DNA of 64,000 nucleotides from Alistipes sp. GTDB lineage: Bacteria; Bacteroidota; Bacteroidia; Bacteroidales; Rikenellaceae. The position numbers and the translations under genes were made by a program. The stretch covers positions 355 through 64,354 of the forward strand of contig JAFVSV010000067.1 in the NCBI GenBank assembly GCA_017503575.1. Reading direction: 5' to 3'. Below the pieces are notes generated by a model that saw only the letters and a list, made by a program, of their open reading frames with translations, was not told the origin of the DNA and did no database searches. Positions 1 through 64,000 of the stretch are shown here, in pieces (the first letter of the stretch is position 1; each line of letters opens with the position of its first letter).

Positions 1-1931
1 TCCAAACGCTTCATCATCACAAACATGAAGAGTGCTGAGAGCAAGCAGAGTACTACGAATACTGCCCATACTGACCACAATGGGAGACCTGCCCAGAGGA
101 AACCACCTACTGATACGAGGAAGTTACCGATAGCAGTAGCCACGAACCAGCCACCCATCATCATACCCTTGTACTTTGGAGGTGCTACCTTAGATACGAA
201 TGAGATACCCATTGGCGAGAGAAGAAGCTCTGCGAAGGTCAATACAAGGTAAGTGACAATCAACCAATATGGTGATGTACGAGTCTGTTCCTTGGTTGTG
301 TCGGCGATAGCGGTGATGGTAGCCTCAGCCTCGGCAATCTTTGCCACCTCAGCATCGGCAGCCTTAACAGCGGCCTCAGCCTCGTCGACAAGCTTCTTGT
401 TGTCGGCAACAGCCTCCTCAGAGCCATGACCCTGCTCGTAGAGACTAACAGCTACGTCGTAGCTATTCTTAACAGAGGCGTAGCGTGCGGTAGCCTCCTG
501 CTGTGCTGCAACAGCAGCATCCTTACCAAGGATGACAACCTCTGCATTGTATGTATCGTAGAAGACTGGCTTGGTCTTCTCGTTGAGCTTACCCATGAAG
601 TCCTGAGCAGCCTTAACATCCTTCAACTCTGTAACATCCTTAATATCCTTCAAAGCCTCTGCCGTAGCTGCATCCTTGCTACACAATGCAGCGTACTGCT
701 GTGCCTTATCGAATGCAATAGCGCGCTGCTGCTCCTCTGGAGTGTTTAGGTTTGTTGAGCCGAACGCCATGATAACGAAGCCGATAGCGGCAACCAACAT
801 ACCGTAAGCAATCTTACGAGGTGCTGATGGCTCCTTACCCTTCTTTGCCAAGGCACCGAAGATAGCCATTGACACTGGGGTGAGGGCTACAACGTAGAAT
901 GGGTTGAACTGCTGGAAGATAGGTGCGTCAACAGTGGTTACAGCGTCACCAGTGCCAGTAGCACGGTATACGAGGAATGCGAGGATACCTGTTGAGAGGA
1001 TACCCGAGAAGAGCTTACCCTTAGCGCTCTCGCTCTGGAAGATTGAGAATGCAGCGTATACAGCAACGATGATAAGTGCAAGGTTCCATACGTCGAACAA
1101 CATAGTGTCGAAGCCCATTGCTGTGGTCTCGGTGAACTCGTCAGCGAAGAATGTGAGGGTCAAACCGTTCTGGTGGAACGCCATCCAGAAGAAGATAACA
1201 ACTGCGAATACGAGGCACAAAGCGATGATACGCTGCTTGGTCTCGGCAGGTGAGAGGTTATCCTCAACCTTAGCTGCGGTGTTTGCAGCACCCTTCTTAC
1301 CACCCTCAACGTGGCGGAATGTAGAGCGGAAGACATAGTAGATAGCGATAGAGAGAATCAACGCTGCGCAAGCTACCATGAATGAGAAGTGGTAAGCATC
1401 GTTAGATGAGAAGCCGAGCTCGTTCATAGCGTAGTTCTTCATGCCGATAGCTGTCATAGGTGCGAACAACGAACCTACGTTGATAGCCATGTAGAAGAGC
1501 GAGAAGCCTGAGTCGCGCTTATCGGCGTACTTGGGGTCGTCATAGAGGTTACCAACCATCACCTGGAGGTTACCCTTGAAGAGACCTGTACCAACGCTGA
1601 TGAGCACCAACGCTGCCATCATCACAATCATAGCGAACATGTCGCCACCCAACGGGAACGAGAGTAGCAGATAGCCACCAAACATAATCGAGATACCGAT
1701 AGTAACCATACGGCCGAAGCCAAACTTATCGGCCATGATACCACCTACCAATGGCATGAAGTATACCAAGCCAAGGAAGGTTGAGTAGATGAAGCCTGCG
1801 GTACCTGCCTCCAAGCCGAAGTTCTCGCGCAAGAAGAGGGCGAACACCGCCAACATGGTGTAGTAACCAAAGCGCTCACCTGTGTTTGCGAGTGCCAAGG
1901 CATAGAGTCCTTTAGGATGTCCTTTGAACAT
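1..1931 (-). CDS. POT/PTR-family proton-dependent oligopeptide transporter (MFS), 3' end runs off the window
   Basis: Not in the ORF track. Hand translation from ATG 1931 gives MFKGHPKGLYALALANTGERFGYYTM (ExxERFxYY-like motif), GTGLFKGNLQ, FYMAINVG and ELLLSPMGISFVSKVAP. Confidence 0.93.
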   Translation of the reverse strand, partial: MFKGHPKGLYALALANTGERFGYYTMLAVFALFLRENFGLEAGTAGFIYSTFLGLVYFMPLVGGIMADKFGFGRMVTIGISIMFGGYLLLSFPLGGDMFAMIVMMAALVLISVGTGLFKGNLQVMVGNLYDDPKYADKRDSGFSLFYMAINVGSLFAPMTAIGMKNYAMNELGFSSNDAYHFSFMVACAALILSIAIYYVFRSTFRHVEGGKKGAANTAAKVEDNLSPAETKQRIIALCLVFAVVIFFWMAFHQNGLTLTFFADEFTETTAMGFDTMLFDVWNLALIIVAVYAAFSIFQSESAKGKLFSGILSTGILAFLVYRATGTGDAVTTVDAPIFQQFNPFYVVALTPVSMAIFGALAKKGKEPSAPRKIAYGMLVAAIGFVIMAFGSTNLNTPEEQQRAIAFDKAQQYAALCSKDAATAEALKDIKDVTELKDVKAAQDFMGKLNEKTKPVFYDTYNAEVVILGKDAAVAAQQEATARYASVKNSYDVAVSLYEQGHGSEEAVADNKKLVDEAEAAVKAADAEVAKIAEAEATITAIADTTKEQTRTSPYWLIVTYLVLTFAELLLSPMGISFVSKVAPPKYKGMMMGGWFVATAIGNFLVSVGGFLWAGLPLWSVWAVFVVLCLLSALFMFVMMKRL

Positions 1932-1992
1932 AAAATTTAGTTTTTTTAAGTAATTATTATAGTTTGTTATTTAATTAACATCATACATTGGG

Positions 1993-2000
1993 CAAATATA
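1993..2000 (-). promoter_or_regulatory. Bacteroidetes -7 promoter element (TAtaTTTG) for the POT transporter
   Basis: Matches TAnnTTTG in the AT-rich divergent spacer. Confidence 0.6.
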
Positions 2001-2013
2001 CGAATAATTTTTG

Positions 2014-2021
2014 TATCTTTG
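2014..2021 (+). promoter_or_regulatory. -7 promoter element (TAtcTTTG) for glgB
   Basis: TAnnTTTG about 25 nt before the ATG at 2046. Confidence 0.6.
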
Positions 2022-2045
2022 CTACAAATCAAGCCAAAAAAAAGA

Positions 2046-4079
2046 ATGGATAAACAAAATAAAAGACTCGAAATGGTAGCAGCAGACGATTGGTTGCTAC
2101 CCGTAGAGGGGGAGATAAACCGGCGTTACGACATGTATGTCAGCCGTTTAGCCAACATCGAGCAGGCGGCAGGGTCTATTGTCGACTATGCCAACGGCCA
2201 TCGCTATTTTGGCTGGCAACGCGACGAGGCGATGAAGGGTTGGTGGTTCAGAGAGTGGCTCCCCGAGGCCAAGGATGTCTACATCTTCGGCGACTTCAAC
2301 CACTGGCAGCGCACCGAGCTACGCTTGCAGCGTAACCGCGAGGGTGTATGGAGCATCTTCCTCCCCGACGCGATGTATGCCGAGAGACTTACCGACGGCT
2401 CGCTATACAAGATACATGTTCACGGCGAGAATGGCTGGCGCGACCGCATACCCGCCTACGCCAAGCGCGTGGTGCAGGATGACGCCACAAAGAACTACAC
2501 AGCGCAGTTTGTTATAGAGCGCCCCTACGACTGGAAGCACGACAACTTCAGAGCTCCCAAGGTGGGCGAGTTGCTCATCTACGAGGCACATGTGGGCATG
2601 GCCGTGGAGCGCGAGGGTGTGGGCACATATATCGAGTTCCGCGACGATGTGTTGCCACGCATCAAGGAGTTAGGCTACAACGCCGTGCAGCTTATGGCTG
2701 TGGCGGAGCACCCCTACTATGGCTCCTTCGGCTATCATGTATCGAGCCTCTTTGCGCCATCGTCACGCTTCGGCACGCCCGACGAGCTACGCTCGCTCAT
2801 AGACCGCGCCCACGAGCTCGGCATTGCCGTAATCATGGACCTTGTGCATGCACACTATGTCAAGAACTTCGACGAGGGCATCAACGAACTTGACGGCTCG
2901 AAGCACCACTACTCGAAGGAGGGCGGCGCAGGCTATCAGCAGTATTGGGACTCGATGATCTTCGACTACGGCAAGCGCGAGGTGGAGCATTTTCTACTAT
3001 CTAACGTCAAGTACTGGTTGGAGGAGTATCACTTTGATGGCTACCGCTTTGACGGAGTGACGTCGATGCTCTACCACCACCACGGATATGTCGACTTCGA
3101 CTGCCGCGAGCGCTTCTTCGACGAGGGCGTAAACCGCGATGCAATAGTATACTTAACGCTTGCTAACAAGCTAATACACGACCTGCGCCCCGATGCCATA
3201 ACCATCGCCGAGGATGTGAGTGGCATGCCTGGCACATGCGTGAAGCCCGACGAGGGCGGCATGGGCTTCGACTACCGTCTCGGCATGGCAATCCCCGACT
3301 ACTGGATAAAGCTACTCAAGGAGCAGAGCGACGAGGAGTGGAACATCTGGGAGATGTGGTCGGTGATGACAAACCGCCTACCCTCAGTACGCACCGTGGC
3401 GTATGCCGAGTCGCACGACCAAGCACTCGTGGGCGACAAGACGATAGCCTTCCGACTCATGGACAAGGAGATGTACTTCTCGATGGATAGAGCATCGGAG
3501 AACCTCATCATAGACCGCGGCATGGCGCTACACAAGATGATACGCCTGATGACCATCACCACAGGTGGCGAGGCATATCTCAACTTCATGGGCAACGAGT
3601 TTGGCCACCCCGAGTGGATAGACTTCCCACGCGAGGGTAACGGCTGGTCGTACAAGCATGCGCGACGTCAGTGGTCACTTGCCGAGAATGGCTTCCTCAG
3701 GTACTCCTATCTCAACGCCTTCGACAAGGCTATGATAGAGGTAGTTAAGGAGTATGGCGTCCTTGCCGATGGCTACCCCTACAACCACATGATGGATGAG
3801 CACAACAAGACGATGGTCTACTCACACAAGGGACTTCTCTTCGTGCTCAACTGGCACCCCACAGCATCTATCCCCGACTACGAGCTATGCGTGCCATGGC
3901 CGGGTAAGTACACCGTGGCGCTATCGTCGGATGAGAAGCGCTTTGGCGGCCATGAGCGTGCCGACATCACCTCGGAGCACTTCACGACAACACACAAGCG
4001 CGACGACGGCAGCGAGTACTACACCATAGCCATATATAACACCTCGCGCACAGCACTTGTACTGAAGCACGAAGAGTAA
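2046..4079 (+). CDS. glgB: 1,4-alpha-glucan branching enzyme (GH13_8)
   Basis: Motifs YEAHVGM, FGYHVS, FDGYRFDGVTSM, AEDVSG, YAESHDQ and NFMGNEFGHPEWIDFP. ATG 2046 preferred over TTG 2019. Confidence 0.95.
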   Translation: MDKQNKRLEMVAADDWLLPVEGEINRRYDMYVSRLANIEQAAGSIVDYANGHRYFGWQRDEAMKGWWFREWLPEAKDVYIFGDFNHWQRTELRLQRNREGVWSIFLPDAMYAERLTDGSLYKIHVHGENGWRDRIPAYAKRVVQDDATKNYTAQFVIERPYDWKHDNFRAPKVGELLIYEAHVGMAVEREGVGTYIEFRDDVLPRIKELGYNAVQLMAVAEHPYYGSFGYHVSSLFAPSSRFGTPDELRSLIDRAHELGIAVIMDLVHAHYVKNFDEGINELDGSKHHYSKEGGAGYQQYWDSMIFDYGKREVEHFLLSNVKYWLEEYHFDGYRFDGVTSMLYHHHGYVDFDCRERFFDEGVNRDAIVYLTLANKLIHDLRPDAITIAEDVSGMPGTCVKPDEGGMGFDYRLGMAIPDYWIKLLKEQSDEEWNIWEMWSVMTNRLPSVRTVAYAESHDQALVGDKTIAFRLMDKEMYFSMDRASENLIIDRGMALHKMIRLMTITTGGEAYLNFMGNEFGHPEWIDFPREGNGWSYKHARRQWSLAENGFLRYSYLNAFDKAMIEVVKEYGVLADGYPYNHMMDEHNKTMVYSHKGLLFVLNWHPTASIPDYELCVPWPGKYTVALSSDEKRFGGHERADITSEHFTTTHKRDDGSEYYTIAIYNTSRTALVLKHEE

Positions 4080-4196
4080 GATGTACGAGGAGAGAGGCGT
4101 TGTCGCATATAGCTGGCGGAGAAGATGTTACCTAAAGCAAGGCGGAACTACTCTCAATTACACACTAAAGACAAAAAAACAAAAAAAACATAAACA

Positions 4197-5291
4197 ATGA
4201 AGCGTAACAGAGTAAACCTATTCACGGTGCTTGCTGTGGCGGCGATGACCCTCACGGCATGTGGCACCTCGACACCCAAGGTCGTAGACCATGACGACGA
4301 CAAGACCTTCGACGGCCCCGAGATTGTCGAGGCATACGAGACCCCCGACGGCAATGCCGCCGAGGCAGACCATATAGTGATATCCAAGGCGTCGCTGACG
4401 CTACGCCTCTACGACAAGGGGGGACGTCTCATCGCCAGCTTCCCCGTGGGTGCTGGCCGTAGCTACGGCAATAAGCGCGGTACAGACGACTATGACGATG
4501 CCTTCCGTAGCCCCGAGGGTGAGCTTAAGGTGGGACTTATACAGACCGCCGCACACTGGCGTGATGGCGAGCTCGGCCCATGGTTCATACACCTCGACGT
4601 GCCCAATATCAACACTATAGGCATCTGCGGCACCAAGAGCCCCGAGGTGGTAGGACTACGCGCCACGACGGGCAACTTCGTCATGCGCAACGACGACCTC
4701 GATAGCCTCCGTAACATGATATACCCCAACATGCCTGTCACCGTCATCCCCGCAGAGGGTGACCTACGCGCCGACGGTAAGCTAACCGAGCAGACAGAGA
4801 CAGAGGCCACAGCGCAGACAGCAGATAAGAGCACACCCGCAGAGCAGAGCAAGAGTGAGAGCAAGGGCGAGAATAAGAGCACACCTAATAGCACGACAAA
4901 GAGCGTCGAGAGTGGTACAACAGATGCCAATGGCGACGTATGGCACACCATAGCTAAAGGTGAGTATCTCAGCAACATAGCCAAGAAGTACAACACCACT
5001 CTCAAGAGGCTTAAGGAGCTCAACCCAGGCATCGACGTAGACCGCATACGCGAGGGCCAGCGCATCAAGGTATATAGCGCCGCCGACGCCACAACGACAA
5101 CAGAGCCCACGCCAACAAAGAGTGAGAGCACCACAGCAAACGCTGGCGAGGTGTGGCATACCGTTGTTGAGGGCGACCTCGGAAGTAAGATAGCGAAGAA
5201 GTACAACACCACTCTCAAGAGGCTTAAGGAGCTCAACCCCAACAAGGACCTCGACCGCATATACCCAGGTCAGAAGTTGAGGGTGAAGTAA
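4197..5291 (+). CDS. Lipoprotein with YkuD/L,D-transpeptidase-like domain (catalytic motif altered) and two LysM domains
   Basis: Lipobox LTAC; HIVISKASLTLRLYD...FPVGAG...GPWFIHL; two LysM repeats (WHTI/V..G..LS.IAKKYNTTLKRLKELNP). Confidence 0.8.
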   Translation: MKRNRVNLFTVLAVAAMTLTACGTSTPKVVDHDDDKTFDGPEIVEAYETPDGNAAEADHIVISKASLTLRLYDKGGRLIASFPVGAGRSYGNKRGTDDYDDAFRSPEGELKVGLIQTAAHWRDGELGPWFIHLDVPNINTIGICGTKSPEVVGLRATTGNFVMRNDDLDSLRNMIYPNMPVTVIPAEGDLRADGKLTEQTETEATAQTADKSTPAEQSKSESKGENKSTPNSTTKSVESGTTDANGDVWHTIAKGEYLSNIAKKYNTTLKRLKELNPGIDVDRIREGQRIKVYSAADATTTTEPTPTKSESTTANAGEVWHTVVEGDLGSKIAKKYNTTLKRLKELNPNKDLDRIYPGQKLRVK

Positions 5292-5296
5292 GTGCA

Positions 5297-5601
5297 AAGC
5301 TCTTCAATGGGTGAGGAGCAATTAGCAGAGAACAAATAGCAATGTATGCGGGCGTTGCTCGCAGATAGAGAGAGTTCAGGGAGTTTCAGGGAGACACATA
5401 GTTTCTCCTTGAGACTCTTTGTTGTCTCTATTGCGCTTCGCTTAGTCGGGCGGGAGCAGAGTTCCTTAATTTTATCAAGCGAAGCGCCCTAACAAGCGGG
5501 CATCACCCGCGCCCGATAAAGCAGGCTTTGCCTGCGCCCTCTCACTCATCCCCCAATGTTCATTGCTCTCTGCTCACTACTAATTGCAATTTGAAGAGCT
5601 T
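5297..5601. repeat. ~305-bp palindromic intergenic element (MITE/BIME-like)
   Basis: Terminal inverted repeat AAGCTCTTCAA (5297-5307) / TTGAAGAGCTT (5591-5601), nested inverted segments and internal hairpins. Confidence 0.5.
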
Positions 5602-5651
5602 GAGCCCACCCATCTTTAATCTCTAATCTTTGAGTTTTCATCTTTTTTTAC

Positions 5652-5659
5652 TATCTTTG
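5652..5659 (+). promoter_or_regulatory. -7 promoter element
   Basis: TAtcTTTG upstream of the flippase-holB-folK operon. Confidence 0.6.
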
Positions 5660-5696
5660 CCGCGTTGTGCGTATAAATAGAGGTATGCACATCCGA

Positions 5697-7181
5697 ATGA
5701 TGATAGAGAAGCTCGCTAAACAGACCGCAATATATGGCATCAGCACGATAGTGGTGAGGCTGCTCAACTACTTGTTGACGCCCTACTACACACGTATCTT
5801 CGACGAGGCCACATACGGCATCGTCACCGACATATATGCCCTCATACCCTTCGCCCTTGTGGTGCTATCTATGGGTATGGAGTCGAGCTACTTCCGCTTC
5901 ACCACGCGTGCCGAGGAGCAAGGGGGTGATGTGGCGCAAGGTAAGCGCAAGGTGTTTGCCACAACATGGGGCGTGACGATGCTCACCGCCACAATCTTCT
6001 TCGTTGCTGTATGGCTCCTCAACATGCCTATATCGCGAGCCATGGGTAGCGCATATACGGCACACCCCGAGTATGTACTTATCGTTGCCGCCATCGTCAT
6101 GGTCGACGTGTGGACGATGATACCCTTCTCGCGCCTCAGGGAGCAGGGTCGCGCCATGCGCTTCGTGATGCTCAAGGCACTCAACATGGTGCTCAACGTA
6201 TGTCTCGCCATAGGCTTCGGCATGGCGGGACTCTACGACAGTGGCTTCGGCGTGGGATGGGTGCTTGTCGCCAACCTCGTAGCAAGCGTAGTGACCTTCG
6301 TGGCAATACTCCCCACAACACAGCGCATAGTACCACGCATAGACAGAGCACTACTAAAGCGCATACTGATATACTCGTTGCCACTGCTTATAAGTGGTGT
6401 GGCGGGCACCGCCAACGAGTTTATAGATAGGCAGATGATTAAGTTCTTGACGCCTGGTGGCGAGGCCGTAGCTCTCGCACAGCTCGGCATATATGGTGCC
6501 ATAGTGAAGATAGCGGTCATCATGACGCTCTTCACACAGATGTACCGTCTTGCCGCCGAGCCATTCTTCCTCGCAGGCTTCAAGAAGGAGGAGTTCAAGG
6601 AGGCCAATGCCGCCGCCATGAAGTACTTTATCATAGCATCGGCACTCATCTTCCTGCTCATAACCCTCTTCCGCAATCAGTTTGCATATATCGTCGGCGC
6701 GGAGTTCCGCGTGGGTATCGACATACTTCCATTGGTGCTTGTCGCCAACATCCTCGCGGGCATCTGGCTAAACCTATCGTTCTGGTACAAGCGCGAGGAG
6801 AAGACCAAGTACGCCATGTATATCACCTTCCTCGGTCTCGCCGTGACCATAGGTCTGAGCTTCGTCATGGTGCCTACGATGGGCTACCGCGGTGCTGCGT
6901 GGGTGCGTCTCATCGCTGAGGCAGCAATGGTGGTGTGGAGCTATATCCTTTGCCGCAGACACTACCCCATACCCTACGACCTACGTCGCATGGGCGAATA
7001 TGTGGCACTCACAGCCATCATATATGTCGCCGCCGAGTATGGCTTCACGGGACTCGCAACAGCACCACGCATGGCACTTAACGTGCTTATGTTGATGGTA
7101 GTTGTGGCCTATGCCGTATGGCGCGAGAAGATAGATGTTAAAGCGCTCTTCAGGGGCATAATGAAAAAGATAGGACTATGA
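5697..7181 (+). CDS. Polysaccharide biosynthesis flippase (Wzx/MOP superfamily)
   Basis: KLAKQTAIYGISTIVVRLLNYLLTPYYT N-terminus, many TM segments and the AAEPFF motif. Confidence 0.85.
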   Translation: MMIEKLAKQTAIYGISTIVVRLLNYLLTPYYTRIFDEATYGIVTDIYALIPFALVVLSMGMESSYFRFTTRAEEQGGDVAQGKRKVFATTWGVTMLTATIFFVAVWLLNMPISRAMGSAYTAHPEYVLIVAAIVMVDVWTMIPFSRLREQGRAMRFVMLKALNMVLNVCLAIGFGMAGLYDSGFGVGWVLVANLVASVVTFVAILPTTQRIVPRIDRALLKRILIYSLPLLISGVAGTANEFIDRQMIKFLTPGGEAVALAQLGIYGAIVKIAVIMTLFTQMYRLAAEPFFLAGFKKEEFKEANAAAMKYFIIASALIFLLITLFRNQFAYIVGAEFRVGIDILPLVLVANILAGIWLNLSFWYKREEKTKYAMYITFLGLAVTIGLSFVMVPTMGYRGAAWVRLIAEAAMVVWSYILCRRHYPIPYDLRRMGEYVALTAIIYVAAEYGFTGLATAPRMALNVLMLMVVVAYAVWREKIDVKALFRGIMKKIGL

Positions 7182-8338
7182 AATTCGATTACTTGGTAGG
7201 ACAGCACGAACTAAAGCGTCGCTTCGTCGAACAGATAGATAACAACCGTGTGAGCCACGCGCAGCTCTTCTGTGGCAAGCAGGGCTACGGCACCTTGGCA
7301 TTAGCTGTGGCGTATGTACAGTATCTCTTCTGTGAGCACCGCCACGATGGCGACTCGTGTGGTGAGTGCCCCTCGTGTAAGATGGTGGATATGCTCCAGC
7401 ACCCCGACCTACACCTTGTTTTCCCCGTGAACAAGCGCGACAAGAAGGCGGGCGAGGTTGTCACAAGCGATATGTTTGTCGACAAGTGGAGCCGTCTGTG
7501 CTTCGAGAAGGGCGCCATGTTCGATATCGACGAGTGGTACGACCGCCTCGACCTCGGCCCTACGATGAAGGGTATCATATCTGCCAAGGAGTCGGAGAAC
7601 ATCATAAAGAAGCTATCGCTAAAGAGCTTCATGGCGGAGTATAAGGTGGTACTCATCTGGCTCCCCGAGGCGATGAACATAGAGGCTGCCAACAAACTCC
7701 TCAAGGTGTTGGAGGAGCCATGGGACAAGACCCTCTTTATCTTAGTCACAGAGCACCCCGAGCAGTTGCTACCCACCATAGTGTCGCGCACGCAACAGGT
7801 CGTAGTGCCCCCCATCGAGTATGCCGAGATGGTAGGATTAGCCAATGCCTCGGGCGCCGAGGGCGAGGAGGCAAATGCCATAGCACGCCTCTCACAAGGC
7901 TCCATCCTCGAGTTCGAGAAGGTCATCAAGGGCATGGACAAAGAGGCCAACCGCGACTTCTTCGACCAGTTCCGTACGCTCATGCGTCTCTGTTATAGCA
8001 GCGACCACCTCAAGCTCATGGCATGGGTCGACGAGATGCTCACCCACACGCGCGAGTGCATGTGCCAGTTCTTCATGCACGCCGAACGCCTCTTCCGCGA
8101 GAGCTACATGCTGCACCTCGGTGTACAGGAGGTAAGCTACGTCTGGGGTGAGGAGGCCGACTTCTGCCGTAAGTTCGCACCATACATCGACAGCAAAAAT
8201 ATCGAGCGTCTCATTGCCGAGACCGAACAGGCCCTATACCAGGTGTCGCACAACGGCGCACCACGCATAGTCTTCACACACTATGCCCTCACGGTGAGTA
8301 AGATGATTAACAACATAAGCCCCAAGGGCAATAGCTAA
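7178..8338 (+). CDS. holB: DNA polymerase III subunit delta'
   Basis: HAQLFCGKQGYG, Zn module CGECPSC, HPDLH, AANKLLKVLEEP and TIVSRTQ. Confidence 0.92.
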   Translation: MKFDYLVGQHELKRRFVEQIDNNRVSHAQLFCGKQGYGTLALAVAYVQYLFCEHRHDGDSCGECPSCKMVDMLQHPDLHLVFPVNKRDKKAGEVVTSDMFVDKWSRLCFEKGAMFDIDEWYDRLDLGPTMKGIISAKESENIIKKLSLKSFMAEYKVVLIWLPEAMNIEAANKLLKVLEEPWDKTLFILVTEHPEQLLPTIVSRTQQVVVPPIEYAEMVGLANASGAEGEEANAIARLSQGSILEFEKVIKGMDKEANRDFFDQFRTLMRLCYSSDHLKLMAWVDEMLTHTRECMCQFFMHAERLFRESYMLHLGVQEVSYVWGEEADFCRKFAPYIDSKNIERLIAETEQALYQVSHNGAPRIVFTHYALTVSKMINNISPKGNS

Positions 8339-8341
8339 GCT

Positions 8342-8845
8342 ATGACAAGCGTTATCCTCCTACTCGGCTCCAACGACAAGGCTGCCGCCGCCATCATCGA
8401 GCGCGCCATAGCTGTCGTGGAACTCACCATAGGCGACGTCGTGCGCCGCTCTGGGGAGTACACCTCGGCACCCTACGGCTTCACGGCGGAACGCAGCTTC
8501 GTAAACCGCGCCATAGAGGTAGTATGCGACATCGACGCCTATGAGGTGCTGCGCCGCATAAACCTCATCGAGGCACTCATGGGCCGCAACAGGGAGGAGG
8601 AGAGACGCATACGCATGGCGCGTGGCGAGCAGTACGCCTCACGACCCATAGACATAGACATCGTCTACTACGGTGACGAGCGTTACGACGATGCACGACT
8701 GACCATACCCTACCACTACCTCGACGAGCGTGAGTATGCCCTACGCCCCGTGGTGGAGATAGCACCCGACCGACAACACCCCGCATTGGGACGCACACCC
8801 CGCGAGATGTTGGAGACATTAACAAGAGACGACAATAATAACTAA
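8342..8845 (+). CDS. folK: HPPK, 2-amino-4-hydroxy-6-hydroxymethyldihydropteridine diphosphokinase
   Basis: LLLGSN, FVNRA, SRPIDIDI and LTIPY motifs. Confidence 0.9.
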   Translation: MTSVILLLGSNDKAAAAIIERAIAVVELTIGDVVRRSGEYTSAPYGFTAERSFVNRAIEVVCDIDAYEVLRRINLIEALMGRNREEERRIRMARGEQYASRPIDIDIVYYGDERYDDARLTIPYHYLDEREYALRPVVEIAPDRQHPALGRTPREMLETLTRDDNNN

Positions 8846-8855
8846 CGAGCTGTAT

Positions 8856-9362
8856 ATGAAGCATATAACGAAGATATTCGCACTCCTCGCCATTACCACA
8901 TTGTGCACCGCCTGCTTCAAGGATGAGGTGCAGGGCACGCTGTTAAAGATTGCTGTATACTCACAGGATGATACCGAGAGCGATATAGTGCCCACGACGG
9001 CAGACTTCATCGCCTACGCCTTCTATGTCGACAAGGGCGAGAAGTGGATGGTGGCATCGTGGCAAGATGCTATCGACATGAAGATAACCAATGCAGAAAA
9101 CCCCTCAGAGGTGCTCTCCGGCCCCGATGTCATAGGCACCTTCGACAAGACTGCGGAGTATCAGATATGCCTCGACCTCGATGCGAAGTACACCTCGTTA
9201 GTGGTTGTAGACATGACCAATAAGATATACGCCTACCGCGACTACGAGACGCCGATGAACCTTCCGGAGACCCTCACGCAGCTACACCTCTACGCCTGGA
9301 AATCGTCGGGAAGCGCGTGCGGCTGGACAACAGTAAAGGTCGAGGAGGAGAGCGCAGAGTAA
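8856..9362 (+). CDS. Hypothetical lipoprotein
   Basis: Signal peptide with lipobox CTAC; operonic with folK. Confidence 0.75.
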   Translation: MKHITKIFALLAITTLCTACFKDEVQGTLLKIAVYSQDDTESDIVPTTADFIAYAFYVDKGEKWMVASWQDAIDMKITNAENPSEVLSGPDVIGTFDKTAEYQICLDLDAKYTSLVVVDMTNKIYAYRDYETPMNLPETLTQLHLYAWKSSGSACGWTTVKVEEESAE

Positions 9363-9519
9363 GGAGAGAGAAGCGGTGAGAGGTGAGAGGTGAGGAGAGA
9401 GAAGCGGTGAGGTGCGAGGTGCGAGGAAGGATAAGCAGGCATTGCCTGCTCCCGACCAAGGGCTTTAGCCCACCAGAATAAGAGCTTGCTCCGCCCGATA
9501 AGGCAAAGCGCCCGATAAA
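9362..9519. repeat. Heptamer tandem repeats followed by a REP-like hairpin array
   Basis: GGTGAGA/GGTGCGA units and a duplicated AGGAGAGAGAAGCGGTGAG, then small hairpins separated by CCCGATAA-like spacers. Confidence 0.55.
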
Positions 9520-9561
9520 AGCCTTAAGAGAGCCCTAAAAGCAGATAGAAAAACCAAGATA

Positions 9562-11709
9562 ATGAGCAGACGACACAACATACAGCAACGCATAACCACA
9601 GCGCTATCGGCAGTGATAGTGCTCCTCTTCGTGGTGGCGATATTCACCAAGTGTGCCTCGACGATGACACCTACGGGAGGTCCCAAGGATACCATACCGC
9701 CAGTGATTGTCTACATGAACCCCGACAACTTCACGACCAATATCGACACGCTGCATCCGCCAAAGATATATGTCGAGTTCGACGAGTATGTGCAGATTAA
9801 GGATTTGCAGAAGGAGCTATACACCTCGCCTGCGATGAAGAAGCAGCCCAAGGTGGTACGCCGTGGCCGTGGCATCGAGATAACCATCGTCGACACGCTA
9901 CGCCCCGACATCACCTACGCCATCAACTTCGGTGCCGCCATACGCGACAACAACGAGGGCAACCCACTGAATGCCATGCGCTATGTCTTCTCTACGGGCG
10001 ACACCGTAGACTCGATGTACATGTCGGGATATACCGAAGACTCGTATAAGGCCGACTCGGTGAGTAAGTCGTTCATCTACTTCTACGCCAAGGACTCCAT
10101 AGAGCAACCCCGCGACTGGGACTCTACGATATTCAAGTACAAGCCACAGGTGATAGCGCGTGCCGAGAATAACGGTATCTTCATCGCGCAGAACCTCAAG
10201 CCCATAGAGTATCGCGTATACGCCTTTCAGGATACGAACAACAACATGGAGTACGAGCCATCGGTAGACAAGATAGGCTTCATCGACTCCACGTTCAACC
10301 CTATGTTCATGCCCGACTTCACCATCTGGTATGACTCGTTACGCCACTACCCCTCGGCAGAGCCACAGCTCTACTTCCGCATGTTCACCGACCGTCGCTT
10401 CGTGCGCCAGACGATGACAGCCCACGAGCGCACAGAGCGCCACAAGGCCACGCTATACTTCAGCGCCGAGCATCCACAGGTGCGTAGCATACACTTCGAC
10501 TCCATCCCCGACGACAAGGTTATCTACGACCCACAGACGCGTGGCCGCGATACCGTAGCACTATGGTTCAACCTCCCCGCCGAGCAGCTCCCCGACACCA
10601 TACGCGGCGAGATAACCTACTTCAAACACGACTCCATAGGTCGTCTTGTTCCCGTGACCGAGAAGCTACGCCTCGCATGGAAGTACGAGGAGACAAAGGA
10701 GGAGCGCAAGGCACGCGAGGAGCTCGAGAAGCAGCGCGAGAAGGCCCTCAAGAATGGCGAGGAGTGGGAAGAGCCCGAGAAGGAGAACCCCTTCAAGGTG
10801 CCCCTTGCCACATCAGGCGAGGTGAACAAAGATAAGCATATAGACCTCGAGTTTGCATACCCGCTAACAACATTCGACTCTACACGCATAACGATGCGCC
10901 GCATGGTCGAGAGCGACACCATAGGTGAGGCCGTACGCTTCCACTTCGTACACGACACGCTCAACTATCGCAAATACCAGCTGCGTGCCCAGTGGGAGGC
11001 GGGCTACAAGTATGAGCTTATGATACCCTCGGGTGTCTTTGGCGATGTGGCACAGCAGCAGAACGACACCATCAAGGCCACATATACTGCCTCAGACCCC
11101 GCGAAGTATGCTACGGTGAATGTCAAGGTGCGCACCACGAAGAGCCAAGCACGCTACATCTTGCAGCTCACCAACGCCCAAGGCAAGGCACAAAAGGAGA
11201 TATTCAACGCCACGGCAGGCGACTATAAGTTCGAGTATGTCTCACCAGGCGATGTCATGCTCCGCGTTGTCGAGGATATGAACGGCAATGGTCGATGGGA
11301 TAGTGGCGACATGGTAGCACGCCGACAGCCCGAGCGCTCGGAGATAAACAAGAACGAGGAGGGTGTTGAGACAATCACCACAAAGGAGAATTGGGAGTTC
11401 GACATCGACGTCGACATGGATAAACTCTTTGCACCTATCACCATGGAGAGCGTCGTCAAGATGCTCAACGACCGCGAGGATGAGCGCCTCAAGAAGGTTG
11501 CCAAGGAGCTCGAGGAGAAGCGTAAGAAGGAGCAGCAGCAGGGACACAACCACGGCGGTCAGGGCTCATCGGGCATGGGCTTCGGCGGCATAGGAGGCAT
11601 GGGAGGCCTCGGTGGTAGCACTGGCGGTGGCGGCCTACGCAGTGGCACAGGAAACATGGGCGGCATGGGCGGCGCCGGTGGCATGGGCGGTAACACGCTA
11701 CGACGATAG
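9562..11709 (+). CDS. Ig-like (Big_5-type) domain lipoprotein with a Gly/Met-rich tail
   Basis: CASTMTPTGGPKDTIPP and AIRDNNEGN...YVFSTG are typical of this Bacteroidetes family. Confidence 0.75.
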   Translation: MSRRHNIQQRITTALSAVIVLLFVVAIFTKCASTMTPTGGPKDTIPPVIVYMNPDNFTTNIDTLHPPKIYVEFDEYVQIKDLQKELYTSPAMKKQPKVVRRGRGIEITIVDTLRPDITYAINFGAAIRDNNEGNPLNAMRYVFSTGDTVDSMYMSGYTEDSYKADSVSKSFIYFYAKDSIEQPRDWDSTIFKYKPQVIARAENNGIFIAQNLKPIEYRVYAFQDTNNNMEYEPSVDKIGFIDSTFNPMFMPDFTIWYDSLRHYPSAEPQLYFRMFTDRRFVRQTMTAHERTERHKATLYFSAEHPQVRSIHFDSIPDDKVIYDPQTRGRDTVALWFNLPAEQLPDTIRGEITYFKHDSIGRLVPVTEKLRLAWKYEETKEERKAREELEKQREKALKNGEEWEEPEKENPFKVPLATSGEVNKDKHIDLEFAYPLTTFDSTRITMRRMVESDTIGEAVRFHFVHDTLNYRKYQLRAQWEAGYKYELMIPSGVFGDVAQQQNDTIKATYTASDPAKYATVNVKVRTTKSQARYILQLTNAQGKAQKEIFNATAGDYKFEYVSPGDVMLRVVEDMNGNGRWDSGDMVARRQPERSEINKNEEGVETITTKENWEFDIDVDMDKLFAPITMESVVKMLNDREDERLKKVAKELEEKRKKEQQQGHNHGGQGSSGMGFGGIGGMGGLGGSTGGGGLRSGTGNMGGMGGAGGMGGNTLRR

Positions 11710-11731
11710 TACATAACAAGCAATAGTTAAG

Positions 11732-12610
11732 ATGAAACAACTACGCAAATATATCATGGCACTCGTTGCCATCCTCGCTACGATGACGCTCACCGCGGAG
11801 CGTGCCTCGGCACAGCACACACTCTCGGTGAGTGGCGGTACGGGTGTATCCTTCGCCCGCTTCTACCCCGCCGAGGAGACCAAGCTACAGTGGGGCTCCG
11901 AGACCTTCGGCCTATCGTGGCGTTATTATAGCGAACGCCCCCGCTTTGTGGGTGCTGTGGGTATCGACCTCGACTACTTGGAGCGAGGCTTCAACCTCGG
12001 ATATACCTACACCTCGGAGTGGAAGGGCGAGGGCAACAACAAACACGAGATACGCCACTACCAGTACTACTCGCGTAAGATAAACTCGTTGATGCTACCC
12101 TTGGTGTGGCAACCACATGTCTACGCTGCCAAGAACCGCCTGCGCATCTTCATCGAGGCGGCCTTCGTGCTCTCGTACAACATATCGTCGCACTACAGCT
12201 ACGAGAACGACCGCTACCCTGCGGGCAAGTATGAGTGGAAGGTGCCCCGCGACAACCGTTTTGGCTACGGCTTGGCGGCAGGTGCAGGCTTCAACGTCCT
12301 CCTCGGACAGGTGGAGATAGGCTTCAGGGCGCGCTACAACTTCGGCTACTCCGACATCCTCAAGAACCGCAACAAGTACTACTCGAGTTCTACGGATGGC
12401 CGTGAAAACCCCTTCTACTACTCGCCACTACGCTCACCCTTGGATAATGTTAATGTCTCAATCACGGTGGGCTGGCGCTTCAACAAGCGTGGCTTCGACG
12501 AGTGGTTTGTGAAGCGCGAGAAGCGCGAGCGCAAGCTCAACGACTTCAACTATAGTGGTGCCGTGAACAACCCCTCGGGAGGTAGAGGCGGCGCAGGCCA
12601 GCGACGATAA
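11732..12610 (+). CDS. Outer-membrane beta-barrel protein (PorT/OMP_b-brl-like)
   Basis: Signal peptide (ASA-Q), alternating beta strands and ARYNFGYSDI. Confidence 0.7.
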   Translation: MKQLRKYIMALVAILATMTLTAERASAQHTLSVSGGTGVSFARFYPAEETKLQWGSETFGLSWRYYSERPRFVGAVGIDLDYLERGFNLGYTYTSEWKGEGNNKHEIRHYQYYSRKINSLMLPLVWQPHVYAAKNRLRIFIEAAFVLSYNISSHYSYENDRYPAGKYEWKVPRDNRFGYGLAAGAGFNVLLGQVEIGFRARYNFGYSDILKNRNKYYSSSTDGRENPFYYSPLRSPLDNVNVSITVGWRFNKRGFDEWFVKREKRERKLNDFNYSGAVNNPSGGRGGAGQRR

Positions 12611-12653
12611 CAACGACAACACAAGAGAAGAGATAACGTAAAAGGACGACAAT

Positions 12654-12992
12654 ATGGACTCAACAAGACAGCAGAAGATATCACGTCAGATACAGCGTGA
12701 CATTGCCGAGATACTCCAGAAGGAGCTCTCGGATACGCTTCGTGGCACCCTCGTTACGGTGACTACGGTGCGCGTATCACCCGACTTGGCATACGCCAAG
12801 CTATACATCAGCGTCTTCCCCTTCGAGCGTAGTGGCGCTACCCTTGACCTTATCAAGGAGAAGAGCTGGTATGTGCGCAAGCTCCTTGGCCAACGCATAC
12901 GCAACCAACTTAAGATTGTCCCCGAGTTGGAGTGGTTCATCGACGACTCGTTGGAGTATATCGAGAATATCGACAACCTCCTCAATAAGTAG
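12654..12992 (+). CDS. rbfA: Ribosome-binding factor A
   Basis: RQQKISRQIQRDIAEI, VRVSPDLAYAKLY and VPELEWFIDDS. Confidence 0.95.
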   Translation: MDSTRQQKISRQIQRDIAEILQKELSDTLRGTLVTVTTVRVSPDLAYAKLYISVFPFERSGATLDLIKEKSWYVRKLLGQRIRNQLKIVPELEWFIDDSLEYIENIDNLLNK

Positions 12993-13046
12993 GACAAAGA
13001 GGCGATAGGTAACGCCGCATGGGGTAACAACGTATTAGATGTGAGT

Positions 13047-14252
13047 ATGCTGTGGTTTAAGTTTGCACGCCGATACATGTTTTCGCCGAAGTCACACTCG
13101 GTGATAAACATCATCGCCATCGTCAGCGTCATCGCCGTAGCAGTACCTACGGCAGCCACAATCATCCTCCTCGCCATGTTTGGCGGTCTGGATGATACCA
13201 TACGCAGGATATACTCATCATCGGATGCCGACATGGAGGTCACCTCGCTCAGAGGTCAGACCTTCGATGCGTCGAGCGTCGACATATCGGCCATTGGCGA
13301 TATCGACGGCGTTGTGGCATACACCACCTACTTGGAGCAGAGTGTGATGATATCCTCTCGTAGCAACCGCATGGCAATCACGCTGCGCGGCGTTGACGAG
13401 CACTACTCGGACGTGCTCACCATCGACCGCCACATCGTCGCTGGCAGTAGCCAGAGCCTCGCCATGGGCGACATGGTCGTTGGTGGTACCATCGCCACGA
13501 CCATACGCACCTACGACATAGGTGCTCCCATAGAGCTATACGCCATGAATCGCAAGCAGCTGTCGACGATACTACCCACGAGTGGCGTCTCGCGACTTAA
13601 GACACGCCTTGGTGGTGTGGTGATGGCAAATGCCGAGCTGGATGCCGAGATAGCCCTCATAGGGCTTGGCCGCGCACAGGAGTTGCTCAACCAGGAGGGT
13701 CGCATAACACATATCGCCCTCGACATCGCCTCGGAGGAGGATGCTGAGCGTATACGCCGCGAGGTACGACACATCGTAGGCGACGAGTTCGAGGTACTCA
13801 CTCGCGAGGAGAAGAATGCCTCGATGAATGAGATTATGGAGCTTGAGAAGTTTGCCATAATCCTTATAGGGTGCTTCATAGCCCTTATCGCTGCCTTTGC
13901 GATAGTAGGCTCGGTTGTGATGCTCATCACCGAGAAGCGCCGCGACATAGCCACACTGCGCTCCATGGGCGCCGACAGTGGCCTCATACGCCGCATCTTC
14001 GTGGGCGAAGGGATGCTCCTCACAATGTGTGGCACTCTCATAGGGTTGCTCATAGGCGTTGGCTTCAGTCTCGTGCAGCAACACTATGGCATAATAAAGA
14101 TTGAGGGCAACATGGTTGTTGAGAGCTACCCCATAGCCATCAACATTAGCGATATAGTCATCGTAGCACTGATAATGACCATCACCGGATGGCTTATCTC
14201 GGAGCTTGCGGTGCGCACTACACTTAAACGATATAGCAACAGTAGCAAATGA
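13047..14252 (+). CDS. LolC/E-FtsX family ABC permease
   Basis: FARRYMFSPKSHSVINII, EKRRDIATLRSMGA and RIFVGEG. Alternative GTG start at 13041. Confidence 0.85.
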   Translation: MLWFKFARRYMFSPKSHSVINIIAIVSVIAVAVPTAATIILLAMFGGLDDTIRRIYSSSDADMEVTSLRGQTFDASSVDISAIGDIDGVVAYTTYLEQSVMISSRSNRMAITLRGVDEHYSDVLTIDRHIVAGSSQSLAMGDMVVGGTIATTIRTYDIGAPIELYAMNRKQLSTILPTSGVSRLKTRLGGVVMANAELDAEIALIGLGRAQELLNQEGRITHIALDIASEEDAERIRREVRHIVGDEFEVLTREEKNASMNEIMELEKFAIILIGCFIALIAAFAIVGSVVMLITEKRRDIATLRSMGADSGLIRRIFVGEGMLLTMCGTLIGLLIGVGFSLVQQHYGIIKIEGNMVVESYPIAINISDIVIVALIMTITGWLISELAVRTTLKRYSNSSK

Positions 14253-15262
14253 TACAGTTAAGAAACATAGTAACTCGCCTCTGCGTGGCACTCCTCGCCT
14301 GTGCCATTGTCGCGGGCTGTAAGCGTGGTAGGGAGATTCCCGAGGAGGACCTCGTAAACATCTTCCACGACGCCTTTATCGCCAATGCCTACCTTGCGAA
14401 GCAGGGTACGGTGAGTGCCGAAGACTCACTACTCATCTACGAGCCTATCCTCGCCAAGTATGGCTATACGGTAGCGGAGTTTCGCAGCACGTTGGAGGAG
14501 ATATCTATGCGTAAGAGTTCGCGCATTAGCAAGCTCCTCACCCAAGCCAGCGAGCGTCTTGAGGAGGAGGCCGCCATTGAGCGCAAGCGCATCATCGTCC
14601 TCGACACCATCGACAATGTCGCCAAGCGAACATATACGCGCACCATATACAGCGACTCGCTCATACATGCTACACGCCTCAAGGATACGACAAAGCTACG
14701 CGTCACCATTGGCGATATCATACCAGGTACCTACACCTTGACGTTCGACTACTACATCGACACGCTCGACGAGAACCGTAACTCGCGTATCGAGACCTAC
14801 CTACTTCAGCATGACACCCTTCAGGTCAAGCGCCACACGCAGATGCTATCGCGCTACCGTGAGGGTAGCTTCTCGCGCCGCTACGATGTTGACACAGTGA
14901 TGGACGCCCTCTACGTCAACTTCTTCTACCACCCCCGAAACGAGGAGTCCAAGACCCCAGATATCAAGATTACAAACCTTAAGGTTGTGCGTGTCCTGCC
15001 CCTTACAACATCGCTCGACAGCCTCTACTTGCAGCACTTCGACATGCGTCTATTCAACATACACAGCGTAATGTGGCATGTCGCCGACACACTACCAGCG
15101 CTACAACTACCAGCACTGCCTGTCGATACGCTGCACGAAAATAGAGTGCTATGGCACATGAACGACCCCTTGGAGTGGTACAGGGTGCGTCACGGCCTCG
15201 ACACCACATGGTACAAGGCACCCACAATACCAACTACTACCGAAAACGAAGATAAAGAGTAA
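14249..15262 (+). CDS. DUF4296-like lipoprotein
   Basis: Lipobox VAGC and IPEEDLVNIFHDAFIANAY...YEPILAKYGYT. Confidence 0.65.
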   Translation: MIQLRNIVTRLCVALLACAIVAGCKRGREIPEEDLVNIFHDAFIANAYLAKQGTVSAEDSLLIYEPILAKYGYTVAEFRSTLEEISMRKSSRISKLLTQASERLEEEAAIERKRIIVLDTIDNVAKRTYTRTIYSDSLIHATRLKDTTKLRVTIGDIIPGTYTLTFDYYIDTLDENRNSRIETYLLQHDTLQVKRHTQMLSRYREGSFSRRYDVDTVMDALYVNFFYHPRNEESKTPDIKITNLKVVRVLPLTTSLDSLYLQHFDMRLFNIHSVMWHVADTLPALQLPALPVDTLHENRVLWHMNDPLEWYRVRHGLDTTWYKAPTIPTTTENEDKE

Positions 15263-15267
15263 GAGAT

Positions 15268-16635
15268 ATGAAACGAAAGATTGTTGTTTTGGGCGGCGGC
15301 ATCTCGGGCTATGGCTCGGCGATACTCGCCAAGAAGAAGGGCTTTGATGTCTTCCTCACCGACATGGGTAAGATAGCTCCCAAGTTCCGCGAGCGTCTCG
15401 ACGAGTGGAGTGTCGAGTACGAGGAGGGAGAGCATAGCGAGGAGCGCATCTTGGATGCCAACGAGGTTATTAAGTCACCAGGCATCCCCGATACGGCACC
15501 TATCGTGCGTAAGATACGCGAGAGGGGCATCCCCGTAATCTCCGAGATAGAGTTCGCTGGCCGCTATAAGGGCGTTGCCAAGACCATCTGCATCACAGGC
15601 TCAAACGGCAAGACCACAACAACATCACTCATCTATAAGATTATGAAGGATGCAGGCCGTAAGGTATCGCTTGGCGGTAACATCGGTGAGAGCTTCGCCT
15701 ACTCGATTGCCACCGAGAAGTACTTCTGGCACGTCCTTGAGCTCAGCTCCTTCCAACTTGACGGCTGCTATAAGTTTAAGGCCGACGTCGGCGTGCTGAT
15801 GAACATCACTCCCGACCACCTCGACCGCTACGACTATAAGATGGAGAACTACGCCCGCTCGAAGATGCGCATCACGCAGAACCAGACGAGCGCCGACTGC
15901 TTCATCTACTCCGCTGACGACGACTGCACACAGCAGATGTTGCAATCTATGGACTCGGAGCTTCGTGCTCGCCAGTTGCCCTTTGCCATAAATACTGCCA
16001 TTGCGAGTGGTGATGGTGACGCCATCCTCGAGGGTCATAGCTTCACCGCCACGGTAGGTAAGCGTAGCGTTACTATCGACACACGCAAGATGCAAATCGA
16101 GGGCATGCACAACATATATAACGCCATGGCAGCAGCCTTGGCGACTCTTGCCGCAGGCATCGACCCTCGCTCTATAAAGCGCTCCATATACGATTTTGCA
16201 CCCGTTGAGCATCGCTTGGAGCCCGCAGGCAAGCGCGACGACATAGAGTGGATTAACGACTCGAAGGCTACCAACGTAGACTCTGTATGGTACGCTCTTG
16301 AGAGCATGAAGCGCCCCACGGTGTGGATTGCCGGTGGCACGGATAAGGGTAACGACTACACCCCCGTCAAGGAGTTTGCCCGCCGCAAGGTGAAGGCACT
16401 CATCTGCATGGGTGTCGACAACGCCAAGCTCATGCGCGAGTTCGACGGCATAGTGCCCATCATACGCAACTGCAATACCTTTGAGGATGCTATGCAGGCG
16501 GCACGCGACGTTGCCACGAGTGGCGATACGGTGCTGCTATCACCCGCCTGCGCGAGCTTCGACCTCTTCCGCAACTACGAGGAGCGTGGCCGCATGTTCA
16601 AGGCGTGGGTTGCCGATAACGTACTAAACAGGTAG
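15268..16635 (+). CDS. murD: UDP-MurNAc-L-Ala:D-Glu ligase
   Basis: KSPGIP, ITGSNGKTTT, ELSSFQL, PDHLDRY, NDSKATN and LLSPACASFD. Confidence 0.97.
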   Translation: MKRKIVVLGGGISGYGSAILAKKKGFDVFLTDMGKIAPKFRERLDEWSVEYEEGEHSEERILDANEVIKSPGIPDTAPIVRKIRERGIPVISEIEFAGRYKGVAKTICITGSNGKTTTTSLIYKIMKDAGRKVSLGGNIGESFAYSIATEKYFWHVLELSSFQLDGCYKFKADVGVLMNITPDHLDRYDYKMENYARSKMRITQNQTSADCFIYSADDDCTQQMLQSMDSELRARQLPFAINTAIASGDGDAILEGHSFTATVGKRSVTIDTRKMQIEGMHNIYNAMAAALATLAAGIDPRSIKRSIYDFAPVEHRLEPAGKRDDIEWINDSKATNVDSVWYALESMKRPTVWIAGGTDKGNDYTPVKEFARRKVKALICMGVDNAKLMREFDGIVPIIRNCNTFEDAMQAARDVATSGDTVLLSPACASFDLFRNYEERGRMFKAWVADNVLNR

Positions 16636-16641
16636 ACGACG

Positions 16642-17919
16642 ATGGCCAAGGCTCAAATAGATAGAGATGAGGAGATGATGGATGAGATGCCACAAAGACG
16701 TATCAGCGTCTTTGAAGGCGACAGGATGCTGTGGATAATATTCATGGTTCTGCTCGTCGTATCCATACTTGTTGTCTACTCCTCGACGGCAAAGATGGCA
16801 TACGACGTGTCGTCGACGATGACCACTGCCGACTCGCTACGCCAGCAGATAATGCTGGTAGTATTAGCAGTACCCCTACTATTTGTGGTGCATAAGATTG
16901 ATTACAAGTATTTTATGCGCTTCACGCCACTGCTCTACTACCTCTTCATACTGCTCACCATTGCCACCTACTTCATAGGTGCTACGACCAATGGCGCAGC
17001 ACGCTGGATAGCCCTTGGCCCTATACAGTTCCAGCCCTCCGAGGGTCTTAAGATAATGACAATCCTTATGCTTGCTAAGCGTATGGATGGCTTTAAGTCG
17101 AACATCAACAAGGTGAACCTACTGCCCACGTCGATACACCTCGGTAACGCAAAGCAGAAGCGCATTCTCAAGGAGAACACATGGCCACTGCTCGGCCCTG
17201 TGATTATCTCGTGCGGTGTCATCATGCCAGCACACACCTCCTCGGCAATACTCATCTTCATCACCTCCGTAATCATGCTCTTCATCGGTCGTGTGCGCAT
17301 CAAGGAGCTCCTTAAGTTCGTTGTAGTCATGGGCGCTGCGGGCATCATACTCCTCACACTATTCTCGGCCGTAGGCATGGGCCGTGGCGATACGGCAGGA
17401 GGTCGCTTCTCGGTATGGCTCGAGGAGTGGATGGGTGAAGGCACCGTGGAGTCGATGTACGAGTTGTCGGATACGCAGCGTGCAATGATTGCCATCCACG
17501 ATGGAGGTCTCCTTGGCGAGGGTGCTGGACAGAGTACCGCCCGAGCCGTTGTCATACACCCAGAAAGCGACTACGCCTACTCCTTCTTCATCTCGGAGTA
17601 TGGTCTAATCATCGCTCTCATTCTCATGTTCCTCTACCTATGGATATTCTTCCGCTCGATAGAGATATTTAGACGTTGCACGACAGTATTCCCAGGCCTT
17701 ATGACCTTGGGGTTGGGACTACTCATCACCTGCCAGGCGTTGCTACATATCCTCGTGCAGGTGAACATCATACCCGAGACGGGACAGACCCTGCCGCTCA
17801 TATCGCGTGGCGGCTCGTCGCTACTCTTCACGACGATAGCCCTCGGTCTGATACTCAGCGTCAGCCGTAAGAGCAATATGGAGAGGGAGACAACTATTAA
17901 AGATGACGACGATGAGTGA
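16642..17919 (+). CDS. ftsW: SEDS peptidoglycan polymerase FtsW
   Basis: NGAARWI, FQPSE, ESDY and TGQTLPLISRGGSS; directly after murD. Confidence 0.88.
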   Translation: MAKAQIDRDEEMMDEMPQRRISVFEGDRMLWIIFMVLLVVSILVVYSSTAKMAYDVSSTMTTADSLRQQIMLVVLAVPLLFVVHKIDYKYFMRFTPLLYYLFILLTIATYFIGATTNGAARWIALGPIQFQPSEGLKIMTILMLAKRMDGFKSNINKVNLLPTSIHLGNAKQKRILKENTWPLLGPVIISCGVIMPAHTSSAILIFITSVIMLFIGRVRIKELLKFVVVMGAAGIILLTLFSAVGMGRGDTAGGRFSVWLEEWMGEGTVESMYELSDTQRAMIAIHDGGLLGEGAGQSTARAVVIHPESDYAYSFFISEYGLIIALILMFLYLWIFFRSIEIFRRCTTVFPGLMTLGLGLLITCQALLHILVQVNIIPETGQTLPLISRGGSSLLFTTIALGLILSVSRKSNMERETTIKDDDDE

Positions 17920-18328
17920 TATACGACTTGATAAGTACCTATGGGCAGTGCGCATCTTCAAGACGCGTAGCGATGCTGCCGACGCCATACGCCAAAACCG
18001 CGTATTGGTTAACGACGCCTATGCCAAGCCCTCGCGCGAGGTGAAGGTGGGTGACAGAATATCCGTCCGCCGCGAGAGGATTACATATAGCTATAAGGTT
18101 CTCGACTTGGTGTCGAGCCGCCAGCCAGCAAAGAACGTACCTCTCTACTGCCTCAACTGCACGCCGCAGGAGGAGTTAGATAAGCTCAACGTTCCTCACG
18201 AGACCATCTTCGTCTTTCGTGACCGCGGCACAGGCCGCCCCACGAAGAAGGAGCGCCGCGATATAGATGCCCTTATGGATGGCTTCTACTTCGATGACGA
18301 CGCCTTCGATGACGATGATGAGGAATAG
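17912..18328 (+). CDS. hslR: S4-domain ribosome-associated heat shock protein Hsp15
   Basis: RLDKYLWAVRIFKTRS and GRPTKKERR. Confidence 0.92.
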   Translation: MSDIRLDKYLWAVRIFKTRSDAADAIRQNRVLVNDAYAKPSREVKVGDRISVRRERITYSYKVLDLVSSRQPAKNVPLYCLNCTPQEELDKLNVPHETIFVFRDRGTGRPTKKERRDIDALMDGFYFDDDAFDDDDEE

Positions 18329-18367
18329 ACGATAATTCAGAATAAAATACAATAAAAGCTTGAGATT

Positions 18368-21124
18368 ATGGAATACGATTTTAGAGCCATTGAGCCGAAA
18401 TGGCAGAAGAAGTGGCAGGAGGATGGCACCTACCGTGTAGATGTAGATGCCTCACGCCCCAAGTTCTACGTTCTCGACATGTTCCCCTACCCCTCGGGTG
18501 CGGGTCTTCATGTGGGACACCCCCTCGGATATATAGCCTCGGATATCTACTCGCGCTATAAGCGACAGATGGGTTTCAACGTGCTTCACCCTATGGGATA
18601 CGACGCCTTTGGCCTTCCCGCCGAGCAGTACGCCATACAGACAGGTCAGCACCCTGCCGTTACCACCGAGGAGAATATCAACCGCTACCGCTCACAGCTC
18701 GATAAGATTGGCTTCTCGTACGACTGGTCACGCGAGGTGCGCACCTGCGACGCCGAGTACTACCACTGGACACAGTGGGCATTCCTCGAGATGTTCGACC
18801 ACTGGTACAACAACAAGACAAACAAGGCGGAGCATATAGATAGACTCAAGGCACACTTCGCCGAGCATGGTACCGAGGGTATCGACGCTGCGCAGAGTGC
18901 CGAGCTAAAGTTTACGGCCGACGAGTGGCGTGCAATGAGCCATGAGCAGCAGGAGCAGACCTTGCAGAACTACCGTCTCGCCTTCCGTGCCGACACCATG
19001 GTTAACTGGTGTCCAGCCCTTGGCACCGTACTCGCCAACGACGAGGTTAAGGAGGGTTTGTCGGTTCGCGGTGGTCACCCTGTGGAGCAGAAGCAGATGA
19101 AGCAGTGGCTGTTGCGTGTCAATGCCTATGCACAGCGTATGCTCGATGGCTTGGATAGCTTGGAGTGGAGCGAGTCATTGAAGGAGATTCAGCGTAACTG
19201 GATAGGCCGTTCGGTTGGTGCGCAGGTATTCTTCGACATCGCTGGCTCGGAGCGCAAGCTCGAAATCTTCACCACTCGCCCCGATACTATCTATGGTGTG
19301 ACGTTCATGGTCATTGCCCCCGAGCACCAGTGGGTAGAGGAGCTTACAACGGAGGACAACCGCGAGGCTGTCGAGGCATATATCGCCGAGACGAAGCGCC
19401 GCTCGGAGCGCGAGCGTATCGCCGACACGAAGCGCGTTAGCGGTGTTAAGACCGGCTCTTATGCTATCAACCCATTCACTGGTCGTCAGATACCTATATA
19501 TATATCAGACTACGTCCTTGCGAGCTATGGTACGGGTGCCATCATGGCAGTTCCTGCACACGACTCACGCGACTACGCCTTTGCTCGCCACTTCGGCCTC
19601 GAGATTATCCCCGTTGTCGAGGGTGGCAACCTTGAGGTTGAGTCGTACGACGCCAAGGAGGGCAAGGTCATCAACTCGGAGATTATCAACGGCATGGACG
19701 TGAAGGATGCCATACACTTCATGTTCGAGGAGGTTGAGCGCCGTGGCCTCGGCAAGAAGCTCATCAACTACCGTCTGCGTGATGCTATCTTCTCGCGCCA
19801 GAGATATTGGGGTGAGCCATTCCCTATATACTATAAGGATAACGTAGCCTACCGTCTCAAGGATGAGCAGCTGCCATTGACCCTGCCCCCTATCGAGAAC
19901 TTCGGCCCTACCGAGGAGGGTGAGCCACCATTGGCACGCGTCGAGGGCTGGCACACTGCCGAGGGTTACCCCTACGAGCTATCGACGATGCCCGGCTTCG
20001 CAGGCTCTTCGGCATACTACCTACGCTACATGGATCCACGCAACAACAAGGGTCTTGTGAGCAAGGAGGCTAACGACTACTGGCGCAATGTAGACCTATA
20101 TGTTGGTGGTATTGAGCACGCTACGGGGCACTTGATGTACTCGCGCTTCTGGAATATGTTCCTCTACGACTTGGGCTATGTATGCGAGCAGGAGCCCTTC
20201 AAGAAGCTCGTCAACCAGGGTATGATTCAGGGGCGCTCAAACTTCGTATATCGTGTTGTAGGCACCAACTCGTTTGTGTCGCTTGGCCTCAAGGATAACT
20301 ACCAGACGCAGGAGATTCACGTCGACGTGAATATCGTTAAGAACGACATCCTCGACCTCGATGCCTTCCGCAAGTGGCGCCCCGAGTTCAACGATGCGGA
20401 GTTCATCTTGGAGGATGGTAAGTATGTATGTGGCTGGGCTATCGAGAAGATGTCTAAATCGATGTTCAACGTCGTTAACCCCGACTATATCGTCGATGCC
20501 TATGGTGCCGACACGTTGCGTATGTACGAGATGTTCCTCGGCCCACTGGAGCAGTCGAAGCCATGGGATACCAACGGTATTGATGGTGTTCATAAGTTCT
20601 TGCGCCGCTTCTGGGGTAAGTTCTACTCGCGCGACGGCAAGCTCCTCGTAAACGACGAGAAGGCTACGCCTGCGGAGCTTAAGGTGCTACATAAGACCAT
20701 CAAGAAGGTGCGCGAGGATATCGAGAACTTCTCATTCAACACCTCAGTTGCTGCATTCATGATATGCCTTAACGAGCTTGGTGACTGCTCGAAGCGCGAG
20801 ATACTGGAGCCTCTAACGGCCCTAATCGCCCCCTTCGCACCACATATCGCCGAGGAGCTATGGCACGCCTTGGGTCACGAAACTACGGTATGCGACGCCA
20901 AGTACCCCGAGTTTAAGCCCGAGTACCTTGTGGAGAGCTCATTCGAGTACCCTGTGATGATTAACGGCAAGCTACGCTTCAAGCAGGAGTACGCCTTGGA
21001 TATGTCGCAGGATGCTATCATCGCCGATATCGTAACTACGGATGGCGCACAGAAGTGGCTTGAGGGTAAGCAGCCCAAGAAGATTATTGTCGTCAAGGGC
21101 AAGATTATCAATATCGTGATGTAA
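18368..21124 (+). CDS. leuS: Leucine--tRNA ligase
   Basis: [21 protein letters not shown] and KMSKS. Confidence 0.98.
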
Positions 21125-21714
21125 TGAGGCAGTTTCTTTCAATGTCGGTCTTTGCCGGTCTTCTGATCGGCATCGCCGGCCTTGTATATCTGCGTGTTGG
21201 AGGCCTTGCGGGTGCCGTGCTCTTCGCCTTCGGGCTATTGTGCGTAGTTATGTGTGGCGCACAGCTATATACGGGCAAGGCGGGCTACCTGCCATACAAG
21301 GCATCGTGGCGTCTTGTGCCCATGCTTTTGGGCAATGCTGTGGGCTGCCTTGCTGCGGCGGGCATCGCCTCATACTGCGCTACGGATGCTCTGCACCTAC
21401 ACCTCGACACCATCCTTGCAGCACGCCTCGCAGCATCGTGGGACGCACTCGTTGTCACCTCCATAGGCACAGGCCTTATCATGACGCTTGCCGTATATGG
21501 AGCGCGCAAGGGTAACTACCTACCGCTGTTGTTTGGTGTTCCGGTCTTCATCATGTGTGGGCTGCCACACTGCGTTGCCGACGCCTTCTATTACGGTGCG
21601 GCACTTCTATTTGGCAAGTTCGAGGCGGCGATGCTTGGTGCATGGCTCTGGGCTATTGTAGGCAACTATATTGGGTGCAACCTCCCTCGCTGGTTTATGG
21701 GCAAGGAGTTTTAG
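21124..21714 (+). CDS. Formate/nitrite transporter (FNT) family protein, short form
   Basis: AQLYTG, LLGNAVG, FIMCGLPHCVAD and GNYIG. TAATG overlap with the leuS stop. Confidence 0.8.
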   Translation: MRQFLSMSVFAGLLIGIAGLVYLRVGGLAGAVLFAFGLLCVVMCGAQLYTGKAGYLPYKASWRLVPMLLGNAVGCLAAAGIASYCATDALHLHLDTILAARLAASWDALVVTSIGTGLIMTLAVYGARKGNYLPLLFGVPVFIMCGLPHCVADAFYYGAALLFGKFEAAMLGAWLWAIVGNYIGCNLPRWFMGKEF

Positions 21715-21737
21715 ACATTATATATTACTTGGTCTAT

Positions 21738-22460
21738 ATGAAGAGAGTACTTATTGTAATTGCGCTATTATTAGGCTTAACATCTTGTTACAGCCATAGA
21801 CAGTTTGTAACATACAGTTCAGACAATGTTGTACTAAGTGATAATTCATTCGCTTATCAAGATGAGATTGTTTCGGTAGAGTATATACTTAATAGAGAAG
21901 ATGGAACCTTTATCTTCGCGGTCTTAAACCACTCTAACAAAGATATCTATGTTGATATGACCAAGTCTGTCTTTATATGCAACAATCATGTTTATGATTA
22001 TGGAGGCAGATACTCGAATAATATCGAATTAGACACACTATTATACACCCGCGGAGGAATAACAATATCAGATGTACAAGTCCAAATCGCCACTAATGGA
22101 GGACTTGATAAGGTATTAATTCCGAGTGGAAGCTACCGATGTTTCGAGGGTTTCAAAATTAATAATGGAGAAATTATCGTAGATGGTCTAAATCGTAGCC
22201 CCAAAACCTCAAAGGGCGAAACGGCAGTGGTCACATTCGATTATGAAACTTCACCACAACATCTTCAAAATAGAATAACTATTATCGTTGAAGATGAGGA
22301 GCATACAATAGATAATCGACTATACATCAGCTCCATTGAGAATGTTCGTATCAATGTTGGCGACAAGTATAGGTATAACCTATGCAACAACGAGACAATG
22401 TCAAAGTACATTTACTCTGACCCATATACAGAATGTAACCCTAATATTGATAGATATTAG
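21738..22460 (+). CDS. Hypothetical lipoprotein, AT-rich
   Basis: MKRVLIVIALLLGLTSC lipobox; start corrected from the ORF track. Confidence 0.75.
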   Translation: MKRVLIVIALLLGLTSCYSHRQFVTYSSDNVVLSDNSFAYQDEIVSVEYILNREDGTFIFAVLNHSNKDIYVDMTKSVFICNNHVYDYGGRYSNNIELDTLLYTRGGITISDVQVQIATNGGLDKVLIPSGSYRCFEGFKINNGEIIVDGLNRSPKTSKGETAVVTFDYETSPQHLQNRITIIVEDEEHTIDNRLYISSIENVRINVGDKYRYNLCNNETMSKYIYSDPYTECNPNIDRY

Positions 22461-22508
22461 AACCATTTGTTCCTCAAAATTTAGATAAGACTAATAAGAC
22501 GAACATAT

Positions 22509-22582
22509 TGGGGATGACTAAAAAGTAAAATAGCCACCCCCATTTTGTTGTTAGAAGGTTGAATATAGATATTTTCAACCTC
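22509..22582. repeat. Compound palindromic repeat, short copy; probable bidirectional terminator
   Basis: TGGGGATGACTAAAAAGTA hairpin plus AGGTTGAA...TTCAACCT; related to 32286-32447. Confidence 0.6.
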
Positions 22583-22594
22583 CTTGTCATTTTG

Positions 22595-23860
22595 TTACAT
22601 GGTCATCTGCTTGAGCAGCTTTGCTGCCTGCGGAACACTCGACTTCACCTTGTTAAGGAGCGCTACACCCTCCTTGAGATTGCCCGTATGGATGGCATAT
22701 AGGGCGCGTGCATAGTCCGCCAAGGGTGACGTACCAGCACTCTGCAGGTAGCTCTTGGCTGCCACCAAGTCACCACGCTGCATGGCGGCATTAGCAGCAT
22801 TGATACTCTTCGAGGCGGCATCGAGCATCTGGTCACACACCTTATAATCGACCCTATATGTCGCACGGCGCAGTGGAGGATAGCACTCCGCAAGCATCAC
22901 CTCGAAGTCCTGCGGATAGCGACTGCTGATGGCATGCTCCTTCTCGTCGGGGGTCATCGTGCCCTTGATAATCTCGACGATGGCCGCCTTGTTCTTCAGG
23001 GTCGAGCCATTGAGCCACTCTATAACGCCCGTCCAATCCTCCGATACGCTATTTAAGGTAAAGAGGCTCAAGGGAATATTACCGAGTTTCATGATATAGC
23101 TACGCAGAGCCTCGGCACGCTGTTGTGCCAACTCAGCATTTGCCTCATACTCACCATCGGGCGAGGCGTAGCCAACGATATGTATCGCGCTCAACTGCTT
23201 CGAGCTATCGCAGAACGAGGCGAAGAACTTATCAATTACTGCCAGCTCCGCGGCATTATCCGAGAACTTGGGGTCGATGTTGGCATCCATCAACGGGAAG
23301 TCTACAAAGGCATTAGCCACTTGCATCTCGGCCTTTGCCGTGGGCTTCACATCGACATACTCGGGCGTAAAGACCCACTCGCTATACTTCGCAACGACAA
23401 CCTCACCCAACGCCTCGACACGGTTACGACAGCCATACAACAGCTCGTTGACGTGTAGCGTTGCACCATTCATCCACTGCTGATAAGGTATTGCCGCATA
23501 GTAGCTTACAACGGCAGGCAGGTCTCGACGACGCAAGCGCCACTCGTCGGGAATATCCTCAACCTGGAGCTTCTGACGCCTATCCACATAGTAGTGTTCG
23601 CGACCAAAGACTCCTACCGATGGTAGCTCAATGCTATGTGTCGCGTGCGAGAGTACAGGGGTGTAGATGCGTGCACGACGCCCCTTGATATGGCTTGCTT
23701 GCAGCTCCATACGCATCTCAACGTAGAGCATCTCGCCATCGTGCTCGATTGCCACATCGCTAATACGCATACCCTCGAGCATGTGTACGGCCGAGGAGCG
23801 CTGCGCCCACGTTGCAGACGAGATCGTGAGCAACGCGAAAAGTAGTAATATACGTTTCAT
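22595..23860 (-). CDS. DUF3868/OmpA-like domain protein
   Basis: IVGYASPDGEYEANAELAQQRAEAL, EDWTG, YPPLRR and a TPR-like end (NAANAAMQRGD). Confidence 0.8.
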   Translation of the reverse strand: MKRILLLFALLTISSATWAQRSSAVHMLEGMRISDVAIEHDGEMLYVEMRMELQASHIKGRRARIYTPVLSHATHSIELPSVGVFGREHYYVDRRQKLQVEDIPDEWRLRRRDLPAVVSYYAAIPYQQWMNGATLHVNELLYGCRNRVEALGEVVVAKYSEWVFTPEYVDVKPTAKAEMQVANAFVDFPLMDANIDPKFSDNAAELAVIDKFFASFCDSSKQLSAIHIVGYASPDGEYEANAELAQQRAEALRSYIMKLGNIPLSLFTLNSVSEDWTGVIEWLNGSTLKNKAAIVEIIKGTMTPDEKEHAISSRYPQDFEVMLAECYPPLRRATYRVDYKVCDQMLDAASKSINAANAAMQRGDLVAAKSYLQSAGTSPLADYARALYAIHTGNLKEGVALLNKVKSSVPQAAKLLKQMTM

Positions 23861-23870
23861 AATCAATGGT

Positions 23871-24458
23871 TTAGAATATATATGATAGACCTATATTTAG
23901 CTTCGTGATACCCACATAGTGGTGGTTGTCGTGGCGACTGAGCAGCTCGTCGGTTTTCCAGCGATACTTGTCGTATTCCATGTAGGCATATCCCACGCCA
24001 AGCTCGAACTCGAGGTTGAAGTGGCGACCGAGCACCACAGCATAACCATAGCCAACACCTGCACCGAGCAGCCAGCCATCGAAGCGGTTGTCGGTGAGTG
24101 CCTCGAAGTTAGTACCCAAGAACTTGATACCATTCTTAATGTTACCCATGTTATACCTACCATAGTGGGCGTGCATGGCGATAAAGTGCCCCGCAAAGCG
24201 GTTGCAGAACCAGTAGCGTGCCTCGGGCTGCGTTAGGAAGTGCTTCCACTCGCGGCCGTTGTACATCTTCCAGTCGTTGAAGCTCGACGACATATCGAGA
24301 GTCCAGCGTGGCGCTAAGGCAATCTCGGTACCGAGGTTGACGGTACCCGTAGCATCGTAGAGGAGGTTTGTCTTGATGGCAACATGTTGCGCATCGGCAC
24401 GTTGTGCACCCACTACCAGGAGCATGACAACGGCACATAATCGTAATAATCTCTTCAT
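23871..24458 (-). CDS. DUF3575 outer-membrane beta-barrel protein
   Basis: AIKTNLLYDATGTVNLGTE, QPEARYW and a terminal YIF. Confidence 0.88.
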   Translation of the reverse strand: MKRLLRLCAVVMLLVVGAQRADAQHVAIKTNLLYDATGTVNLGTEIALAPRWTLDMSSSFNDWKMYNGREWKHFLTQPEARYWFCNRFAGHFIAMHAHYGRYNMGNIKNGIKFLGTNFEALTDNRFDGWLLGAGVGYGYAVVLGRHFNLEFELGVGYAYMEYDKYRWKTDELLSRHDNHHYVGITKLNIGLSYIF

Positions 24459-24581
24459 AATTGCAAATGTTTTACATTACTCCCACCCACGGGGTAGGAT
24501 ATACGAACCATTCTCAACTACCGTACCACAAAGAGAGAAGGGCTACTTGTAGCTCCTATTGCCAATTAACATTAAAATGAC

Positions 24582-24589
24582 TATCTTTG
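24582..24589 (+). promoter_or_regulatory. -7 promoter element
   Basis: TAtcTTTG before the GH20 ATG at 24607. Confidence 0.55.
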
Positions 24590-24606
24590 TGCAAAATTCA
24601 ACGCAC

Positions 24607-26697
24607 ATGAGAGGATTTCAACTATTTGTAATATTTCAGCTTATCGCCACGCTAACGACAGGCGAGCTTATGGCACAGATAAACCAAGTGACGCCCGTTC
24701 CAGTTAGCACAACGCAGGAGAATAGCGATGGTGGTATCACAACCTTCGATGCCACACAGCAGTTTAAGCTATACATTGACGACGCCATTATCGACGAATA
24801 TGGGGAGGCTAACGGCGAACGACTTCGCAATGCCGCCTACGCTACTGGCCTAAACATCAAGGAGACGAAGCGTCCCGCCAAGCGTGGATATCTCAACCTC
24901 GTATGGCGTGGTGAAATGTATCTCCCCGAGGAGTATCTGCTCACCTGTGATGAAGATGGCATCACCATCGGTGCTTGCACGCCCGAGGGGCTCTTCTACG
25001 GCTTGCAGACCCTACGCCAGTTAGTCGAGAACAACCCCGATGGCGAGTGGCTGACATGCGAGATTTATGACGCCCCACGCTTCGCTTACCGAAGCCTTCT
25101 TATCGATGTGTCGCGCCACTTCCGCTCCATAGACTTCCTTAAGCGTCAGATAGATATGATGGCGCGCCTGAAGTTTAACCATCTACATCTACACCTCACC
25201 GATGCTGCGGGCTGGCGTATGGAGATAGAGAGCTACCCACGCCTTACGAGCTATGCAGCATGGCGCACACCAGCCACATGGAAGGAGTGGTGGTATGGCG
25301 AGCGTAAGCATGTCGACGAGGGCACCGAGGGTGCCTATGGTGGCTACTACACCAAGGAGGAGCTTCGCGACTTGGTTGCCTACGCCGAGGCTCGCTACAT
25401 AACAATCATCCCCGAGATAGAGATGCCCGGCCACTCCGACGAGGTGTTAGCTGCATACCCCGAGCTACGATGCACGCACCTTCCCGAGCGTCAGGGTGAG
25501 CTATGTATCGGCAAGGAGGCGACCTTCGAGATGATGGAGCGTATCCTTGATGAGGTTATGGAGGTCTTCCCCTCGGAGTATATCCACATTGGTGGTGACG
25601 AGGCGAGCAAGGAGAACTGGAAGCTATGCGAGGATTGTCAGCGCCGCATGCAGGAGGAGGGTCTCAACAGCGTCGAGGAGTTGCAGAGCTATATGATTGA
25701 GCGCATGGAGCGCTACCTAAATGCACACGGACGCCAGATTATCGGCTGGGATGAGATACTTCAGGGTGGTCTTGCGCCAAACGCTACGGTGATGTCATGG
25801 CGTGGCGAGGAGGGCGGCATCGCTGCTGCCGAGGCTGGCCACGACGCCATAATGTCGCCCCACGGCTACTGCTATATCGACGCGCCACAGGACGCGCCAC
25901 CTACACAGCCCGAGGCTATTGGTGGATACCTGCCATTGGAGAAGGTATACTCCTACGACCCTGCACCCGCGACGATGGACCCTGCCGTAGCACGCCACAT
26001 CAAGGGTGTGCAGGCTAACCTATGGGCAGAGTTTATACCTACCGACGAACACTACGAGATGATGCTGTGGCCACGCGCCATCGCCATTGCCGAGGTAGGT
26101 TGGAGCCAGCCCACGCAGAAGGAGTTTGGCATCTTCCGTGCTCGCGCCTTGGATATCGTCGAGCGCATGCAGGAGGAGGGCTACCACCCCTTCGACCTTA
26201 AAAATGAGATTGGCGACCGTCCAGAGTCTCGCGAGCCTATCGAGCACCTTGCATTGGGCAAGACAGTGACATACAACCACCCCTCGTTCTACTATGGCCC
26301 ACAGTATGCCGCAGCGGGCGACATAGCACTCGTTGATGGCCTGCGTGGCACATGGACCTACGCCGATGGCCGCTGGCAGGGCTTCTTGGGTCGTGGTGGC
26401 GTGGATGTCACCATCGACATGGGCGAGCCTACGACAATTCACTCCATATCTGCCGACTTCATGCAGTACTGCGGCCCTGGTGTCTTCATGCCCTGCAAGG
26501 TGGAGATATGGGGCTCGTTGGATGGCGAGAACTTCGAGCCACTGACAGTTATCGACCACGAGGTGACGTATGAGGATTTACCCTCGTTTATGAGCTTCGG
26601 CTGGGAGGGCGAGAGTGTTGTGCGATATGTACGCTACAAGGCACACCGCAGTCGCTTCTCGGGCTTCTTATTTACCGACGAGATCGTAATCAAATAG
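24607..26697 (+). CDS. Beta-N-acetylhexosaminidase (GH20) with C-terminal F5/8-like domain
   Basis: DAPRFAYR, DVSRHF, PEIEMPGH, HIGGDEA and QANLWAE. Confidence 0.93.
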   Translation: MRGFQLFVIFQLIATLTTGELMAQINQVTPVPVSTTQENSDGGITTFDATQQFKLYIDDAIIDEYGEANGERLRNAAYATGLNIKETKRPAKRGYLNLVWRGEMYLPEEYLLTCDEDGITIGACTPEGLFYGLQTLRQLVENNPDGEWLTCEIYDAPRFAYRSLLIDVSRHFRSIDFLKRQIDMMARLKFNHLHLHLTDAAGWRMEIESYPRLTSYAAWRTPATWKEWWYGERKHVDEGTEGAYGGYYTKEELRDLVAYAEARYITIIPEIEMPGHSDEVLAAYPELRCTHLPERQGELCIGKEATFEMMERILDEVMEVFPSEYIHIGGDEASKENWKLCEDCQRRMQEEGLNSVEELQSYMIERMERYLNAHGRQIIGWDEILQGGLAPNATVMSWRGEEGGIAAAEAGHDAIMSPHGYCYIDAPQDAPPTQPEAIGGYLPLEKVYSYDPAPATMDPAVARHIKGVQANLWAEFIPTDEHYEMMLWPRAIAIAEVGWSQPTQKEFGIFRARALDIVERMQEEGYHPFDLKNEIGDRPESREPIEHLALGKTVTYNHPSFYYGPQYAAAGDIALVDGLRGTWTYADGRWQGFLGRGGVDVTIDMGEPTTIHSISADFMQYCGPGVFMPCKVEIWGSLDGENFEPLTVIDHEVTYEDLPSFMSFGWEGESVVRYVRYKAHRSRFSGFLFTDEIVIK

Positions 26698-26809
26698 AAG
26701 AACTCACAGTGAGCCTCTTTAGGGGGGGGGATTCATGGTATAAATGTGAGCTTTTATTTTAATAAAATAAAAAATAGCCCAAAGGTTTGGCTACACAATA
26801 GAACATTGC

Positions 26810-26817
26810 TATCTTTG
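26810..26817 (+). promoter_or_regulatory. -7 promoter element with -33 TTTG at 26786-26789
   Basis: TTTG-N20-TAtcTTTG. Confidence 0.7.
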
Positions 26818-26900
26818 CATCGCGGATAGCAATGTTCTTTTTTAGCAAAACAGAAACACTTTATTTATTAAACACTATTATTTCACTTAAACATCAACGT

Positions 26901-29600
26901 ATGAAGAGACTTTTACTTCTGATGATTGGTTTGGCTATCGGCTTCACGGTCGAGGCGCAGACTGTCGTTACGGGTACTGTCATCGATGAGGCTGACCAGC
27001 CACTTATCGGTGCTACAGTCTTTGTTCCCGAGACGTCGCAGGGTACGAGCACCGACGTTAATGGCGACTTTAAGTTCGAGGTTCGCCAGGGTACTGACAA
27101 GGTGCAGATTAGCTACCTCAACTACAAGACTATGAGCTTTGACATCGACACTGCCAATGCTCGTATCAACCTCGGCACCATCAAGATGGAGCCTGAGGCT
27201 ATCGCCATGGAGAACGTGGTTATCACACAGTCGGTCGCTGTACAGCGTAAGACCCCTGTGGCAGTATCAACCGTCGTTGCCAGCGAGATCGAGTTCAAGC
27301 TCGGTGGTCAGGAGTTCCCCGAGATTTTGAAGTCAACACCTGGTGTATATGTCACCAAGGATGGTGGTGGCTACGGCGACTCGAAGATTAACATGCGAGG
27401 CTTTAAGTCTGCTAACGTAGCAGTTATGATCAACGGTGTTCCAGTCAACGATATGGAGTGGGGCGGTGTATACTGGTCTAACTGGGCAGGTCTTTCGGAT
27501 GTGACACGCTCGATGCAGACACAGCGTGGTATGGGTGCCTCGAAGATATCATCACCTTCGGTGGGTGGTACCATCAACATCGTGACAAACACTATCGACG
27601 CAAAGCGTGGCGGTAGCGTATCGTACGGTATCGGCAACGACGGTGCTAACACCATGTCTGTAAGCCTCTCAACAGGTCTTATGGATAACGGTTGGGCAGC
27701 AAGCGTGCTTTTCGCAAAGCGCTGGGGTGATGGTTACATCCAGGGTACTGGCTACACAGGCTACAACTGGTTTGTAAACGTATCGAAGCGCATCAACTCA
27801 CAGCATCAGCTCTCACTTACAGCCTTTGGTGCTCCACAGAAGCACAACCAGCGTAAGCCTCTCTATGCAGGTCTCTCAATTGAGGAGTGGGACAAGGTAG
27901 CAAAGTGGACAGGCGAGGATAACAAGTATCGCTATAACGCTGTTTACGGTTTCGACAACAACGGCAAGGAGCGCTCATCAATGGTTAACCAGTATCACAA
28001 GCCTCAGATTTCGCTCAACCACCAGTGGCAGATCGACCACAAGTCATCACTCTCAACCGCACTCTATGTATCTATCGGTCGTGGTTCGGGCTACTCGGGT
28101 CAGGGTCGTACATCTGCTGACCGCGCTATGTGGAACGGCTCGTCTAACGGTAAGCTCCTCTACAACTTCCGTAAGTCGGATGGTACCTTCGACTATGGCG
28201 CTATTCAGGATATGAACGCTGCAAGCCTCGATGGTTCGCGCATGGTGATGTCGAGATCGGTTAACGACCACATGTGGTATGGTCTCTTGTCGACATACTC
28301 GAATGAGATTGCCCCAGGCTTGGAGCTCTCGGCAGGTGTTGACGTTCGCTACTATGTTGGTAAGCACACCAACGAGATTGTCGACCTCTATGATGGTGCA
28401 TACTTCATCGACGATGCTGACCGTAAGAATGTTAAGGCGGAGAACAATGCTGCAGCTGCTGATCCTAACTGGAAGTACGAGAAGCTCAGCGTAGGCGATG
28501 TTGTATACCGCGACTACGACGGTCACGTTCACCAGGAGGGCGTCTTCGCACAGTTGGAGTGGACAAAGAATAAGGTTAACGCCTTCGTATCGGGTTCGGT
28601 ATCGAACACTGGCTACTGGCGTGTTGACCGCTTCTACTACGACGAGGCACACCAGCGCTCGGAGACCATGAATTTCGTGGGCTTCACCGCAAAGGCTGGT
28701 GTCAACTATAACGTTACCAACTCGTCGAACCTCTTCCTCAACGTAGGTTACATCTCGCGTGCTCCATTCTTCTCGGGTGGTGCCTTCTTGCAGTCTACAA
28801 CATCACACATGACCAACCCCGACGCTGTTAACGAGAAGGTATTCTCGGTGGAGGGTGGCTACGGTCTACGCACCGAGCGCTTCGCATTGAACCTCAACGC
28901 TTACTACACATTGTGGATGGATAAGTCGGATGTTCGTTCGAAGCTCATGTCTAATGGCGACTATGCGCGTGTTAACCTCACAGGTATCGACGCACGTCAC
29001 ACTGGTGTCGAGCTCGACCTTCGCTACAAGCCTGCACGCTGGGTAAACCTTACAGGTATGCTCTCATGGGGTGACTGGGTGTGGTCAAGCAACGCTCGTG
29101 GTTACTACTACGACTCACAGGGTCAGCCTATGACCGCAAAGATGGATGGTACCGTTGCATCGGGCATCATGGCCGAGGACCACGCTTGGATTGAGCTCGA
29201 GCAGAAGGGTGTTCACGTTGCTGGCTCGGCACAGACTACTGCTGCCGTAGGTGCTGACTTCTTCCCATTCAAGGGCTTGCGTCTTAGCGCTAACTTCAAC
29301 CTCTACGCTCGTAACTACGCCGACTTCTACCTCGGCTCGACAGCTGTGGCTAACACCACAACTACCGTTAACGACCCATGGAAGATTCCCGTAGGCCACC
29401 AGGTAGACCTCTCGGCAAGCTACTCATTCAACATCGGCAAGGTTAACGCTACCATCTACGGTAACGTAAATAACCTCTACGACTATAACTATGTGATGGA
29501 CGCACAGTGTGCCACCGACACCAAGGGCTGGCAGGACTGCTACGCCGTAATGTATTCGTTCGGCCGTACATATACCGTACGCCTCAAAATTAGCTTCTAA
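26901..29600 (+). CDS. TonB-dependent receptor (non-SusC type)
   Basis: Signal peptide, CarboxypepD-like N-domain, plug (STPGVY, MRGF, INGVPVND, GGTINI) and terminal GRTYTVRLKISF. Confidence 0.93.
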   Translation: MKRLLLLMIGLAIGFTVEAQTVVTGTVIDEADQPLIGATVFVPETSQGTSTDVNGDFKFEVRQGTDKVQISYLNYKTMSFDIDTANARINLGTIKMEPEAIAMENVVITQSVAVQRKTPVAVSTVVASEIEFKLGGQEFPEILKSTPGVYVTKDGGGYGDSKINMRGFKSANVAVMINGVPVNDMEWGGVYWSNWAGLSDVTRSMQTQRGMGASKISSPSVGGTINIVTNTIDAKRGGSVSYGIGNDGANTMSVSLSTGLMDNGWAASVLFAKRWGDGYIQGTGYTGYNWFVNVSKRINSQHQLSLTAFGAPQKHNQRKPLYAGLSIEEWDKVAKWTGEDNKYRYNAVYGFDNNGKERSSMVNQYHKPQISLNHQWQIDHKSSLSTALYVSIGRGSGYSGQGRTSADRAMWNGSSNGKLLYNFRKSDGTFDYGAIQDMNAASLDGSRMVMSRSVNDHMWYGLLSTYSNEIAPGLELSAGVDVRYYVGKHTNEIVDLYDGAYFIDDADRKNVKAENNAAAADPNWKYEKLSVGDVVYRDYDGHVHQEGVFAQLEWTKNKVNAFVSGSVSNTGYWRVDRFYYDEAHQRSETMNFVGFTAKAGVNYNVTNSSNLFLNVGYISRAPFFSGGAFLQSTTSHMTNPDAVNEKVFSVEGGYGLRTERFALNLNAYYTLWMDKSDVRSKLMSNGDYARVNLTGIDARHTGVELDLRYKPARWVNLTGMLSWGDWVWSSNARGYYYDSQGQPMTAKMDGTVASGIMAEDHAWIELEQKGVHVAGSAQTTAAVGADFFPFKGLRLSANFNLYARNYADFYLGSTAVANTTTTVNDPWKIPVGHQVDLSASYSFNIGKVNATIYGNVNNLYDYNYVMDAQCATDTKGWQDCYAVMYSFGRTYTVRLKISF

Positions 29601-29614
29601 GAATAGCAACGACT

Positions 29615-32263
29615 ATGAATAAGAATATTATAACAAAGATGCTCTCTGTTGTAGCCATTGCTCTTATGGGCGTAGGCTGCCAGACTGACTATTTCAACAA
29701 TGAGTATCTCCCTGATTACGACAACAATGGTGATATCACCAATGTACAGGAGATGGAGATCACGCTTTCGGACGATGACTACGCTGCCATCGCCAAGAAT
29801 AGCGCCAACAAGGCTATTGCCGAGGCTGCTGGTGAGGATGCCGTAGCTGCCCTCTCGGCTATCAGCAAGAATAAGTACTTCGCAACGCAGGAAGAGGCTG
29901 CCACCTATGTTCCTGCATGGCTTGCATCAAGCTACCCAACCTACGATAACGGCTCACTCGCCCTTATCACCTACACCATGGCTCTCGACGTCCCACAGGA
30001 TGTTCAGGCTATGAACGCCGCTACCGAGTATACGCTCACCGAGGATGACTACAAGACCATCTGGGGCTCGGAGGAGGAGTACGCTGCGGCACTTACTCCC
30101 AAGACCGTGAACAAGCTCAAGAGTGTCATCCCTGTTGCTGACGATGCTCGCGAGGGTGAGTATGTTGTTGTTACGTACAACTACTCTTCGGAGGAGCCTG
30201 CAAAGGATGAGCCTGAGACTCCAGACCAGCCCGAGGGTCCCAAGTACTCATCTGTACTCGGCTCGGCAGTATTGGACGATGTGGTAGATGTTAAGGGCTA
30301 CGTTTCGGCCGTATCTACACAGGGTCCTATCATCACCGATGCTACGGGCTCGATACTTCTCTACAAGGGTGCTGACCTCGCTATTGGCGACGAGGTGTCG
30401 GTTTCGGGTACTATCTCGGCTCACAACAAGGGCTTCCAGATTGCTGCTTCATCGGCAACAGTTGAGAAGACCGGTACTACCACCGTTACATACCCTACTC
30501 CCGTAGAGTTGGATGGTGCTGCCATGGAGGCATTGCTTACTTCACGCACAGACAACGACTACGCACAGTTTGTTAAGTTCACAGGTACTCCTTCGATAGG
30601 CAACTACATCAACATCATAATGGAGGGTACCGAGGCTGCTCAGGGTAGCATCTATGGCGCTACTGATGATGTTAAGGCTATGTTTACTGATGGCGAGGAG
30701 GCAACCATCTACGGTTACTTTGTATCTATCTCAAGCGGCAAGTATATCAACGTCATCGTTGTAAGCGTTGACGAGGAGCCTGCTATTGGCGGTGGCGAGG
30801 CTAATGCCTACACCTCGGTTCTTGGTTCGGCTGTTTTGGGTGACTTTGTAGAGGTTAACGGCTATATCTCTGCCGTTTCTACACAGGGTCCTATCCTCAC
30901 TGACAATGGCGGCTCTATCCTTATCTACAAGGGTACTGACCTTGCTATTGGCGATGAGGCTTCTGTTTCAGGTTACATTACCGATTATAATTATGGCTTC
31001 CAGCTTGATTGTGGCAAACCAGAGTCTGAGGTTACAATCGAGAAACTTGGGACAACTACAACCGTAGTATACCCAGCTGCTATGGAGATTACCGGTACGG
31101 TGGCTGACGAGCTTCTCACCACTCGTGTAGAGAATGAGTATGCTCACTACGCTAAGATGACTGGTACTGTTGCTGTTAGCGGCAACTACTACAACTTCAA
31201 CATTCCTGGTGCAGAGACCGCCGTAGGTAGCATCTATGGCGCTACTGACGATCTTAAGGCACAACTTACAGATGGCATGGAGTGTACACTCTACGGCTAC
31301 TTTATCTCTATCTCTAAGACTGGTGGTGCTCCTAAGTTTGTCAACATGGTTGTGACATCGGTTGAGACTGCACCTGCTGCAACGGCCTTGGCACTCAAGG
31401 TTAAGAGCGAGAAGCAGTACGCATACTTCAAGTTCAACGGCACAGCTTATGAGGCTACCGACATCGTAGCTGTTCAGCCCGCCGACTACACCGCTATGGG
31501 TCAGGGCTACGGTAACTTCACCAACCCTGCACAGGATAACTACCTCCCACAGTTCCTATCGGAGAAGTATCCTTACGCACAGGTAGATGATAAGGTATAC
31601 GTTGGCTTCCGCTGCTATGCTGGTGGCGCTACATCATGGAGGGTTGACGAGTATATCTTCACTGGTGAGTGGACAAAGACCATCTACTTTGGTCAGAAGA
31701 CCGACCAGTTCCGCAAGGTTGAGGGCATCTGGGAGATTGACCGTACCTTGGAGCTCGACTTCACCAACACATCAAGCGCTGACACCAAGGCATTCTACCA
31801 GTACTGCGTAAACTGGGTTTACGACTTCAAGGATGTGCCTATGGGTGCTCCCGCACGCGATAACGCTGGTGAGATTATCTCTACCGAGAAGGTTATGATC
31901 AACGGTGCATTGCCCGCAGGTAACTACTGGGTATCGAACTACGGTAACAACGAGTTCTACACAGGTGCTTCGGCATATTATGGCAATATGGACTGGCGTC
32001 CATCAGCTGTTAAGGGTGGCTTCGCTGCCGCTGGCATGGGCGACTTGACCGATGACGAGATTCTCGCAAAGCTCAAGGAGAACACCGCAGAGGTATTTGC
32101 CGAGGTACTCAGCTACGCATATCCTGACATCACTGTCGACGACTATAAGAAGGTGGTTATCAAGGTATACTGCTATGGTCCTAACAAGAACTACTCGCTT
32201 ACGTTCGACGTTGTTGAGCAGGGTAAGTTCCAGTACGCTGCCGACTCACTTGTTGAGTTGTAA
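29615..32263 (+). CDS. Surface lipoprotein (DUF5017-like ends, unverified) with two ~185-aa OB-fold-like modules
   Basis: Lipobox GVGC; YTLTEDDY-type motifs; duplicated VKGYVSAVSTQGPIITDATGSILLY...IGDEVSVSG. Confidence 0.75.
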   Translation: MNKNIITKMLSVVAIALMGVGCQTDYFNNEYLPDYDNNGDITNVQEMEITLSDDDYAAIAKNSANKAIAEAAGEDAVAALSAISKNKYFATQEEAATYVPAWLASSYPTYDNGSLALITYTMALDVPQDVQAMNAATEYTLTEDDYKTIWGSEEEYAAALTPKTVNKLKSVIPVADDAREGEYVVVTYNYSSEEPAKDEPETPDQPEGPKYSSVLGSAVLDDVVDVKGYVSAVSTQGPIITDATGSILLYKGADLAIGDEVSVSGTISAHNKGFQIAASSATVEKTGTTTVTYPTPVELDGAAMEALLTSRTDNDYAQFVKFTGTPSIGNYINIIMEGTEAAQGSIYGATDDVKAMFTDGEEATIYGYFVSISSGKYINVIVVSVDEEPAIGGGEANAYTSVLGSAVLGDFVEVNGYISAVSTQGPILTDNGGSILIYKGTDLAIGDEASVSGYITDYNYGFQLDCGKPESEVTIEKLGTTTTVVYPAAMEITGTVADELLTTRVENEYAHYAKMTGTVAVSGNYYNFNIPGAETAVGSIYGATDDLKAQLTDGMECTLYGYFISISKTGGAPKFVNMVVTSVETAPAATALALKVKSEKQYAYFKFNGTAYEATDIVAVQPADYTAMGQGYGNFTNPAQDNYLPQFLSEKYPYAQVDDKVYVGFRCYAGGATSWRVDEYIFTGEWTKTIYFGQKTDQFRKVEGIWEIDRTLELDFTNTSSADTKAFYQYCVNWVYDFKDVPMGAPARDNAGEIISTEKVMINGALPAGNYWVSNYGNNEFYTGASAYYGNMDWRPSAVKGGFAAAGMGDLTDDEILAKLKENTAEVFAEVLSYAYPDITVDDYKKVVIKVYCYGPNKNYSLTFDVVEQGKFQYAADSLVEL

Positions 32264-32285
32264 TGGGCCAACTGCCTAATGATTA

Positions 32286-32447
32286 TGGGGATGACTAAAA
32301 AGTATTTTAGTCGTCCCCAATTTTTAGGAGGTTGAAGAAAAAGATGTAGTTTTAGGCATGCGAAGCCCGAAAAAGCGGAGTTTACTCGGCGTAAATGAGC
32401 ATTTTGAGGGCAAGCATAACGACAAAATAGACTTTTTATTCAGCCTC
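32286..32447. repeat. Compound palindromic repeat/MITE-like element, long copy
   Basis: Hairpin 32286-32319, then a 120-bp element with TIRs GAGGTTGAAGAAAAAG / CTTTTTATTCAGCCTC. Confidence 0.6.
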
Positions 32448-32529
32448 ATATTTATGTGATGTGGCACTCCGCAATAAGTTCAAATAAGATTTTTTTTACG
32501 CGAAAGGTTTTGAGATAATAAAATTTTAC

Positions 32530-32537
32530 TATCTTTG
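32530..32537 (+). promoter_or_regulatory. tRNA promoter -7 element
   Basis: TAtcTTTG with an upstream TTTG. Confidence 0.7.
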
Positions 32538-32557
32538 CACCGCAAAGCAGCAATGCT

Positions 32558-32631
<74 letters not shown>

Positions 32632-32633
32632 CA

Positions 32634-32668
32634 GGGGGGGGGAAACTTAAGTAGTTCCCCCCTTTTTT
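32634..32668 (+). terminator. Intrinsic terminator after the tRNA
   Basis: GGGGGGAA...TTCCCCCC stem followed by a T-run. Confidence 0.7.
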
Positions 32669-32686
32669 ACACCCTAATGTATCTCC

Positions 32687-35158
32687 CTAAAATGCCGAGA
32701 AGGTACTCCACGAAGTGTTCCTCTCTACGGCGCTCTCGATAGTATCGGGCAGGTTGACAAAGTAGTCGAAGCCCGTCCACTGCTCAATCTGGTCTACCGA
32801 CACCGTATAGTTGCTGTACACACTATTATCGTATGCCTTATTCTCGAACCAGAAGCCTACGGTAGATGCCGCAGTCACAACACCCGAGCTATTCGTATCA
32901 ACCTTAAGCACAACCTTATAGAAGTAGTTAGGTACTGGCACCTGCTTGGTGTCATCCTTGGCGGTCGTATATTTGATTGTCTTAGTCTCACCCATCTTCG
33001 CGAATGCCACGCCCGTAACAACATACACCGTCTCGCGCTCACCAATATCTTGGATTGCCGCCTCGAGTTTCTGCCATATACCACCGTTAAAGCCGCCCTG
33101 TATCTGCGGCACCGAGTTGGTGACATAGAATGTCTGTAACTGCATGTCGCGTATGCCGTTGCGCGCAGCATTGGGTATAAGATGGCCACGCGAGTAGTTC
33201 CCGCTATAACTGTGTGAGCATAGGTTCACCTGGTCATCCTCATCTATTAGGGGGTTGAACGACCAGCTGTCGGGACGGCCATAAGAGCCCATGTGCTTCG
33301 ACTCTATGGGGTATGCCACCCATAGAGTGGTGTAGGTATCCTTGTCGTAGTAGTGGGTGTAGTTGCGCTCGCCACCCGACATCACCTTGTACTCCTTGGC
33401 CTTGGGGTACTTACCATCGGTGCGCTGTGCTGGTAGCTCAAGCCATGAGCCCGAGGCCTCTATGTCACCTGTCGATGTAGCCGTAAAGAGTGTGACACTC
33501 TCACTCTCTATCCTATCTCCCGACACGCTATTGCACCACGCCGTAACTGTATACAACTCATCTGCCTGAAGCTCAACACCCTCGATATAGGCATCCGTCT
33601 GCATGCCCTCCACGTCGTACGTCACATCGACATTTGCGGCATCCTCACTCTCGAAGTTGAAGTGAACATCGCCAACGATATACTCGGGACCTTCGACCAC
33701 ACAGCCACAGCTTGCCACCTCGCCGTTCCACTCAACATATAGCTCCGAGAGCTTTGGGGTAGAATCCTCGACTGGGGGCACCACCACATCTGTTGTAAGC
33801 TCATAGAGCATTGGCATCACACCATAGCTCTTCATCTCGTCGTAACAGCCAAACGATGTATGTCTTGTAGAGTACTGTATAAACTTATCATTGAGCGTGT
33901 TGGTTATTGCGAACACACCATCACCCTCATGCTCGAAGCTCCATGTATAGCCATCAGTAGCGCCGTTGGTCATATTGAACGAGTCATAAGAGCCCTTCAT
34001 GTAGAGATAACGGCCATCCTTGCACTGCTTGATGGCGTAGCCTCCCGATACGGCCTCAAGGGTGTAGGCGTTATCCAACGACTCCTGAAGTATTATGCCG
34101 TCACCGTCGGTATCACCCTCTACGACTTGGATATAGCCATAATTCTCGGTTATTGGCGTTGCGATATACCTCTCGGCAGCAAGTAGATAGGCGCCTCCCG
34201 ACTTTACCGATGTAGTCTTCTTGAAACACAGTTTATGTCGCTCCACCTGCGCTTCGGCCATATCCACTGTGAAGGTACTCATCCCACCCTCCGAGAGCTC
34301 TAACGGGTGGCTTGAGCTAAACTCAACGGCACGCGAGTATGTCGCCTTGTCTGTCACTACACGCACGACCATACGGTCACCCTCCGCAAACGCTATGGGA
34401 TTACACATAAAGTATATTGTTGTCGCGGCAGGAACAGGGTTGTCATAGATAAGCGCGAGTGTCGATGATGCACCCTCATAGCCATACTCCTCGACCCTAC
34501 CCTCAAGGCAGTTAACGAGGTTGCACCCAGCGAGCAGGGATTGCTCCTCTGCCGAGTCTATTGCTGTTATTGCGACCTCGCTTATAAGCTCCTCCTCGGG
34601 GATACTCTTAAGTGTCATCGCTCCTAATGCCACCAAACGCTTGAAACGCATGGCAAGCTCCGTTGGCTGGTTATAAACACTCTGATGCTCTGCCACAAGG
34701 ATATCCGCCATGGGGTCAAACGTCTCTGTTGTAGGATGTTGCACAGCAGGCAGTGTCACCTTAACAAGTTCGTTGTATACTCCCTCATCAAACGATACGC
34801 TCTGGGCAGGGTATATGGCATCATAGGTAAACGTATCGGCTGTGGTGTCACGCTCGAAGGCGACGCTAAACTGTGCCTTGCCACCCTCGAGAAGCGTCGT
34901 CTTCGATGTCTCGGCGTAGCGTTTGTCATTCTCTATGACCATCAGCCTATCGTCGGCTGACCACACGGCACGCCTCTCGCCATTGTCGAGTATTGTACGC
35001 GTATCGTCATCGGTGATGATGCTTATCTCCGCCATCATTGGCTCATCGGGTTTTGGCTCGGGCTTCTGCTCAGGCCTCGCCTCCTCGCGACACGCCACAA
35101 ACATCGCCATCGCCACACATAGCGCCACGACACCACTGAAAAAACTATATCTTCTCAT
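32687..35158 (-). CDS. Lipoprotein with N-terminal fimbrillin/Mfa-like domain and C-terminal DNA/RNA non-specific endonuclease (NucA/EndA type)
   Basis: Lipobox FVAC; TRT...VWSADDRL; C-terminal YSRGHLIP, TFYVTNSVPQ, FNGGIWQKLE and VPNYFYKV. Confidence 0.85.
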   Translation of the reverse strand: MRRYSFFSGVVALCVAMAMFVACREEARPEQKPEPKPDEPMMAEISIITDDDTRTILDNGERRAVWSADDRLMVIENDKRYAETSKTTLLEGGKAQFSVAFERDTTADTFTYDAIYPAQSVSFDEGVYNELVKVTLPAVQHPTTETFDPMADILVAEHQSVYNQPTELAMRFKRLVALGAMTLKSIPEEELISEVAITAIDSAEEQSLLAGCNLVNCLEGRVEEYGYEGASSTLALIYDNPVPAATTIYFMCNPIAFAEGDRMVVRVVTDKATYSRAVEFSSSHPLELSEGGMSTFTVDMAEAQVERHKLCFKKTTSVKSGGAYLLAAERYIATPITENYGYIQVVEGDTDGDGIILQESLDNAYTLEAVSGGYAIKQCKDGRYLYMKGSYDSFNMTNGATDGYTWSFEHEGDGVFAITNTLNDKFIQYSTRHTSFGCYDEMKSYGVMPMLYELTTDVVVPPVEDSTPKLSELYVEWNGEVASCGCVVEGPEYIVGDVHFNFESEDAANVDVTYDVEGMQTDAYIEGVELQADELYTVTAWCNSVSGDRIESESVTLFTATSTGDIEASGSWLELPAQRTDGKYPKAKEYKVMSGGERNYTHYYDKDTYTTLWVAYPIESKHMGSYGRPDSWSFNPLIDEDDQVNLCSHSYSGNYSRGHLIPNAARNGIRDMQLQTFYVTNSVPQIQGGFNGGIWQKLEAAIQDIGERETVYVVTGVAFAKMGETKTIKYTTAKDDTKQVPVPNYFYKVVLKVDTNSSGVVTAASTVGFWFENKAYDNSVYSNYTVSVDQIEQWTGFDYFVNLPDTIESAVERNTSWSTFSAF

Positions 35159-35242
35159 ACTCTCGCTCTTCATCTATTTGCATTGCAATTATATACTTGT
35201 CAGCCCGTACTAAAAGTCGTAGTTTACAACTTGACCGGTGTA

Positions 35243-35250
35243 CAAAGGTA
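35243..35250 (-). promoter_or_regulatory. -7 promoter element for the nuclease
   Basis: TAccTTTG on the minus strand. Confidence 0.55.
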
Positions 35251-35345
35251 GAAAATAATGCGCTACAATCCAACCAATAGGCTCTAAATAGTGTCTCGTG
35301 GCAAAATAAATGGATGCCGACAATTGTTGTTTGCAGAATTTTTAT

Positions 35346-35353
35346 TACCTTTG
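35346..35353 (+). promoter_or_regulatory. -7 promoter element for tig-clpP-clpX
   Basis: TAccTTTG. Confidence 0.65.
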
Positions 35354-35423
35354 CGCGACTTTGTGCGTATATATATAGTATGCGTAGCAGAAAAAGACAA
35401 TAACAATAACAAAACATAGAGCA

Positions 35424-36752
35424 ATGAACATTACAAGAGAACAGCGTGATGGCGGCATTTCAATTTTGAAGGTCGTTGTTAATGAGGCTGACTACGGTCA
35501 GGCGGTAGAGAAGCAGTTGCGCGACTACAAGCGTAAGGCAAACGTTCCGGGCTTCCGCCCCGGCATGGTGCCTATGGGCATCGTCAAGAAGATGTACGGC
35601 AAGGGTATCGTTGCTGAGCAGTCATACCACATCGCCTCTAACTCGGTATTCGAGTACTTGCAGAAGGAGGGTATCGACTATGTTGGTGATGTAATCCCAT
35701 CAGAGGAGCAGGGCGCTTTCGACTTCGAGAACAACACCGAGTTCGAGTTTATCTTCGAGATCGGCGAGGCCCCAAAGATCGAGGTTGAGTTCACCGCAAA
35801 GGATAAGATTGTCTACAACAAGATTAAGGTAGACAAGAAGATGCACGGCGACTACCGCTCGAACTACTTGCGTCGCTACGGCCGTCTCGTAGAGGTTGAC
35901 AAGGTGGCTAACGACGAGGCTCTCAACGTAACACTCGACAATGGTGACATGCGCATCGAGGATGCCTACGTTGGTCTTATCTCTATGACCGACGAGGAGC
36001 GCAAGGCTTGGAAGAACAAGAAGGTGGGCTACAAGACAAAGGTCAACATCAACGAGCTTTACAAGAAGCCAGAGCAGCGTGCCGCAATCCTCTCTGTTAA
36101 GGAGGACGAGCTCGAGGGCATCAACCCAGAGTTCGAGTTGGAGATCACCAAGATCCGCCGCTTTGCTGACCCAGAGCTCACCGAGGAGGTCTTCAAGATG
36201 GCATGCCCCGCAGGTAACGTAACCTCGGAGGAGGAGCTCGACAAGTTTATCGACGAGGAGATCGAGCGCGAGCTTAAGCGTGAGACCGACTTCATGTTCG
36301 TAAACCAGGTGCGCAACTACGTTGTTGAGAAGGCAGCGTTGAAGATGCCTGAGGAGTTCCTAAAGCGTTGGTTGTATGTTATCAACGAGGGTAAGTTCTC
36401 ACGCGAGGAGATCGAGAAGGACTTCGCTCCATTCCTCAAGATGTTCACTTGGAACTACCTCCAGAAGCACTTCATCACCGAGGGTGACTTGAAGGTATCG
36501 GCAGAGGAGGCAAAGGCTGAGGCTATGTCATTCGCACAGATGCAGTTCGCACAGTACGGCATGCCATCAGCACCTGCCGACATGCTCGAGAACTTCGCAA
36601 AGCAGATCATGGATAACAAGGAGCAGTTGCAGAAGATATACGAGAAGCTCTACGAGGAGAAGGTTGTTGAGTATATCCGCACCAAGGTGAAGGTCACCGA
36701 GAAGGCAGTATCTGCTGACGACTTCGCCAACATCGCCAAGGAGCTTGCTTAA
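35424..36752 (+). CDS. tig: Trigger factor
   Basis: ANVPGFRPGMVP signature; upstream of clpP. Confidence 0.95.
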   Translation: MNITREQRDGGISILKVVVNEADYGQAVEKQLRDYKRKANVPGFRPGMVPMGIVKKMYGKGIVAEQSYHIASNSVFEYLQKEGIDYVGDVIPSEEQGAFDFENNTEFEFIFEIGEAPKIEVEFTAKDKIVYNKIKVDKKMHGDYRSNYLRRYGRLVEVDKVANDEALNVTLDNGDMRIEDAYVGLISMTDEERKAWKNKKVGYKTKVNINELYKKPEQRAAILSVKEDELEGINPEFELEITKIRRFADPELTEEVFKMACPAGNVTSEEELDKFIDEEIERELKRETDFMFVNQVRNYVVEKAALKMPEEFLKRWLYVINEGKFSREEIEKDFAPFLKMFTWNYLQKHFITEGDLKVSAEEAKAEAMSFAQMQFAQYGMPSAPADMLENFAKQIMDNKEQLQKIYEKLYEEKVVEYIRTKVKVTEKAVSADDFANIAKELA

Positions 36753-36787
36753 TCCCGTAAGCAACAACCGCCAAGGTTAACATATCG

Positions 36788-36827
36788 GAGGGTTCCCATA
36801 CGGCATAGTGCTTGGGAGCCCTCTTTT
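36788..36827 (+). terminator. Hairpin plus T-run between tig and clpP
   Basis: GAGGGTTCCCA...TGGGAGCCCTC-TTTT. Confidence 0.55.
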
Positions 36828-36843
36828 AATAAAACAGAGAGTT

Positions 36844-37509
36844 ATGAAAGAGTTTGATAAGTATGCCCGCCTACACTGCGGCATCAACTCGATGACACTG
36901 CACGACTTCCGCGCTGAGGTATCGGGCTATGTGTCGCCCACAATCATCGAGGAGCGCCACCTAAATGTCGCTACGATGGATGTATTCTCGCGCCTTATGA
37001 TGGATCGCATCATCTTCCTTGGCGCCCCCATATACGACGATGCAGCCAACATCATACAGGCACAGTTGCTCTTCTTGCAGTCGGTAGACGCCGACAAGGA
37101 TATTCAGCTATATATCAACTCGCCAGGAGGCTCTGTATCAGCGGGCTTGGGTATCTACGACACCATGCAGCTCGTATCGTGCGACGTGGCGACGATATGT
37201 ACAGGCATGGCAGCATCTATGGGTGCTGTGCTCCTCACAGCAGGTGCTGCGGGCAAGCGCTCGGCACTACCCCACTCGCGTGTGATGATACACCAGCCCC
37301 TCGGTGGTGCGCAGGGTCAGGCGTCGGATATCGAGATTACGGCACGCGAGATTGCAAAGACAAAGCGTGAGCTATATGAGATTTTATCGCAGCACTCGGG
37401 ACGTAGCATCGCCGATATAGAGCGCGATGCCGACCGCGACTACTGGCTAACATCGGCAGAGGCAGTGGAGTATGGTCTCATCGACCAGGTTATAGGCAAG
37501 CGTAAATAA
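36844..37509 (+). CDS. clpP: ATP-dependent Clp protease proteolytic subunit
   Basis: [27 protein letters not shown] and MIHQPLGG. Confidence 0.97.
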
Positions 37510-37521
37510 TTCCTACACACA

Positions 37522-38778
37522 ATGACACAAAAGAGACGTAACAATACGGAGCATAAGGGCGGCAAGTGCTCGTTCTGCGGCGCTACGGAGGCAGAGGCAC
37601 CACTGATGTTCAACGGCATAGACGGCTCGATGATATGTAGCACCTGCATAGAGCATGGCTACAACCTCCTCGTTGAGCACGACATCGTGGCTGACGGCAA
37701 GAAGAGCTCGAAGAAGAGCGCCTTCAAGCCCCTTACGCGCGAGGATATCATCCGTCCCGACCGCATCAAGCACTTCTTGGATGACTACGTTATAGGCCAG
37801 GATGCCGCCAAGCGCTATATGTCGGTGGCGGTATACAACCACTACAAGCGCCTTGTGTCGCAGGGCAAGACCGAAGATGTGGAGATTGACAAGTCGAACA
37901 TCGTGCTCGTAGGCCCTACGGGTACGGGTAAGACCCTTATGGCGCGTACCATAGCGCGTCTGCTACACGTTCCCTTCTCGATTGTCGACGCCACAGCACT
38001 CACACAAGCAGGATATGTGGGTGAGGATGTCGAGAGCATCCTTTCGCGACTGTTGCAGGCGGCGGACTACGACGTGGCAGCTGCCGAGCGCGGCATCATC
38101 TTCATCGACGAGATAGATAAGATAGCACGCAAGGGAGACAACCCCTCTATCACACGCGATGTCTCGGGCGAGGGCGTACAGCAGGCACTGCTCAAGATAT
38201 TGGAGGGTACGGTTGTGAACGTACCACCACAGGGCGGCCGTAAGCACCCCGACCAGAAGTATATACAGGTGAACACCTCAAACATACTCTTCATCTGCGG
38301 TGGCGCCTTCGACGGTATCGAGAAGAAGATTGCACAGCGTCTGAATACCAACGCCATAGGCTACGGCACGGAGCTTAAGCAGCGCATCGACGAGAAGAAT
38401 ATCATGCAGTATATACAGCCCCAAGACCTTCGCTCGTTCGGCCTTATCCCCGAGCTTATAGGTCGTCTGCCTGTACTCACCTATATGGAGCCACTGTCGC
38501 GTGAGGCGCTACGCTCAATACTCACCGAGCCCAAGAACTCGATAATACGCCAGTACGAGGCGCTGATGAATATCGACGGCATCAAGCTCACCTTCGATGA
38601 CGAGGTACTCGACTACATCGTCGACAAGGCCCTGGAGTACAAGCTCGGAGCACGAGGCCTTCGCTCCATCTGCGAGGCTATCATGATGGATGTCATGTTC
38701 GACATGCCCTCGGGCGATATCAAGGAGTATCGCGTGACGCTCGACTATGCGCGTCCCCGCGTCGACAAGCTATCGTAA
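37522..38778 (+). CDS. clpX: Clp protease ATP-binding subunit ClpX
   Basis: CSFCG Zn finger, [13 protein letters not shown] and [10 protein letters not shown]. Confidence 0.97.
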
Positions 38779-38819
38779 GAGTTTGGTGTTAGCAGGGGGG
38801 GGTAGTGATGTATTAAAAT

Positions 38820-38856
38820 GGTTATGATTAGTAACTCTTCGGAACTAATCATAACC
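38820..38856. terminator. Hairpin after clpX
   Basis: GGTTATGATTAG...CTAATCATAACC, a perfect 12-bp stem. Confidence 0.5.
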
Positions 38857-38942
38857 TAACATAACTCATTTTCACCCATCTGAACCCACTCACAGCAGCG
38901 AAAAAAATGCACATAATATTTGGAAGTGCAACCAAAAAAATA

Positions 38943-39007
38943 TACTTTTGTAACGGTAGAGTGGCGCTTGCCGCATGCTCGTGGTGTGCAAGGCGGGCAA
39001 GTCTACC
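38943..39007 (+). promoter_or_regulatory. -7 promoter (TActTTTG) followed by a structured 5' leader
   Basis: TAnnTTTG at 38943-38950 and a G.U-containing hairpin at 38955-39007. Confidence 0.5.
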
Positions 39008-39057
39008 AAACCGAGAGGCGTAAACGATTAATATATAACCTAATACGAATAAAACCT

Positions 39058-41355
39058 ATGAGAAAACTTTACTCGATGATGGCTGCGTTGATGGTAGCCG
39101 CAATCACTATCGTGGCGTGCGAGAAGACTCCAGAGGAGGAGCCAAAGCCCGTACCTCCAACGCCCACCGAGCTAACCTTTGAGATTTCGGTAGCTGACGC
39201 AACACGCACATCGGCATTTATCAACGTGACACCCTCGGACCTCGAGGCTGACTACTTCACTGTAATTTACAACGCATACAGCGTGGAGCAGTGTGCAACA
39301 GATGCCGAGCTCGTAGCAAAGATATACGCCGAGATTAGCGCATACGCCGAGACGCAGAGCCAGACATTCGCAGAGTATATGGCCGAGCATGTTAAGCGTG
39401 GTAAGTTGGAGAACCACGAGGTGGGCGGCCTTACGCAGGCAACAAACTATTACTTGCTTGTCTTTGGCGTGGATAGCACAAACGACTATGCTGCATCGAC
39501 TGCCGTCAAGATGGCAAAGTTCAAGACAGCAGAGCCCCAGCAGTCGGCATGTACATTCGAGCTTAAGGCGAGCGTACACCTCACAAGTGCTGCTATCAGC
39601 GTAACGCCTTCGGACAATAACCAGATGTGGCACCTTATCAACATGCCTGTTGACGACTACAACACCTATACCGCCGCTGATGGCGAGTATGCGTGGACTA
39701 ACGAGGAGCTCTTCCAGAACACCCTTAACACCGAGATTGAGACTCTCGAGGGCGAGGGTCTATCTGCCGATGAGATTGGCACAAAGCTCTTCCACAAGGG
39801 CATGCGTACACTAAATGCCGCAAACCTCCAGCCTAAGACACAGTACACTACGTTTGTTGCAGGCGTTAGTTACGAGGATGGCAAGGCATATATGACAACC
39901 ACACCCAAGGAGCTTCGTTTCCGCTCGGGTGAGGCTGCTAACAGCACCCTCGCGTTCGATATCGACGTGACAAATGTTGAGCACTACTCAGCCGAGATTC
40001 GCATCACTCCATCGGACCTCGATGCCGAGTACTACTACTATATTGGATACATCGACTCGAAGAAGAAGTCGATGAAGCCTCAAGAGATTGCCGAGGCAGC
40101 TGTGACAGAGTATATCTACTACTGGGAGAACTACACCGAGCTTAAGCGTCGCGAGCCATCGAAGGGCGTTGTTGACCTTACGGGTGACAACAAGGTTGAG
40201 CTTAACATCGCCGAGACAGAGTACTACGTCGTAGCATTCTCATTCGAGGCTAACCCCACCTACGGCACGCTTATCAACGAGGAGACTGGCGAGTATGACC
40301 AGAACCCAGGTACTATCACCTCAGCACCAGTATATGTATCGTTCATGACATCGGAGCAGGGTGACCCTATGACCGCAGAGTTTACATTCAGTGCTTCGGA
40401 CATTGGCACATACGACTTCTATCTCGAGATTGATGCCGAGGATCCTACAATCTACTACCAGCCAGGTGTTGCATACGCCGAGGGTTTCAGCCCACAGGCT
40501 GCTATCGACGCATCAAGCGCGATGCTTGCACAGGTGATGCAGATGTGTATGGAGGGTCAGAGCCCATCGCTCACCATCCAGGAGGCTTTGGAGGAGAGAT
40601 GTAGCCACCTATACCGCAATGGTGATGGCCGCTTCTACATCGCTAACCTCGAGCCCGAGCGCGAATATATAGGCTACGTCTTGGCTATCGACACCAAGAC
40701 AGGTAAGTTCGCTCGCTGCGTATATAGCGAGGTTATCGCAAAGACCACAGCCATGGGTACAGTAACCCCTGGCGTTGAGCTTCTTGGCGTATACAATGGC
40801 GATGAGGAGAATGGCACTATCTTCGGTGATGCCGACCTAACACAGGGTCATCCTATCGTAGCTGTTAAGCTCACAGGCGTGGAGAGTGCTTCAGCGGCCT
40901 TTGCTGCCCTTACAACTGACAAATATGATGAGGTTGTGACGCTCCCGGATCGCTATATTATCGCTAATATGCGTGGCTACTGGCAGGAGGTAAACCTCAC
41001 CGTTCCTTACAAATTCTTCGTGGCTGACTGGGATGTAGACCAGACCGTTGTTGCATACGCCCAGGATGCTAATGGTGCAGAGGCTGGCGTTGGTGCCTTG
41101 GCTATTAAGCCCGTAAGTGCTGGCGACATCAACGAGCTTAAGGGTTATGTTGATACTGTTAACAACGCCACACCTAAGGCTATGCCACACTCGTTGGTTA
41201 TCGACAACGTAGCAGAGCCCACGATTGATTGCATCTGGAGTGAGGAGGTTGGTGCTCCTCGCGCAGGCTTCGTTAAGTACCACGAGGTGGAGCCTTTGCA
41301 GGGTGTTGAGAGCGAGGTTATGAGCCTTAGCGTCGTTAAGTCATTCGCTCTTTAA
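39058..41355 (+). CDS. Multidomain surface lipoprotein with repeated FN3/Ig-like modules
   Basis: Lipobox IVAC; four F.I.V...SA.I.(V/I)TPSD-type modules. Confidence 0.75.
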   Translation: MRKLYSMMAALMVAAITIVACEKTPEEEPKPVPPTPTELTFEISVADATRTSAFINVTPSDLEADYFTVIYNAYSVEQCATDAELVAKIYAEISAYAETQSQTFAEYMAEHVKRGKLENHEVGGLTQATNYYLLVFGVDSTNDYAASTAVKMAKFKTAEPQQSACTFELKASVHLTSAAISVTPSDNNQMWHLINMPVDDYNTYTAADGEYAWTNEELFQNTLNTEIETLEGEGLSADEIGTKLFHKGMRTLNAANLQPKTQYTTFVAGVSYEDGKAYMTTTPKELRFRSGEAANSTLAFDIDVTNVEHYSAEIRITPSDLDAEYYYYIGYIDSKKKSMKPQEIAEAAVTEYIYYWENYTELKRREPSKGVVDLTGDNKVELNIAETEYYVVAFSFEANPTYGTLINEETGEYDQNPGTITSAPVYVSFMTSEQGDPMTAEFTFSASDIGTYDFYLEIDAEDPTIYYQPGVAYAEGFSPQAAIDASSAMLAQVMQMCMEGQSPSLTIQEALEERCSHLYRNGDGRFYIANLEPEREYIGYVLAIDTKTGKFARCVYSEVIAKTTAMGTVTPGVELLGVYNGDEENGTIFGDADLTQGHPIVAVKLTGVESASAAFAALTTDKYDEVVTLPDRYIIANMRGYWQEVNLTVPYKFFVADWDVDQTVVAYAQDANGAEAGVGALAIKPVSAGDINELKGYVDTVNNATPKAMPHSLVIDNVAEPTIDCIWSEEVGAPRAGFVKYHEVEPLQGVESEVMSLSVVKSFAL

Positions 41356-41373
41356 TAGAGTCAAATAATAGTC

Positions 41374-41409
41374 TACGGAGCTGCGCAATGATGTGTGGCT
41401 CCGTATTTT
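41374..41409 (+). terminator. Hairpin plus T-run between paralogous lipoproteins
   Basis: TACGGAGC...GCTCCGTA-TTTT. Confidence 0.5.
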
Positions 41410-41424
41410 ATACAAATATTATAT

Positions 41425-43464
41425 ATGAGACAGGCGAGTTTTATACTATCGTTTATTTTACTGACATTGGCAGCATGTAAGCCAGAGGTTGACACCCCAC
41501 TGCCCACGCCCGAGAAGCCCGACTTCGAGGTGACCATCAACGGCACAACACGCGGCTCGGTGACCTTTAGCGTTGAGCCCAAGGATGTGGATGCTGCGTA
41601 TCTATGTACGGTGTGCTCAAAGGCTGAGTACGAAGAGTTTACGCGCGAGGAGTTCCTCGTTGAGACCATCTTTCAGGAGTTGCGTGACGAGGCCTCAAAC
41701 GCAGGTAAGACCTTCGAAGAGTATATGCCCGAGGTTGTCGACCGTGGCGCTATTAGCGAGGCGCGTTTCTCGGGTCTTGCGCCTCATACCGACTACTATA
41801 TCGTTGTCTTTGGCGTCGATGAGGCTGATGGCTACAAGCAGTCTACCTCGGTGACAAAGGCGGCGTTCAAGACATCGGACGTCACAGGGTTAGTGTGTGA
41901 TTTTAAGGTCAGCACATCGGTTGAGGACAACTCTGTTGTCATGTCCGTCGTACCCTCGGATAAGGAGATTAAGTGGTATCTATGCACCATGACCAAGGCG
42001 CAGTACGACTACTATGTTACGGCCGAGGATGGCTACAAGATGTCTCAGAGCAGCTTCTACGAGTACTACTTCCAGCAGGATATAAATGCCCTCTTGCAGC
42101 AGGGCTATACCGAGCAGCAAGTCATTGACACGCTGATACATCAGGGTGACCTACAACTCGAGGCAAAGGGTCTTCAGGAGTATACCGACTACTATATCCT
42201 TATCGCCGGCCTTATCCTTGACGAGGAGGGTATTGTCATCTGCACCGATGTGCAGCGCGAGGGATATACTACCGAGGGTGCTGCGCAGTCGGAGATGACC
42301 TTCGAGATTGAGGTGTGGGCCATTGGCCAGATGGAGGCATCGTTTAGCATCACCCCCTCTAACGATAAGGATAAGTACTGCGCCCTTGTAGCACCATGGG
42401 ATGGTGTGTCTACGGCCGAGGAGCAGATGCACAAGCTCGTTGAGCAGTGGGGTGGCTGGATGGATTTGATGTCTAACGACCGCGGTAAGGTTGAGCACTC
42501 GGGTACCAACGCCTTTAAGCTCCCCGCAGCCGATACCGACTACTATATCATCGCCTTTGGCTACGATGGTGGTATTACGACCGAGGCGTGTATGAAGACA
42601 TTTAGAACGTTGCCTGGCGGCAGCCTCGAGGAGGTGGAGTTCTCGATCTCGGCAACCAATATCTCGCCCTACGGCTTTACGATGAATATCTCATCTTCAG
42701 ACCCCACAATATACTATGTGCCAGGCGCTTGTGTGGCGGGAGAGTATGACGAGGCGGAGTTCGTTGCTATCGAGGAGGAGGTCTTCGACTACTACTATAC
42801 GGGGTCGAAGGATTTTAACCCGAGCATCACCATCTGCGAGGTGCTCGACCAGTACTACTACAATGGCAACTGTGCGGTGCAGGTGAGTGGCCTGCAGCCC
42901 GATACCGAGATTATGGCCTATATCTTCGCCCTCGATGTACATACGGGCAAGGTTGTCAAGACTTACACCTTTGATAACGTGGCACGCACCGATACGCTTG
43001 GTGAGGCAAACCCAACAATAGAGCTCGTTGGCTACTTCTCGGGTGACGAGGAGGCGGGTGCGGTATTTGGCGATGCAGCAGCCACCAAGGGACGGGCCAT
43101 TACCGTGGTGAAGTACAACGACTTGGATAATGTGCGCACGCTCTTTACAACGATGATCGAAGGCGATTGTAGCAACTCTATGACATACCCCGACAGTGAA
43201 CTGTGGAGCATTGCCGAGGGGTATTGGAAGACGTGTAAAACATCGTCGCCATATACCTTCTACCTTGCCGACTGGAATGTAGAGCAGACGGCACTCGCCT
43301 ATGCTGCCGACAACAATGGCAAGGCGGGCGCGATTGCTCGTCTATACACCATGCCTACGGCCGAGAACAAGGGCGACATCGAGGTGTTGAAGACGTTGGT
43401 CGAGGAGCTAAATAGCACTACGCGTTCGGTGCTGGAGCCCTCGTCGCTATGTATCGAGCAGTAG
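41425..43464 (+). CDS. Paralogous multidomain surface lipoprotein
   Basis: Lipobox LAAC; same modules; C-domain IELVGYFSGDEEAGAVFGDA resembles VELLGVYNGDEENGTIFGDA of the upstream gene. Confidence 0.75.
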   Translation: MRQASFILSFILLTLAACKPEVDTPLPTPEKPDFEVTINGTTRGSVTFSVEPKDVDAAYLCTVCSKAEYEEFTREEFLVETIFQELRDEASNAGKTFEEYMPEVVDRGAISEARFSGLAPHTDYYIVVFGVDEADGYKQSTSVTKAAFKTSDVTGLVCDFKVSTSVEDNSVVMSVVPSDKEIKWYLCTMTKAQYDYYVTAEDGYKMSQSSFYEYYFQQDINALLQQGYTEQQVIDTLIHQGDLQLEAKGLQEYTDYYILIAGLILDEEGIVICTDVQREGYTTEGAAQSEMTFEIEVWAIGQMEASFSITPSNDKDKYCALVAPWDGVSTAEEQMHKLVEQWGGWMDLMSNDRGKVEHSGTNAFKLPAADTDYYIIAFGYDGGITTEACMKTFRTLPGGSLEEVEFSISATNISPYGFTMNISSSDPTIYYVPGACVAGEYDEAEFVAIEEEVFDYYYTGSKDFNPSITICEVLDQYYYNGNCAVQVSGLQPDTEIMAYIFALDVHTGKVVKTYTFDNVARTDTLGEANPTIELVGYFSGDEEAGAVFGDAAATKGRAITVVKYNDLDNVRTLFTTMIEGDCSNSMTYPDSELWSIAEGYWKTCKTSSPYTFYLADWNVEQTALAYAADNNGKAGAIARLYTMPTAENKGDIEVLKTLVEELNSTTRSVLEPSSLCIEQ

Positions 43465-43502
43465 CGTTACCCATGCAGGGTCTCGATTAGTGGACTGAAC
43501 AT

Positions 43503-43541
43503 AGAGAGGTTGGTGAGATTAACGAGCTCGCTAACCTCTCT
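43503..43541 (+). terminator. Stem-loop terminator
   Basis: AGAGAGGTTGGTGAG...CTCGCTAACCTCTCT. Confidence 0.6.
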
Positions 43542-43712
43542 AATATTTTACCCCCGTAATTCGCCAAATTTTCACCCATTTTTGGGGTAAAAAAGCAGGT
43601 GCTGAAAAAATCGTTTTTCGCAAAATTGCAACAAGCTAAATATCAACAACATACAAAGAGTTAAACGGAAAAATTAGAGGCTCGATTTTTTGGCGGGTGC
43701 TACAACAATGTG

Positions 43713-43720
43713 TAACTTTG
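43713..43720 (+). promoter_or_regulatory. -7 promoter element with -33 TTTG
   Basis: TTTG (43689-43692)-N20-TAacTTTG. Confidence 0.65.
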
Positions 43721-43766
43721 CAGTAGAGACAACCACTAAAACAGTCATTTCTAATACATGTTCGAT

Positions 43767-45161
43767 ATGAAAAGAGTCTATCTATTTATCGTGCCGCTGC
43801 TTGCTCTTCTATGCGGCTGCGAAGGTGATGAGGGCCCAAGGAAGGGTGCCATTTGGGATATCCCATATCCACGCGCTAACTTTGTCATTCTTGATGCAGA
43901 GGGTAATAACATCTTTAAGTATGACCCTGAGGCCATTTACGACTTGGAGGTGGAGTACAAAGATAAGGTGTATAGATACGATGAAAATACAAGGGCGCTT
44001 CCTTGTGAGCCATTCGGGATTCGCTCTCACTTCGGCTATCCCTATATGTTCACCTTGGGAGACTTTGACCATGATGAGGAGGGAAGCTATATCGTACGCT
44101 TTAGAGACCAAGAGTGGCTCGTTGAGTATAAGTACGACCTACGCTGGAAGCACTATAAGCCTATCAAGGATAGTTATATTAAGATTGGCAGCAAGGAGGT
44201 AACAGCCATCACCGTGGATAAGTATGATACCTTTGACGATGGAACGTTAAGGGATATCTATGCGATACCTCTTCATTATGCGCCCGAGGTGAAGGAGTGG
44301 GATATTCCCTATCCAACAGCATCTTACGCTATCCTCGATGGCGAGAGCAACAACATCTTTCAGAGCAATTCAGAGTCGATGAACGACGTCGTGATTACCT
44401 ATAGTGGCGAGACATATAGGTACGAGGGCGAAACACGAGCACTTCTACAGGAGTCGTTGGCACTAACTACCGATTACGTCTACCCCTATCGTCTGAACTT
44501 TGGCGACTTCGACCATAACGACAAGGGCAGCTATACCATCGAGTATAATGACCAGGAGTGGTTTGTAGAGTTTGAGTATAAGCTGCGCTGGGAGGGTGGT
44601 ATGCCAGTTATCAAGGAGAGAGTAGCTATTAATGGCGAGGTTTTAGAGCCCATAATGATAGATAGTGCGGAAATTGATGGTAGAACGGTTGATATATACG
44701 CGCTACCTCTCTACAAGGCTGATGCAGAGTGGGATATTGCCTATCCGACAGCAACCTACGCCGTCCTCGACAGTGAGGGTAACAACATCTTTAGGAGCAA
44801 TTCAGAGTCGATGAAAGAGTTCGAGATTAGCTATAATGGCGAGACATATAGGTACGAGGGCGAAACACGCGCACTTCTACAGGAGCAGTTAGCACTAACT
44901 ACCGATCATATCTATCCCTACCGTCTGAACTTTGGCGACTTCGACCATAATGATAAGGGTAGCTACGTTATCAAGTTTGGGGAGAAGACGTGGGTAGTGG
45001 AGTTTGAGTATACGCTCGAGTGGGTCGATGACGAGCCCGTATTGGGCAGTAGCCTAAAGGTTGATGGCGAGGAGGCCGAGATGCAGATGATTGAGGAGCA
45101 GTGGAAAATTGATGACTATAACTCTATAACGGTGTACGCCATTCCGCTACATCTTGAGTAA
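43767..45161 (+). CDS. Hypothetical lipoprotein with three ~145-aa tandem domains
   Basis: Lipobox LCGC; repeats begin WDI(P/A)YP at 43854, 44298 and 44730. Confidence 0.8.
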   Translation: MKRVYLFIVPLLALLCGCEGDEGPRKGAIWDIPYPRANFVILDAEGNNIFKYDPEAIYDLEVEYKDKVYRYDENTRALPCEPFGIRSHFGYPYMFTLGDFDHDEEGSYIVRFRDQEWLVEYKYDLRWKHYKPIKDSYIKIGSKEVTAITVDKYDTFDDGTLRDIYAIPLHYAPEVKEWDIPYPTASYAILDGESNNIFQSNSESMNDVVITYSGETYRYEGETRALLQESLALTTDYVYPYRLNFGDFDHNDKGSYTIEYNDQEWFVEFEYKLRWEGGMPVIKERVAINGEVLEPIMIDSAEIDGRTVDIYALPLYKADAEWDIAYPTATYAVLDSEGNNIFRSNSESMKEFEISYNGETYRYEGETRALLQEQLALTTDHIYPYRLNFGDFDHNDKGSYVIKFGEKTWVVEFEYTLEWVDDEPVLGSSLKVDGEEAEMQMIEEQWKIDDYNSITVYAIPLHLE

Positions 45162-45181
45162 TAGGTGGTTGCGCTCATAAC

Positions 45182-45217
45182 AATGGGCTGTCTGACGAAC
45201 TTGTCGGACAGCCCATT
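45182..45217. terminator. Bidirectional terminator
   Basis: AATGGGCTGTCTGAC...GTCGGACAGCCCATT between convergent genes. Confidence 0.7.
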
Positions 45218-45238
45218 ATCTCTCTACCGAGTCGAGAT

Positions 45239-45541
45239 TTAGGCGTTACCCTTGCCGCCAAAAGGCTCGATTACGGGCTGCTTAGCGTGGATATCTATCT
45301 TGCCGTTGCTGCTCTCGTAGCGGCTAACATTCTCCTGAAGCTGCAACAATAGACGCTTGGCATGCTCGGGGGTGAGCACCACGCGGCTTCTCACGCGTGC
45401 CTTGGGTAGACCTGGCAACATCGTTGCAAAGTCGAGGATAAACTCCGAGGTAGAGTGTGATATAATGGCAATGTTGCAGTAGTTGCCCTGTGCAACCTGC
45501 TCGTCGAGATGTATCTCAATCTGCTTCTTAACTTCGTTCAT
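45239..45541 (-). CDS. DUF3467 family protein
   Basis: GNYCNIAIISHSTSEFILDF...SRVVLTPEHAKRL. Confidence 0.88.
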   Translation of the reverse strand: MNEVKKQIEIHLDEQVAQGNYCNIAIISHSTSEFILDFATMLPGLPKARVRSRVVLTPEHAKRLLLQLQENVSRYESSNGKIDIHAKQPVIEPFGGKGNA

Positions 45542-45651
45542 AGTGCTGTTGTATTAGTGTTTGAAATTCTGCGTAAATATACGAAGTTTCTTGTGAGCTA
45601 CAAAATTATTGCCACCAAAAAGCCCCGAACCTCGACAAAAGGAGCTATGCG

Positions 45652-47085
45652 CTAATAGACTGCGACTCGGGCGATGGTTAGTGGGCCGCGCGAGTCGAGG
45701 AAGCGTATGCGTAGCTCGCTCGTCGTAACAGCATCATCAAGCGGCAGTATGCGCTTATAGCCTACGGTAGTACCTGCAGCCACCTGGCGCCACTCATCGC
45801 CATCACGCGTCTCGACAGCAAACCGCCTAACACGCTGGCCAAGAGCGATATGCTCCTGTATGACCACATACCTCATCGTTATGGGGGCATCCCATCGTAT
45901 ATATACATCGCCCGTTGTCACATCGTCTGCCGTAGCCCAGTATGCTTCATCTACGCCCTGCATAGCCACCGCCTCGTAGCCGTCGCCACGCGATGATGAC
46001 ACGGCAAATGTAGCATCAGCCGACAAGTCATTGCGGAAGGTGTCATCAACCATCGTGCGCCACGCCATAAGCGCCTCGACATCCTGCTCGGGGATGCGTC
46101 CACGGCGGTCGGGAGCGAGGCTCAGAAGGAGTGTGCCACCGCGACCCACAGACGTGAGGTATATGTCGAAGAGCTCCTCGGCGCTCTTGGGTTGCTCACT
46201 CGCATGGTAGAACCACCCTGGGCGAATTGAGACATCGGCCTCGGCAGGTGCCCAGCGCGTGCCATCCTCCTGGCCGTGGCGTAGTAGCGGCATGTTGTCA
46301 ACACCATCGCGGTATAGCTCCTCGGGCGTTGCCATAGCCCAGCAGTGCTCGTCAATTACGCCGCGCTCGTTGCTACACCAGCGTGCATCAGGCAGCGATG
46401 AGCTCCACACAACACATTCGGGCGACAGCTCGCGGATGATATCTATGACCTTGGGCCAGTCGTAATAGAGGTAACCCGACGCCACCCTACGCACCTCGTT
46501 GGCACCTCCATAGTAGCCATCACCGCCATTAGCACCATCAAACCACATCTCGAAAACGGGACCATAGTTGGTAAGCAGCTCGCGCACCTGATTACGGTAG
46601 TACTCCAAGTATGCCTCCGTGCCGTAGTCGGAGTGGTTACGGTCCCATGGCGAGAGGTATATGCCGAACTTGATGCCATGACGACGACACGCCGCAGCAA
46701 CCTCGCCAACGATATCACCCTGCCCGCCTTTATATGGCGAGTTCTTGACCGAGTGCTCGGTATACTCGCTTGGCCATAGGCAGAAGCCATCGTGATGCTT
46801 TGCTGTGAGTATCAGGCCTTTGAGGTTGGCATCCTTAACAACCTTTACCAACGCATCGGCATCGAAGTCCGTAGGGTTGAAGAGCTCGGGCGACTCGTCG
46901 CCATAGCCCCACTCCCTATCTGTAAAGGTGTTTATGGTGAAGTGTACAAAGGCGTACTGCTCCATCTTGTGCCACTCTATCTGTCGTGGCTGTGGCACAA
47001 CGCTCATTGGCGCGGGTGGGTTGTCCTGCCCCATAGCCGAGACGACAAACGCAAACGCAAGGAGGTAACTAATAATATGCTTCAT
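45652..47085 (-). CDS. Alpha-L-fucosidase (GH29) with C-terminal F5/8-like domain
   Basis: AKHHDGFCLWPS, YLSPWDRN, WFDGA and DVSIRPGWFYH. Confidence 0.93.
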   Translation of the reverse strand: MKHIISYLLAFAFVVSAMGQDNPPAPMSVVPQPRQIEWHKMEQYAFVHFTINTFTDREWGYGDESPELFNPTDFDADALVKVVKDANLKGLILTAKHHDGFCLWPSEYTEHSVKNSPYKGGQGDIVGEVAAACRRHGIKFGIYLSPWDRNHSDYGTEAYLEYYRNQVRELLTNYGPVFEMWFDGANGGDGYYGGANEVRRVASGYLYYDWPKVIDIIRELSPECVVWSSSLPDARWCSNERGVIDEHCWAMATPEELYRDGVDNMPLLRHGQEDGTRWAPAEADVSIRPGWFYHASEQPKSAEELFDIYLTSVGRGGTLLLSLAPDRRGRIPEQDVEALMAWRTMVDDTFRNDLSADATFAVSSSRGDGYEAVAMQGVDEAYWATADDVTTGDVYIRWDAPITMRYVVIQEHIALGQRVRRFAVETRDGDEWRQVAAGTTVGYKRILPLDDAVTTSELRIRFLDSRGPLTIARVAVY

Positions 47086-47097
47086 TCTGCTCTTTAT

Positions 47098-47412
47098 TTA
47101 TCTTTTATTCGACTTTCGAGTAAGGTCGGCCATTGTCGCCTTAACAACCTCGGACAAGTAATCACAATCATCGACATCGGTAATTAGGAAATACTCCTTT
47201 GCCCCGTCGTACGGTGGGCGTAGGATAACCTCACGCAGCATTGCTCGCACCGCCTCTGTCTGCTTGATATAGAGAGAGTTATCGCATATCAAGCCGAAGA
47301 CCATGCCATCACAATAGATGCAGTAGTCGCCCATCATCTTGCGCACGGTAATCACCCCAGCACCGGCACACTGGTCTACGATATATTGTACGAAATCAGT
47401 GTTACTCGACAT
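47098..47412 (-). CDS. TfoX/Sxy N-terminal domain protein
   Basis: RKMMGDYCIYCDGMVFGLICDNSLYIK and PPYDGAK. Confidence 0.85.
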   Translation of the reverse strand: MSSNTDFVQYIVDQCAGAGVITVRKMMGDYCIYCDGMVFGLICDNSLYIKQTEAVRAMLREVILRPPYDGAKEYFLITDVDDCDYLSEVVKATMADLTRKSNKR

Positions 47413-47432
47413 ACCTCATCTCCATTTTATCC

Positions 47433-47488
47433 CAAAGTTACACATAATCTCGAAAACAAAAAAGAGAAAAAGCCGAAACTTTTTCTCT
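47433..47488 (-). repeat. Terminator+promoter junction repeat, copy 1
   Basis: AGAGAAAAAG/CTTTTTCTCT hairpin and TAacTTTG on the minus strand; homologous to 48688-48741. Confidence 0.65.
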
Positions 47489-47509
47489 TTCATACTCTTA
47501 ACTGCCTCC

Positions 47510-48145
47510 CTACTGCTCTGCCATTCGGCGGCCAGCATCGTAGGCTCTTTGCAAATCCTCCTCCCAATGAGCATCGCGCCAAGCATGCTTCGCCTCCTCG
47601 GAGAAGCTGCCAAGTTCGTAGTTGTCATATCTCGCCACCTGACATGTGTTATAGCCGATGATGCGTTCAGGCTCTCCGAGTGCCGTTGTGAGACACCACT
47701 CCATCGTGCCGAAATGGTTGCTGTTGTTGCGTTCGGGCGTGCCGTTCATAGTCTCGACAAGAAGCACAGGCATACGCTTTGGTGCGGTCAGGCTGTAATC
47801 GTTATACGAGAGCCACGGGAACGTCAGACGCTCCAAGAAGGCGCGCATCATGCCCGTAACCTCACCGAAATATATGGGTGAGCCTAATACTAAACCATCC
47901 GCCTCGGCAATATCGTCCAAGAGGGGTGAGAGTGCATCACGAAAGCGACAGACGTTCGATGCTTTGCCTTTGAGTTTACAAGCCATACACGACATACAAC
48001 CCTTATAATCAAGGTCGTATAGTCGCACGCTCTTCACCTCAACATCCTCGCCTACGGACTTCGCGCCCTCGGCCACACGCTGCAACAGCTGCGCCGTATT
48101 CATACTCTTTCGTGGACCACCATCCACAATCACAATCTTCTTCAT
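47510..48145 (-). CDS. Flavodoxin-like iron-sulfur flavoprotein / NAD(P)H-dependent FMN reductase
   Basis: DGGPRKSMNT, GCMSCMAC and GSPIYFG. Confidence 0.88.
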   Translation of the reverse strand: MKKIVIVDGGPRKSMNTAQLLQRVAEGAKSVGEDVEVKSVRLYDLDYKGCMSCMACKLKGKASNVCRFRDALSPLLDDIAEADGLVLGSPIYFGEVTGMMRAFLERLTFPWLSYNDYSLTAPKRMPVLLVETMNGTPERNNSNHFGTMEWCLTTALGEPERIIGYNTCQVARYDNYELGSFSEEAKHAWRDAHWEEDLQRAYDAGRRMAEQ

Positions 48146-48211
48146 ATAGCTCTGTATTTACTTCAAATTGTTCAAGATGTATGCCACTATTATTCCTCAA
48201 GTAGTTTGTGC

Positions 48212-48514
48212 TTATTCAACTACTTCAACATAAAAACTGACTGGTCGAAAGCCATCATTGCACGAGAGCATAGCCGAATGAGGGTTCTGCATCCACCCAT
48301 CAAAGAAATTACCCCCGCCCATAGCCAATTCGCGCACAAATGGCAACAGGGTCTGCCAAGCACTATCACACATACCCTCAGGCTTCACACAATTCTCCAC
48401 GATAAAGGTCTGCCCAAGACTCATATCGCAGGTATGTTCAATGGGGTTTTCGTATTTCGCCATAAGGTCTGCATACTGCGTAATACGCATCACAGTAATT
48501 TTTATCTTATTCAT
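48212..48514 (-). CDS. TIGR04076-family protein
   Basis: KPEGMCDSAW...SCNDGFRPVSF. Confidence 0.8.
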   Translation of the reverse strand: MNKIKITVMRITQYADLMAKYENPIEHTCDMSLGQTFIVENCVKPEGMCDSAWQTLLPFVRELAMGGGNFFDGWMQNPHSAMLSCNDGFRPVSFYVEVVE

Positions 48515-48669
48515 TTTATCTCGCCATTTATTCTGCGTTTAACAACCGAAAAAGCCTTTTGATAGAGTGCCGAGTCGGGCATCGTCTGAAGCATCTCCTC
48601 ATGGTGGCTCATAGGCGTAGCCTCACCAAACACCTTGCGAAACTTCCAGATAAATTGATGTGATGCCAT
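48511..48669 (-). CDS. 52-aa small ORF or gene remnant
   Basis: MASHQFIWKFRKVFGEATPMSHHEEMLQTMPDSALYQKAFSVVKRRINGEIK; ATGA overlap with the next gene; promoter about 19 nt upstream. Confidence 0.45.
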   Translation of the reverse strand: MASHQFIWKFRKVFGEATPMSHHEEMLQTMPDSALYQKAFSVVKRRINGEIK

Positions 48670-48687
48670 TGTGGTTCTATTTTACCT

Positions 48688-48741
48688 CAAAGGTACGCAT
48701 AATTCAAAAAAGAACAGAGAAAAAGCTGAAACTTTTTCTCT
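48688..48741 (-). repeat. Terminator+promoter junction repeat, copy 2
   Basis: Same hairpin as copy 1 plus TAccTTTG. Confidence 0.65.
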
Positions 48742-48798
48742 CCACTCGCAGTCCACACAGTTATAGCCCACTACGTTTACACCCGAAATCTGGTAATG
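48706..48798 (-). ncRNA. Candidate ~85-90-nt sRNA antisense to the divergent rod RNA
   Basis: TAtcTTTG at 48811-48804, no ORF, and an intrinsic terminator at 48741-48706. Complementary to 48986-49022. Confidence 0.5.
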
Positions 48799-48877
48799 TA
48801 TCGCAAAGATAAGAAATTCTCACATAAGAGTTTTCACAAATTCACGCTTTCTCAAAAAAATTCTATATCTTTGTAAT

Positions 48878-49135
48878 GGCTTACGATGAAAATCGTTAAG
48901 TCGATATATGGTTGTGCATTATTAACTATTCTTCTGCGACCCAAAACTTCGCAAATTTTGTCAACAGGAGGAACGGTGATAGGCGCCACATGCGATGTTA
49001 TATCGTCTGCACTACGTTTATGGCGTGGTGTGTGCTTGTATATACATCTGGCGTGGGTTGTCTGTCACTTATCCTTGTTGACGGGCAGCGAAGGCCTTGG
49101 GCGCGGGGTAAGCGGACAGTAGCCTGCGCTTTTTT
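48878..49135 (+). ncRNA. Candidate long structured RNA/leader (GAAA hairpin plus ~215-nt rod plus U-tract)
   Basis: TAtcTTTG at 48866-48873; hairpin 48878-48902; nested helices 48914-49129 with many G.U pairs; T6 at 49130-49135. Confidence 0.65.
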
Positions 49136-49591
49136 ATGGACTTATCCGGAAATAAAAGCCTATTAGATAGGGACTTGGTGGCATTCTTCGCTTCGCGCAC
49201 CTCACCACCCGAGGCACTCGCACTCGCTCGCCGCTGGGCATACGAAGTAGCCCATACCGATAGGGTCGTCATCAGCGGCTTCCACTCACCCATAGAGCGT
49301 GCCGTATTGGATATCCTCCTTGCCGAGGGGTGCTCGGTAGTAGTCACATTGGGGCGCTCACTATATCGCAGAGTACCTGCGCATCTGCAATCTCCTTTCG
49401 ACGAGGGCAGAGTGCTATTTGTATCGTTTAGAGATTATACACGCCCATCCCTCTCAAACTCGCAACTCCGCAACTGGCTCACCGCCGACCTTGCCACCGA
49501 AATCGTCTTTGCACCCTTCGACAGCCGCAGCCAGCTATCGACACTACATCACTCGCTCATCCACAGTCATATACGTTGCTCGCTACTTTAG
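49136..49591 (+). CDS. Stand-alone SLOG/DprA(Smf)-like domain protein
   Basis: GNKSLLDRDLVAFFASR...VVISGFHSPIERAVL...RN; lacks the SAM and HTH domains of full DprA. Confidence 0.7.
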   Translation: MDLSGNKSLLDRDLVAFFASRTSPPEALALARRWAYEVAHTDRVVISGFHSPIERAVLDILLAEGCSVVVTLGRSLYRRVPAHLQSPFDEGRVLFVSFRDYTRPSLSNSQLRNWLTADLATEIVFAPFDSRSQLSTLHHSLIHSHIRCSLL

Positions 49592-49675
49592 CCTGCGTCG
49601 TGGTAGTTTACCGCACTATTTTGTTGCCCAACACAAAAAATTGTGCAAATCACTTGCAAAGTAAAAAATAATCTC

Positions 49676-49712
49676 TACCTTTGTTAACAGAATTGTTAAA
49701 CAATATTGTTGA
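49676..49712 (+). promoter_or_regulatory. -7 promoter and tandem TetR operators
   Basis: TAccTTTG at 49676-49683; TTAACA-N4-TGTTAA at 49684-49699; TAAACA-N4-TGTTGA at 49697-49712. Confidence 0.65.
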
Positions 49713-50348
49713 ATGACAAAAAATAGCAATACGACAGAGAGGCAGAACAAAGAGCAGGAGATACTTGCGGCTGCCGAGCACGAGTTCCTAACCAAGGGTT
49801 ATGATGGTGCGCGTACGACATCCATTGCCCAGACTGCTGGCGTTACGCACGCCATGCTCCACTACTACTTCCGCACCAAGGAGCAACTCTTCGAGCGCAT
49901 CGTCGACGAGAAGTTCGCACAGATGTCGCACTCTATGTTCGCCATATTAGGTGACCCCTCGTTGCCCATCATCGAGCGTCTCAAGGGTGGTATAGCTGCT
50001 CACTTCGACTTTATCGCCGAGAACCCACAGCTACCACGCTTCGTAATCAACGAAATCGTCTCACGCCCCGAGCGTTACGAGGTGCTATACAAGCGCGCAG
50101 GTGCGATTATAGATGGAGTATACAAGGGGCTTCAGGAGGAGATAGACCGTGCGGCAAAGCGAGGCGAAATGGAGCCAACAGATGTGCGCATGCTCTTCAT
50201 AAGCATCATGTCGCTCAACGTCTTCACCTTTGTGGCATACCCCTTTATGGAACCACTTATGGGCGAACTGATGGCCGACCGTGACCGCTTCCTCGCCCAG
50301 CGTAAGACCGAAAACATCGAGACTATCATTCGAAGAATAAAACGATAA
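49713..50348 (+). CDS. TetR/AcrR transcriptional regulator
   Basis: HTH EILAAAEHEFLTKGYDGARTTSIAQTAGVTHAMLHYYFRTKEQL. Confidence 0.93.
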   Translation: MTKNSNTTERQNKEQEILAAAEHEFLTKGYDGARTTSIAQTAGVTHAMLHYYFRTKEQLFERIVDEKFAQMSHSMFAILGDPSLPIIERLKGGIAAHFDFIAENPQLPRFVINEIVSRPERYEVLYKRAGAIIDGVYKGLQEEIDRAAKRGEMEPTDVRMLFISIMSLNVFTFVAYPFMEPLMGELMADRDRFLAQRKTENIETIIRRIKR

Positions 50349-50354
50349 CGAGCC

Positions 50355-51632
50355 ATGAAACAATCACTATTAACGCTGCTTATGGTCGTCAGCACGATGT
50401 GTGCGAGTGCACAGTCGCTCGAGGAGTGTCGACAGCTCGCCCGCGAACACTACCCCGAGATTGCGCAATACAACCTCATCGACCAGACCGAGCAGTATAA
50501 TATCTCGAATGCTGCGCGTGCATGGATACCGCAGGTGATGGTATCGGCGCAGGCGACATATCAGTCGGCGACACCCACATACCCCGAGGCTTTCAGCAAT
50601 ATACTCACCGCCAATGGAGTAGAGATGGCGGGCATACGCAACGACCAATACAAGGTTGCGGTAGACATATCGCAAAATATCTGGGATGGCGGCATCTCGA
50701 AGGCAAACAAGGCAATAGCCACTGCCGAGGCCTCGGAGCAGCGTAGCCGTGTAGATGTATCGCTCTACGACCTGCAATCGCGTGTCGACAACCTCTACTT
50801 TGGCATATTGCTTCTCGACGAGCGCATGGCACAGACCGAGACGCTTATAGCTGTGCTTGAAAGCAACCTCGCGCGTATGCGTGCGTATCATAGTAATGGT
50901 ATGGCGATGCAGGCGGATGTCGATGCCATAGAGGCGGAGCTTCTAACGGCCAAACAAGGACTCGGACAGATAGAGTCGTCGCGTGCAAGTTACCGCAGGA
51001 TGTTGGAGGTATTTATTGGCACACCCCTCACCGATGAGAGCTTGGAGCGACCCTCGATGCCCACACTCGCATGTCGCATATCGGCACGCCCCGAACTTCG
51101 CATGTTCGAGGCACAAGAGAACCTAATAGAGGCGAAGCGAAGCGCGATAACCTCTTCGGTAATGCCCCGCTTCAGCGCCTTTGCGCAGGGGTACTACGGT
51201 TATCCAGGCATGGATATGTTCAAGAGTATGATGTCGTCGGAGTGGTCTCTAAATGGCATGATTGGCGTGCGCATGTCATGGAACATTGGCGCATTCTACA
51301 CCAAGCGTAATAACCTCCAGAAGCTCAATGTTGCGGAGCAGCAGGTGGCCGTACAGCGCGACGTATTCCTCTTTAACAACGAGATGCAAAGCGTTCAATA
51401 CGATGGCGAGATAGCACGCCTCGAGAAGGCAATCAAGGATGACGACCGCATCGTAGAGCTACGCCGCAATGTACGCATGGCTGCCGAGTCGCAACTCGAG
51501 AATGGAGTGATTGACGCAACAGACCTACTGCGGAAAATTACCGACGAGACAGCGGCAATGCTCCAGCGTAGCACCCACGAGATAGAACTTTTACAGGCAA
51601 CATACGGACTTAAAACAACACTAAACCAATAG
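50355..51632 (+). CDS. TolC-family outer-membrane efflux protein
   Basis: Signal peptide, QNIWDGG, OEP repeat pattern and operon context. Confidence 0.9.
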   Translation: MKQSLLTLLMVVSTMCASAQSLEECRQLAREHYPEIAQYNLIDQTEQYNISNAARAWIPQVMVSAQATYQSATPTYPEAFSNILTANGVEMAGIRNDQYKVAVDISQNIWDGGISKANKAIATAEASEQRSRVDVSLYDLQSRVDNLYFGILLLDERMAQTETLIAVLESNLARMRAYHSNGMAMQADVDAIEAELLTAKQGLGQIESSRASYRRMLEVFIGTPLTDESLERPSMPTLACRISARPELRMFEAQENLIEAKRSAITSSVMPRFSAFAQGYYGYPGMDMFKSMMSSEWSLNGMIGVRMSWNIGAFYTKRNNLQKLNVAEQQVAVQRDVFLFNNEMQSVQYDGEIARLEKAIKDDDRIVELRRNVRMAAESQLENGVIDATDLLRKITDETAAMLQRSTHEIELLQATYGLKTTLNQ

Positions 51633-51635
51633 ATT

Positions 51636-52520
51636 ATGAGACGATTAGCATATATAGTCTTGGCGCTCCTTGTCGTATCGTGCGACGAGGAGGCGAAGTA
51701 CGACGCACAGGGTACATTCGAGGCAACGGAGATAGTTGTATCTGCCGAGGGTACGGGGCGCATCCTTAACTTCGACGTCGAGGAGGGCATGCCCGTAGTT
51801 ATGGGCGAGAGGGTTGGCAATATAGATAGCGCACAGCTACACCTACAACGCCGACAGCTTGTAGCACAGCAGGAGGCATTGCTCGGCTCTCGTCCCGACA
51901 TTAAGACACAGGTGGCATCGATACGCGAGCAGATAGCGACGCAGAAGAGCGAGTTGGCGCGTGTCGAGAAGATGTTATGCGATGGCGCAGCAACAGAGAA
52001 GCAGCGCGACGACCTGGCAGCGAGCATCAGGCTCTTGGAGAGTCAGCTCGAGGCTACCCTATCGACGCTCAACATAAACACCGCAACGATAAATAGCAAT
52101 GCCGTAGCCTTGGAGGCGCAGATAGCAGCCCTCGACGATAGGCTCGCAAAGTGCCGCATAGCATCGCCCATAAGTGGCACCGTGTTGGTAAAGTATGCCG
52201 AGGCGGGGGAGCTTGCAACCGTAGGCAAGCCACTGATGAGGATTGCCAATCTCGATGATATGTACCTACGCGCATACTTCACATCTGACCAGCTCGACGA
52301 CATCAAGCTCGGAGACACGGTGACCGTCGTTGCCGACTTCGGAGAGGATAATCGTTACGAATACGAGGGTCGCATAGCATGGATATCATCCGAGAGTGAG
52401 TTTACACCCAAGACCATACAGACCAAGGAGTCGCGAGCAAATCTCGTATATGCTGTGAAGATTGCCGTAGAGAATGACGGCAGACTGAAGATAGGCATGG
52501 CTGGCGAAGTGATACTATAA
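51636..52520 (+). CDS. HlyD-family membrane fusion protein
   Basis: IASPISGTVL and SEFTPKTIQT...LVYAVKI. Confidence 0.92.
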   Translation: MRRLAYIVLALLVVSCDEEAKYDAQGTFEATEIVVSAEGTGRILNFDVEEGMPVVMGERVGNIDSAQLHLQRRQLVAQQEALLGSRPDIKTQVASIREQIATQKSELARVEKMLCDGAATEKQRDDLAASIRLLESQLEATLSTLNINTATINSNAVALEAQIAALDDRLAKCRIASPISGTVLVKYAEAGELATVGKPLMRIANLDDMYLRAYFTSDQLDDIKLGDTVTVVADFGEDNRYEYEGRIAWISSESEFTPKTIQTKESRANLVYAVKIAVENDGRLKIGMAGEVIL

Positions 52521-52522
52521 CC

Positions 52523-53422
52523 ATGAATGCCATAGAGATACATAACCTCTCGAAGAGCTACGGCAAGCATAAGGCGCTTGACGACATATCGTTCGATGTG
52601 CGGCAGGGGGAGTTGTTTGGACTTATCGGCCCCGATGGCGCGGGCAAGACCACACTATTTCGTCTCCTCACGACACTGCTGCGTCCAAGCGCTGGTAGCG
52701 CAACAGTCGATGGCCACGATATAGTCAAGGAGTATCGTGCCATACGCTCGTGCGTGGGGTATATGCCTGGGCGCTTCTCCCTATACGGCGACCTCTCGGT
52801 GGAGGAGAACCTTAACTTCTTTGCCGCCATGTTTGGCGTTACAGTAGCCGAGTCGTACGACCTTATAGCGCCGATATACAGCCAGATAGAACCCTTCCGC
52901 AAGCGTCGCGCAGGCAAACTATCGGGAGGTATGAAGCAGAAACTCGCCCTATCGTGTGCACTCATTCACCGCCCCAAGGTGTTGCTCCTCGATGAGCCGA
53001 CGACTGGTGTTGATGCCGTATCGCGTAGCGAGTTCTGGGATATGCTCGCAGGACTTAAGGAGCACGGCATAACCATCCTCGTCTCGACACCATACATGGA
53101 CGAGGCGTCACGATGCGAGCGCATAGCACTGTGCAACGAGGGGCGCATACTCGGTATAGACACCCCAACGAATATCGTCAAAGCCTTCGACAAGCGACTC
53201 TACGGTGTTAGCGCCCGCAACATGTACTCGCTACTCGACAGGATGCGACATACGAAGGGTGTTGTCGACTGCTACCCCTTTGGCGAGCGCCACCACATGG
53301 TGGTCGACGAGGAATGCGACATAGAGCACCTTAAAATGGAGTGCACAGATATTGAGAGCTTTAATATTGTATCTGCGGAGCCTACCATCGAGGATATGTT
53401 TATTAAATTGATGAAGCGATGA
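52523..53422 (+). CDS. ABC transporter ATP-binding protein
   Basis: GPDGAGKTT, LSGGMKQK and LDEPTTG. Confidence 0.95.
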   Translation: MNAIEIHNLSKSYGKHKALDDISFDVRQGELFGLIGPDGAGKTTLFRLLTTLLRPSAGSATVDGHDIVKEYRAIRSCVGYMPGRFSLYGDLSVEENLNFFAAMFGVTVAESYDLIAPIYSQIEPFRKRRAGKLSGGMKQKLALSCALIHRPKVLLLDEPTTGVDAVSRSEFWDMLAGLKEHGITILVSTPYMDEASRCERIALCNEGRILGIDTPTNIVKAFDKRLYGVSARNMYSLLDRMRHTKGVVDCYPFGERHHMVVDEECDIEHLKMECTDIESFNIVSAEPTIEDMFIKLMKR

Positions 53423-54159
53423 GCGATGTTGTTATAAGCGTAAGAGAGCTCACCAAGCGCTTTGGTGACTTTACGGCCGTCGACCGCATATCGTTCGATG
53501 TGCATAGGGGCGAAATCTTTGGTTTCCTCGGCGCTAACGGCGCGGGTAAGACCACGGCGATGCGCATGTTGTGCGGCCTGAGCTACCCCACATCGGGCAG
53601 TGGCACCGTCGCAGGCTTCGATGTCATGCGCGAGGGTGAGAAGATAAAGCGACATATAGGCTACATGAGTCAGCGTTTCTCGCTCTACAACGACCTTACG
53701 GTATGGGAGAATATGCATCTCTTCGCAGGCATCTACGGGCTTACGAAGCGCGAGACCGAGGTGCGTGCCGTGGAGCTTCTCACACGCCTCAACTTCAGCC
53801 AAGAGCGCAACACCCTTGTGGGATCACTACCTCTCGGCTGGAAGCAGAAGCTATCCTTCGCCATAGCCACGATACATCGCCCCGAGGTTGTCTTCTTGGA
53901 TGAGCCTACGGGAGGTGTCGACCCTGTTACGAGACGTCAGTTCTGGGAGATGATATACGAGGCCACAGAGGGCGGTACAACAATCTTCGTCACGACGCAC
54001 TATATGGACGAGGCGGAGTACTGCTCGCGCGTATCAATCATGGTAGATGGCGAGGTACGAGCCTTGGATACGCCAGCACACCTAAAACAACAATTCGGCG
54101 CCGAGTCAATGGATGAGGTATTCCGCACATTGGCACGCGGTGCACAGAGAGGAGAGTAA
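53419..54159 (+). CDS. ABC transporter ATP-binding protein (YbhF-like second half)
   Basis: GANGAGKTT, LPLGWKQK and LDEPTGG. Confidence 0.95.
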   Translation: MSDVVISVRELTKRFGDFTAVDRISFDVHRGEIFGFLGANGAGKTTAMRMLCGLSYPTSGSGTVAGFDVMREGEKIKRHIGYMSQRFSLYNDLTVWENMHLFAGIYGLTKRETEVRAVELLTRLNFSQERNTLVGSLPLGWKQKLSFAIATIHRPEVVFLDEPTGGVDPVTRRQFWEMIYEATEGGTTIFVTTHYMDEAEYCSRVSIMVDGEVRALDTPAHLKQQFGAESMDEVFRTLARGAQRGE

Positions 54160-54162
54160 CAG

Positions 54163-55257
54163 ATGAGACACAACTTTGGATCATTCGTAAAGAAGGAGTC
54201 GCTACACATACTCCGCGATAAGCGCACGATGCTCGTCGTGATGCTTATCCCCGTTGTGCTTATGGTGCTCTTCGGCTTTGCCATATCTACGGAGGTGAAC
54301 AACGTGAATGTTGCCGTCGTAGCCCCCGAGCGCACCGATGGCGTCAGCGACGCTGTGGAGCGTCTCGCGCATAACGACTACTTCACATTCTGTGGATATA
54401 TCGACGAGAGTGAGATAGACAAAGAGCTGCGTACGGGCGAGGTGGGCGCCGTTGTGGTCTTCGCCACCGACTACGACAGACGCGTAGCACAGATGGCCGA
54501 GGGTGTGCCCACAGCACCTCTTATTCAGCTTATTGTCGACGCCTCGAATATAAACACCGCAAGCTCGGCAACGACATATATGCAGGGCGTACTTCTCGGC
54601 ACACAGTCGCAGCAGGCGATGTTCGAGACACGCATGATGTTTAACCCGCAGATGAGGTCGGCGTACAACTTCGTGCCAGGCATCATGGGTCTTATCTTCA
54701 TCCTCGTATGTGCGATGATGACCTCAGTATCTATCGTGAGAGAGAAAGAGATGGGCACCATGGAGGTGCTACTCGTATCGCCCGTGCGCCCCGTGAAGAT
54801 TATCTTCGCTAAGATGATACCCTACTTTGCCATCTCGTGCGTGGTACTTGTCTCCATACTGCTCCTTGCACGCTACCTATTAGGTGTGCCTATGAGCGGT
54901 GGCGTGTGGGGCATCTTCTCGCTATCGCTTCTATATCTGATGCTATCACTCGCGCTCGGACTGCTTGTCTCGACCATCGCCAAGACGCAGATGGCAGCAC
55001 TCCTCATCTCCGCAATGGTGATGATGATGCCCATACTTATGCTCTCGGGCATGCTATTCCCTATCGAAAATCTACCCATCTTCTTTCAGTGGGTGTCGAA
55101 CATAGTCCCCGCACGATGGTATATCGACGCGGTGCGTAAGATGATGATACAGGGGTTGCCCATGATGGCCGTATGGAAGAATTGTGCCATCCTGCTCGGC
55201 ATGACTGTGGTAATAATGGGCGTATCGCTCAAGAAGTTTAACGATAAATTGGAGTAG
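54163..55257 (+). CDS. ABC-2 permease (YbhS-like)
   Basis: KESLHILRD and REKEMGTMEVLLVSP. Confidence 0.92.
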   Translation: MRHNFGSFVKKESLHILRDKRTMLVVMLIPVVLMVLFGFAISTEVNNVNVAVVAPERTDGVSDAVERLAHNDYFTFCGYIDESEIDKELRTGEVGAVVVFATDYDRRVAQMAEGVPTAPLIQLIVDASNINTASSATTYMQGVLLGTQSQQAMFETRMMFNPQMRSAYNFVPGIMGLIFILVCAMMTSVSIVREKEMGTMEVLLVSPVRPVKIIFAKMIPYFAISCVVLVSILLLARYLLGVPMSGGVWGIFSLSLLYLMLSLALGLLVSTIAKTQMAALLISAMVMMMPILMLSGMLFPIENLPIFFQWVSNIVPARWYIDAVRKMMIQGLPMMAVWKNCAILLGMTVVIMGVSLKKFNDKLE

Positions 55258-55260
55258 CGT

Positions 55261-56364
55261 ATGCGAGGATTTAAGATGCTGTTACAAAAGGAGTTCTTGC
55301 AGATTCGTCGCAATTCGTTTCTGCCCAAGCTCATCATCGCATTCCCCATACTGGTCATGCTTCTCATGCCACTCATAATGACCATGGATGTGCGTAATGT
55401 GAATGTCGCTGTCGTCGACCTCGACCACTCGACAGCCTCGCGCCGCATAGCGTCGCATATAGAGGCCTCGGAGTACCTCACATTGAGCCTTGCCACGGAT
55501 GAGTATGCCGAGGCTCTGGAGGCTTTGGAGCAGGGCGATGTGGATGTCATCGTGCAGATTCCAGACGACTATGAGCGCGATATGGTTGTAGCCACCCCCG
55601 AGCGCATAAGCATCACCGCCAATGCTGTGAACGCCACGAAGGGCGGTATCGGCATGCAGTATGTCGTACACTCTATCGCTCATACGCTTAAGGAGCTACG
55701 CGGCGAGAAGAGCCCTGCGACACTCTCGGAGATGGTCACCGTAGAAAACCGCTATAACCCAACGCTCAACTACCGCCACTATATGATTCCGGCGCTGATG
55801 ATAATCCTCTTCATCCTTATATGTGGCTTCCTGCCAGCATTGAGCATCGTTGGCGAGAAGGAGAGTGGCACCATCGAGCAGATTAACGTCTCGCCCGTCT
55901 CGCGCCTCACCTTCACGCTCGCCAAGCTTGTGCCATACTGGATTATAGGACTCTTCGTCGTGACGATAGCCATGCTTGTCGCCTACCTTGTTTATGGCCT
56001 TGCGCCCACGGGCTCAGTGTGGACGATATACCTTGGTGCGCTACTCTTCATATTGACCATCTCGGGCTTCAGCCTTACGATAGCCAACTTCTCGGAGACC
56101 ATGCAGCAGACGATGTTTGTGATGTTCTTCTTCATCATGATTTTCATGCTGATGAGTGGTCTGCTGACACCCATCGACTCGATGCCGTTGTGGGCACAGC
56201 GCTTCACCATGATACTCCCTCCGCGCTACTATATCGAGATTTTGCGCTCGGTATACCTGAAGGGCACAACTCTTACGGAGCTGTGGGTTAACTTCGCCGC
56301 CTTGGGAGGCTTCGCCATACTCTTCAACACCCTTGCAGCGCTAACCTATAAGAAGCGCTCGTAA
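55261..56364 (+). CDS. ABC-2 permease (YbhR-like)
   Basis: KEFLQIRR and EKESGTIEQINVSP. Confidence 0.92.
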   Translation: MRGFKMLLQKEFLQIRRNSFLPKLIIAFPILVMLLMPLIMTMDVRNVNVAVVDLDHSTASRRIASHIEASEYLTLSLATDEYAEALEALEQGDVDVIVQIPDDYERDMVVATPERISITANAVNATKGGIGMQYVVHSIAHTLKELRGEKSPATLSEMVTVENRYNPTLNYRHYMIPALMIILFILICGFLPALSIVGEKESGTIEQINVSPVSRLTFTLAKLVPYWIIGLFVVTIAMLVAYLVYGLAPTGSVWTIYLGALLFILTISGFSLTIANFSETMQQTMFVMFFFIMIFMLMSGLLTPIDSMPLWAQRFTMILPPRYYIEILRSVYLKGTTLTELWVNFAALGGFAILFNTLAALTYKKRS

Positions 56365-56389
56365 TAACGCTACGGGCGCACTCGATTAT

Positions 56390-56476
56390 CGCCTTGGCGC
56401 GGTGGAGATATTATACTCGTTCGACGACGAGCACTACACGATGATGCGCAACTGCTGGCTCGAGAATAACAAGTAA
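56390..56476 (+). pseudogene. Short remnant of a DUF1349-like gene
   Basis: Frame reads RLGAVEILYSFDDEHYTMMRNCWLENNK* with host-like codons and no start. Resembles the Bacteroidales DUF1349 C-terminal region (from memory). Confidence 0.5.
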
Positions 56477-56499
56477 ACCCTGCAACACATAGCAAAAAG

Positions 56500-56527
56500 A
56501 TGAGGTTGGCCAAGCGGTCAACCTCAT
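56500..56527. terminator. Bidirectional terminator
   Basis: ATGAGGTTGGCC...GGTCAACCTCAT, with an A-run on the left side. Confidence 0.65.
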
Positions 56528-56550
56528 TACAATAAATATGGAAGTGTGAA

Positions 56551-56973
56551 TTACTCTTCAGTGCGCTTATCACAGCACTCTGCCTTCTCACACTCTGCCT
56601 TCTCACACTCTGCCTTCTCGCACTCTGGCTTGTTGCAGCACTCGCTCTTCTCACCCTCGCACTTGCCGCAGCACTCGGTCTTCTCACCCTCGCACTTACC
56701 GCAGCAATCTGTCTTCTCACCCTCGCACTTGCCACAGCACTCTGACTTCTCGCACTCTGCCTTGCAGCACTCGGTCTTCTCACCCTCGCACTTACCGCAG
56801 CAATCAGCCTTCTCGCAATCAGCCTTCTCGGCCTTATCGCAGTTATCGCAGTCGCCACCGTTGGTGCACTCCTCGCACTGCTGGTTCTTATTCTCGTCCT
56901 TCTTCTGCTCGCCACCGCAAGCTACCAATGTGAATGCTGCAAAGAGCATTGCAAATGCAAAAAACTTCTTCAT
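56551..56973 (-). CDS. Cysteine-rich repeat lipoprotein (metallothionein-like composition)
   Basis: Lipobox LVAC; CCGKCEGEK x4; ECEKA repeats; own promoter TAccTTTG at 57033-57026. Confidence 0.8.
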   Translation of the reverse strand: MKKFFAFAMLFAAFTLVACGGEQKKDENKNQQCEECTNGGDCDNCDKAEKADCEKADCCGKCEGEKTECCKAECEKSECCGKCEGEKTDCCGKCEGEKTECCGKCEGEKSECCNKPECEKAECEKAECEKAECCDKRTEE

Positions 56974-57114
56974 AACTCTGTTATTTTAATGTTTTACCTT
57001 TAAGCTCATCACCGATGAACGAGAACAAAGGTAAGTAAAAAAATCTATTTATCCAATAATTTGTGCAAATTGGTTCTTTCGTGCTGTCCTTATGCCTGGC
57101 AACAGCCTATGTGA

Positions 57115-57801
57115 CTACCACTTATTAACCCACTCGGGGTCGTGCTGGTTGCGTCTCATGTTCAGCTTGCCGTAGCTTCGTGCGAGGTCGTCGAGGAAGA
57201 GTAGGTGGCCGAGTGTCGAGTCGCGCTTCATGACGATATAGAGCGTCTCGTCCTTACGCATCTGGTCGCGGAAGGGGCGGTGGTAGAGTAGCGAGTCGCG
57301 AACAAGAGGGTCGAGTTGTAGGCAGTCGACCCTACGGCGCACGTTGGTGAGTGTGGCGAGGTCTATGCTGTCGCGACGAACAAAGGCACCGCTATATGTA
57401 CCTATGAGCCTATTTCGTAGTATCAGCGCCTCCTCACTACTGAGGCAGTCGCCCACCGAGACCTTGAAGTAGGGCTTCTCGTATACGATATAGGAGTTTA
57501 TCTCGGGGTACTCCTTATTGAAGCTCGCGATGATGTCGTCGGCGCGGTCGTGGGCAAACTGTGCATCGTCATAGAAGAGCACCACACGGTAGCCCAACAC
57601 AGCCTTCTTGGTGGGCTGGTTCTCAACAGCGGCGATGGCATCTTGCGTACTGCGGTCCTCAACGACATCGACCCTCGCACCATCAATAGAGCGCAGGCCG
57701 AGTGTACTGCGCATACGCTCGATATTCTGTGCCGAGGCACTACCCATGGTCACAACAACGCCTGCGACCAGTGCTACAATGTTTAGAATAGTTCTATTCA
57801 T
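57115..57801 (-). CDS. SPOR-domain-like secreted protein
   Basis: GYRVVLF...YEKPYFKVSVGDC; signal peptide. Confidence 0.7.
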   Translation of the reverse strand: MNRTILNIVALVAGVVVTMGSASAQNIERMRSTLGLRSIDGARVDVVEDRSTQDAIAAVENQPTKKAVLGYRVVLFYDDAQFAHDRADDIIASFNKEYPEINSYIVYEKPYFKVSVGDCLSSEEALILRNRLIGTYSGAFVRRDSIDLATLTNVRRRVDCLQLDPLVRDSLLYHRPFRDQMRKDETLYIVMKRDSTLGHLLFLDDLARSYGKLNMRRNQHDPEWVNKW

Positions 57802-57816
57802 AATCTTAAAATAACG

Positions 57817-58332
57817 TTACTCTACCATCTGCCATAACACCTCCACAGCATCCATCGCCGAGGGGTCACGGCCGAGGATGGTGCTCACAGCGATGCCCTC
57901 CTCCGCAAAATTACGCTTGAAGAGCCTTGTGCCAGCCCTCATCCTATACGATATCACCACATCGTCACCCGCACCCTCGATTATGCGCCACAGCAGCCGC
58001 CCAAGTGCAAACGAGCTGCGCGTCTCGAAGCGCAGTGGCAGTAGTATCTCGCTTGTCGCACGGCGCGGGATGACCACCTTGTCGCGTAACGATATGGTGG
58101 CGAGGTGGCTACCCTCGACATATATATCTACCTCACAACTCTTTATCTCGTAGCGCCATGCCGACTCATTGTCGAGCGTCACCCATAGGTTCATGCCCGA
58201 TGTCGAGAGGTGCGACATCTTGGCGAAGCCCTCGAAGTGTAGCTTCTCGACCCATGGCTGCGCCTCGGCACGCGAGGTCATAGACACCATGGCAACGACC
58301 AAAAGTAGTATGCCTCTACACAGCGCGCGCAT
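57817..58332 (-). CDS. LEA-2/WHy-like secreted protein
   Basis: Signal peptide; VTLDN....Y.I..C.VDIYVEG...VVIP pattern. Confidence 0.55.
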   Translation of the reverse strand: MRALCRGILLLVVAMVSMTSRAEAQPWVEKLHFEGFAKMSHLSTSGMNLWVTLDNESAWRYEIKSCEVDIYVEGSHLATISLRDKVVIPRRATSEILLPLRFETRSSFALGRLLWRIIEGAGDDVVISYRMRAGTRLFKRNFAEEGIAVSTILGRDPSAMDAVEVLWQMVE

Positions 58333-58333
58333 G

Positions 58334-59053
58334 CTACTTTGTGGCGATATATATCTGCGCTATGCCGAAGCTCTGCGAGCGACGCTTGACACTCTTGAAG
58401 CCCGCAGCCTTGAGCATCTCCACAAAGCGCTCGGGAGCTGGGAACTCATCCACCGACTCGGGAAGATATACATAGGCGCGCTTGTCCTTCGATATAAGGC
58501 CACCGATGCGGGGTATCAAGCGGTGTGCATACTGGGCATATACCCATCGCACAAACTTATTCTTGGGTGTCGAGAACTCCAACACCACCAACAGTCCGCC
58601 CTCCTTAAGTGTGCGCCACATCTCCTTTAAGCCGCGCTCTATATTCTCGAAGTTACGCACTCCAAAGGCTACGGTGACGGCATCTATCGAGCCATCTGCT
58701 ACCATATGTAGATCCTCGGCATCGCCCTTCTCAAGCATTATGCGCTCCTCGAGGCCCTGCTTCTGTATCTTCTTGCGTGCCACGGCGAGCATCTCATCCG
58801 AGAGGTCGACGCCAAGTATCTGCGTGCGGTCGACACGCTTTGCCATGGCTATGGCGAGGTCGCCAGTGCCTGTTGCCACATCCATAATCTTCTTCGCCTT
58901 GGAGCGGCGCACGATGCGCATCACACGACGACGCCATAGGCGGTCGATATTGAGCGACATGATGTGGTTGAGCCTATCGTAGGTGGGGGCGATATTGTCG
59001 AACATCTCCTCTACCTGCTCCTTCTTTGTCTGTTCTTCGTTATAAGGTTTCAT
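58334..59053 (-). CDS. ubiE: Demethylmenaquinone methyltransferase
   Basis: MFDNIAPTYDRLNHIMS, DVATGTGD, VAFGVRNF and YLPESV. Confidence 0.95.
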   Translation of the reverse strand: MKPYNEEQTKKEQVEEMFDNIAPTYDRLNHIMSLNIDRLWRRRVMRIVRRSKAKKIMDVATGTGDLAIAMAKRVDRTQILGVDLSDEMLAVARKKIQKQGLEERIMLEKGDAEDLHMVADGSIDAVTVAFGVRNFENIERGLKEMWRTLKEGGLLVVLEFSTPKNKFVRWVYAQYAHRLIPRIGGLISKDKRAYVYLPESVDEFPAPERFVEMLKAAGFKSVKRRSQSFGIAQIYIATK

Positions 59054-59073
59054 AGCGTAAACATTATATCGAG

Positions 59074-60318
59074 TTATTCATATCTCAATGCTTTGGCTGG
59101 TGCGCTCTTCGTCGCGAAGAGTGCGGGTATCAGCATCACTACTGCCGTTACGACCATCGTCGCCACAATGGCTACCACCCACCAGCCCCAGCATAGTGCC
59201 GCAGGGATGTGGGTGAGGATGTAACCCTCATTGGGCAGTGGCAGTGGCGCCCATATATGTTGTATCGACGCAACGACGATGCCCGCTATCGCGCCCCATA
59301 CCACGCCGCGCCATGCGATAAAGATGGCACGATAGAGGAAGATGCGCACTACCGAGCGGCGCCGCATGCCCATGGCGCGTAGCTCGCCTATCATACGCTG
59401 ACGCTCCAAGACGATGACAAGTAGCGATGTGGTCATATTTAGCAGCGCCACGACAATCATTATCACCGTTATTACCAGCGCATTAACATCGTGTGTGGCA
59501 AGCCACCCGAAGATATCTGGGAAGATGCGCTCTATGGCAAAGGCCTCGGCAAGCATGCCCTCGTAGAGGTATATCTCTCCCAACTGTCGGTTCATGTCGC
59601 GTTCCACAGCCATGGCGTCGGCATCCTCCTTGAGCCACACCTCATAGCCTGTAATAAGCGACGTATTGCCGTCGTACTCGCGTGCCACATTGGGCATGTC
59701 GGTGAGTGCTATGGCGTCGTCAACAGCGTCAATGCCAGTGGCATATACGCCCGACACGGTGAAGCGGTCGCGGAGCATGTCGCCCCTCTCGTCCATGAAG
59801 ACTATCTCCATGCGGTCACCCACCTTGGCGTCCATCTTTCGGGCTATGGTCTGCGATAGTAGCACATCTTTCGAGCGCGGGGTGTTGCCTATACGTGGCA
59901 TCACACCCTCGACGATGTGTCGCTCAAAGAACGATGTGTCGTAGCTCGCGTCGATGCCCTTTAGTAGCACGCCCGCCATGTTCTCCTCGCTCTTGATGAC
60001 GCCCTCCTTGGCCGTATATGGCGAGTAACGCTCCACCTTGGGGCTATCGTCGAGCATCGACTCTATGGCCTCGATGCGCTCTATGCGCTGCTCCGAGACA
60101 ATGCCCATGCTCTGTGGCGCGGTGATGACGATGTCGGAGGCCACGGAGGACATCAGCGCGTTGACATCATGCTTGAAGCCCACGACCACCGAGAGGGTCA
60201 CGATGATGACCATAAGGCTTATGGCTGTGGCAATGGTTGCCACGCGCTCCATGATGCCGGCACGACCGCCACTCTTGCGACTCGACAGGCGCCGTGCTAT
60301 GTCATATTCAACGCTCAC
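59074..60318 (-). CDS. LolC/E-FtsX family ABC permease
   Basis: IARRLS, LKGID and ERQRMIGELRAMGM. GTG start at 60318 preferred; promoter TAccTTTG at 60377-60370. Confidence 0.85.
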   Translation of the reverse strand: MSVEYDIARRLSSRKSGGRAGIMERVATIATAISLMVIIVTLSVVVGFKHDVNALMSSVASDIVITAPQSMGIVSEQRIERIEAIESMLDDSPKVERYSPYTAKEGVIKSEENMAGVLLKGIDASYDTSFFERHIVEGVMPRIGNTPRSKDVLLSQTIARKMDAKVGDRMEIVFMDERGDMLRDRFTVSGVYATGIDAVDDAIALTDMPNVAREYDGNTSLITGYEVWLKEDADAMAVERDMNRQLGEIYLYEGMLAEAFAIERIFPDIFGWLATHDVNALVITVIMIVVALLNMTTSLLVIVLERQRMIGELRAMGMRRRSVVRIFLYRAIFIAWRGVVWGAIAGIVVASIQHIWAPLPLPNEGYILTHIPAALCWGWWVVAIVATMVVTAVVMLIPALFATKSAPAKALRYE

Positions 60319-60563
60319 GCTCGATAGTTTATTACACCGTGTCACGCGACACAATTACTTTGTAATTGGCAAAGGTAGTAAAAAAAGTTGAAAACTCAAA
60401 GATATGGAGGGCTTATGTCCTCAATTAGGAATTGCTCTCGGCGAATTGAAGGGCACAACTTTATCAACACTGCGTTGTTTATAATTTATAACAACTTACG
60501 CGGCTCTCACGATTGCCATTCGCCGAAAAATCCTTAATTTTGTGGATGCTTAAAGATTAAGAT

Positions 60564-62135
60564 ATGGCGAAACAGTATAACAAATCCTCAAAGAATAATA
60601 GCGAGGCCTTTGCGCAACTCGCTGACCTCGACGGCATTGCGCCCCCTCAAGCCCCCGAACTTGAACAGGCTGTACTGGGTGCCTTGATGCTCGAAAAAGA
60701 TGCCATCGTCGATGTGCAGGAGTATATTAATGTCGACACCTTCTATGTCGAGGAGCATCGACTCATCTTCAAGGCGATACAGGAGCTATCCATCGAGATG
60801 AAGGCCATCGACCTCTACACCGTCACCGAGCGTCTCAAGTCGCAGCGTCTACTCACCAAGGTGGGTGGCGCGGCATACCTTGCACAGCTCACACAGCGCG
60901 TAGCGTCGGCGGCACATGTCGAGTTTCACGCCAAGATTATCGCACAGAAGTATGTTCAGCGCGAGCTTATACGCTCGGCAACAGAGATACAGCGTCGCTC
61001 GTACGACGAGGAGGTAGATGTCACGGAACTTATAGGCTTCGCCGAGCAGGAGATATTCCGCGTGTCGGACGGCAATGTGAAGCGCTCGGTGTTGCCCGCC
61101 TCGGACATCCTACGCAAGGCGTTGGCGCAGATTGAGGAGGCGTCAAAGACGGCTGGCGAGTACAACGGCGTGCGCTCGGGCTTCACGGATATAGATAGCA
61201 TCACCCTCGGCTGGCAGCCCTCCGACCTTATAATCATCGCGGCACGCCCCTCGATGGGTAAGACCGCATTTGTGCTGACCATGGCGCGTAACATGGCCGT
61301 AGAGTTCAAGACCCCGGTGGCATTCTTCTCACTCGAGATGTCGTCGGTGCAGCTCATGAACCGCCTTATCGTCGCCGAGACACAGCTGAACTCCAAGTCG
61401 TTGCGCACAGGACAGCTGACCCCCGAGCAGTGGGTGCACCTCGAGAAGCAGACCGCCGAGCTTGGCCGCTCGCCACTATATGTCGACGACACCCCCGCAC
61501 TCTCGGTATATGAGTTTCGCTCCAAGGCACGACGCCTCAAGACGCAGCACGACATCAAGCTCATCATCATCGACTACTTGCAGCTGATGACCGCCGCAAC
61601 GCCCGAGACACGCGGCAACCGCGAGCAGGAGGTATCGCTCATCTCGCGTACGCTCAAGGCCATAGCCAAGGAGCTCGACGTGCCCATCATAGCCCTGTCG
61701 CAGCTCAGCCGTAATGTCGAGAACCGTGGTGGCTCGAAGCGTCCACAGCTCTCGGACCTTCGTGAGTCGGGAGCTATCGAGCAGGATGCCGACGTTGTAG
61801 CCTTCATCCACCGCCCCGAGTACTACGGCCTTACGACAAGCGAGAATGGTCTCTCTACGGCAGGCATGGCGGAGATTATCATCGCCAAGCACCGTAATGG
61901 CGAGGTCACCGATGTCCCCATGCGCTTTATCAAGGAGCAGGCGAAGTTTGCCGATGCCGACGCCTCGGCTGTGGCTGCCATAACATCGGGAGGCCCTGTG
62001 CAGATGCAGGAGAGCTACGACACCTTCTCGTCGAGTGGCAACGATGGATTGGCTCCTATGGGCGTGCAGCCCGCAGGCATGTCAGGAGGCATGTCGGGAG
62101 GTGTCCCTGCAGACTTCGACATAGCCCCATTCTAA
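60564..62135 (+). CDS. dnaB: Replicative DNA helicase
   Basis: AARPSMGKT, IIDYLQL, LSDLRESGAIEQDAD and AKHRNG; promoter TAatTTTG at 60535-60542. Confidence 0.97.
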   Translation: MAKQYNKSSKNNSEAFAQLADLDGIAPPQAPELEQAVLGALMLEKDAIVDVQEYINVDTFYVEEHRLIFKAIQELSIEMKAIDLYTVTERLKSQRLLTKVGGAAYLAQLTQRVASAAHVEFHAKIIAQKYVQRELIRSATEIQRRSYDEEVDVTELIGFAEQEIFRVSDGNVKRSVLPASDILRKALAQIEEASKTAGEYNGVRSGFTDIDSITLGWQPSDLIIIAARPSMGKTAFVLTMARNMAVEFKTPVAFFSLEMSSVQLMNRLIVAETQLNSKSLRTGQLTPEQWVHLEKQTAELGRSPLYVDDTPALSVYEFRSKARRLKTQHDIKLIIIDYLQLMTAATPETRGNREQEVSLISRTLKAIAKELDVPIIALSQLSRNVENRGGSKRPQLSDLRESGAIEQDADVVAFIHRPEYYGLTTSENGLSTAGMAEIIIAKHRNGEVTDVPMRFIKEQAKFADADASAVAAITSGGPVQMQESYDTFSSSGNDGLAPMGVQPAGMSGGMSGGVPADFDIAPF

Positions 62136-62147
62136 CCATTGTAGAGT

Positions 62148-63686
62148 ATGTTTGTCAAGGTACATACGGGTGCCATCGCTGGCATCGAGGCTGTGCCCGT
62201 CACCGTCGAGGTAAATGTCGCCTCGGGAGGCCTCGGGCTCTTCCTTGTGGGTCTCCCTGATAACACCATCAAGGAGAGTGAGCAGCGCATACACGCCGCC
62301 TTCGAGAACTCGGGGTATAGGCTCGTGGCGAAGAAGACAGTAGTAAACCTCGCCCCTGCCGACCTACGCAAGGAGGGCTCGCAGTACGACCTACCCATAG
62401 CCATAGCCATCCTCGCCGCCACGGAGCAGATTGTAGCTACGATGCTCGACGACTCGATGTTCATCGGCGAGCTCTCGTTAGATGGCACGCTACGCCCCGT
62501 GAAGGGCGTCCTGCCCCTCGTCGTCATGGCACGCGAGCGAGGCCTGAGGCGCGTCTTCATGCCCCACGACAATGTCGCTGAGGGTGCTGTTGTCGAGGGC
62601 ATTGATATTGTAGGTGTAGGCTCGTTGGTGGAGATGTGCCAGGTGGTCATGGGGCGTATGCCCTACACGGCTGCCGAGTGCGCCATTGCCGCAGATGAGG
62701 ATACTTCGACAAGTGACTATGCCGAGGATTTCGCCGATGTCAAGGGTCAACAATATGTCAAGCGCGCCCTTGAGATTGCCGCAGCTGGTGGCCACAATGT
62801 TATCATGGTGGGTGCCCCGGGCTCTGGTAAGACGATGCTTGCACGACGCATGCCCACCATCATGCCTCCCATGACGTTGGAGGAGGCGTTGGAGACCACG
62901 AAGATACACTCCGTGGCGGGTAAGATAGGTACCCAGCACGGCCTTATGCGCACACGCCCCTTCCGTGCCCCTCACCACCTCACATCGCAGGTGGCACTTA
63001 TAGGCGGTGGCCAGTCGCCACAGCCTGGCGAGGTGTCGTTGGCGAATAACGGCGTCTTGTTCCTCGACGAGATGCCCGAGTTTGGCCGTAGCGTCCTCGA
63101 GGTGCTGCGCCAGCCCTTGGAGGATAGACACATCACCATATCGCGTGCCAAGTATAGCGTCGACTACCCCGCTAACTTCACGCTTATAGCCTCGATGAAC
63201 CCATGCCCCTGCGGCTACTATAACCACCCCACGAAGGAGTGCAGCTGCTCGCCTGCCGCCGTACACCGCTACATGTCGCATATCTCGGGCCCCCTCATGG
63301 ACCGTATAGATATACACATAGAGGTTGTGCCTGTCGAGATTTCGGAGATGTCGAGCACCGCACCTGCCGAGTCGAGTGCCACGATACGCGCGAGGGTCAC
63401 GGCAGCCCGCGAGGTGCAGATGCGCCGCTTCGAGGGTACGGAGATATACTGCAACGCCATGATGAATAGCGCCATGCTGCGTCGCTTTGCGCCCCTCAGC
63501 CGCGAGTGCTCAACACTCCTCGAGCAGGCCATGACGCGCCTAAACCTCTCGGCACGCGCCTACGACCGCATAATAAAGGTGGCACGCACCATCGCCGACC
63601 TTGAGGGCGTGGATGCAATCACCACGGCACATATATCGGAGGCAATAGGCTACCGAGCGTTAGACCGCGAGAGCTGGGGTAGGTAA
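62148..63686 (+). CDS. comM: YifB/ComM Mg-chelatase-like AAA+ ATPase
   Basis: NLAPADLRKEG, GAPGSGKT, PFRAPHH, FLDEMPEF and MNPCPCG. Confidence 0.93.
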   Translation: MFVKVHTGAIAGIEAVPVTVEVNVASGGLGLFLVGLPDNTIKESEQRIHAAFENSGYRLVAKKTVVNLAPADLRKEGSQYDLPIAIAILAATEQIVATMLDDSMFIGELSLDGTLRPVKGVLPLVVMARERGLRRVFMPHDNVAEGAVVEGIDIVGVGSLVEMCQVVMGRMPYTAAECAIAADEDTSTSDYAEDFADVKGQQYVKRALEIAAAGGHNVIMVGAPGSGKTMLARRMPTIMPPMTLEEALETTKIHSVAGKIGTQHGLMRTRPFRAPHHLTSQVALIGGGQSPQPGEVSLANNGVLFLDEMPEFGRSVLEVLRQPLEDRHITISRAKYSVDYPANFTLIASMNPCPCGYYNHPTKECSCSPAAVHRYMSHISGPLMDRIDIHIEVVPVEISEMSSTAPAESSATIRARVTAAREVQMRRFEGTEIYCNAMMNSAMLRRFAPLSRECSTLLEQAMTRLNLSARAYDRIIKVARTIADLEGVDAITTAHISEAIGYRALDRESWGR

Positions 63687-63747
63687 CCACGCTTTGATAG
63701 TTCCGTAATATTTACTACCTTTGTGCATATAATAAAAATATAAGAGG

Positions 63748-64000
63748 ATGAAATACGCAATAATCTCTACCGAGAAGGGTGATATGAAGGCGGAGCTCTA
63801 CGAGAAGGAGACCCCTATCACCGTTGATAACTTCGTTAAGCTCGCCGAGAGCCACTTCTACGACGCCCTATGCTTCCACCGCGTCATTCCCGACTTCGTC
63901 ATCCAGGGTGGTTGCCCCAAGGGTGATGGTACGGGTGGCCCGGGCTATACCATCCCATGCGAGACACGCGCCGAGCGTCAGTACCACGACCGTGGCGTTC
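63748..64000 (+). CDS. Cyclophilin-type peptidyl-prolyl isomerase (partial)
   Basis: Hand translation [29 protein letters not shown]...[15 protein letters not shown]...GGPGY; promoter TAccTTTG at 63716-63723. Confidence 0.92.

Follow-up and report, generated by a model that had tools for sequence, protein, structure and literature searches.

A covarying four-arm leader RNA of Bacteroidales, with a predicted terminator/antiterminator switch, probably gates a DprA-like SLOG gene in Alistipes

The window, i.e., the whole stretch of 64,000 nucleotides of an Alistipes sp. contig (JAFVSV010000067.1) that was analyzed, carries on its plus strand a four-arm leader RNA (48878-49135) located directly before a short DprA-like SLOG gene of 151 aa (49136-49591). 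Judged by sequence comparison, this RNA belongs to an uncatalogued leader family of Bacteroidales, without a match in Rfam. Folding analysis shows two conserved and mutually exclusive predicted folds, one of them a terminator, and it is likely that the leader gates the gene behind it. The reading preferred here, with a probability of about 0.6, is that the leader attenuates the transcription of the SLOG gene by choosing between the predicted terminator and rod, and that the divergent unit on its left is a passenger repeat and not a regulator.

TAnnTTTG is the -7 promoter box of Bacteroidetes. Two such boxes stand back to back at the locus, as reported in an earlier note on this DNA: TATCTTTG at 48866-48873 (plus strand, same position in homologues) for the leader, and its reverse complement at 48804-48811 (minus strand, retained in related units) for the divergent unit. 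This arrangement, with boxes 40-80 bases apart, occurs 43 times in the source genome. The divergent unit comprises a 56-base body (48742-48797), i.e., the small RNA (sRNA) of the earlier note, with a seed at 48770-48780, and a terminator hairpin (48706-48741), also a local repeat; its terminator-like stem (48741-48716) agrees with the terminator announced for this strand. Past the terminator, another -7 box (48688-48695) stands ahead of a cargo cassette (47510-48514) recognized by domain search, namely a TIGR04076 gene and a flavodoxin-like gene. After a second copy of the terminator repeat (47460-47491) come another -7 box and a gene of TfoX-N type (47098-47412), all these features being on the minus strand.

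The strong structure expected for the plus RNA is confirmed (z -5.55, 0 of 200 shuffles as good). From 5' to 3' the leader contains, according to folding, alignment, covariation and pairing boxes: a 5' hairpin (48878-48902); arm 1 (48907-48935); a loop hexamer CUUCGC (48947-48952), open in the 1:2 hairpin; arm 2, the antiterminator strand (48966-48992); an apical hairpin (48994-49048), variable, found in both folds and missing from short members; arm 3 (49051-49076), whose 5' end is a conserved GCGUGGG box; a loop hexamer GCGAAG (49088-49093), complementary to the first and situated within the terminal loop of the terminator hairpin; and arm 4, ending in CCUGCGC, with the U-run that abuts the start codon (49106-49135). 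The AUG that the earlier note placed in the apical loop does begin at 49020, its A being within the loop in the predicted fold.

The pairings 1:2, 2:3 and 3:4 are present and conserved, 3:4 lying before the U-run, and they give two alternative folds: either two hairpins (1:2, plus the 3:4 terminator before the U-run) or a single rod (2:3 and 1:4, the latter joining arm 4 to the 3' end of arm 1 and the following bases). Among 75 distinct family members, 74 could be scored by folding. The minimum of the whole RNA is the rod, with arm 3 paired to arm 2, in 68 of 74; the 3' half, folded alone, joins arm 3 to arm 4 immediately ahead of the U-run in 70 of 74. The rod is more stable than the two-hairpin fold by a median of 12.1 kcal/mol (15.6 at the window locus). 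Of the 70 members with the rod as their minimum, 69 have arm 2 already held by arm 1 in the nascent fold. The seven-base boxes of 3:4 pair in 515 of 518 cells, more than in any of 20,000 shuffles (a type of test inflated by kinship among the sequences), and double changes are found there in five distant members (L116, L127, L129, L117 and L137). The long 3:4 hairpin is missing from the output of a simple terminator scan.

The alignment of 38 close leaders has an identity of 69%, with double changes in 34 of 51 consensus pairs, and the internal loops of the rod are conserved in it. In the two-hairpin state of close leaders, CUU(C/G)GC is open in 44 of 44 and GC(G/C)AAG in 42 of 44. These complementary hexamers swap GC and CG jointly in 7 of 38 leaders, and they pair with each other in the rod. 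The apex is dispensable, since at most 8 bases are enclosed in 12 of 71 members.

A model built from the 38 close leaders matches 113 of 150 genus genomes, i.e., about three quarters, with up to eight copies. In the rest of the order it matches 23 of 150 genomes, where copies number up to seven, and it also recognizes a leader in 11 of 28 viral-contig loci. All 16 long SLOG loci supplied to the model contain the leader. No match to Rfam 15 was obtained at the leader, the window region and 20 homologue loci being scanned, and the matches of Bacteroidales-1 (RF01693) fall elsewhere than the leaders in five genomes. BLAST of the leader against annotated phages and plasmids gave no match. The leader is undescribed in the literature searched, although part of it may be among the 3161 candidates of the motif tables that supplement PMC8040213; the accessible portions of PMC7366714, PMC11697453, PMC13750123, PMC2864571 and PMC8040213 do not describe it, and a word search of the text of PMC12247911 returned neither leader, nor terminator, nor RNA. 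The earlier suggestion of an undescribed Bacteroidales riboregulator is thus upheld by a covarying family that extends across the order and has no Rfam match. The source genome has a second, distant leader copy (C19:16174-16409, L141) ahead of a lipoprotein-like ORF, and a weak model match on the minus strand of the window (32369-32556, E 0.015) is either a third, decayed leader or a chance hit.

The SLOG protein matches PF02481 with an E value of 6.8e-6, below the Pfam cut-off, and its residues 4-80 match the PADLOC PsyrA model (E 7e-10). Homologues number 393, and the nearest relatives of the gene are mostly from Alistipes or Rikenellaceae. A sequence search of the PDB gave no match, and neither did BLAST against annotated phages and plasmids. 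In distant copies of the leader, a same-strand ORF follows in 24 of the 28 that have full entries, and these genes are unrelated: lipoprotein-like ORFs, PD40 propellers, TerB, HTH proteins and response regulators, mostly without a Pfam family and with no common pathway. Read-through into the SLOG gene had been offered as one output of the locus; it is retained as the likely output of the leader, in the form of attenuation by alternative folds, and not as part of a toxin-antitoxin module. In many members (e.g., L112, L113, L135 and L138) a further hairpin, one arm of which is rich in G, comes after the U-run. In the window it lies at 49136-49160 and overlaps the first SLOG codons; 49141-49147 could also pair with part of arm 4 (49106-49112), and control at the level of translation might thereby be added.

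Several observations concern the surroundings of the leader. On two viral contigs (L155 and L157, leader at about 2826-3224) the leader-SLOG unit lies amid long ORFs whose translations, read by eye, are phage-tail-like; two divergent cargo genes precede the unit in L155. The unit looks mobile, and no recombinase is seen near these two viral-contig copies. In L097, L105 and L107 the flanks contain ORFs that resemble, also by eye, restriction-modification and phosphorothioation genes, i.e., surroundings like those of a defence hotspot. Back-to-back or tandem leader copies are found in L067 (5308-5547 and 5747-5999), L061 (5744-5999 and 6635-6860) and L110 (5088-5345 and 5599-5862), the first copy in L110 being followed by a SLOG start that is truncated and by a divergent unit that lacks a terminator. 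Fusions or deletions at short shared words inside the unit or the leader are seen in L059, L182, L194 and L036. The locus is prone to recombination, and the leaders combine different 5', apex and 3' types in mosaic fashion.

The divergent unit is distributed quite differently from the leader: 21 of 376 genus genomes have it, vs. 113 of 150 for the leader, and it stands beside 1 of the 16 SLOG loci. A conserved antisense partner, as first supposed, is therefore not supported. An intact leader accompanies 16 of the 29 distinct copies; 6 others end too near a contig edge, and 7 have no leader or a fused remnant. Mean identity is 88.6% for the body, 78.6% for the seed and 89.3% for the untranscribed promoter spacer; i.e., the body does not exceed the spacer in conservation, and the seed is the least conserved part of the body.

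The two strings quoted in the earlier note are present at 48753-48781 and 48986-49022, and their differences are indeed five, all C>T or A>G. The pairing over 29 consecutive nucleotides deduced from them is consecutive on the sRNA side, but the target bases are interrupted by bulges of 4, 2 and 2 bases. The longest unbroken Watson-Crick run between sRNA and leader is 11 bases, situated in the apical hairpin (49010-49020). Controls with shuffled sequences support the pairing in part only: the duplex of the 29-mer, which was picked post hoc, has an energy of -26.8 kcal/mol, equalled by 2 of 1000 shuffles against the 5' arm and by 4 of 500 against the whole leader, whereas the whole 60-base body is no better than shuffles (134 of 300). 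Exact 11-mer matches to the body number 39 in the genome, that of the leader included, and one 14-mer match lies elsewhere.

One alternative keeps the attenuator and gives the divergent RNA a role: in one lineage it would bind the nascent apex, block the zippering of the rod and lock termination, in the manner of pIP501. The analysis leaves this a small but real chance. The 11-base match ranks best among 36 apices. Relative to the common seed, that of the window has three altered positions; each of them matches the window's own leader, all three changes are specific to the window locus, and position 48773 changes together with 49014 (A/A at the window locus, G/G in L195 and run X6). The unit has its own promoter and terminator, and an 84-base contig of an RNA library spans 48716-48793, a weak indication in that it is strandless. 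On a transcript ending at 49022, binding of the sRNA is favourable (-10.1 kcal/mol); nevertheless 5 of 40 shuffles reach equally good binding, and by 49030 nothing of the advantage is left. At equilibrium the duplex (-26.6 kcal/mol) does not cover the costs of opening target and sRNA (25.8 and 10.1 kcal/mol), and co-folding of sRNA and leader left the switch unflipped in 9 of 9 pairs. Moreover, the complementarity expected to be conserved is not: the exact cognate match has 11 bases at the window locus and 4-8 in the other 15 pairs, and the cognate preference across the 16 pairs disappears once the window locus is removed (longest exact match, p 0.020 with it and 0.20 without; duplex energy, p 0.30 and 0.54; these values are generous, the pairs being related). 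L188 and L196 have 8-base matches on the opposite side of the apex, tied first among 36 apices, but L192, with the same seed, has no top-ranked match. One seed is found beside four apex types and one apex beside two seeds; the binding site is absent from the 12 of 71 family members with the shortest apex; and in L191, whose leader is nearly identical to that of the window, the unit lacks the terminator and the GTTATA box. As the origin of the window match, the sequences do not distinguish selection for pairing from the copying of a short piece between neighbours. The match is real at the window locus and is not kept in relatives, and the divergent sRNA is therefore likely not an antitoxin.

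That last point bears on the type I toxin-antitoxin module of the tisB/IstR-1 kind proposed in the earlier note, with the rod as toxin mRNA and the divergent RNA as antitoxin, which is now highly improbable. It would be suited by the divergent layout, by the structure of the RNA and by candidate frames in which 9-11 of 15 residues are hydrophobic. Nevertheless, none of the candidate frames for a hydrophobic peptide is conserved among the leaders compared, the perfect match is limited to 11 bases and the majority of leaders have no partner. The apex frame is in three registers (21, 13 and 11 of 45 leaders), with an ATG start in 3 of 45 and lengths of 2-40 aa. The two closest leaders have a stop at codon 3 of the 49020 frame and CTG in place of the ATG at 48990; the 48886 frame is open in these two and broken in the next three (L008, L059 and L060). 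Ribosome-controlled attenuation, in which a ribosome on a 5' open frame would melt arm 1 and so set the switch, is improbable. An ATG in the first 12 bases opens at least 60 codons in 11 of 45 leaders, that of the window included; such an early long frame is missing in the other 34, the peptides are unrelated (no conserved leader peptide among the 45), and the ATG sits within the 5' hairpin. It is also unlikely that the plus RNA is a free-standing rod, for which 3:4 would merely end the RNA and the refolded rod would act with a protein, possibly SLOG itself, supplied by leaky read-through. The rod is the most stable fold and has conserved internal loops, and leader and SLOG gene move as a pair into many settings, among them the spaces between long ORFs of viral contigs; a weak further indication is that the sole contig of the locus in metatranscriptome X12 falls inside the leader. 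Against it, most distant copies precede genes other than SLOG, and the orientation toward the downstream gene fits control in cis.

Four RNA runs, the best run sharing 0.28 of the words, gave contigs of related strains covering, at the level of pieces, the leader in three runs and the divergent unit in two. One contig ends at 49135 and another covers 48716-48793; contigs being strandless and their ends possibly graph branches, neither was counted as evidence.

The sequences on the left side suggest what the divergent unit is. Most probably it forms the head of an array of terminator-promoter repeats. The terminator repeat has 2 copies in the source genome (47460-47491 and 48716-48741) and 59 across the loci compared, and a -7 box lies just past it in 31 of the 59. 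In many genus genomes (L097, L098, L100, L102, L107 and L110) the repeat separates co-oriented, variable cargo genes left of the leader. The body is also found as the 3' tail of cargo genes and in places without leader, and the cargo varies among loci, fusions being present. A TGACA(A/G) box past the hairpin is seen in 22 of the 59 copies. Another origin, the body as a collapsed copy of leader arm 3, is no more than a lead: words are shared, but for the two best bodies the best alignments are reached by 15 of 100 and 12 of 100 shuffles. A looser test on mean scores gave 2 of 40 and 1 of 40 shuffles as good, and nhmmer, which returned no match with real or with shuffled 60-mers, is uninformative on this point.

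The course in the preferred reading would be as follows. Folding and covariation show that arm 1 can capture arm 2 immediately upon its synthesis, so that arm 3 stays available for arm 4 ahead of the U-run. The order of folding, rather than kinetics, points to termination as the default state. Kissing of the two hairpin loops may nucleate the conversion to the rod; if the rod formed before the polymerase reached the U-run, the terminator would be removed and the SLOG gene read through. At a guess, this race could be decided by a pause of the polymerase or by a protein acting on the conserved loop helix as binder or chaperone. On the other side, the divergent promoter, the 56-base body and the terminator would be the head module of a cassette array spread by recombination, and the 11-base match would be a local copy event or chance over a 7-base ancestral match. 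A bolder scheme is rather unlikely: kissing-loop attenuators would gate horizontally acquired surface and defence operons across the order, and one Alistipes lineage would have recruited a repeat-derived sRNA as the first trans-acting trigger, its hypervariable seed being re-tuned to the apex of each neighbouring leader.

Few cis-acting RNA switches are described in Bacteroidales, and the leader adds one ahead of accessory genes. Since its arms and its loop hexamers have been located to the single base, the switch is directly testable. Its trigger, if found, would reveal a signal turning on acquired genes in gut bacteria. In addition, the analysis removes a false type I toxin-antitoxin candidate.

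Attenuators of the trp type use four segments with 1:2, 2:3 and 3:4 pairings. The leader resembles them, and the expression platforms of riboswitches, in having exclusive anti-antiterminator, antiterminator and terminator pairings before a U-run and a gene. It differs from four-segment attenuators by arms of 25-30 bases and the added 1:4 closure into one rod; by complementary loop hexamers, without conserved leader peptide or known ligand; and by its presence in many copies per genome before unrelated genes. Compared with a riboswitch, it has a conserved loop helix, and the genes downstream have no common pathway.

Among systems with a small RNA, in the part of PMC4981023 consulted, convergent transcription inside the leader region yields RNAIII of pIP501, which controls the replication gene repR, and loop-loop pairing features in the work cited there. 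Both leaders combine a terminator/antiterminator, premature termination (predicted in the present case) and a nearby small RNA; unlike RNAIII as presented there, the divergent unit lies 80 bases upstream, points away, is partly complementary, rare and not covarying. According to the available portion of PMC2887945, the complementarity in tisB/IstR-1, shoB/OhsC and z3289/z3290 is perfect over about 20 bases and involves the 5' UTR of a toxin that is small and hydrophobic. The divergent small RNA beside a structured transcript is common to these pairs and to the present locus, which differs from them by only 11 perfect bases and the lack of a conserved peptide.

RteR, DonS, GibS, FopS and Bacteroidales-1 come from the same bacterial order as the leader. 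In the accessible parts of PMC7366714, PMC11697453, PMC13750123 and PMC2864571, FopS is multicopy and RteR acts on a mobile-element operon; FopS is there a single strand plus terminator, unlike the leader. Bacteroidales-1 has an Rfam entry (RF01693), and the leader, matching none, is distinct from it. Finally, PeSL are, in the portion of PMC2839356 at hand, promoter/stem-loop cassettes of T4-type phages. The repeat resembles them as a repeated terminator and promoter between co-oriented, variable small genes; it differs from what is described there by its location on a bacterial chromosome, by 1-4 copies per locus and by its anchoring at the leader-SLOG unit. Recombination at the repeat, which in PeSL goes with gene exchange and mini-circles, may also occur in the divergent-side array.
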